Below are positions 1 through 64,000 of a DNA stretch of 64,000 nt, piece by piece. The notes beneath the pieces are model-generated. The model was not told where the DNA came from. It saw nothing but the letters and a program-made list of their open reading frames with translations, and searched no databases. Position numbers and translations under genes: made by a program. Source of the DNA: Octopus vulgaris (taxonomy: Eukaryota); NCBI GenBank assembly GCA_951406725.2, contig OX597816.1, positions 176,824,001 through 176,888,000 of the forward strand. Direction: 5' to 3'. Every line of letters begins with the position of its first letter. Within the stretch, counting starts at the first letter, position 1.

Positions 1-375
1 GAGCATGATCAGTCTTAACACTTCTGCGGCAGGGCATTGGTCTTCTTGAGTATGGCCAGGTGCTAGGGATCTCAATCCTTTGTCATATTCAAAGAATTGT
101 TCATAAACTAATTTGTTTGTTATGAGGTGTTTGTAAACCAAAATTCCACTATAGTTGAAATAGAAGAAACATCAAAGGATCTTGCCAGGTTTAACTGTGA
201 AAATACAGTGGAGGATTAAATAATTCTTGTTTTTAAAAGGTTTAATGTAATCAAGATGTTTTCAGTTAGCCAGCTATTAAAATCCACAGTTACAATGAAA
301 ATATTTATTTGTTAAATGTTAATGGAAAAAGCTATTTTGAAATGAATTGATTTTTCCCCTTTTTTTTCTTTTTAG

Positions 376-425
376 ATATTTCTAATGTAAAGTTGAAGGA
401 AGAAGATAGGCTTTATAATATAATG
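376..425 (+). CDS. TTLL3: TTLL3/TTLL8-like tubulin glycylase, internal exon (first seen in window)
   Basis: Polypyrimidine tract + TAG acceptor at 373-375 and GT donor at 426. Reads ISNVKLKEEDRLYNIM and joins in phase 0 to SRMVRN of the next exon, as in the TTLL3/8 '...MSRMVRN' motif. Short exon, so weaker. Confidence 0.65.
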
Positions 426-895
426 GTAAAATAAAGAACATTTCTACTGTATCTGAACTAAATTTGAAATATTGTATTTAATGTCACCATGAATACTTGA
501 ACAATTCTGTGCAATGTACACTGCAAAGACTTTTAGAGATAATATATTCTGCTGTCAATTCTTACAGAGTGAATTTGGAGAATCATTAGGACCGCAAACA
601 AAAGTTTTGCAGTATTTAGTTATAGATTCCCCTTACTGGATACATAAAATCATCAAACTTCCTAAGTTTTAAACATAAATTAAAATAAATGATTAATACA
701 ACAATCTTAATCATCTTCATAATACTTGGGTAAAACCATTAACTTTTACAAAAGAATAATAAGGTAGCTAATATTAGTTTATCGTTAAATTTTCAAAGCA
801 TTAATATTAAAGAAAATAAACAACCCGTTATGGCTGAGTTCAAATTCTGCTGGGGTTGGTTTTGCTTTTCAGCTTTCTTGGGTCCGTAGAGTATA

Positions 896-1815
896 TGAGG
901 TGGTATCAAAAAGTTCTCGGACTAGTTCTGTAGTGCACCATCAGATCACAGCACACAGTTGTGTGTGCAGAGAAAGCTAGCAGTGACCTTCATGAGGCAA
1001 TATGCCAAGAGACATTGCTGTGTTTACTTTGCAAGTTGTGAAATTTGTGCTTCTGTGATCCTGTGTCTGCTGTAGTCTGTGATTTTGTCATGGACAGGAA
1101 CAAAAAGCCAACGTGAAATTTTGTGTAAAACTTGGGAAGTCTGCTACAGAGACACCAAGCATGCTTTGGCAAAGCTTACAGTGATGAGGCAATGGGTCAT
1201 ATGCAATGTTTCAAATGACATGGATGCTTCAAAAGTAGAAGAATGTCCCTGGAAGAGGATGAGTGATCTGGAAGATCTGCAACAAGTATCATCCCCAGAG
1301 ATGTGGTATTGTGCATTGAGAATCCATCCCCCAGGGTCAGACTGTCGACTGAGGGTTCTATTGTGATGGTTTGAAGCGTTTGAGGGAGGACATTTGGTGA
1401 AAGTGACTGGATCTGTGGAGCGCAAAGAATTGGATTCTTCATGACAACAATGTACCCTGTCACCCACCTCTCCTCACTCATGGGTTTCTTGCCAGAAATG
1501 ATATAGTATTGCTTCTACAGCCACCCTAATCGCTAGATTTAGCACCTGCGGACTTCCATCTCTTCTCTAAGATGAAAATGTGGCTCAAGGTCACGTTTTA
1601 ACACTGTTGTTGAGATTGAGAGTGAATCACAGAAGGTCCCCGACTTGCTTATGGAAAATGCTTTCCGGGCCAGATTCCAAAAGTGGCAGGAACATTGGGA
1701 TTGGTGTATTGCTGTGCAAAGTGACTATTTTGAAGGAGATGATGTTAAAACTTAGATAGATAAGTTATTTTTTTATGAAACATAACTAGTCGTGGAATTT
1801 TTTGATACCATCTCA
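896..1815 (+). mobile_element. Decayed mariner (Tc1/mariner) DNA transposon
   Basis: Imperfect TIRs TGAGGTGGTATCAAAAAGTT... / ...AATTTTTTGATACCATCTCA, preceded by TA. Internal relics of mariner motifs (HDN at ~1440; PPxSxDLAPADFHLF at ~1520-1567) with stops and frameshifts. Confidence 0.8.
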
Positions 1816-2797
1816 TGTAGCAGTGATGTGCTGGGATTGATATAATTGTTTCCTCCTTCAAAGAAATCACTGAAGTTAAGCATCTGTTTTGGATCACGTA
1901 TTTTCACTGATAACATCAAGCAATTGATTCTATTTACTTTAATGCATAGATAAATTAATACAAGTATATTAAATGCTAAATTGAGATTATTTTTTTAAAA
2001 CTAGTTTAAAGCGGCAAGCTGGCAGAATCATTAGCACACCAGACAAAATGCTTAGCAGTATTTTGATCTGTCTTTTTATTCTGAGTTCAAATTCTGCCAA
2101 GGTCAGCTTTGCCTTTCATCCTTTTGGCATTAATAAGTGCCAGTCAAGTAATTGACTTTACCATCCCCTCCAAAACTGCCAGCCCTGTGCCAAAATTTGA
2201 AACCATTATCCCCCCCCCCCATCTCCCCCTCTCTCTGGCCAGGTAACCATGTACTTCCTCTATAGCAAGACACCTGTTTCTGTCTCTGTCACACTCTAAC
2301 CTTCATTGATGAGAATAGAGTAAAATTTATCGTAAAATTCATGTGAATTGGATTTTTCACTTGACAGCTTATTTGATAATTGAAGAAAGCTTCACTTCTG
2401 GAAGTTATATAAGAAAATAGAAGGAAAATCTCATTAGAAGATGTCTAGTTAGTAATTTAGATATATTTAAAAAGTTACTACCCCTCCTCCTCCCTCTCTT
2501 CCCTACTCTCTTCCTCCCCCTCTCCCCCCTCTCTGGCCAGGTAACCATGTACCTCCTCTATAGCAAGACACCTGTTTCTGTCTCTGTCACACTCTAACCT
2601 TTCATAATCTGACACAAAATTACCTCCTTCAGTGCCACCTCCCCTCCCAAAATTCCTTGTGTTGCAAGTTACTTGGTTATCCTGCCAGTGCTGGTACCAT
2701 GTGAAAAGTATCCAGTTCACATTGAAAGAAGTCCATCGTATATCTATATCTATCTATCTATCTATGTCTGTCTGTCCGTCCATCCGTCCATCCATCC

Positions 2798-4935
2798 ATC
2801 ATCATCATCATCGTTTAACATCCGTTTTTCGTGCTAGCATGGGTTGGATGGTTCGACCGGGGTCTGGGAAGCCAGGAGGTTGCACCAGGCTCCAGTCTGA
2901 TCTGGCAGTGTTTCTACAGCTGGATGCCCTTCCTAACGCCAACCACTCCATGAGTGTAGTGGGTGCTTTTTATGTGCCACCGGCACAGGTGCCAGACGAG
3001 GCTAGCAGCAGCCACGATCAGTTGGTGCTTTTTATGTGCCACCGGCATGGAAGCCAGTCAAGGCGGCGCTGGCATTGGCCACATTCGGATGGTGCTTTTT
3101 ACGTGCCACCGGCACAGAAGCCAGTCTAGGCGGCGCTGGCATCGGCCATGTTCGGATGGTGCTTTTTACGTGCAACCGGCACAGGTATCACAACTACTAT
3201 TTCCATTTGATATTTATTTCAATGTTCATGTACTTGACTCAATAGGTCTCTTCAAGCACAGCAGGTTGTTCTGCAATCCAAGGTACTTTGAATGGGCTGG
3301 GGCTATGCGAAACTGGTGCAGGAAGCAGCCCGGGTCTTTGCAGTCACAGCATATCTCCAGAGATCTTGGTCCTTCGTCATTGCCTCTGTGAGGCCCAACG
3401 CTTGGAGGTCATGCTTGACCACCTCATCCCATGTCTTCCTGGGTCTACCTCTCCCCCTGATACCTTCAAGTGTTTGGGAGTGGCACTTCTTCACACATCT
3501 CTCCTCATCCATCCGCAGTACATGACCATACCATCGCAAGCGTCGCTCTTGCACACCACATCTGATGCTTCTTATGTCCAGCATTTCTCTCGGGGTGCTT
3601 ACATTCTGTCGTGCGTGCACACTGACATTACACATCCAGCGGATCATGTTAGCTTCATTTCTTTCAAGCCTACACATGTCCTCTGCAGTCACGGCCCATG
3701 TTTCACTACCGTGAAGCATGGCAGTTCGCGCACATGCATCATACAATCTACCTTTCACTCTGAGCGAGAGACCCTTTGTCGCCAGTAGGAATAGGAGCTT
3801 TCTAAACTTTACCCAGGCTATTCGTATTCTAGTGGTGACACTCTCTGTGGTGTCTATTGTCCCTGTGCATCTGCCGCACATGAAAGCTATCTTATCAGTT
3901 AATTTCCCTTTGATGTTGCTGCACCTCTTATGCGTCCATTGCTTACACTGGGTACATCTTATGCAGTTTCTACCTACACCTTTCCTACAGATCGAGCAGG
4001 GCCACCTGCCCGATGGGGGGTGTCATGAGTTTGCCTTTCTGCTTACTATAACTTTGGCCTTTGCTACATTTACTCTAAGGCCCTTTGATTCTAAACCTTG
4101 CTTCCACACCTGAAATTTCTTTTCTAGTTCTGGTAGTGATTCTGCTATGAGGGCCAGGTCATCAGCATAGAGGAGCTCCCATGGGCAACCTGTTTGGAAT
4201 TCCTCTGTTATTGCCTGGAGGACTATGATGAATAAAAGGGGACTGAGGGCTGAACCTTGGTGGACACCTACTTCTACCCGGAATTCTTCACTATACTCAT
4301 TGCCAATCCTAACCTTGCTGACAGCCTCTCTGTTTAGGGCCTGTACAGCCCTTATTAGCCATTCGTCAATCTCCAGTTTCCGCATCGACCACCAGATAAG
4401 GGATCGGGGGAACCTGTCAAAGGCTTTCTCCAAAAAGCTATGTAGAGGGGTTTATCTTTAGCTAGGTATTTCTCCTGCAGTTGTCGAACCAGGAATATAG
4501 CATCAGTGGTGCTTCTACTCGGCACAAAACCGAACTGCATCTCATCTAAGCAAATTCTCTCCCTAATGAGATGGGCTATGACCCTCTCTGGGACCTTCAT
4601 CACCTGATCCAACAGTTTAATACCCCTGTAGTTATTTCTATCTAGAGCATCACCTCTACCCTTGTAGCAGTTGACTATGGTGCTGCTACGCCAGTCATTG
4701 CGTATGATTGCATCATGAACTACCTGGTTTACAATGCGGGAGACTAGGCCATAGCCCACACCACCAGATGTTTTAAGCATCTCAGCAGTGATTCCTGATG
4801 GGCCGTGGGCTTTTCCTGGTTTCATACCCTTAATTGCCTTAACTACTAGGGGGCTGTCTATTCGGGTAGCTGGTCCCTCTACCGAGTCAACATTTGGCAG
4901 GCTCGCCTCCTCCCATTCATTCTCCACATTCAGCA
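2798..4935 (-). mobile_element. 5'-truncated RTE-clade LINE (RT with frameshifts; 3' UTR with ~65-bp tandem units and (ATG)n tail)
   Basis: Minus-strand ORFs 4355-5041, 4023-4433 and 3303-3881 give NYRGIKLL, QFGFVP, EKAFD, GVHQGSALSPLLF, LLYADDL, RRLRWYGHV and RGRGRPRKTW, typical of RTE. The 3' end is at the (CAT)n run at ~2798-2812. Confidence 0.88.
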
Positions 4936-4989
4936 ACACACACACATATATATATATAAGTAAAAAATTAATGAGTGCATGCATTACAT

Positions 4990-5787
4990 AAATAATATTT
5001 TCAGGATTAAATAAAAGGACAACAATTGGAAAATATGACACACCTATATATAATTAACAAAAAAATGTATTGTAATTAAACAAATGAACGTATACTAAAC
5101 TAGCAGCATAGCCCGGCTTTGCCCGGGTATGTAAGAGCCCCTAGTAGGCAACGACTAATCCCAATCTAGTCCTTTCCCTCTAAGGAACGAAGGCGCATGT
5201 GTAGGTTGCAATGTCTTCTCTTCACTCGAATACTTCTGTGTATACGATGTTCCTAGCTGTCCCTTTGGGTGATAAAATGGTTGAATTGTGTCCCCTAGAC
5301 AGAAAATGTGTTGCATATAAAAAGCTTAGATTCTCGACCCCATGTCGAATTTATCGATTTTTTTCAGAACTGGGGGAACTTTTCAAAATTTTCACTGCGT
5401 TAGTTTTGAATTATGACATTGGGCTATGTGTGTGTCAAGTTTCATCAGAATCGGTTGAAAGTTGTGGTCAGGGTGAGGGTACAACCTGACAGACACACAG
5501 ACTGCCGTTTATATAGAGAGAGATACACAAATGAACAGAGAACACAGAAGACCACCAATTCTTCATCAGTTTTTGGCTGGAGGGTCAGACACAACTTCAG
5601 CCGTTATTGATAATGGCTGAAATTGCATTTGACCCTCCTGCCAATAACTGATGAAGAATTGGTGGTCTTCTGTGTTTTCTGTTCACCTGTGTATTTAGTA
5701 TATGTTTGTTTATTTACTACACATTTTTTAAAATTATATATATAGGTATGTCATATTTTCCAATTGTTGTCTTTTAATCCTGAGAAA

Positions 5788-5790
<3 letters not shown>
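4990..5790. repeat. Long imperfect inverted repeat (foldback), possibly Penelope-like derived, left arm interrupted by a Helitron
   Basis: Arms CAGGATTAA..GGACAACAATTGGAAAATATGACA..CACAGAAGACCACCAATTCTTCATCAGTT and their reverse complement; centre ~5608. A third partial copy lies at ~6165-6255. Confidence 0.75.
5100..5523 (-). mobile_element. Non-autonomous Helitron
   Basis: Minus strand starts TC (5523) and ends with the hairpin CCCGGGCAAAGCCGGG then CTAG (5100). Inserted between A5099 and T5524 with no TSD; the empty site TATACTAAA|TACAC survives in the opposite arm of the surrounding palindrome (~5687-5703). Confidence 0.85.
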
Positions 5791-5819
<29 letters not shown>

Positions 5820-6460
5820 CATTGTATCTTTGTTTCTCCCCCACTATTACTTGACAATCGGTGTTGGTATGTTTATGTCTCCATAACAGTTCAGTAAAAA
5901 AGACTGATAGAATAAGTACTAGGCTTTAGAAAATTAAGTCCTGGGGTTGATTTGTTCGACTAAAATCCTTCAAGTCTGTGCCCCAACATGGTTGCAGTCA
6001 AATGATTGAGACAAATTAAAGACTAAGTATATATATACTTATATATCCAAAGAGTGGCAGGTAACACTTAGTAAGTGCTTTGGACAGACCGTAGTTAAAG
6101 TCTTGGTTCGATAGTGATATGATTGAGGAGTCTAATGTGGGTCTTGTATTAGTGTCCATATACAAAATACACAGGTGAACAGAAAACACAGAAGATCACC
6201 AATTCTTCATCAGTTATTGGCCAGAGGGTCAAATGCAATTCCAGCCATTATCGAAATTGCTGGCCTAACACTATAGTAAAAGACACTTGCCCAAGGTTCC
6301 AAGCAGTAGGACTGACCCCAGAACCATGTGTTTGAGAAGGAAGCTTCTTACCCTACAGCCTGTCTGTGCAGTAAACTAACATTTATAAATTTATGTGTGT
6401 GTAGAAATGAATTTGCTTGCTACAAGATTAAAGATATTTTTATTCTGCATCAGCATCAGC

Positions 6461-6689
6461 TTAACCCTTTCGTTATCAACCCGGCTGAAACTGGCTCTGG
6501 CTCTTTAGTACAAATGTCTGGTTTTCAAAAGTTTTGAATTAAAATCTTCCACCAAACCTTAGTCACAATTTATGTCCCTAACTCTAGCTTAATGATAACG
6601 ATGTTATTTTACTTAATTCTTTGTTATATTTAAAATAATTGGAAGAAACACTGAACATCTCAAAATAAATTCAGTAATGAAAGGGTTAA
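6461..6689. mobile_element. piggyBac-type MITE
   Basis: TTAA-CCCTTTC...GAAAGGG-TTAA termini, ~230 bp, no ORF. Confidence 0.75.
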
Positions 6690-7920
6690 CATCCATGCTG
6701 GCATGGGTTGGATGGTTTGAAAAGATCATGAGCCCAAAGACTGCATTCAGTTCCAATGTCTGCTTTGGCAAGTTTCTTTTATGTCTGAATGCCCTTCCTA
6801 ACACCAACCCACTTATTTGTGAGTAAAATTTAATTGAATACGTTTATCATTATTTTATGGGCTTTGACATTTTCCTCTGTTTGTTTTAGAATTCTTTTAA
6901 TTGTTCTTGATTAAAAATAAGATCATAACATTTGAAACAACTAAAATAGTAAAATGTACTTCAAGATTATTAAACCTTATCAGTGAATTTATTTGTCTAA
7001 ATTTGTAATAATTTATATCAGTGACCATTGTGAAGTATTCTTCAGAACCTTTACCAATAACAGATTGAATATGTCTAATAAAGGTGATGAGCTGGCAGAA
7101 TAATTACAGAGTCAGCAGAAATGCTTTGCAGTATTTCTTCCAGTTCTTTGTTCTGAATTCAAATCCTGCTGAGCTAAACTTTGCCTTTTCAACCCTCTGG
7201 GGCTGGTAAAATAAAGTACTAGGGTATATTTAATTTACTAACTTTTCTTCCCAAATTTCAGGCCTTGTGCTGTAATTGTGAAGTAATTGTGTTTAATGAA
7301 AATTGCCACATGAAAAAATCTATTAATTGTCTTATAAAAATTCAAGAGAAAAATATAGACATTTTCATTTATTTGGATTAAAAAGTAAATGGTTGAAATA
7401 GTTTTGTCTTTCCAAAATAGATATTTACTATTTAATATATTTCCAAAGTATGTCAATTGTTTCTTTTTATATTGCTCATACTTTTCTTTTTATATAACCT
7501 TAGATATATCTCAATCCATTTTGAAAATAGATTTGCATATTAATTTCTCTCAAACTGTTTAATGGATTGCTAGCTCTGCATAGCTTTATGATTATTTAGT
7601 TACTTGTATATGATGCATAAATACATTATTCTTTTATAAAATACTTTTGTAAAACATAAGTTGAAAAATATATTGCTAGTATTATAACAATAATATTTTC
7701 CCAGTAAAGATGAAAGAAATTATTGATATACTAACCCATATTGTAAGAACGAGATTTACAATTAAAAGTACTTGATTATCTTTAAACTTTGGTTTGAGAA
7801 TATTGTATATCTTTGAAATTTTGATATGATTTCAGTGCATTATAACTAAAACATTTTAGAAAAAGCACAGTAATTATTTTTAAATCTATTGAAATATCAT
7901 CAGTCTTTAATATATTCTAG

Positions 7921-8049
7921 TCCAGAATGGTCCGAAATGTGCAACCATCTTTGATTTGGGTGTTACAAAGAGATTATGTTGATCATCGATTATTAAACAA
8001 AGATCAAATGATTAATCATTTTCTGCATTCAGGAGTATTTACCACAAAG
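7921..8049 (+). CDS. TTLL3: TTLL3/TTLL8-like tubulin glycylase exon
   Basis: TAG|...|GTAAGC boundaries. Translates SRMVRNVQPSLIWVLQRDYVDHRLLNKDQMINHFLHSGVFTTK, matching the TTLL3/8 'DQMxNH...FTTK' segment. Confidence 0.9.
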
Positions 8050-10769
8050 GTAAGCGTAACTTTCTGGAATACAGTTAAGAGAGAGCTGATATATATATGA
8101 AGTGAATGAAGAAGGATTTCTAATCTCTTTAAAGTACACGTGTAATCAGAAGATAAAAGATTAGTGTTAATGAGGATTACTGCCAAGAGGGACAAAGGAG
8201 AGAAGTCCAGAATTTAAATGGATAAAAATGTAAATGTGGTTATGTAGGAATGAGTGTGATCTTTAGTAGTTACACAGACAACTCCAAACATATTTCAGTC
8301 TTATCAAACTTTTTTAGCAAAGCAGAACCTAACACATAACTGCCATATCTGAGAATGATTTTTAAGTGAATGTTTTCTTTTTTTTGTGGGAATTATTCAC
8401 TAGTAACACAATTTAAAACAGATATATCAGGAAATTTCTCCTGGATGTCTTCTTCATGAAGAATGTTTTGCATGAGCTAACATACATAATGTAGTGAACC
8501 AAAAAGAATTTCTGTTTGATTGAAATTACAACCCTAAGAAAAAGTTAATTTCTTTATTTTTCATCGAATTTTGATTTGATGAACATTCAATTTTTTCTTC
8601 TTTAAATCTTTAGCATTTAAACCAGCCATATGTAGCCAAAATATCCTATCTGTTTTATGGTCAAACCAGCCAGGTCTGACTTCTCACACCTGTAATGTCA
8701 TTCTAAAAATAAAGTCACATCATCAAAATCCTAAACTGAGATGATGCATAATTGATTGAAAGCTGCATAACTAAATAAGCTTTACAGATTAATTTGAATC
8801 CTAAAAGGTTAAATTAGTGATTGAAGCACCATTTAGTATTATGATGACGAAAGGGAATTGATGCAAAAATTATTTTAAGAGCAATTAACAATTCATTGAA
8901 ATTTTTAGTGTCAGTTCTTTTAATGAAAAATCATCAAGTTTACTTTAAGAGTCCAATTTCAAAATATTTCATTTTATATGTTCTGTGGTCTTCTCTATTA
9001 TACATGTACAGTTTTCTGATCCTTTATACAATAGTAAACACAGGATTACCTTCTGCAATAAATATGCTATATTGCTTTTGACTCAGATCATTGTAAAATT
9101 ATGTTAAAAAAGGAAATTTCCATCTTTTGTAATATCTGAGCTATCATGTATTTGTCAACATTTCTGTTTTAATATAGAAAATAAATACTCATAAAACAAA
9201 TCTATCAATAACTAAAACAATTATTTCCATATTCCAAAATAGAAAAGAAAATACCAAAAGTTACTATATCTTCTAGTATTCCGGTGTCAATTTGAATTAA
9301 GTATTCCTGTATTCATTGTAAAAGAATTTATCATGAGTATTCACTTTTAGTTTACTATTAAATTTGTTTGGGTCATAGTCATTTATGCTATTTTGTTAAA
9401 GGAAAGGTCTTTGGAATCTTTAAAAACAATCTAAATTTAGGATTAGCTTTGAGTGCTTTGTAATGATAGATTTTATATTGTAAATCAAAGGTTCTCGACC
9501 CATTTCGGCCCAAAGACCCCCTTTTGACACTTGGAGTCACAAATCTCCCCCACAGAAATTATTTTCATTTTTCAATATACTACTTAGTTTGATACCAGCA
9601 GAAAATGATTTTAAAAAATGGACGTCGTTTTACATATGCCCTTGTATGCAGTCGGGAGTACAGATGTTCAAATCGAAATGCAAAAAACGAAATAATGAAT
9701 TGAAAGTTTAGTAATTGCGTTTATTTGCACCATGCGACACTTATGAAATCAATGTGTTGTCTATAGAAAGAGTGCTTTTTGGTGCAAGTAAATGCTGATG
9801 AAATCATTTCAAACTTTTTCTGATTTCTCTTATCAAAACAGCTAGAACTTGTGCAACAATGTGACGTATAAGTTATTGTCACTTGGGAAGAAAATTTTTT
9901 ATGCTCAAGAAAGAGTGTATTTAAGAAATTGGTGAAATACATATGTACTTCATGTGTGTAGCAAATTGTGATGGATGGTATTCACTGTACTTGGATCTAG
10001 TTAGTTTGTGTCACAAAATCAGCCCCTTTTAAAATGATGTAAAAAAATCTGAAAATTTGACATATTAAACATTCATTTCTTATTCAGGATCCAGTTTATT
10101 TCATTCACACAATCTGCATTTTTTAAAAGGAAGTAAAAAATCTGAAAATTGGTTATCTTGATGCAGTTCTCCATGCTTATTCCTATGAAGCCATGAACTT
10201 CTGGAGAAAAAATTTGACATGCACAAATTTTTTTTTTTTGATTTGAGATTTTAAAATATGGACAGTCCGAATCTACCATTCGTTTCTCTTTATAAATTCC
10301 AAATAATTTTTTAAATACTTCAAAATCAAAATTATGTAAATATGTGTGCCAGAAACAGTAGTTAAAAATTAAGGAAATAGATTTTGGGGGATCTCTTATG
10401 ACTGACTTTTATTCCGTTATTCTAATATCTTCTGAAACTTATATATGTATAAATGCATACAGAAACATACAAATATATACACACATACATACATTTTTAA
10501 AGAGTTAGTTTTATATAAATCCTTGTATATATATATAAATATTTTGGTGTACTTACACAATTGTGCCCCAAAGATTTGCTTCTTCATAATCTTGAGAAAA
10601 TTTAATATTTCTTTTCTACAAATATGTTTCAGAGCATGTAGATTCCGATTAAATTGGAATTCATTGTGAAAACCGTTTGTCCCTAAAGGAGTTTTAGAAA
10701 ATTCACACCTTTAGACCTTGCAGTGTATATATGTGTGTGTGTGTGTGGGGGGGGCATATATGTATTGTT

Positions 10770-11200
10770 TTGGTGGCACGTAAAAAGCACCATCCGATCG
10801 TGGCCGTTGCCAGCCTCACCTGGCCCCCGTGCCGGTGGCACGTAAAAAGCACTACCCGACCGTGTCCGTTGCCAGCGCCGCCCTGACTGGCCTCCGTGCC
10901 GGTGGCATGTAAAAAGCACCATCCGATCGTGGCCATTGCCAGCCTTGCCTGGCCCCCGTGCCAGTGACACGTAAAAAGCACCATCCGTCCATGGCCGTTT
11001 GCCAGCCCTGTCTGGCACCTGTGCGGGTGGCACGTAAAAAGCACCCACTAAACTCACAGAGTGGTTGGCGTTAGGAAGGGCATCCAGCCATAGAAACACT
11101 GCCAGATCAGACTGGGCCTGGTGCAGCCCTCAGGCTTCCCAGACCCCAGTTGAACCGTCCAACCCATGCTAGCATGGAAAGCGGACGCTAAATGATGATG
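10770..11200 (+). repeat. RTE 3'-UTR-derived short element with tandem ~65-bp units
   Basis: Same sequence family as 2798-3190 (GTGCCACCGGCAC units; TTGGCGTTAGGAAGGGCATCCAGC; CCAACCCATGCTAGCATGGAAAGCGGACG; (ATG)n tail). Confidence 0.8.
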
Positions 11201-11744
11201 ATATCTTTATACATGCACATACATGCATAAAAACCTGGTACGCCATTGGTTATGATAATCACAAATATCCAAAACTTCTTCACCACTCTTCCAACTTCAT
11301 TTTTCCTCTTAAAAAGAAGGCTTTTGTCTACTTGGACTATATGTCGTACCACTGCAGGGTTGTCTGTCTGCTAATATTGCTGATGGACATGCAGCATGTC
11401 ACTGGCGTTTCACATATGAAGTCCAAGATTCTGTGCAAAAGTGTGAGGATCATCAATTGACTTTCTTCCATAAAAGTATTGAAAAATTATTTGGAAATTA
11501 TAAAGAGAAATGAATGGTAGATTCGGAAAGTCTGTATTTTAAAACCACAAATCAATAAAAAAATTTAAAAATTGGGGAGGTGGGAGATTTTTTTTTGTTG
11601 CATAATCATATCAATTCCATTATGCAAAAGACAGAGTTGATAAAGTTTTGTAAAAATTCGTAAAAATACAAAAGTTATGAGGCATTTTAGCATGTGCTTA
11701 CATCATAATTCCACCCATTCATATATATATATATATATCACATG

Positions 11745-12036
11745 ATCACGTGACCGACCAGTCCATCAGATGTAGTTACACATCGCTGGTCACAATGTGT
11801 TTGCATTGTTTTGGCCTTCGAATGACGTCACCCCGCTGGCTAAGTGAGCAGGCCAAGAGAAGAAAGAGTGGTGAAAGAGTACAGCAGGGATCACCCCCCC
11901 CCCCCCCTGCCGGAGCCTCGTGGAACTTTTAGGTGTTTTTGCTCAATAAACACTCACAACGCCCAGTCTGGGAATCGAAACCGCGATCCTACGATCGCGA
12001 GTCCGCTGCCCTAACCACTAGGCCATTGTGCCTCCA
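11745..12036 (-). mobile_element. tRNA-derived SINE (family also at 55680-56051)
   Basis: Minus-strand head GGAGGCACAATGGCCTAGTGGTTAGGGCAGCGGACTCGCG...GGTTTCGATTCCC with Pol III A/B-box-like motifs; second copy at 55680-56051. Confidence 0.7.
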
Positions 12037-12407
12037 CACACACATGTACACACACTCGCGCACACACACATACACACATTCACATACCCCCCTTTTACAT
12101 ACAGACACATATTCACACAGAGTTGAAACGGTGTTTGATTTTCTGCATACAATTTTCATCATTCCACTATGACATCACCCCTTCCTTCCTTATTCATCTA
12201 TCACCCCCTTCCTTTCTCATTCATAAACACAAGAGTATTATTATAGAAGATTATCTCGGTAACCATGGGAGCTATGAAAAAATACAAAACCCTGTATCAC
12301 CACTGGATCATTCTACACATCTGTGTAATTTTTCATGCAATTCCACCCAGCCATTTGATCGAGAATCCTAAAACAAGAATTGCCCCTGTCAAATTTATTA
12401 TATTATT

Positions 12408-12468
<61 letters not shown>

Positions 12469-12475
<7 letters not shown>

Positions 12476-12677
12476 TAAATTAGAGATAAAACCACTATTA
12501 GGCAAATCAAACAGTGAAAAACATAAGCCAATACATAAAATTAATTTAATTTAATTTATATTATTTTATTTTAAATATATTTAAAATAATATAAATTAAA
12601 TTGATTTTATGTATTGGCTTATGTTTTTCACTGTTTGATTTGCCTAATAGTGGTTTTATCTCTAATTTAATATAATA
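12469..12677. repeat. Near-perfect AT-rich palindrome (~100-bp arms)
   Basis: ATTAAATTAGAGATAAAACCACTATTAGGCAAATCAAACAGTGAAAAACATAAGCCAATACATAAAAT mirrored by ATTTTATGTATTGGCTTATG...TCTCTAATTTAAT; centre ~12577. Flanked by (TA)n. Confidence 0.85.
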
Positions 12678-12754
12678 TAATATTTTACTATAAAATTGGA
12701 TTCAATCCTAAATCTGATTTTTCCCTGTAAGTTAGGATTTATTCCCTAATATTT

Positions 12755-12906
<152 letters not shown>

Positions 12907-12929
12907 TATATATTTATTATATATTATTA

Positions 12930-25848: not shown

Positions 25849-26441
25849 AATCGAATCGTATCAAATCAAATCGAACCAAATCAAAATAGATGAACATCAA
25901 TGGAATTTGTATCCTTGTGGAAAACCAGTGCCGTGTGGCACATAAGAAAACCATCCGAACGTGACCGTCGCCAGTACCGCAATGACTGGCCTCCGTGTTG
26001 AGTGGCACGTAACAAACACCATCCGAGCGTGGGCCGTCCGCCAGCCTCGCTCTAGCACCTGTGTCGGTGACACATAAGAAAACACCATCCGAGCGTGGCC
26101 GTCTGCCAGCCTCGCCTGGCACCTGTGTCGGTGGCACATAAAAAAAACACCATCCGGAAGCGTGGCCGTCTCGTCAGCCTCGTCTGGCACCTGTGTCGGT
26201 GGCACATAAAAAACACCATCCGAGCGTGGCCGTCTGCCAGCCTCGTCTGGCACCTGTGTCGGTGGCACATAAAAAACACCATCCGAGCGGTGGCCGCCTG
26301 CCAGCCCCGTCTGGCACCTGTGTCGGTGGCACATAAAAAACACCATCCGAGCGTGGCCGTCTGCCATATGGCACATAAAATATACACTCTCGGATATATA
26401 TAATATATATATATAATATGGAAAGCGGACGTTAAACGATG

Positions 26442-26445
<4 letters not shown>
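25849..26445 (+). repeat. RTE 3'-UTR-derived element with ~7 tandem units (noisy, gap-adjacent)
   Basis: Same unit as 23585-23770 with many indels; followed by (TA)n at 26445-26980. Confidence 0.75.
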
Positions 26446-26510
<65 letters not shown>

Positions 26511-26595
26511 ATATATATATATATATATATATAATATATATATATAATATATATATATAATATATATATATAATATATATATAATATATATATAT

Positions 26596-26657
<62 letters not shown>

Positions 26658-26662
26658 TATAT

Positions 26663-26825
<163 letters not shown>

Positions 26826-26838
26826 ATATACATATAAT

Positions 26839-26985
<147 letters not shown>

Positions 26986-27805
26986 GGGCCTCCCTTTGGT
27001 CATGAATGACCATAGGATTGCACCTAGAAAGTTACCCTCTGAGGCACAAGTCTGGGCAAGGTTGTTTATGGAAGACCAGCAGTCGCCCATGCATACCAGC
27101 CTTCCATCGATGTTATCCTAGGGAAAGGCAAAGGGGACGATACAGCTTGGCACCAGTGGAGTCGCAACTCATTTCTACAGCTGAGGGAACTGGAGCAATG
27201 TGAAATAAAGTGTTTTGCTCAAAAACACAACATGCAGCCCAGTTCGGGATTCGAACTCACAACCTCACGGTCGTAAGTTCGGTGCTCTAACCAGTGAGCC
27301 ACATATATATATATATACATTTGTGTGTGTGTGTGTTTGCTAGTGTCTGTTTTTCCTTTAGTTTTTATTTACTTATACACTTCAACAAATGAGCCAATAA
27401 GATACTCTCTGTGTGGTTGTTCAATTTGCTAGAAATAGTAGCCAAATCTCCCTCATACTATGCACTTCTTAGTATTAAGGAAAGAGAAAATGTTTACTCC
27501 TCTCCATCATTATGATTAAAATCAATATTTTTGATTTTGTTCACCTCTATGAATATAATAGTTTATTTATGCTTTATATAACATCATTGTCATTTGATTC
27601 AACTTAAAAAAAATATTTAAAGATAGCATGTATTTAAATTAATTTTAAATAATTTTCAGATGATTGAAGCTAAGATTTTTAACTATTAATTGATTTAACT
27701 AATATGAAAGCAAAAAAAAAAAAAAGCAGAACAAAAATTGGAGCTGTTGATAAAAACCCTTATTTCCAGGTGTAATATGAAGTGTAAATTTTTATTATAT
27801 TACAG

Positions 27806-27920
27806 GTTGGTTTGTGCTTGAATTTACGAAATCTTCCTTGGTATGACGAAACAGATCCACACACATTTTTTCCTCGTTGTTACCTACTCTGTCATAGTGA
27901 AGAAAAACAAGAATTTATTG
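27806..27920 (+). CDS. TTLL3: TTLL3/TTLL8-like tubulin glycylase exon
   Basis: TACAG|...|GTAAAT. Translates [38 protein letters not shown], the hallmark TTLL3 '[12 protein letters not shown]...FFPRCY' motif; phase 0 start fits the previous exon. Confidence 0.93.
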
Positions 27921-27965
27921 GTAAATATTTAAACATCATATTAGAATATGTTGTTTTTTGTCATG

Positions 27966-29008
27966 TGAGGGTGGGCTGAAAAGTTCATAGGCTGACGATG
28001 AAAGAGTGATGTTAGAACTGTGAAATCTTACATGGATTAATTTCAGCTCTCCTTATGAATAACTGCATTATCTCTTTCCAGGTAAACTGACATCTCACTG
28101 CTCAAAGAACACTTCAAATATAACTAGTAGCAACTTCTCTTGAAAACGGACAAAATTTAGCATTGTGATGTTATCAAGTACCTGCAGAAAAAAGGGCTTA
28201 GCCCTGCAGTGACATTCATGCTGATATGCTTGTTACATTAGGAAATGATGCTCCAGCTTTATCAACTGTGCAAAAGTGGGAAGCTGGATTTAGGAGGGGA
28301 AGGGAGAGTCTTGAAGATGACCCAAGGTCTCAATTTCCTGAAACTGCCACCACCAAGGAAAATATTGATTGTGTTCACCACATGCAGATGGATGACAGGT
28401 GATTGACTATAAATCCAATAGCCAATGCTATTAGCATATCCTGTGAGAGAGTTGAGAATATTCTGCACAATGAACCTGCATGATGAAAGTTTTGGCGATG
28501 CAAAAGACATTGTGTTTACTGACTGTTTTCGAAAGGGCCACAAGATCAATGGATAGTCCTATGCCAACTTGCTGAAGCAATTACAAAAGACTATCAAGAC
28601 TAAATGTCCGGGAAAACTGATGAAAAGGGTCTTGTTTCACCAGGACAATGCTCCAGCGCAGACGTCCTTGCTTTGAATGGCTGATGTGGATAAGTGTGAC
28701 TTTGCGTTGATTGATCACCCTACTCCCTAACCCCCTGATTTGGCCCCTATCTAACTATCATCTGTTCCCCAACATGGAAAGATACTTAGCTGGGAACCAG
28801 TCTCGCTGTGATGATAACATCATGTCTGCCGTGGATGACTTTTTTTACTAACAGGATGAAAGCTTTTCCACCAGTGGGATCCAAGCATTGCATCGCTGGT
28901 GAGAGGAATGTGTGGACTATGAGGGAGACTAGATTGAAAAATAAAGTTCATTTGGTCACATTTCATGAGAGTGTGTTAGTCAGCCTATGAACTTTTCAGT
29001 AGTTCTCT
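27966..29008 (+). mobile_element. Decayed mariner DNA transposon (second family)
   Basis: TIRs TGAGGGTGGGCTGAAAAGTTCATAGGCTGAC / GTCAGCCTATGAACTTTTCAG. Relic transposase motifs (LEDDPRS, LFHQDNAP, HPxP.PDLAPxxYHLFP) with stops. Confidence 0.82.
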
Positions 29009-29225
29009 TAGTAAATTTACTCTTAGTAAATTTTTAAAAGTCTCTCAAAAGAATTTTGTATTTTCTTTAACAGACATCAGCATTCATCAGCAAATATTTT
29101 ATTTGCTGAATCCTGTAAACAAGAGCCTCAAAAATCTTTTAGATTCATTGGTCTGGAATAGCTTTGGCTGAGAGGCATACAACAAGGTCAAAACATCATT
29201 GTCCCAAAGTACCCTTAACCCTATT

Positions 29226-29642
29226 ACTCTTTACTCTTTTACTCTTTTACTTGTTTCAGTCATTTGACTGCGGCCATGCTGGAGCACCGCCTTTAGTCGA
29301 GCAAATCAACCCCGGGACTTATTCTTTGTAAGCCCAGTACTTATTCTATCGGTCTCTTTTGCCGAACCGCTAAGTGACGGGGACGTAAACACACCAGCAT
29401 CGGTTGTCAAGCAATGCTGGGGGGACAAACACAGACACACAAACATATACACACACTTATATATATATACATATATACGACGGGCTTCTTTCAGTTTCCG
29501 TCTACCAAATCCACTCACAAGGCATTGGTCGGCCCGGGCTATAGCAGAAGACACTTGCCCAAGATGCCACGCAGTGGGACTGAACCCGGAACCATGTGGT
29601 TGGTTAGCAAGCTACTTACCACACAGCCACTCCTGCGCCTAT
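29226..29642 (-). mobile_element. tRNA-derived SINE, major family (similar copies ~30530-30935 +, 31413-32012 -, 32770-33170 -, 34926-35366 -, 36020-36380 +, 47098-47492 -, 59745-60125 +)
   Basis: Minus-strand head GGCGCAGGAGTGGCTGTGTGGTAAG...GGTTCAGTCCC (A/B boxes), central CCTTGTGAGTGGATTTGGTAGACGGAAACTG, internal TA/CA microsatellite, 3' GGCGGTGCTCCAGCATGGCCGCAGTCAAATGACTGAAAC with a (GAGTAAAA)n tail. Confidence 0.85.
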
Positions 29643-31230
29643 GAATCAAGTTTGTTATGAAGACACATTCATTTAAAGGTGGTTTTTCTCCGATGATAAA
29701 ACACAATGGCAATTAACACATGTTCGAATCTTCTAGAACATATTAAGAATGAATGTGGATCATTCTCATGAAAGTTAAAACAGATTTTCAAAAATTTCTA
29801 GAATGTCCAGAAAAATCACTATACACCTATAAAGGTATGTTGAAATGGTTCATATATGGACAACTATATTGATACTGGGACATTTTCTTCCAGATCTACT
29901 CTGTTTGGAAGACAGAAAATATTTATCTTGAAAATGCCACACCTATTTTCGTCATGCAGGTCACTCCAGGTAAATGAGAATTGTTACCACAAACATTAAT
30001 GTTGAGCAAAGATATTAGCATTGTTTTAATTCAAAGTTTAATGTAAATAAACATCATGAAGCATTTTTGGCTGCTCTGGAGAGATTCAGAGGAATTCACA
30101 GTTAATATTTTCAGGCGAAGCAAGATATTTTGTGCAATGTCACATATATCATATGCTTTGGGTCCTCTTCAAAAAATTCAGCATACATTCTTGGTAAAAA
30201 ATGTTTTGCCCGGGCAGTCAAAGTTTATTCCAAAAAACAAATCAGTACAATTCTTGTAAATGATCAAGATTTACAACATGTGTCTGACTGTCATGTACAT
30301 CACATGAGAATGGTCCATATGTATGTCATTACATGAATTATTGCCACCATAGATTATTTGTCATCTGACATTAATGATAAATACAGACACTAATATATAT
30401 ATATCATCATCATCATCGTTTAACGTCCCTTTTCCATGCTATCATGGGTTGGATAGTTTGACAGGAGCTGTCCAGGTAGAAGACTATATATATAATCGCG
30501 AGTAGAAATATAGAAAATTTAATTGCTTTAAGGTGCAGCATGAGTGGCTGTGTGGTAAGAAGCTTGCTTCCCAACCACATAGTTCCAGGTTCAGTCCCAC
30601 TGCATGGCACCTTGGGCAAATGTCTTCTACAATAGCCTTGGGCCGACCAAAGCCTTGTGAGTGGATTTGGTAGACGGAAACAGTTATATATATATATATA
30701 AAATGATGTGTATATGTTTATCTCTTTGTGTCTGTGTTTGTTCCCTACCACCACTTGACAACTAGTGTTGGTGTGTTTGTGTCCCCTAACGTAGTGATTC
30801 AGCAAAAGACGCTGATAGAATAATGGTACCAGGCTTAGAAAAAAATAAGTCCTGAAGTCAATTTGTTTGGCAAAAGACCTTCAAGGTGATGCTCCAGCAT
30901 GGCTGCAGTCAAATGAATGAAACAAGTGAAAGAAAAGATTGTTGTTGTTAACTCTGATTGAGCAGCTGTAAGCAACTTGCTTCTGTTTTTGTCTATCTAG
31001 AACTGCAGTGGCCATTTTGTAAGCTAGTAGGGTGTAATATGAAGAGACTTGGCTACCTTTTCTTGCAATTTGGGCAAGTATGTAAAGGCTCCCTCAACTT
31101 GTTAATAATGAACATAACTTATATTTGTGGGATTCAAATACTAGTTAAGAAGTAACCAATTGCAATCTAGTATCTGTGTTTTAAGACAGATCAACCATCC
31201 ATCATCTTGCTGTATGTATGTGTGTGTGTG

Positions 31231-31282
<52 letters not shown>

Positions 31283-32969
31283 CATACACGCACACACTTG
31301 GAAACAGGTGAGGGTTGGCGACAGGAAGGGCTTTTGGCTGTAGAAAATCCACCTCAATGATTTCCATCCAAACCATGCGAGCATAGAAAGGTGCATGCTA
31401 AAATGATGATATACTCTTTACTCTTTTACTTGTTTCAGTCATTTGACTGCGGCCATGCTGGAGCACCGCCTTTTGTCGAGCAAATCGACCCCAAGACTTA
31501 TTCTTTGTAAGCCCAGTACTTATTCTATGGGTCTCTTTTGCCGAACCGCTAAGTTACGGAGGACATAAACACACCAGCATCGGTTGTCAAGCAATGCTAG
31601 GGGGACGAACACAGACACACACATATACACATATATATATACATATATACTCTCTTTACTCTTTTACTCTTTTACTTGTTTCAGTCATTTTGACTGCGGC
31701 CATGCTGGAGCACCGCCTTTAGTACTTATTCTATCGGTCTCTTTTGCCGAACCGCTAAGTAACGGGGACATAAGCACACCAGCATCGGTTGTCAAGCAAT
31801 GCTAGGGGGACAAACACAAACACACACACACACATACATATATATACATATATACGACAGGCTTCTTTCAGTTTCCGTCTACCAAATCCACTCACAAGGC
31901 ATTGGTCGGCCCAGGGCTATAGCAGAAGACACTTGCCCAAGATGCCACGCAGTGGGACTGAACCCGGAACCATGTGGTTGGTTAGCAAGCTACTTACCAC
32001 ACAGCCACTCCTATATATTTATAGCTAGAAATTTTAGTAATATGGGTGTAAACACTTTGCTTTTATCTTTTACTTGTTTCAGCCATTAGACTGTGGTCAT
32101 GCTGGGGCACTGCCTCAAATGAATCAACCCCAGGACTTAACTTTTTTTGTTTTATTTAAGCCTGGTACTTATTCCACCAATCACATTTGCCGAACCACTT
32201 AGTTACAGGGAGATAAACACATCAACACCGGTTGTTAAGCAGTGGTGGGCCACAAACTCAGATGCAAAGACACACACACATACACATACATGCATACATA
32301 TATATATATATATATGAGGGGCTTCTTTCAGTTTTCATCTACCACATCCACTCACAAGGTGCCACACACTGGAGCTGAACCTGGAACCATGTTGTAGTGA
32401 AGCAAACTTCTTACCACACAGCTGTGGTAAGAGTTTCACTCAGATGAAATTTCAATGCAAGTTGGAAACTAGTCTGGCCGTGTCCTCTTTTCCTGTTCAC
32501 AAAAATATTGTCCTAAAAGTCAAGGAGATGACATCTGTCTGTCACCTATGATGGCTAAAATCTGTAGATTTATTCTGTAGTACAGAGTAGCACAAAAACA
32601 CTTTTAATGTCCTCTCAATTTATTAAGATAGGTGGAGGTATGACTGTGTGGATAAAGTATGAGCAGAGTTGTGTGGGTAAGGAGTTGTTTGCTGTATAAA
32701 ACAAAAAAGAAAACCAAAAAAGTGAAGCCCATATGGAAGATGGACGTTAAGCAATGATGATGATATATTCTTTTATTCTTTTCAGTCATTTTACTGTGCT
32801 CCATGCTGGAGCACTGTCTTGAAGGATTTTAGTCAGATAAATCAACCCTCAGTCTTATTTTTTAAGTCTAGTACTTATCCTGTTAGTCTCTTTTGCTGAA
32901 CTGCTAAATTACAGGGATGTAAACACAACAACACCAGTTGTCAAGCGGTGAGGGGGGAATAAATAGACC

Positions 32970-33009
<40 letters not shown>

Positions 33010-33471
33010 CAGGCTTCTTTTAGGTTCTGTCTACCAAATCTACTTGCAAAGCTTTGGTTGGCCTGAGGGCATAGCAGAAGACTCTTGCCTAAGGTGTCAC
33101 ACAGTGGCACTGAACCCAGAACCATGTGGATGGGAAGCAAGCTTCTTACCACACAACCATGCCTGCACCTCAGTGTGTGTGTGAATGTTGACATTCCACA
33201 TCTTTGCCTGTTACTGATGTGATATTTATATTCCTTGTTGGCATTACAACTTGTTGCTCTGAGCTTTCAAAATCCAGTGGAATAAGGAGACCCCTTTCTT
33301 GAATAGCTTTTAAGTGTTGGCAACAAGAAAGACATTTGGCCATAAAATGCTGTGTCAAAGTAGTCTTTGTTCAACCTATACCAGCATGGTAAAATAGATG
33401 TAAAATCAATGACTGAACAACAGTTGAAATCAGAATAGTAACTTTGTAAAATTTAATCTCTCTCATTTCAG

Positions 33472-33648
33472 ATGACTTCAATCTTACTGCCTGTACAAGT
33501 ATTTTAAAAATTGTCCTTGAGGCATACTATTCAGCTTCTAGAAGATACAACAAGAAATACAATGAAGAGATTGGCAAAATCATTGCAGTCGATAGAAGAG
33601 AGGAAACTGAAAATCTTAATTTCGGAGAAAAATCAGAAAAAAAAGATC
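33472..33648 (+). CDS. TTLL3: TTLL3/TTLL8-like tubulin glycylase exon
   Basis: TTTCAG|...|GTAAGT, phase 1. Reads (D)DFNLTACTSILKIVLEAYYSASRRYNKKYNEEIGKIIAVDRREETENLNFGEKSEKKD, the 'DFxLTA..ILK' motif of TTLL3/8. Not the frame given in the ORF track. Confidence 0.88.
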
Positions 33649-33660
33649 GTAAGTAGATTT

Positions 33661-34205
33661 CATCATCATCATTTAATGTCCGTTTTCCGTGCTAGCAAGG
33701 GTTGGACGGTTCGACCAGGGTCTGGGAAGCCAGGAGGCTGCACCAGGCTCCAGTCTGATCTGGCAGTGTTTCTACAGCTTGATGCCCTTCCTAACGCCAA
33801 CCACTCTGTGAGTGTAGTGGGTGCTTTTACGTGCCACCGGCACAGAAGCCAGTCAAGGCGGCGCTGGCATCTGTCACGTTCGGATGGTGCTTTTTACGTG
33901 TCACCGGCACAGAAGCCAGTCAAGGCGGCGCTGGCATCTGTCACGTTCGGATGGTGCTTTTTACGTGTCACCGGCACAGAAGCCAGTCAAGGCGGCGCTG
34001 GCATCTGTCACGTTCGGATGGTGCTTTTTACGTGTCACCAGCACAGAAGCCAGTCAAGGTGGCGCTGGCATCTGTCACGTTCGGATGGTGCTTTTTACGT
34101 GTCACCGGCACAGAAGCCAGTCAAGGTGGCGCTGGCATCTGTCACGTTCGGATGGTGCTTTTTACTTGTCACCGACACAGAAGCCAGTCAAGGTGACGCT
34201 GGCCA
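33661..34205 (-). repeat. RTE 3'-UTR-derived element with ~6 homogenised 67-bp units, immediately after a TTLL donor site
   Basis: Unit GGCACAGAAGCCAGTCAAGGCGGCGCTGGCATCTGTCACGTTCGGATGGTGCTTTTTACGTGTCACC, period 67. Confidence 0.85.
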
Positions 34206-35151
34206 ATAACTAGAATTGTTAGTTATTTATCAAATAACTAGAATTGTTTTAATTAGTAGTTTGAGAGATTATTATCTTGATTGAGGGTTAAACACAAGAT
34301 TATATTTGTAGGGAGGTGTAAATTTGATTGAACTGATCCCAAGCTTCTTGTTAATTCCTATTATATCAGCTGGTGCTCCATTGGTTGCGATGACGAGGAT
34401 TCCAGTTGATCCAATTGATAGAACAGCCTGCTCGTGAAATTGACATGCATGTAGCTGAGCATTCCATTTGATTACTGGACTGGGCTGTGTGTTGTGTTCT
34501 TGAGCAAGAAACTTTATTTCATGTTGATCCAGTTTACTCAGCTGTAGAAATGAGTTGTGACATCCACTGGTGCCAAGCTGTATTGGCCCCTTTGCTTTTC
34601 CTTTGGATAACATTGGTGGCATGGAGAGGAGAGGCTGGTGTGCATGGGTGACTGCTGTTCTTCCATTAACAACTTTGCCCAGGCTTGTGCCTCGGAGGGG
34701 AACTTTCTAGTCGCATCCCATGGTCATTCATGACCAAAGGGAGTCTTTACCATTTAAGATGTTACTTAAAGGAGAGTTCGTTGCTATTTCTAACAGTTCA
34801 ATTAACCACATAGAATCTTCTTCATTGGTTTATTTTTGCTATGTAGCCCCTGTGTCAGCTCTAATCAGACAAACTTATGTCTTCCCAACCAACATCATCC
34901 CACTTTTTTCTCTCCATTATCTAATACTCTTTACTCTTTACTCTCTTTTACTTGTTTCAGTCATTTGACTGCGGCCATGCTGGAGCACCGCCTTTAGTCG
35001 AGCAAATTGACCCCGGGACTTATTCTTTGTAAGCCCAGTACTTATTCTATCGGTCTCTTTTGCCGAACCGCTAAGTGACGGGGACATAAACACACCAGCA
35101 TCAGTTGTCAAGCAATGCTAGGGGGACAAACACAAACACTCAAAGACACAC

Positions 35152-35198
<47 letters not shown>

Positions 35199-37299
35199 TA
35201 CGACAGGCTCCTTTCAGTTTCCGTCTACCAAATCCACTCACAAGGCATTGGTCGGCCTGGGCCTATAGTAGAAGACACTTGCCCAAGATGCCACGCAGTG
35301 GGACTGAACCCGGAACCATGTGGTTGGTTAGCAAGCTACTTACCACACAGCCACTCCTGCGCCTATAGTAATGCATACTTTTCTTTTAAAGATAGTAGGA
35401 GATTTGAAGAAGATTTGTAATAAAGTTGGGTGATGTAACTGTGTGATGTTCATGTTACTACGTGATATGTTTAGGTCTCGTCACAGAAACTGTGCAAGCC
35501 AATCGGTGAAGGCCTAAGTTACATGTTGGTGTCATCAGTATGGGAAATGTTAAGCAGGAATGACAGGTGATATTGTTGCCATAGAATTGTGTGTTGTTAG
35601 ATATATTGTCAATTTTGTTAATGTTCAGAAGGAAAGAAAGAAATGATCTAGCTGAATCTTGTATTAAATAGAAAGTTGGATAAAGAAAGCTTCATTGATG
35701 CTCACTGATTCAAAGAATGAGAGATGAGTGGAGGCACTTGAATAGGTAACTTAGCTAGTTGTTTTTTATACCAGTTGTAGGATTTGCTATTGTCACCATA
35801 AAAACATTGATTTCTCTGAGGGCCTGAAAGGTGAGAAGCTACAGGTATATAGGTATCTAACTTGGTCACTGTGATTGGAAAGCGACTCCATGTGACAGTC
35901 TCTATTAACTCTGAGATGTTGAAAATAAAGGAGATCAATTTTGTAGGGGAAAGGCTCATACAAATTTATTGTTTTATAGTATTGTGTTATTGTTTTTGAT
36001 TGCTGACATATTTTTTATATAGCATGGCTATGTGGTGAGGAGTTTGTTTCTCTACCACGTGGTTTTGAGTTCAGTCCCACTGTGCGGCACCTTGGGCAAG
36101 TATCTTCTACTGTAGCCTCAGATCAACCAAAGCCTTGTGAGTGGATTTGGTAGATGGAAACTGAAAGAAGCCCATACAATATAAATGTGTGTGTCTACCA
36201 CCACTGCTTGGAAATTGATGTTGGCCTGTTAATGTCCCCATAACTTAGTGGTTCAAAAACACATTGATAGAATATGTACCAGGCATTAAAAAAAAAAGCT
36301 CTGGAGTCAATTTTTTGACTAAACCCTTCAAAATGGTGCACCACTATGGCTACAGGCCAATGAGTGGAATAAATAAAAGATATGTATATTTTATACACAT
36401 ACTCACACATGCACACATGCAGGCATGCATATGTACACACACATTTGGTTGTTTCTTCTTTAATCAAGGTTTTCTCATGGTGTGGTGTTATGGATTTGTG
36501 GTCTCTGAATAGATTCCTTATTGTTTTGTCATAAAGACCAACAGTATCTATGACTTACAGCTTTGCTACCACTATTTTTTAAGTCTTTCTATTTTGAAAA
36601 CTCGGCTTCTTTCATATTCTGTATGTAACAATAATGTATTAAATAGACATGAAGCTTTAGATTCAGATTTTTGCCCTTGGTGAGTAAGTAGAGGAATGCT
36701 AACAGAGAACTGAAGCCGAATATTTATTGTAGCACAATGGCATGCACAATAATGATGATAATAATAATAATAATGAAGTGATGTATTTTAACTGTGTATC
36801 ATCTCCATCACTCGCACAACACATGTAAACACGCTCACCACATTATGATCCAACCAACATCAGACCATTTCCATCCTCAACCGCCATGTACAGAAAAAAA
36901 TGAAAAATAAATAATACCTGTATTATTCAACCCAAGGATAACAAATGGGAAATGCATACTTTAAACTTGTTATACTAAAAGTATGAAAAACTACTTGTGC
37001 AAAACCATTTTACCCTAGAAATGAATGGACCGGTACCCTATGAAAATGATGACCATCAAAACAGAGGGCCAGATGTTATTCTTCATGTCCTGCAAATAAA
37101 ATTGAAAAAACATGTGAGGAATATATTTCAGTCATATATGCTTATTTTACATTGAAGCTCTACCCACAGAATGAAAACACAACACAACATATACATATAA
37201 AATCTGGAAGAAAAATAATCTAAATTATGATTTGGATACAGCATTGAACCCTTAATAAACTAGCTAACATACGGAGATATAATCTCAAAGCAAAAAAAT

Positions 37300-40200
37300 A
37301 TCAGAAATAGAAATAGAATGCTTAAACGAAAAAATTCATAGTAAAACGTAGATAGTAACCACACAGCAATGCCAAATAATGTCAGAAGTAATGGGACTGT
37401 AAAACACAAAGACAGACGTAACATGTCCAACAAAAATGAAGTGAACAACAAAAGACAACAAACCCTGATCAGAGGAATGTCTAAGGATGAGCAAAAGGCG
37501 CCAAACAAGAACACCACAGACACAAATATGAATGGGAGGCAATATGAAACAAATCTAAAATCTGGAAAGAGCAAAGGTGAAACTAATGATTATAATATTC
37601 TGCAAATGAGCATAATCAAAGAATTGAAAGCCACAGATCTCAGTATGGACCACTGATTATACCTCCCCAAAATTAAAATTGATGATAAATAGCATGAACC
37701 TGGCCGTCACAGAACTAATAGCCACAGAAACAAATGTCAGTATGACCAGGCTAAATGATATAATATATGCAGCAGCCTCTGTGGACACAAAAAAAGCTGG
37801 ATACCCTCTAAAACCCATCCAAATAGGAGCATCACCACCCAAACAAACCCTATGGGTAAATAATATCCAGAAAAAATAGAAAAGAAAAGAAAAGATCTAT
37901 CAATCCTTAATGAAACTAGTAGACAATCAACACTACTAAGCAACAGTAAGGGAAGATAAATGCTACATAAATTACAAAATTACAGAGCAAGGTATACCTG
38001 AAGTAAAAGAACAACTAAAGCAAGATGTCCTTGCCAAAGCACAAAGAATCTAACGGTATGAGAAATGCCAACATTTCTTTGAACAAAACAAACAGTTCAA
38101 CTCCAACCCCAAAGATTCTACCAAGAACTTGGCAAAAATAAAATAAAAATCAGTACAGCACCAATAGCAGAAGAAGTGGAAGAATTTTGGAAAGAAATAT
38201 GGTTGGTGAAGGAACAACCTCAGCAAAGACATATCGAAAGAACAGACACAGCACCTGAACAACTCTGGACCCCTGCAACAACTGAACTGCAATAATATCG
38301 CAGAGAATGAGCAAACAACTTGAAGAAAACAATCTGTTTCCAGAAGAGTAGAAGGGATGCTGCAAGGGCTCATATGGCTGTAAAGATCAGCTACTGATCA
38401 ATAAAGCCATAACTGAAGACAGCTGCAGAAAGAAGGTCTAAGTATGGCCTGGATCAATTACTCAAAGGCTTTTGATAGTATTCCTCACACATGTATCCTA
38501 GAAATACAAGCCATGAACAAGGTAGCACCAATAATCATAAGATATATAAAACATTCCATGAATAAATGGCAGACAGTACTACAGCTCTAGACAAAAGAGG
38601 GACTCATAAAAACCGAAGCCATTAGAAGAGGAATATTCCAGGAAGACGTGCTTTCTCCACTCCTATTCTTCTTGGCACTGACACCTTTCTCTGACATGCT
38701 AAACAGAACTGGATGTAGATACAATTGTCACGTCAAAACAACCAGCCGCCTCTTATATATGGATGATCTAAAACTGTACCCTACAAATGATAAACATCTG
38801 GAGACATTACTACAGACAGTACATAGATTTACCAAAAAATAAGCATGAAATTTGGCTTAGAAAAATGTGTCAAAGCAACCTTGAAAAGAGGAAAACTAGT
38901 TAAGAGTAGTAACATCACACTAGATAAAGCTAATGGAATATGAAAATTAGACCAAATACTTAGGAATCAATGAACTAGATATGATACAACACACAAATGA
39001 AAGAGAAGATAAGAAAAGAATGCTATAGATGAGTTACATTAATTCTGAAAACAGAGCTCAATACAAAAAACAAGATAATAGGTATCAGCACTCTAGACAT
39101 CCCAGCTTCAGTATTCTTAACTGGACTCTAAATGAACTAATCAGAATAGACAGGAAAATAAGAAAAATAATAACAGGAATTAGGATGCACCACCCAAAAT
39201 CCGACAACATATCAAAGATGGTAAAGGCCTTATGCAGCTTGAAAACTATTACAAAATAACCACCATAGGACTACAGAAATACCAACTTCAGAAGCAAGGA
39301 AAACTAATACAAATAACTACAAAACATGAACAAAACAAAAAACTGTTTTCAGTCTTTAAGGAAACTGACAAATACAAAAAAGAAGTCATAGTATCTAACA
39401 ACTATGAAGAAAAAGAAGAAACAACAAAAGCTGTAAAACAACTGAAATCCAAACTAAAACTGGGACAACAATGGATCCTGAGAAAATGATGTCAAGTTAT
39501 AAGTTACAGCTACACTATCCTTAACTGGACACTAAATGAACTGACCAAAATAGATAGGAAAACAAGAAAAATAATGACAGGATCTAGGATGCGTCACCCA
39601 AAATCTGACATAGAAAGGCTATATATACAACGTATAGAAGGTGGTAGAGGACTTATACAGCTGGAAAACTACTATAAAATAACCACCATAGGACTGCAAA
39701 AATATTTACTTCAGAAGGAAGGAAAAATGATACAAATAGCAGCAAAACACGAGCAAAACAAAAAACTGTTCTCAGTATTTAAGGAAGCTGACAAATACAA
39801 ACAAGAAATCATACCACCTAACAAATATGAAGAAGAAGAAGAAGAAGAAACAACAAAAGCTATAAAACAAATGAAATCCAAACTAAAAATAGAACAGCAA
39901 CGAACCATGATAAAACGATGGCAAGAAAACCCCCTTCATGGCAAATAGTGGGTTAAACTAAATGCAAAAGAAATAGACAAAGCAAAATCCCAGCAATGGT
40001 TGAGAAGCTCAGGACTCAAAGCAGAGACTGAAGGATTTTTAATTGCAGCACAAGACCAAAGCCTCCCCACCAGAAATTTCCGAAAACATATAATGAAAAG
40101 AAACATAACACGTAACTGCAGAATATGTGGAGATGGAGAAGAAACAATAAATCATATTGTCTCTGGCTGCCCAGTCTTGGCTAAGAAGGAATATATTCAC

Positions 40201-40770
40201 AGACACGACAAAGTTGGAATCTATATACACTGAAAGCTATGCCAACACTATGGAATAACAATAGAAAAAAGATGATATAGGCACACACCAGAAAAGGTCA
40301 CAGAAAATGAGAAAGCAACCAGACTCTGGAATATGCTAATACTCACAGATAGAGAAATTAAAGCCAATAGACTGGATATAGTTGCTAGAGATCATCAAGA
40401 AAAAATGCTTTCTTATCGATGTATTAATATCAACAGATGATAATGTTTCTCTTAAAGAAACAGAGAAACTTTTAAAATACAGAGATCTGGAAATAGAGGT
40501 AACACGAATGTGGAGTCTAAAAACAAACAATTCCTGTTATAGTAGGCGCATTAGGTATGATGAAAAATATATTCAGACAAATACATAACAAAAACACCAG
40601 GACTAACAAGTATATATAACATACAAAAAATAGCACTACTAGGCACTGCACAACAGCCTATGTAACACTTTCAATACAGTAAAAATAAGAGCATCACAAC
40701 AAACTACAGCGCATAACCAAGGCACATAGTAGTGCAGTGAAAGCACCGTGATAAAAATAAGACTACTGAA
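37300..40770 (+). mobile_element. Decayed R4/Dong-clade RLE non-LTR retrotransposon (with internal duplication or nested copy)
   Basis: Fragments GCKDQLLINK, KAFDSIPH, RRGIFQ, LSPLLF, LLYMDDLKLY, MHHPKSD, ETEGFLIAAQDQSLPTRN, CRICG..EETINHIVSGCPVLAKKEYIHRHD, and an NR.DI/LIDV nuclease region; many stops. The 5' boundary is uncertain. Confidence 0.82.
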
Positions 40771-40824
40771 TGATGATGATGACGACGATGACGGCGACTC
40801 TTCTTCTTCTTCTTCTTTCTGTTG

Positions 40825-41250
40825 TAGGCACTAGGCCTGAAATTTGGTGGGAGGGAACTAGTCAATTACATCAACCCCAATATTTCACTGGTACTTAATT
40901 CATCAACCCCAAAAGGATGAAAGGCAAAGTTGACCTCAGTGGAATTTGAACTCAGAATATAAGGATGGATGAAATGCCACTAAGCATTTTGTCCGGTGTG
41001 CTAATGATTCTGCCAGCTTACAGCCTCATGCACAATAATAATAATAATAATAAAATCCTTTCATCTATAGGTGCAAGACCTGAAATTTTTGGAGAGGGAA
41101 ATAGTTCATTAGTTGATTACTTTGATCCCAGTATTCTACTGGTACTTATTTTGTCAATCCTGAAAGGATGAAAAGCAAAGTCGAGCTCAGTGGAATTTGA
41201 ACTCAGAATGAAATGATGGACGAAATGCCCAGGGTACTGAGGATTCTGCT
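40825..41250 (-). mobile_element. Two tandem copies of a second tRNA-SINE family (others ~2010-2200 +, 7080-7270 +, 45247-45440 -, 56350-56525 +, 61320-61522 -)
   Basis: Shared core GGATGAAAGGCAAAGTTGACCTC..GGAATTTGAACTCAGAA and TAAGCATTTTG..CTAATGATTCTGCCAGCT; (AAT)n-type tails. Confidence 0.75.
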
Positions 41251-41331
41251 ACTCAAGGCCTTACTGCTGCTGCTGCTAATAATAACAATAATAATAATAA
41301 TATTAATAATAATAATAATAATAATAATAAT

Positions 41332-44300
41332 TGATCTAGCAAGCGGAGCCTCATATCAGTGAGGGGGGCCGGTGCGCATTGATGCCGTCGAGAGGTAGGC
41401 CCCGAAACGGCAGGCATTCTCTCCTGATGACCCCATACACTTGCTGGCTTCTGGTATACGGAGTTTTTGACTGCTAGCACTTGCATGTGCAAGTTGTTTG
41501 CAAGACATCTAAGACCATGTGGTAGGTAACCACTGACAAACCGGAAAGACGGTTAGGCATCTTGGAAAGACAAGAGGACTGCTCGGAAAGACGAGCGGAC
41601 AATAGGAAAGACTATCGACACCAGGAAAGACCGGTGGAGGCTGCGGACTTACGATCCTCGCCTTTGTAATATATTGTAACAGAAATGAATGGAAATGACA
41701 GCCCCACGATTGACTGAGAGGGGGGAGTCGAGAATCAATCAAACCCAGTCAGCACGGGAATGACCTTGGGAACGAGTACGGTTATTCATTCAAACAGTGA
41801 ACGAAATGCAAACAACTTTGGATGCAAGCAGCGCTATAGAACCTTTGCAACTGTGATGGGCTTGAAGATACATCAGGGAAAGACTTGTGAGAAGAGGACA
41901 GAGCAGTGTGGATCATCAGATCGTAAAACACGTGGCAAATCATCCCCGGACTCAAACCACAGCGGATCGATAAATGCTACTGCAGAGACCTTCACGTGAT
42001 GAAACTACAAGTCATGAAACTGGTGCATCGGATAATACTCAGAGGAAACCGAGGGTTTTGTGGCCTGATGCTAATGAGAAAGGGAAATATAAAGAGTTTG
42101 AAAACAAGGTTTGTCGGGCTCTTTATAAAATGACAGGCTCTACAGTGGAGAAACTGGGTAAATTATCAAGCTCAATATACGATATAGGAAAATATTTATT
42201 TGGAGTAAAAGAGAATATCCGACTAGAGAAAGGAAAGTGTGGACCAAGCAGGAGGATCAGGAAATTGCAGCAGTTGAGGAAGGAAAAGACCAACCTAAGA
42301 AAGCGATGGAGATGTGCTACACTAGATGAGAAACCTGGCCTTGCGCTGCTGTATAACGATTTGAAGAGGAAATGTCGTTATGTGCAACGACATATCTGCC
42401 GATATGAGCATCGAAAGGAGAGTAAAAGGACTCGGAGGCAGTTTCTGAAGGACCCGTACGGGTTTATTAAGAAGCTGTTCAATGAACCGAAGAGTGGTTC
42501 TTTATCGTGCACAAAAGAAGAATTGGATGCTCATATCAAGGAAACCGACAGCGATTCTCTCCGTAACCAGCCACTGCCACCTCTACATGGGCTAAATCAT
42601 CTCTCAGGACCTGATATCGAATTCCAGATTGGGGACATCAGGGAGAGAGAGGTGAATGACTTCGTAAGAAAAGCTAGAGCAAAGAGTGCCCCAGGAGGTG
42701 ATGGCATCTCATATAAAGTCTACAAGTACTGCAATCGTCTGCGAAAGAAGCTCTTTGTCCTACTCCGACAACTGTGGCGCGAGGAGACTATAGTAGAGGA
42801 TTGGTGTCAGGCAGAAGGTATATACCTGCCGAAAGAGGCCAATGCAAAGACCATTAAACAGTTTAAGCCGATATCCTTATTGAATGTGAAAGGCAAGATC
42901 TTTATGGGAATTCTGTCGAGGAGAACAGTGACATATTTACAGAATAACAGATATGTTGATGAATCTGTTCAAAAGGCCGGAATCCCCAGGATCCCTGGAT
43001 GCGTTGAACACTGTTTTTCGATTTGGAAAGCGATCCAGGACACCAAACAGAACAGGAAAAGTCTGAACGTGGTATGGCTCGATCTAGCTAACACATATGG
43101 TTCAGTGCCACACGAATTACTAATGAGAGCCATGGACCACTTCCACATTCCAGACAAAGTGATCAAAGTAATGAGGATGTACTATGACAGTTTCGAAATG
43201 AGGTTTACAACCGGAGATTTTACAACAGATTGGCTCCGATTGGAGATTGCATTGCTGCTGGCTGTACAATATCTGTCACGTGGTTTATCTTAGTCATGGA
43301 GATGATTTTGAAAGCTGTAGATTTTTTGGAACAAATCGTCCATGTACAATCGCCTAAGAAAGCCTTCATGGATGACGTGACACTTCTAGCTACAGATAAA
43401 CAAATCATGCAGAATGCCCTCTTGAGATTAGACAAACTTGTGAGGTGGTCAAGGATGCGATTTAGAGCAAAAAAGTCGCGTAGTCTGACATTTGTTAAGG
43501 GAGTGCAGAAAGAATTTAAGTTTCGAATATCTGAAGAAAGCATTCCAACAGTCAAGGAAGAGCCCGTCAAGAGCTTGGGACGAGTATACGCTGGAACATT
43601 GTCAGAGAGAAGTCGTGGGATTGAAATTATGAAACAGGCCGAGGCTGGGTTATCGGCGATTGATAATTCGAAGTTACCAGGTAACTATAAAATTTGGTGC
43701 TTGCAGTTCGGCTTGTACTCGCGTGGCCACTTTTAATATACGAGGTAGCATTGTCACGAGTTGAAATCATTGAACAAGAATTTAATGCGTTCATTAGAAA
43801 GTGGCTAGGTCTACCTCGTATGTTGAACAGTTCAGCTCTTTATCATAAAAGAGGTTCATTGCAGCTACCAATAGCATCAATAGTCGAAATATATAAGCTG
43901 GGGAAGATACGGACAGTCATGATGCTGAGAGAATCGAAGGATATGGAAATCACGCATAACCCACCAGAGGTGAAAGCAGCCAGGAAGTGGAAAGCAGAAG
44001 CAGAAACTGACGACATCTTGTCTTCTCTTATACACAGAGATATGGTGGAAGCAACGCAGAACCATCGGAAAGGATTTGGTTTTGGCGCGGATCAGTTCAG
44101 ACCATTTGCAAGCATGATGCGGAGTGAACGCAGATCTGTTATTAGCAACAGCGTCAAAACAAGAGAAGCAGAGAGAAGAGAGCTTCATTTGATCCGATGT
44201 GTTCATCAAGGTCAGATGACGAGATGTGAAGAACATGTTGTTGAGAGGAAGATAAGTTGGGATGAGATGTGGAAGTGGATGACATCTCGGCTGAGTTTCC

Positions 44301-45245
44301 TGATTCGTTCATCTTATGATGTTTTGCCATCACCTACGAATCTAGTAAGATGGAACGTCTCAGAGAATGACATCTGCAAATGTGAAAGGGTCGGTACACT
44401 GAAACATATTCTTTCCAACTGCTCACTAGCATTGAACAGGTACACATGGAGGCACAACTTGGTCGTTAAGGTTATCTTCAATGCTATAAAGAACCAAATT
44501 CATCTCAACAACACTGAGAAAAAAACCGTTAAAAGTACCATCTAGAGATTTTGTTACCTTCGTGCGACCAGGTCAGCAGATCCGTTTCAAGAAGAAGATC
44601 AAGAAACTTTCTGAGAGAAATGAAAAGTGGAACGGCTATTGGGAGGTAACTGCAGATTTACCTGGGTGCCAGGTTTTCTTTCCCATCCCAATTACGAAAA
44701 ATACAGATATTTTGATGTGGTGTGAAAGAAGGAACATTGTAAATATAGTCGAGTTAACGGTTCTTCATGAAGATAATATGGACGCCGCTCGGGCTCGAAA
44801 ATTGAACTGTTATGAAAACCTCCTCGAGGAATGTGAAGACGTAGGCTGGAAAGCGGAACATTTTGCTATCAAAATCGGATTTAGAGGGTTTGTTGGACAC
44901 AGCGTGAGACGACTGTTGTTATTGCTAGGCCTAACTCATCGTAAAGTCAATACCACCATGACTGATATCCAATCTACAGTGGAGAAGGCTAGCCACTGGA
45001 TTTGGTTAAAAAGAGACGATGAGCGATGGATAGAAGGATATTGAGCTTATTTTAATAACCTGCTGATCTAACAAGTGGGGCCTCATATCAGTGAGGGGGG
45101 CTGGTGCGCATTGATGCCGTCAAGAGATAGGCCCCGAAACGGCGCGCATTCTCTCCTGATGACCCCATATACTTTGCTAGTTTCCGGTATACGAAGCTTT
45201 TGACTGGTAGCACTTGCATGTGCAAGTTGTTTGCGAGACATCTAG
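41332..45245 (+). mobile_element. HERO-clade RLE non-LTR retrotransposon, near full length, frameshifted, with ~180-bp terminal direct repeats
   Basis: ORF pieces 41760-41999 (zinc-finger-like C...GLKIHQGKTC), 41974-43293 (SAPGGDG, FKPISLLN, QKAGI..PGCVEH, WLDLANxYGSVPH), 43230-43736 (GCTIS, AFMDD), 43694-44545 (YDVLPSPTNL, CxC....TLKHILSNC, RYTWRHN) and 44562-45044 (xDI, VELTVxxE RLE core). Direct repeats at 41332-41511 and 45064-45245. Confidence 0.85.
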
Positions 45246-45979
45246 GGTATAAGGACTGAAATTTTGGGGGATGGGGAAAATCGATCTCATTGATCCCAGT
45301 ACTTGATTGGTACTTAATTTATTGACCCCCAAAGGAATGGAAGGCAAAGTTGACCTTGGCAGAATTTGAACTCAGAACATAGTTGGATGAAATGTTGCTA
45401 AGCATTTTGCCTGGTATGCTAATGAGTCTGCCATCTTGCCCCTTTGTATAATAATGATGATGATGCTAGTAAGATTGAAAATTGCGTTTTGTGTAGATAC
45501 AAAGCCTGAGCTTTCAGAAAAGAAAATTAATAAGTGTGACGTTGATGTTTTTAATATGATTTATATTTTTTATTGATTTGATCCAAAGAACATCTTCGGT
45601 CCCAAACTGCATCTCCTCTCCTCTCTTCCACACATTTCCTCTTCATACTCTATGATTATCGTCCATTTGCCAATCCTGTCCTCACTCCCCTGCTCACTGT
45701 ATCATTGCTATCTATGTAAGTTCTCATCAGTTACAGCATTCTCCATCTCCACTCCCTACTTGCAACTTCTTAGCAATACCCTGCCATCTATATTATGACT
45801 TCCATACCTTGGTAATATGTCCTGGCCCCTGCCATCATTGATCTCTCCTTTCCTTACTCTACCATCTCATCTATGCCCTGAACCCCATTCCTTGCAACTG
45901 TACCCTGACTCTTTGCCACCATTTCTTCCCTGCTCTCTCTTGCTGTCTCCCACTTTCTCTCTCTCTTTCCTTTCCTCTT

Positions 45980-46390
45980 CCTTCTGGCTGGGTAACCATG
46001 TATCTCCTCTTCAGCAGCATACCTGTTTCTGCCCTCATCCTTGATCCCTCTGTCCCCACTTCTCTTGTTCTTACCTCTGGCTCGGTAACCATGCATCTCC
46101 TTTAAAGCAGCACACCTGTTTCTGCCCTCATCCTTGATCCCTCTGTCCCCACTTCTCTTGTTCTTACCTCTGGCTCGGTAACCATGCATCTCCTTTAAAG
46201 CAGCACACCTGTTTCTGCCCTCATCCTTGATCCCTCTGTCCCCACTTCTCTTGTTCTTACCTCTGGCTTGGTAACCATGCATCTCCTTTAAAGCAGCACA
46301 CCTGTTTCTGTCCACTTTCTTGTTAACTCTCTCTCTCTCTCTCTGGGTAACCATGTATCTCCTCTTCAGCAACACACCTGTTTCTGTCCT
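45980..46390. repeat. 93-bp tandem repeat (minisatellite, ~3-4 units)
   Basis: CCTGTTTCTGCCCTCATCCTTGATCCC at 46022, 46115 and 46208. A related GGTAACCATGTA..CTCCTCT..AGCA..ACACCTGTTTCTG motif is also duplicated at ~2240-2300 and ~2540-2600. Confidence 0.85.
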
Positions 46391-46888
46391 CATTCTTAAT
46401 CATGCAAAAAGCACTCAGTCCACTCTTTAGGGTGATTGGTGTTAGGAAGGGCAACCATCTGTAAAAATCATGCCAAAACAGACACAGTCACCTGGAGTAG
46501 TCTTCTACCTGGCTGGCTCCTGTTAAACTGTCCACCCCATGCCTACATAGAAAGCAGATATTAAATGATGATGGTGATATATATATATATATATATAGGG
46601 CCAAGATAACTTACACCTTGTCATTCTCACGAAGACTTGTACTCCACAGTAGAAGTGTGAAGACTGATCCTTCTAGTGGTGCGAAGCTAGTAGGGTGTGA
46701 TATGAAGAGACTTGGCTACCTTTTCTTGCAATTTGGGCAAGTATGTAAAGGCTCCCTCAACTTGTTAATAATGAACATAACTTATATTTGTGGGATTCAA
46801 ATACTAGTTAAGAAGTAACCAATTGCAATCTAGTATCTGTGTTTTAAGACAGATCAACCATCCATCATCTTGCTGTATGTATGTGTGT

Positions 46889-46972
<84 letters not shown>

Positions 46973-47773
46973 CACGCACACACTTGGAAACAGGTGAGGG
47001 TTGGCGACAGGAAGAGCTTTTGGCCGTAGAAAATCCACCTCAATGATTTCCATCCAAACCATGCGAGCATAGAAAGGTGCATGCTAAAATGATGATATAC
47101 TCTTTACTCTTTTACTTGTTTCAGTCATTTGACTGCAGCCATGCTGGAGCACCGCCTTTTGTTGAGCAAATCGACCCCAAGACTTATTCTTTGTAAGCCC
47201 AGTACTTATTCTATGGGTCTCTTTTGCCGAACCGCTAAGTTACGGAGGACATAAGCACACCAGCATCGGTTGTCAAGCAATGCTAGGGGGACAAACACAG
47301 ACACAGACACATACACATATATATACATATATACGACGGGCTTCTTTCAGTTTCCGTCTACCAAATCCACTCACAAGGCTTTGGTCAGCCCGAGGTTATA
47401 GCAGAAGACACTTGCCCAAGATGCCACGCAGTGGGACTGAACCCGGAACCATGTGGTTGGTAAGCAAGCTACTTACCACACAGCCACTCCTATATATTTA
47501 TAGCTAGAAATTTTAGTAATATGGGTGTAAACACTTTGCTTTTATCTTTTACTTGTTTCAGCCATTAGACTGTGGTCATGCTGGGGCACTGCCTCAAATG
47601 AATCAACCCCAGGACTTAACTTTTTTTGTTTTATTTAAGCCTGGTACTTATTCCACCAATCACATTTGCCGAACCACTAAGTTACAGGGAGATAAACACA
47701 CCAACACCGGTTGTTAAGCAGTGGTGGGTCACAAACTCAGGTACAAAGACACACACACATGCGCGCACACACA

Positions 47774-47824
<51 letters not shown>

Positions 47825-49420
47825 GCTTCTTTCAGTTTCCATTTACCACATCCATTCACAAGGCTTTGGTCAGCCTGAGGCTACAATAGAAGACACTTGC
47901 TTAAGGTGCAACACTGTGGAACTGAACCTGGAACCATGTGGTTGGGAAGCAGACTTCTTACCACACAGCTATACCTTCATGGACAGAAAGAGAGAAATCA
48001 CATGTATTCATTTCAGTCACATGAAGTTCCAATGCAAGTTGGAAACTAGTCTAAAAACTAGACTCATAAAGTGCCCATGCGGTGTCACATAAAAGTGCCT
48101 GTGCAGTGTCACGTAAAAGCACCCTGCACACTGTAAAGTGGTTGGTGTTTGGAAGAGCATCCAGCCATAGAAATCATGCCAAATCGGACTGGAGCCTGGT
48201 GCAGCTCCCCAGCTTGCCAGCTCTGGTTACGCTGTCCAGCCCATGCCAGCATGGACAATGGATGTTAAATGATAACGATGATGATGCATATATCTGTGTG
48301 TGTGCCTTTGTGTCTATATTTGTCCCCCACTACTGCTTGAGAACCAGTGTTGGTGTGTTTATGTCCCTGTGACTTAGCAGTTCAGCAAAAGATTCCGATA
48401 AAGTAAGTACTAGATTTTAAAAAGTAAGTCCTGGGATCAATTTGCTTGATTAAGACCCTTCAGAGCAGTGCTCTAGCATGGCTACAGTCAAATGACTGAA
48501 ACAAGTCAAAGATAAAAGCTTCTTTAACACTTCTATCCTTACTTCATCATTTTGACATTTCTTGACCAAATGTCAAAATTTGGATATATATAAAAAAAAG
48601 CCAATACTGTAAGCTTGTTATCATATTTACTTTCTCCTTCTTTATAATTTTTTCTTTGCTGACATTGACTGCTGATATCATTAAAATGTTTTACATGTCA
48701 TTATCATATCCAATCTTAATTATGTTTCAGTATAATGTTCTTTGTTAGACAATAAGCACAGTTAGTCTTAGCTTTCAATGTTCCTCGCCACATCATGATC
48801 AAAATATATGAAATTTAGTCAAGGCAAATAATTGTAGCAGCACATGGAAACTGGATATTCTTTCTCACATCCAGTAAACTCTATCTTTTGCCCTGAAAAG
48901 GATCATGCCCTTCTCTTCAAACTAAAAGATGATACTAGTAAGGTAATCTAGATATATTTTTACCAACATCTGTGGATGATAATTTTTTTTTTATGACTTA
49001 GTAAGAGGAAGAAGAATATTGATGATGAGCTTTGCATGGCTCACCTGATTTGTGAGGAAAGTGACAATACACTTTATAGCTTACCTGGAAAATCCATTCT
49101 ACAAATTTCTATACAGTTTCTGTGTACTGAATTTTACAGACAAGGCCATGCAGTAGGATAGAACTTGTAACCATGTGATTGTGAAGCAATCTTATGGAAA
49201 CAACCAGGCCCTTACTCATATATCCATCAAATATGATTTTTTTTAATTTCTCATGACTTTATTAAAAAGAATTACTAATATCTTTTACTCTAATTTTTCA
49301 ACTGAAAATGTTGAAATTCTTTCACATGCATGATGTTTATTTCTTACCTTTAATATCATGGCTTATTTATTTACTAAACCACATGTTCTGATGATTCTTG
49401 TTTCTTATTGTGCTGTTCAG

Positions 49421-49542
49421 AAAAGAAAACCAAAAGAGAAATTCTCAGATTACCAGCTGCCATAGTTGAACAGGCTGTCAGGTACTGTGATCTATTTTTA
49501 GGCAGCAAGGATAATCAAGATCTTGATTCCAGAGTTGAAAAA
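49421..49542 (+). CDS. TTLL3: TTLL3/TTLL8-like tubulin glycylase exon
   Basis: TTCAG|...|GTAAGA, phase 1 to 0. Reads (Q)KKTKREILRLPAAIVEQAVRYCDLFLGSKDNQDLDSRVEK, resembling the TTLL3/8 'V..A...C..YL....HxDID' helix region. Confidence 0.8.
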
Positions 49543-49699
49543 GTAAGAATTATCAGCTTTCTCATTGCTACCAGTTTATTTGTTTAGAATAAGGTATATA
49601 TGCATTTACTTCTTATATGTTAATAAAGTTGAAACAATGGTTTAGATTGGCTGGATTTGATGATCCAAGAATGGTAATAAAGCATCAGTTATTTGTTGA

Positions 49700-52600
49700 C
49701 TAGCAGAATTGCCCGGCGTTGCTCAGGGCTGAATTGCTTGAAAGTACTGTTAATGATTGCACTGAATTATGATGATTATTCAGGCAAATATTGATATAAG
49801 TTCACGGCGAATGAATGTATTTGTAAGTGTATAGAAAGCCATGTAAAGGTGTTCCTACCCCCTCGTAGAATGGTGTAAGAATTGAATGTGAGGTTGCCTT
49901 GAAAAGAGCCATGTTATTGTTCTCATAATTGTAAGAATTTGATAGTCGTGGAAGGCGATGTAAAACGTTCGCAGGTGAATAGGGTCTCTTCGTTTTGCAC
50001 GAACGGCAGCGGATGTGCTGTTACAAAACTTGATGCTGTGTTAAAAGAGAGTGGATTTCATATGTAGGCAAGAGAGGAATGAAGCATGGGTAAGTAAATA
50101 TGTGTAATTTATAAAATATAGAACAATAGCATCTACTCACCATATGTCAGACCGGCAAGACTGTAGTGGTGCTGATTAGGTGAATTACAATACAGTGGTG
50201 GAGATGTTTTCATTGATGGGCGTTTTGATTAAATTTGTTGTTGTATAAAATGATCTGTTGATTAGTTTCGAAAGTGTATGTTGCAATCGTGTTGTCGCTT
50301 ATGTAAACTTTAACAATGAGAGTGTAGATGTAGGGGGTAGATGTGTCATGTACGTTGGATATAGAAGATGAGGCTGGTGGCTTGATGATGAATGGATAGA
50401 AATAGAGTTGAGCGAAGGACAGGTGTTGGTTAAGTGTGAATTAATGTTATGAAACACCTAGAAATGTAAATGCCATCATAAAAGAGAATCGTATGTAAGT
50501 GAAATACTAACGTGTTTGAAAATGATGAAACGTAGTAATCCTATAGAACCTCCTTGTACACAATGTTTTTTGTTTTTCGTTGTGGAAGGAATGCGAAAGC
50601 ATCACTGTTGCTGCCGACACACGTGCAGCCAACATAAAGCTGACCATGAGAGAAACATGGCTCTCCCAAATGTATTCCTGCCACAGACAGTGTTTGATCC
50701 TGCGCTTTGTTAATTGACATTGCGAAACATGGCCTTACTGGGAACTGGGATCTCCGAAATATGAAAGGTAGGTCTGCTCCTGATGGGAAAAGATGCATCC
50801 TAGGTATGAGCACAACGTTGCCTCGACCGCACCCTGTGATAATGGTGGCCTCAATCAGATTGGGAGATAAGGACTTAACGATGAAACGTGTGCCATTACA
50901 TTGTTTTGGGGGAACCAAATTTCTAATGAGCATTATAGGGGCACCAACTTTAAGTTTGAGAATGTGTGGTGGTAGTCCGGGGGGCTCAAAGGAATTGAGT
51001 ACCTCTATTGGATAATTGATGACGTCGTCTGGGTCAGGAGTTGTATCAATAGACTTATATACATAGACATCCCCAGGAATGAGTTTTAGCATTTCATCAT
51101 TAATATGGTGAACAAGTTTTATTCCTCGGGGCCAGAATAGCCCTTTGGCCAATCCAATCCATATTCTGATAATTAGCTTGTAGATCTGGGAAGACTGCAT
51201 CTCTGAGATCAGAAGGCGTGTTAACAATGGTACAAATGGAATTGATGGCAATATTACCATTTTCATCCCCTGGTATTTTGCCTTCGCCAAGTGCAAGGAG
51301 GGTGTGAGAAAATGCTACTGATGTGATATCACGTCGCATATGAGCACGCATATTGGTGTGAAGTTTGAGAGTCTTCACCAGTGGCCACAATGTGGATGAC
51401 TTAAGACACGCACTTACTGCATCAGTTCTAGTCCCTTTGGGAATAACGGGAAGTGTTTGTCGGAAGTCCCCTGAAAGAAGAAGTGTTATGCCTCCCATGG
51501 GAGCTGAAGAGTGTTTGATGTCTCTGAGAGATCTATCTAGTGCCTCAAGAGCACCTCTGTGGGCCATCGTGCATTCATCCCAAACGATAAGCTTGCATCG
51601 TCTGAAGACTTCTGCCTGATCGGAGCTGTTACTGATGTTGCAAGTTGGTGTCTCAGTCTTCACTAAGTCAAGTGGGAGTTTGAAAGTAGAGTGAGCTGTC
51701 CTGCCGCCTGGCAACAAAGTAGCCGCAATTCCAGATAATGCCACAGCTAGGGCAATGCCTTGTGTTCGCCTAATCTCAGCCAATATTAATTTGTTGACAA
51801 AAGTTTTCCCTAGTGCCCCCAGGAGCGTCCAGGAAAAAAATGTCCCCAGCTTTGGCCCGGACTGAATTAACAACAGAGTTGTAAGCGAACTTCTGTTCTG
51901 GAAGGAGCTTTGGCTCATTGTCGGCAAGCTCATCAACATTAAAACATGTCTCACGCAGCAACAGAGTGTTTGTGCCTTCCCGGTTTGTTGAAGGTAGGCC
52001 ATAGACCGGCAAGGCACTACCGCCCATATCGAGTACAGTATCTTCGATTTCAAGCAGCGCCCTGTTGTAAATGAGGCCAGTGTACCCGACCTCCATTGAT
52101 GGATGTAGCGATTGAGCGTGACACAGGAAATCTTCAGCCATATCATCTTTGTAGGTAAGCCATAAAGAGGCGGGATTAGCCAAGTCACACCATAGTAGTA
52201 GAATAGCGAAAAGCGATCTGATTTTTTTAGGAGATTTTAATGAAACACCTTCTGCCATAGTGGCGCCCCATTGTGAATCATCCTCCAAAAGTCGACGCCG
52301 AAAACAGGCTTCACGGAAAGTATCACATAATACACCATCAACAGTTCTGATGTCTTGAAAACTTTGTGGGCCTAAAACCTCATGGAGGAGAAGGCGCAGG
52401 TGAAAACAGTCATGTTGGTTTGGAGGTACAGTGTAGACTCTTCCTAGACAACTGTTAAACTTGACACCAGGATGTCCTTCAACATCCTGACCCGACTTCC
52501 TACGCACCCAATTGTTGTTTGACCACACGTAGTAGGACGGGACCTGAGGGTATAAAAGTGTTTTAGCAAATGTGTCAAGTTGGCAAAGCCTAAAGAAACC

Positions 52601-54480
52601 GGTCAAAGTTGTTTGTTTTGGATTTGCTGCCAAATCAGCTGCAGTATGTTCAGTAAAGTAAGTTCGTTGGCCATTTTCCAAATGAACCGCTAGTTGTATG
52701 ATGGCGGGGTGCCTTTGGTGAAGTGGAAACCCGAATATCCGCCAAAAAGCTTCACCACTGCTCATGTACCGACCTGCCAAGTACTGTGACACCTCATCCA
52801 TGCTATTGGCCTTTTGAAGGCCAAACATGGCAGCGTCAGAACCCTTGTTAACATATTTACATATATACTTTATAGACTTGACTGAATGACAGAACTCCAC
52901 ATTTATGTGAGCGTTAAAAGTTTTCATCAGAAATGGACAGTACGGCACTACCCACCTATTATCCACTTGATGACCCCGTAACGTTATAGTGAATCCACCA
53001 TTGTCAGGGTGCCTTCTTCTGTACAGTGGGTATCCGTCGCGGCCGGTCTGGGTCTCGTCCACGAACCTCTTTGGGTACCGTTTAGTGCACACGTGGTCTT
53101 TGTGGCATGAGGAGAACTTTTGAAAACCAGGACCGCATGGACCATGTACCATGTGTGCCTTCACAATGTCGTACAGCTGCCGGTCAACGGTTGGGTCCGG
53201 AATTTCTGCTGCAATGAGATCATCAAGAACTGTTGGGTCTATTTTGCTGACCAACCAAAGCAAAATGTGCGCGTGTGGCAACCCTCTTTTCTGCCACTCA
53301 ACAGTATACATGTGGCAGTTAACAGGCCCAAAAACCTGCCCTTTTTTTATTAAATGAATGAGCTTAGCCAGTTTCTGCCTGAAAACCCTTGCAATAATAT
53401 CATGGCGATGACAGTACTGCTGCCCTGGGAGAAGTTCTCACGTTACCTCAACCCACTTTGAGTTACATGTAAAGGTAATGAATAAATCAGGTCACCCATA
53501 ATGCCGAACGTAAGTCATAGCGTCTTGTGTTCGCTCGTGCATGTACCGTGGGCCCCCTGTATAGGTTGAGGGGAGAATGCACATTTTGCCGATATTGTGG
53601 GCGTCAGTCTCATTCCTGATGCCATCACGCAAATGGATGTAGGAGTCTGAGCGCAGCTGCTTCTGATTCAATTTGATGAAGCCCAGTCTCTCGGACTCCA
53701 TCTTTGCAGCCATGTCAACTGCCAACTGGTGAAACAGTTCCCGTGATCTGTGCAGGGGGTTGAAATCATTATGCCTTGTCATGAAGCGGTATGAGTAAAA
53801 AGCCATACATGAAACAGTTTTAGATGTCGCAGCCGAGGGCTCGTTTGGTTTGTGGTAGGAATGCCGAAATGGTACCCGTCTTCTCCATACGGAAAAAGAA
53901 GGGGATACTGCAGGGCGTCATATGACCGATGCGTCTCATTAATACGCTGAAGACCACTGTCGCGGCTTTGAAGAACTATGTCTCGCTGATTGTGCTGTTC
54001 ACCATGGAGAACTATGGCCACTTCATTGCACGAAGGAGCGTTATATCGGCACGCGTGCTCCCCAGAAGGCCTTTTGTCAGCATCGATGACAATGGTGAAT
54101 GTTGGTGAAGGGGCTGTTTCCAAGGCGTATTTGAAACTGCGAATATAGCTGTTGTGGTTATGAAGCATGTTTTGCAGAGTGAGCAGCACGTCCCTGTCGA
54201 AATTGTCAGCGTCAGTGTTTGCAGGTTGTGGAATTACGTCGAAACGCAAATCAAGTTGCCTATTGTAATTTGTAATGAAATAAATTTGAAGGAATGAAGG
54301 TTTGCAATTTTGTAGTGGCTGGAGTGACCCAATAAGGTGGTACACTGGCCCTGGACCTTGAAAGTAGGCATCCAAACAGTTTCTCTGACAACGTTAGCCC
54401 CGAAAGAAGTCATTTGAAATGCACAATTGTATTTCCTGATGAGTTGAAGGAATTTTGATGACAAGAAATGCCAGCCATGG
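49700..54480 (-). mobile_element. Decayed autonomous Helitron (Rep HUH + Pif1 helicase)
   Basis: Rep motifs YG*PDLFITFTCN, VEWQKRGLPHAHILLWL and YICKYVNKG. Helicase motifs DAPGGT, WDECTM, GDFRQTLPV, LKVGAPIMLIRNL and FAMSINKAQ. The 3' terminus has the hairpin GCCCTGAGCAACGCCGGGC + CTAG at 49700 followed by T. The 5' end is not resolved. Confidence 0.9.
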
Positions 54481-54816
54481 TGACTCTACTATCCTCAGAT
54501 TCTATCCCTTCAAACTTTGGTTTCCAATATTTTATTATTTTTATTCAGCTTGCAAGTTCGTCTGTCCCTTTTAAATGTTAGCGTTTTGCTGTCTGCCTTG
54601 AAGCAGACCTTTCCGTTGCCACTGCCTGATATTTATGATTGATCTTTCAAACTACTTTCTTTCTCAAGTTACTCAAGATCTTTTGTTGTTTATAAATGGG
54701 AGAGAGATAGATAAAGATAGAGAGTAAGAGAAGGCGAGGGAGAGTCCGAGAGAAAAGAAAAGTAAGAGAGTGGGAAAAGTGAGAGAGAAAGGAGAGAGAA
54801 ACAAAGACGGAAAATA

Positions 54817-55110
54817 TCATCATCATCGTTTAACGTCCGTTTTCCGTGCTAGCACGGGTTGGACAGTGTGACCGGGGTCTGGGAAGCCAGGAGGCTGCAC
54901 CAGGCTCCAGTCTGATCTGGCAGTGTTTCTACAGGTGGATGACCTTCCTAACGCCAACCACTCTGTCAGTGTAGTGGGTGCTTTTTTCGTCCCGCCGGCA
55001 CAGGTGCCAGGGGGGCTCGCAGCGGCAACAATCGGTTGGTGCTTTTTACGTGCCACCGGCACAGAAGGCGGCGCTGCAATCGGCCACGTTCGGATGGTGC
55101 TTTTTACGTG
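54817..55110 (-). repeat. RTE 3'-UTR-derived short element
   Basis: Same family as 2798-3190 and 33661-34205. Confidence 0.8.
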
Positions 55111-55338
55111 CTGAAAGGAAGCAACAGAAAATAACAACCACACTCTTACCCGCGCGTAGAGCGGGTCACCTTCAGCTAGTATATGTATTTTATATATATA
55201 TATATATATATATATCATCACACACACACACATATACACAATGTTTATCTTTATTTTTAAAATATATATAAAGGTTAATCTTTAAGAATTGTCTGGAAAT
55301 TCAAATGCAAATGTGTTTTCTATATTTTTATTTTATAG

Positions 55339-55394
55339 TCTCTAAATGAAGCCGAATTAGCAGATTTACGTCATTGGCATTATCGAGTTATACA
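55339..55394 (+). CDS. TTLL3: TTLL3/TTLL8-like tubulin glycylase exon
   Basis: TTTTATAG|...|GTAAAT. Reads SLNEAELADLRHWHYRVI(H); phase 0 to 2 bridges the flanking exons exactly. Confidence 0.75.
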
Positions 55395-57145
55395 GTAAAT
55401 ATATTGTTTCCTAATTTTTACCATAATCATTTGCTTGTAATCATCCAATTCCTCAAATATACATGCATGCACTGTTTCATCTCTGATGCTAAGTTAATAT
55501 TTTTAAAGTTTCTCCAGTGTTTTTGCTTTTCTTCCTGCATTTCACATAACCTTCTCATTCAGCAAGTTTCATTGATTTCCATGGCATTATATCTTCGATG
55601 GGCGACTTAATCTGATCATCGTCACATTTGATTACACCCATCAGTCCCCTGTGTTGCAGGTATTTTTGGAAGCACTCCGTCGGTTACGACGACGAGGGTT
55701 CCGGTTGATCCGAATCAACGGAACAGCCTGCTCTTGAAATTAACGTGTAAGTGGCTGAGCACTCCACAGACACGTGTACCCTTAACGTAGTTCTCGGGGA
55801 TATTCAGCGTGACACAGAGAGTGACAAGGCCGGCCCTTTGAAATACAGGTACAACAGAAACAGGAAGTAAGAGTGAGAGAAAATTGTAGTGAAAGAGTAC
55901 AGCAGGGATCACCACCATCCCCTGCTGGAGCCTCGTGGAGTTTTAGGTGTTTTCGCTCAATAAACACTCACAACGCCCGGTCTGGGAATTGAAACTGCGA
56001 TCCTATGACCGCAAGTCCGCTGCCCTAACCACTGGGCCATTGCGCCTCCACTGTTGCAGGTATATGTAGTAAGTCTCCAACCTGTGGATAACTTGTGATT
56101 CATAGTTTCTTCCTTTGTTCCCTCATCTGCCAATCTCAGAAGTCCTGCAAAGTCAAGAGCAGTACCTCTCCTCCTCTGATTAAGCTATAAAAATCTTTAC
56201 TCTTTCTTTTTTTTTAAACTAACTTTCAAAATTGATTGTAGTGGATGTCATTATTAAAGATAATGTTGGTTTTGCTACTCACTACCACTCAAGTCTGCTC
56301 CTCAGGCTACACATACACACTTATGTGACTTAGGTAATGTTGGTGCTGCTGGCGTTACGTTCTGAGTTCAAATTCCGCCGAGGTCAACTTTGCCTTTCAT
56401 CCTTTCGGGGTCGATAGATTAAGTACCAGTTACGCACTGGGGTCGATGTAATCGACTTAATACCTATGTCTGTCCTTGTTTGTCCCCTCTGTGTTTAGCC
56501 CCTTGTGGGTAGTAAAGAAATAGGTATTGTGTAAGCATTTCAAAATCAAAAACATTCAGCAGTAATATCACGTGAATATGTGGGAAATGTACTTTATTTG
56601 AAATCTAGGAAGGGTAGATATGAGGACGAGCACCTGGGTACAGAATACTGCCTTGGAGATGTTTTGTCTCACCCATGCAAACAAGGAAATACAGACATGA
56701 AAATAATGATGATGATGATGGAATTCATCAGATGGGTCTGTGTGTAAAATACACAGTCAGTGTACTCATTAAGGTTTTAATTATTACATGAGACCCACCA
56801 GTGTAGCTAAAGTGTGTGTTGCCCAGTGTGGCCCTTCAATTTGCCACCCTAGGCCCCTACAAAAAATAAATATTGCCTACAGCAGACCTAAAAGTTGTGC
56901 CGCTCAGGATGGACTGCCCCTTCTGCTCCCTCTAGCTATGCTAGTGATGAGACCTTTCATGAAAAAGAAATGAACTCTTGATTGCACTTCGACATTCATG
57001 TGGGAGTGGAGTAAGACACAATTTTACAGCATTGAAATTTATTACATATGTTTTTTATATATGTTTTTGTAGTAATATTTTACATCCATAATAAGAATTT
57101 CATATCCCATGAATTTTACATTCAAATAGTGATTAATGTTTTTAG

Positions 57146-57297
57146 TTCTGATTTAGCCATTGAAGGTGTGACTCCAGCCTTAGCCAACCTATGTGAAAGC
57201 ACCTTAAAACGTCTTCGATTGCAGTGTCCTCAGTTATATTTGGATGGCAAACACAATATATGGATCCTTAAACCAGGTGCCCAATCTCGAGGAAGAG
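57146..57297 (+). CDS. TTLL3: TTLL3/TTLL8-like tubulin glycylase exon (ATP-grasp KPGAxSRGRG motif)
   Basis: TTTTAG|...|GTTAGT. Reads SDLAIEGVTPALANLCESTLKRLRLQCPQLYLDGKHNIWILKPGAQSRGR(G), the diagnostic 'PQ..xDG..NIWIxKPGAxSRGRG' of TTLL3/8. Confidence 0.93.
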
Positions 57298-57427
57298 GTT
57301 AGTTATACATTTTTTTGTAAACTTATATTTTTGTACTTTATATTGTTATTTGCTAGTTAAAATCTGCATATTTATTGTTTCATTGGGAAAATCTATACCA
57401 CAGTCTTTGAAAAATAGGAATAGCTTA

Positions 57428-57877
57428 TTAGCCATTTAGCATTCAGATTACTCTGTCAAATACAATGCTTATTCACATTGTTTTGAATTAATCATACATC
57501 ATCTCATAGCTTTTCCATTTCAATGATGTATAGTTTATTTTTAATATAACACTTTAGAGCAGGTGGGAGAGGTCAGAGGTCAGATTTGGTTGGTTTGAAC
57601 GTAAAACAGGTTGAATATTTTCTGCTGGTTTAAGTTCTAAAAAAGGATTAGCCCTTTAGCATTCAAACCGGCCATATCTGGCCCAAGAGTATTCTGCCTG
57701 TTTTATGTTCAAACTGGCCAGATCTGGTCTCTCACACCAACCCTACAATATTGTTTTAAAAATTAATAGTTACCTCATCAAAATCTCATAGCTACAAGAT
57801 AATGCATGATTAGTTCAAAACAATGTGGATAAAAAAGAATTTATTTTGGCAGAATAATGCAAACACTAAAGGGTTAA
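57428..57877. mobile_element. Two adjacent piggyBac-like MITEs (related copy ~8603-8812)
   Basis: 57648-57877 runs TTAG-CCCTTTAGCATTC...CACTAAAGGG-TTAA; 57428-57651 is a more decayed relative in the opposite orientation. Confidence 0.55.
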
Positions 57878-60800
57878 AGATTTCACAGATCAAAAAATAC
57901 ACAGATCCAAATGATGAAAAAATACAAGTATAGAATATTCTACCCATCTTATAGAAAAATGAATGTAGAACAGACACTAATTCTAACATAATCATAAAGC
58001 AGATCATCAAAATTAGAAGTTCTCGTGTGAAATTAAAATAGTTCAGCCTTCAAGACAATAGATAATATATTTCATATTTAATAACACAGTGTGACACAAT
58101 TTTTGGGTAGCAGCTGTCAATTTCTATTTGCTTACTCTTAGAAAGTACGAAAAAAGGCTAATGTTTCCTTCAAACTTTGCTTTTGTTACATTTATTCAAA
58201 CCCCCAAAGAATTTCTCTCAACACATGACTATGATGCTTACACACTACTCCTGCTCATGATCACAGATGCATGTATTGTCAGCCACTAAGGGACATGCTC
58301 CAGTTGTTAAGGTTAAGCAACTGACAAGCAAATCTGTGGTATTGAGCAGAATATTTGCTATAACAATATTTCTGCTTCAGCAACTCAGCACTGAATCTGT
58401 CTGAGATGTAATGGAAAATAGGTCAGTTTTAAAACATTGATGTCCAGGTCACAAAAGCCAAATAGGAAATAACACTTACTGACCAAAGACAAAAAAATTA
58501 AAATTTACACTGTGTTATCATTAGAAGTAGTGTGGAGGGACCCAGTGGAAGAGGTAGACCCAGGAAAATGTGGGATGAGGTGGTGAAATATGATTTTTGG
58601 GTCTTGAGTCTCATGAAGACGATGACACATGACTGAAACTTTTGGTGATTCACTGTGCTTTAGAAGTGAAATCATAGTTGTGGCCCAGTGCCAGAGACCT
58701 GTAAAAGGCACCCAGTACATTCTTTTGAGTGGTTGGCAAAAAGAAGGGCATCCAAGCCACTAGAGCCTGTTGCAGCTCTCCAATTTATCAGTTTCAGTCG
58801 AAACGTCCAACCAACGAGCATGGGAAACAAACATTAAATGATGATGATGATGATGATGAGCACACTTGCGTGTCCACTCAACAAGTTCACTTTGCAACCA
58901 TGTTGTTTTGTTGCATGACACTGTGGACAAGTGTCTTCTACTCTAGCCTATAGTTGATCAATGCATTGTGAGTGAAATTGGTAGATGGAAACTAAATGGG
59001 AGCTTGTCATATAAGTGTGTGTGTGTGTGTGTGTGTGTTGACATTGGTTATATGTTGTGTAAAAACGAGGCAGTTCATATTACATACTTGGTGCAATTTT
59101 TTATGTCTGCCATAAAAATATATCTAGCATTGAGTTGTTTGTCATTCAGAAGACCTAGAAAATAAGTCTCTTAAAAAAAAATTAAGAATTGCTGACAGGA
59201 AGGGTATCTGTTTGTAGAGTACTACCACAAAAATTCTCATACAACCCATACCAACATGAAAAAAGCAGTTGTAAAAGTGGTGAGGATGCAATCATTAAAG
59301 GATTTGGTTTTTTTGTTTCTCTACTAGCATGTGAAGGATTAAATAAATATTTGGAATTTTCTTCAGTGGAATTCAGGAAAAGAAAAAACTATTTTTATAA
59401 AAAGTAGTTATATACCTATGTATAGTTTCTCTGGTTATATTCTATAATCATGTATAATTTCATTCATAGCTTTTTTGAAATATCTTCTTTGTGTTATTTC
59501 CGAATCCAAGATAGGCAGGATCTAAAGTGGGAAAATATTGAAAATTTTTTTTTGTGAATTTAAAAGTATTTGTATTTTCAGGTTTGAGAATGTGCTTCTC
59601 AGGGTTAAACTTTAATGTAAATTTAAAAAAAAGTATCAAGAACATTTGTTAATCTGCTGCTACAGAATTTAGGTAACAAAAAAAAAAAAAAAAGAAAGCA
59701 TTGTAAACAAGCTTAAAATTGTCTGAATGTTAACCAGTAGACTAGGCACAGGCATAGCTGTGTGGTGAGAAGCTTACTTCTCAACCACATGGTTCTGGGT
59801 TCCGTTTCACTGTGTGGCATTTTGAGTAAGTGTCTTCTACTATAGCCTCAGCCAACCAAAGCCTTTTGAGTGAATTTTGTTGATGGAAATTGAAGGAGAC
59901 CTAGCTTATATATATGTGTGTGTATGTCTTCGTATCTGTTTTTGTCCCCTGCAACCATTTGACAACCAGTGTTGGTGTATTTATGTCTCCATAACTTAGT
60001 GGTTCAGCAAAAGAAACCAATAGCAGGCTTAAAAAATAAGTAGTGGGGTCAATTCATTCACCTAAAATTCTTTAAGGTGTTGGCACAGCTTGGCTGCAGT
60101 CTAATCACTAAAACTAGTAAAAGATAAAATTAATTTGTCTTTTAAAAAGGAAATAAATAAATCGATGAAATAAAAGAGAAGTATCTTATATGATGTGATT
60201 TTCTGTTTATAGCTTCTGAAAATTCAGTGTTTAATATTCTTCAGCCTGTGTTCCATATAACATTGGAATCTATTTAATATCAAATTGTAAAAATATTTTT
60301 ACACTGGAAAGATTACTAGAGTATGTTTAACTTTTATAGTTCAATGTTGTTTGCTTTTTTTGACAACAAGTCAACTACTAGCTATAAATAAACTCCATAA
60401 TAGAAATAGATATAAAGTTAAATTATGTTAGGAAACAAATACAGATAAAGCTATCAGTTGTTTTGATTTATTCCCCAAAGTATATCAATAATTTATTTAC
60501 ATGAAGCATACAAAATCAAGACTGATTTAGTAGCAATAAGCAAGTGAGGAAAGCAAAACATGTACTGACTTTAAGTATGATGTATCATAGAGGAACCTGA
60601 TCAGCGAAAGTAGAAGGCAAGAAACATCTGGAAAAGATTTTGAAGTACAAGTGTTGTTAGCTGTATATCATGACTAAGAAATGAATCAAGTTTGAATGGG
60701 CTACTACTAATAATATTTATTATTATATTATGAACTAAGATGACAACTGATAATTTAAACCACTAAAGAATGCTTGTGAGAGAAAATGCTGAGGTTGCAT

Positions 60801-61040
60801 AAACATCAGATGGAAAGTGAGTTGAGAAATGTAGATTAATGTTTACTGGCAATAGATTTGGGAGAAAGTGAAAACAAATATTGAGCAAGACAGACTAAAT
60901 CAGAAAGTGTAGCAGTTAATAGAAACAAAATTTATAAATACAAAGTGAGGTTGGGAAATAGCAGTTGCCTACACTGCTCATATCTTTCATTATAGCATCC
61001 ACAATGATATAAACTAATACATTGTTTTTGTAATTTTCAG

Positions 61041-61136
61041 GTATAAGTTGTTATGATGATTTGGATAGTATCTTAAAAATTGATGAAGGGAATGTGATAA
61101 AGAAGGAATCAAAATATGTGATCCAAAAATACATTG
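61041..61136 (+). CDS. TTLL3: TTLL3/TTLL8-like tubulin glycylase exon
   Basis: TTTTCAG|...|GTAAGT, phase 1. Reads (G)ISCYDDLDSILKIDEGNVIKKESKYVIQKYI(E), the TTL-family 'VxQKYIE' motif. The gene continues beyond the window. Confidence 0.9.
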
Positions 61137-62794
61137 GTAAGTAATAAACTTCTGCATATGAATGCATAGTCTTTAATCCAAAAGAATTCGGATCATTGTA
61201 CCAATTTCAACTTATAGGAAACAGTCTTGTAGTTCAGTAATACTAAGAAAGGAGAGCAAATGCATATCTTAAGTAGATACTTATCCCTAGTTCACTATCA
61301 ATGCTTTTAAACTGGTAGAATATTGGCACAAGGCCAGCAATTTCAGAGGAAGGGGTAAGTTGATTACATCAACTCCAGTACTCAACTGGTACTATTTTAT
61401 TGACCCCGAAAGGAAGAAAGGCAAAGTTGACCTTAGCGGAATTTGAACACAGAATGTAAAGATGAACAAAATGCTGCTAAGCATTTTGCCTGGCATGCTA
61501 ATGATTCTGCCAGCTCACTGCCTCGGATGAATATTAAGAAATGAAGAATATTAATGAATGAATATTAAGAAATTAAACATGAACTGGGTCACTAATGACC
61601 AGAACCTTTTTAAATTATGATTGCTAAGTTAAAGAAGGGTTGTTCAGAGGTCACTTGATTGAGCAAAGGTATTAAAAAACTGCCACCCTATTGCATAATG
61701 TTACATTATTAAATTCATTTAGTCTGCAGTCACAATTGGTTTATACTGTTCCAGCACAATAAGTACTATTTTCTCCAATCTGGCTGTTTAAGTTATATTT
61801 AAATAGGATTGTCTTGACTCCTGTTCTTGTTTCCACATTTCTCTCAGTCTTATACTTTCCTGAACCCATCAGCTTACTACATCACCCTCTCAAAAATCAT
61901 GGATTGCTTGGTCTTTCCTTCTCCATGCTAATGATACTGTATAGGTGATACACTCAGTGATAGCGCTTTAAGGATCATACTTTTCACATACCTCTAATTA
62001 CAAATTTGGTATGTGCCTAATTAAAACTGTCAGCATGGTGTTACAGTGCAAGACTATACTCTGTACAATGAACTGAGTTCGATACTTTGGAACCTCAGTT
62101 GGTGTATTCAGTATTCTTAAGTATAGCAGTGGTGTCTGAATTACATAAAGCAGGAAGGATCACACATGAAGGCCTGCACTAAAAAAACTGCATGGATATA
62201 TAAATTATATAAATTTTAAAAAAAACCATTGAACATTATTTACACTGGGCACAGAAAAAAGTTTATATTTTATGGTGAACTGGCTTTTGCAAGCAAGAAC
62301 ACTTCAAGCTCTGCTTTCTAACCTAAAGTAAAACATTTGTGTCTTTGGTATTAATCAAGAGAGTAGAAAACTGTTGCGATAGCTTTCTGGAGCAATCTGG
62401 TAGAAGCTGTATATATTTGAAGAAAAAACCCAAAAAACAACTGTGGGACAGGGCACATCATGAGTGTTATGTCTCTTTGTCTGCTCCCTCTTCATGGCCA
62501 GATGGCTGGACCAATGATTATGATATTTTTGGGGATTACAAAGACGGTTGTCAGGAAGGATTTTATCATTAAAAAATCAGAAATTATGATTATTTTCTGG
62601 ATATCGACTTTTGAATAGATAAATCACCATTGCATTTTTATTAACCGAGGACGGTTAATAGCAAAAACATAATGGAAAAAGTGTGTGTCAGTATATAGTA
62701 TGTGTGGTTATTTAGTGGTTATTGAAGTGTATCAGTCTTGAGCAGGATTCAAAACAGCTAATTGAAATGGCTGTTCAGTTCTATATTTAAGAGA

Positions 62795-63084
62795 TGAGGA
62801 ATTATGTACATTATTTACATTCGACGGATATTTGTCCTCATCTTGTTTGTTGTTAACACAATGTTTCAGCTGATATACCCTCCAGCCTTCTTCGGGTGTC
62901 TTGGGGAAATTTCAAACCTGGGTTCTCATTCCTAAGGTATTTTCGATGTTATTATTATTGTTGTTGTTGTTGTTGTTGTTATTGTTCAGGTCACTGCTTG
63001 GAATCAAACTCGGAATCTTGGGGTTTAGTAGCTCGCGCTCTTAACCCCAAGATTCCGAGTTTGATTCCAAGCAGTGACCTGAAC

Positions 63085-63133
<49 letters not shown>

Positions 63134-63280
63134 TCGAAAAATACCTTAGGAATGAGAACCCAGGTCTGAAATTTCCCCAAGACACCTGATGAAGGCTGGA
63201 GGGTATATCAGCCGAAACGTTGTGTTAACAACAAACAAGATGAGGACAAATGTCTGTCGGATGTAAATAATGTAAATAAG
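62795..63280. repeat. Penelope-like (PLE) foldback: ~240-bp inverted arms
   Basis: TTTGTCCTCATCTTGTTTGTTGTTAACACA...CCTGGGTTCTCATTCCTAAGGTATTTTCGATGTT(GTT)n...GGAATCAAACTCGGAATCTTGGG mirrored on the right arm; centre ~63030-63040. Confidence 0.85.
63181..63226 (+). ncRNA. Minimal type I hammerhead ribozyme (PLE type)
   Basis: Stem I GACAC/GTGTT, core CTGATGA, stem II GGCTG/CAGCC, GAAAC-GTT with a palindromic AACGTT stem III (dimer-type minimal HHR). The left-arm copy has a mutated core. Confidence 0.75.
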
Positions 63281-63399
63281 GAAGTGGATGTTGTTTACAT
63301 CTCTGTTTTGTCAATCAAAATAATCCATGGTCCCAGAACATCCAGACATTATTCGCATTGAACAGTGAGAGGTGAGTCTTAGTTTGATTTTTTGCAACC

Positions 63400-63602
63400 C
63401 TATCGATTCTGCTTGCACATTCACAGCAAACAAGCCACAGGGCCAAACTTTAGATCATGTAGATATATTTTTACCCACTCCAATGTTTACACAAGGCCAG
63501 CTATATGTTGCTATGAGTAGAGCAACGGACTCCAGTAATTTGAAAATTAGTGTCGACCAAGTAGAAAATATCGTCTACAAAGAAGTTTTGTTATCATATT
63601 GA
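63400..63602 (+). pseudogene. Helitron Pif1 helicase C-terminal fragment
   Basis: ANKPQGQTLDHVDIFLPTPMFTQGQLYVAMSRAT...NIVYKEVL, homologous to the C-terminus of the 50541-51296 helicase. Confidence 0.75.
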
Positions 63603-64000
63603 TATTATCAAAAGGAATAGGATTCGTAATTTAAATAAGGAAATTTGTGAACTTTGAATGTATAATAGTATAAACAAGTGTTTAATAGTGTAAGCAACTA
63701 AAATAAAAGTATATCTAAATAATGTTTTTTCTCAATACTTTTTATGTAGTGGTCGAAGGAAGCTCTGGCTTTTGTTAGGAGCTGTCCACATAACTATTCA
63801 TGATACAGAGGCTGGGAGCCTATTTCAGTTTGGGAGTGAATTGTCATCACATGTTGCTAAGTCGCAAACACATATCATATAGCTGCAATAGAATGCTACA
63901 TCACCAACAGTAATGTGATTTCTCTAAGACATCACCCAGTAATCTATCCAAGTCCATTTACACATTTCTCAATACATAACGCTGTTGTGACTTCCCTCCT

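Follow-up and report, generated by a model that had tools for sequence, protein, structure and literature searches.

A hammerhead-like motif with a displaced stem II strand in the 3' UTR of an octopus HERO retrotransposon and its possible part in replication through circular RNA

Hammerhead ribozymes of type SGC (HRIMA-1) have been published from metatranscriptome RNAs (Eckert et al. 2023, PMC10085705; here and below, published work is cited for the sections available). According to these sections, a search of the genomes of known organisms found none, one GCS candidate excepted, the link between A9 and G10.1 is assumed to be uninterruptible, and stem II consists of the strand following CUGAnGA and the strand preceding GAAA. 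In the PK hammerhead, a pseudoknot together with an added stem-loop substitutes for helix II (PMC11300833). Animal retrozymes rely on cleavage by a hammerhead, on ligation of the RtcB type and on circular RNA (PMC7229834), and for retrozymes and Penelope-like elements the circular RNA arising from cleavage and ligation has been proposed as the template of retrotransposition (PMC7229834, PMC6155905). The ribozyme of R2 elements is HDV-like, located in the 5' UTR and sets the 5' end (PMC13708176, PMC13580325). Insertion of HERO elements is described as mostly non-site-specific (PMC4640811), and the element studied here is alike in this respect.

The window, a stretch of 64,000 nucleotides of Octopus vulgaris DNA (contig OX597816.1, positions 176,824,001 to 176,888,000, forward strand), harbors a 3.9-kb element at 41332-45244, with an (AAT)n run on its left and a SINE body on its right. 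That a single insertion had split one SINE was borne out, since the right flank carries the SINE on and a neighbouring SINE copy has CATCTA where the final six bases of the element (CATCTA) meet the right flank. Approximately 10 bp of the target were lost at the insertion site, and a target duplication is absent. The parts of the locus are:

41278-41331, plus strand: (AAT)n, left half of the split SINE
41332-41511, plus strand: partial repeat at the 5' end, in which the last 180 bp of the element recur, by sequence comparison
41511/41512, plus strand: fixed junction of 3' end and 5' UTR, in one register in 22 of 23 pattern matches
41539-41634, plus strand: five short hairpins with a spacing of 19-21 nt, unlike stems and a common G-GAAAGA-C loop
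41718-45044, plus strand: ORF remnants in five frame-shifted pieces, with zinc finger, RT, CCHC knuckle and PD-(D/E)xK nuclease
45064-45244, plus strand: 3' UTR repeat without poly(A) tail
45239-45244, plus strand: CATCTA, common to the element end and the SINE target, a priming microhomology
45245-45440, plus strand: SINE body, right half of the target

The terminal repeats (41332-41511 and 45064-45244) are 90.6% identical. The five-hairpin array is likely to represent protein-binding sites; its fifth stem is broken in the window element and intact in the related locus L105.

Two of the five ORF pieces in the window gave weak RT matches. Young relatives in the same genome encode a single frame of 1175 codons, in which zinc finger, RT, CCHC knuckle and PD-(D/E)xK nuclease are found (finger, knuckle and nuclease motifs assigned by eye) and for which R2 proteins are the best relatives with a solved structure. 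With one ORF comprising all four domains and with 5'-truncated copies, the family has the features of RLE non-LTR retrotransposons. The proposed membership in HERO agrees with signature stretches of the RT, compared by eye and without a tree: LLNVEGK, VQKAG.PG.PGC.EH, EPVKSLGR and LPGK.K.WCLQ are common to the RT of L105 and HERO-1_BF. In the supplementary alignment of PMC7650587, as far as available, signature stretches are shared with HEROTn and HERO-1_SP too, and the rows for Utopia, R5 and R4 lack them. The family is young, with copies 99.5% alike and open frames in its own genome.

Scoring of 7999 candidates yielded 662 homologues at E<=1e-30, with named ones in Aplysia, Branchiostoma and Diadema. 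Metagenome relatives were found at 12 loci, of which 11 were inspected and nine carry the motif described below; L097 ends too early, L102 lacks the motif and L101 was left out of the inspection. The nuclease domains of these loci are 29-90% identical over best segments and 38-59% in long matches. A divergent query added three host families to these, named B, C and D, and 15 copies of each were sampled. Relatives sought in viral and prokaryote collections amounted to two weak viral matches and none in prokaryote genomes, and a motif pattern scan of both collections gave 0 matches.

Each terminal repeat contains a predicted ribozyme with the following elements:

41345-41434, plus strand: 5' ribozyme copy, from sequence, with pairs counted in the alignment
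41345-41348 with 41431-41434, plus strand: helix A, one mismatch at 41347
41349-41364, plus strand: hairpin H
41365-41370 with 41398-41403, plus strand: stem II, its 5' strand upstream of the other blocks
41372-41375 with 41414-41417, plus strand: stem III extension
41383-41388 with 41407-41412, plus strand: stem III
41390-41395 with 41418-41423, plus strand: stem I
41404-41407, plus strand: GAAA
41424-41430, plus strand: CUGAUGA
41389/41390, plus strand: predicted scissile bond C17/G1.1 in hammerhead numbering, repeat positions 58/59, with a pile-up of genomic 5' ends at 59
45077-45166, plus strand: 3' ribozyme copy (5' copy + 3732)
45077-45080 with 45163-45166, plus strand: helix A of the 3' copy
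45081-45096, plus strand: hairpin H of the 3' copy
45097-45102 with 45130-45135, plus strand: stem II of the 3' copy
after C45121, plus strand: predicted cut of the 3' copy

The blocks listed in the original prediction, TGCCGT-C (41383-41389), GAGAG (41390-41394), GGCCCC-GAAA-CGGCA (41398-41412) and CTCTC-CTGATGA (41419-41430), were all confirmed, as was the upstream GGGGCC (41365-41370) as stem II partner in the 5' copy. For the 3' copy the partner had been misplaced: it is 45097-45102, whereas the proposed 45077-45083 is a strand of the extra helix A. The inventory of core blocks and stems was correct as far as it went, but helix A and hairpin H (41349-41364) had been overlooked. The suggestion of a pseudoknotted hammerhead with a block order outside types I, II and III is upheld by the S-G-C order and by helices that covary across relatives.

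The cleavage block comes first, the GAAA block second and the CUGAUGA block last (S-G-C), as in type SGC. In the common layout of the relatives, the 5' strand of helix A, hairpin H and the 5' strand of stem II abut and are followed by the S, G and C blocks, and the 3' strand of helix A directly follows CUGANGA in all relatives with the motif. CUGAUGA is followed, and GAAA preceded, by a pyrimidine, and pairing between these two bases was never seen. A classical stem II is paired in 4.5% of the cells of an 11-row alignment and in 0 of 8 lineages, and even one of 2 bp was found in no copy among those run through the descriptor. The comparison indicates that stem II is present with its 5' strand upstream and that the link between A9 and G10.1 is replaced by two helices (A and H).

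In the same alignment the proposed structure pairs in 91.1% of cells with eight pairs changed on both sides, a score reached by 0 of 500 shuffles (slid controls 41-58%); the 11 rows are related, and kinship can inflate such statistics. Among eight lineages, both partners have changed in 15 of the 19 pairs proximal to the core. The four invariant pairs are the first two of stems II and III, that is G10.1-C11.1 and its neighbour, U16.1-A15.1 and G16.2-C15.2. CUGANGA varies at N7 only (U, G or A), and at H17 the base is either C or A. Variation limited to N7 and H17 is what hammerhead chemistry requires. These lineages are those that passed the descriptor (8 of 9 tried, the majority of family C failing), and the metagenome rows were likewise preselected, so that pairing as such is given by construction and only the pattern of change is informative. 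Compensatory changes occur in all five helices (I, II, III, A and H), and the fold recurs in families B, C and D and in the metagenome relatives; core conservation and stem covariation, which the original prediction asks for, are both seen among relatives.

The strict descriptor was matched by 17 of 30 copies of the window element's own family (A), 2 of 15 of family D, 2 of 15 of family B, 1 of 15 of family C and five of ten metagenome loci. The two window copies miss it by one damaging change each: in the 5' copy it is G>A at 41347, in helix A, and in the 3' copy G>A at 45122, which breaks the first pair of stem I. A descriptor with the S-G-C core and stems I and III was matched by 3 of 4500 dinucleotide shuffles, and by 0 of 4500 with the extra helices added. 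In 128 kb (both strands of the window) there was one match, on the minus strand near 25267, which was judged to be due to chance, as element sequence is absent there.

Measured against described hammerheads, the motif has the core CUGANGA/GAAA/NUH with only N7 and H17 free, and stems I and III abut the core with covariation. Stem II is not closed by the bases after A9 and before G12; an upstream G supplies the G-C pair. Block C of type SGC, CUGAnGA followed by its stem II strand, is interrupted, the connectivity differs from that of the PK hammerhead, and neither the circular block order nor the Rfam match of types I, II and III is found: matches to Rfam ribozyme families were absent from the window at E<=10 and from seven relatives at E<=1. 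In pseudoknot-free thermodynamic folding a ribozyme signal was absent (z 0.25, -0.67 and 0.19). The predicted folds favour a long hairpin in which the H loop pairs with CUGAUG and the core is buried; this competing hairpin may be an off state.

The genomic copies of the family carry a footprint at the predicted cut. The element's own genome was scanned by pattern for copies in which similarity is lost between positions 52 and 84 of the repeat; the 69 matches comprise 48 indels or rearrangements and 21 true 5' truncations. Eight of these 21 truncations in the 33-nt interval (52-84) start at 59, directly after the predicted cut (P 1e-7 for a uniform spread, 3e-6 after correction by x33); the 21 include two duplicates, and some at 83-84 resemble decayed copies, both of which only dilute the peak. 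Seven matches came from a second pattern: six solo copies of approximately 122 bp that begin at 59, and an internal deletion whose rejoining point is also 59. Both scans together yield 13 distinct solo copies starting at 59, one of the second set being also in the first. The cut position of the original prediction thus coincides with the base before the pile-up, and we interpret the latter as a site-exact, if indirect, footprint of RNA 5' ends at the predicted scissile bond in vivo. Stalling of the RT at structure would be expected to produce stops at the 3' edges of helices and not at 59, the partners of which are already copied at that point.

A T directly precedes 11 of the 13 solo copies. 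Decay of C58 as part of a CpG was rejected as an unlikely source, since 4 of 120 copies have a change at C58 and truncations at 58 are nil; a non-templated base or a target preference is therefore likelier. R2-type RTs are known to add bases. Taken together, covariation and footprint make it very probable that the 3' UTR contains a self-cleaving ribozyme with a predicted cut 122 nt before the element end.

The arrangement of the family copies bears on how the cut RNA might be used. Out of 2200 candidates, 40 were scored and 30 examined. Most family copies are 5'-truncated 3' ends; poly(A) was found in 0 of 107 copies, and the 3' ends are spread over a few bases. Among 30 copies with a 5' UTR, 26 carry their own 3'-end sequence upstream, over lengths of 9 to over 1500 bp, and the other four are truncated inside the UTR, with none starting at the junction. 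An exhaustive pattern scan had 22 of 23 matches crossing the junction in a single register. Two of 36 3' ends reaching the junction continue 4 bases into the 5' UTR, a weak hint.

Paired repeats were compared at 17 loci with a panel of 77 copies, after removal of two spurious pairings and of all repeats shorter than 80 bp. In total, 42 rare and 61 minor variants were common to both repeats of a locus. One polymorphic site was discordant, in the window's own pair, and there were 163 private changes besides. Both repeats of a locus are thereby shown, at the level of shared variants, to derive from one template. A chance double insertion was rejected in view of this sharing and of the 26 tandem copies, and the 5' repeat is a trait of the family as originally supposed. 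Its reading as a fixed pseudo-LTR of 180 bp does not hold, and LTR or fixed pseudo-LTR elements were rejected, given the variable repeat lengths. Simple trimming of read-through RNA to unit length, also part of the original prediction, is not supported, because 19 of the 26 upstream repeats extend past the cut and none starts there.

In the other families, 16 stretches examined contained one partial tandem, a family-D copy with the layout 3' end/5' region/3' end, an internal deletion and a weak protein match (E 5e-5). A pair in family C was rejected as a partial tandem, as it resembles a local duplication. In run X1, the RNA status of which is a guess, a contig of 1283 nt, the deepest of the long ones (depth 76), joins its own end and so forms a 1254-nt unit with an internal deletion, which runs through ribozyme and junction. 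A comparable self-closing joint was absent from the listings of the other three runs, and the deletion joint of this unit was absent among the genomic copies examined. The contig may represent a DNA tandem array, as a contig cannot separate a circle from an array.

The model that we consider, on balance, to be probable is a double cleavage yielding a unit-length RNA, which would be circularised and then copied by the reverse transcriptase beyond one full round; we infer three of its steps, namely the ligation, the circle itself and the priming within it. A partial-tandem copy with two intact ribozymes would be transcribed, and two cuts would release an RNA whose ends are G59 and C58. The cut is bridged by helices A, II and III, which could hold the ends together for ligation, and the ends might be closed as RtcB closes the RNAs of retrozymes (by analogy with PMC7229834, as far as its available text goes). 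The element protein would bind the 3' UTR and use microhomology to prime within the RNA at about position 180. RNA left open would give rise to the 122-bp solo copies. Closed RNA would give rise to copies without a set length, and those longer than one unit would provide new two-ribozyme masters. Variable head-to-tail repeats, a single junction, the lack of copies starting at it and same-template repeats suggest such a circle. Since most copies read through the cut, their templates must have been uncut or rejoined. Against the circle stands that 0 of 26 upstream repeats start at 59, and the shared variants would also be expected if the RT jumps from one transcript to a sibling at a single active locus. 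Against the model also speaks that the inserted helices between A9 and G10.1 are without precedent in the sections of the literature consulted.

A real ribozyme acting on a linear template is a less likely, yet serious, explanation. Here the RNA would be cut at the upstream copy (5' end G59) or only occasionally, and the tandems would arise by RT jumps, either from the RNA end to a sibling RNA or within a product complex that is nicked but held by base pairs. Template jumping is a property of R2-type RTs. The pile-up at 59 is accounted for in this way, same-template repeats fit if one master locus is expressed, and the four helices spanning the cut would presumably keep a nicked RNA shut. Against it, there are no copies starting at the junction, the junctions keep one register though the 3' ends of insertions vary by several bases, and a template-jump scar at 58/59 is absent (0 indels in 120 copies reading across); the missing repeat starts at 59 count against this explanation too.

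It is improbable that the motif is a non-cutting, hammerhead-derived or hammerhead-like structure binding the protein for TPRT, with tandems arising by read-through of genomic tandem masters. Its position is where RLE elements bind their protein, and for R2 protein binding at the 3' UTR is established; the reading through the cut in most copies, the broken A9-G10.1 link and the buried core in predicted folds would likewise suit a binding structure. It leaves unexplained why 5' ends lie exactly at the scissile bond and why variation is confined to N7 and H17 among elements whose proteins are 38-59% identical. The assembly in dimers or in trans considered in the original prediction, with two RNAs or repeats exchanging stem II strands, is highly improbable and unnecessary, as the cis fold with its two further helices explains the covariation and in eight lineages a stretch of 90-122 nt suffices for all five helices to close in cis, even though the H loops of families B, C and D are palindromic (that of the window element's own family is not) and dimeric hammerheads exist in Penelope elements and amphibian retrozymes (PMC7229834).

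Returning to the circular template, the probabilities appear evenly balanced for the joint proposition that the HERO clade comprises autonomous coding LINE-type elements forming circular RNA via a new hammerhead topology (a non-circular order plus a four-way junction replacing stem II) and replicating by rolling-circle target-primed reverse transcription. The new part is a structural hammerhead variant in a known retrotransposon clade, and there is a real chance that the replication mode is new as well. In the open-access literature searched, as far as its text was available, a ribozyme or partial-tandem structure for HERO is unmentioned, and no paper linking HERO with a hammerhead was found. 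The S-G-C order itself was already known (PMC10085705), and the five-helix wiring is without earlier description in those texts. If true, the motif would break the block rule used to enumerate hammerhead permutations, which would explain why Rfam misses it, and would place a non-circularly permuted ribozyme in animal genomes. It would be a second ribozyme solution for RLE retrotransposons, which are now developed as gene-insertion tools, and a whole clade of animal retrotransposons would act like coding retrozymes. An autonomous LINE-type element priming inside circular RNA and copying more than one round becomes testable, and natural active sequences exist, since the family is young in its genome.

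The motif shares with type SGC the non-circular S-G-C order, the full core and a short linker from stem I to stem II (PMC10085705). The two strands that form stem II in type SGC are unpaired with each other in HERO (0 of 8 lineages), each pairing instead with an upstream strand. Like the PK hammerhead, it replaces helix II and keeps the hammerhead core (PMC11300833), but it retains G10.1-C11.1, has two helices between A9 and G10.1 and follows the S-G-C order. With non-LTR retrozymes and Penelope-like elements, which carry type I hammerheads, it has in common a hammerhead in tandem copies (PMC7229834, PMC6155905); in the descriptions available, the former are non-coding and 170-400 nt long, in contrast to the 3.7-kb autonomous RT-RLE element, and Penelope elements belong to a different class of retroelements. 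R2 resembles HERO in RLE architecture, TPRT and a self-cleaving RNA, predicted in the case of HERO (PMC13708176, PMC13580325), whereas the predicted HERO ribozyme is hammerhead-like instead of HDV-like and located in the 3' instead of the 5' UTR, in an element without a defined 5' end.

The 5' UTR of the HERO element carries evenly spaced hairpins, whose stems differ and which have one common G-GAAAGA-C loop, and a further hairpin with this loop is located within the ORF:

41539-41634, plus strand: five hairpins, 5' UTR
41874-41887, plus strand: sixth hairpin, ORF

The G-GAAAGA-C 8-mer occurs six times on the plus strand of the 64-kb window, each time as the loop of one of these hairpins, which likely form a protein-binding array. 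Short hairpins with similar purine loops were found at the equivalent place in family D, one of the three other host families (L356, 2440-2560). The surroundings of the element in the window contain the following features:

39949-40233: upstream, part of a different non-LTR element, matching zf-RVT
approx. 40830-41020: first of two SINE copies, upstream
approx. 41060-41230: second SINE copy, upstream
45863-46401: to the right of the element, pyrimidine-rich 93-bp minisatellite in four to five copies

Many copies (L030/L036, L038, L040, L051, L053, L054, L056, L058 and L059) are internally deleted, with breakpoints differing from copy to copy. Of their 5' part approximately 270-850 nt remain, and of their 3' part 300-630 nt. 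They are probably non-autonomous derivatives mobilised in the manner of retrozymes. Three upstream repeats (L041, L052, L054) start at repeat position 153-154 within a small hairpin, possibly an RT pause site. Many of the homologues found in the protein search are on contigs measuring 3.5-4.4 kb, approximately the length of one unit; these contigs might represent collapsed repeats or close on themselves. One locus (L107, G000:C11:84627001-84637000) harbors a nested, inverted pair of young copies.

In the 3' UTR, a stretch judged by eye to be tRNA-like is located 5' of the putative ribozyme in families B and C and in the metagenome loci L096 and L097:

L096, 1566-1700: tRNA-like stretch
L125-L129, directly past the stop codon: tRNA-like stretch

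The loops of hairpin H of the ribozyme are palindromic in families B, C and D (L170-L199, L155-L169), a sequence feature which might represent a kissing-dimer signal. In family A, to which the window element belongs, the H loop is instead complementary to CUGAUG.
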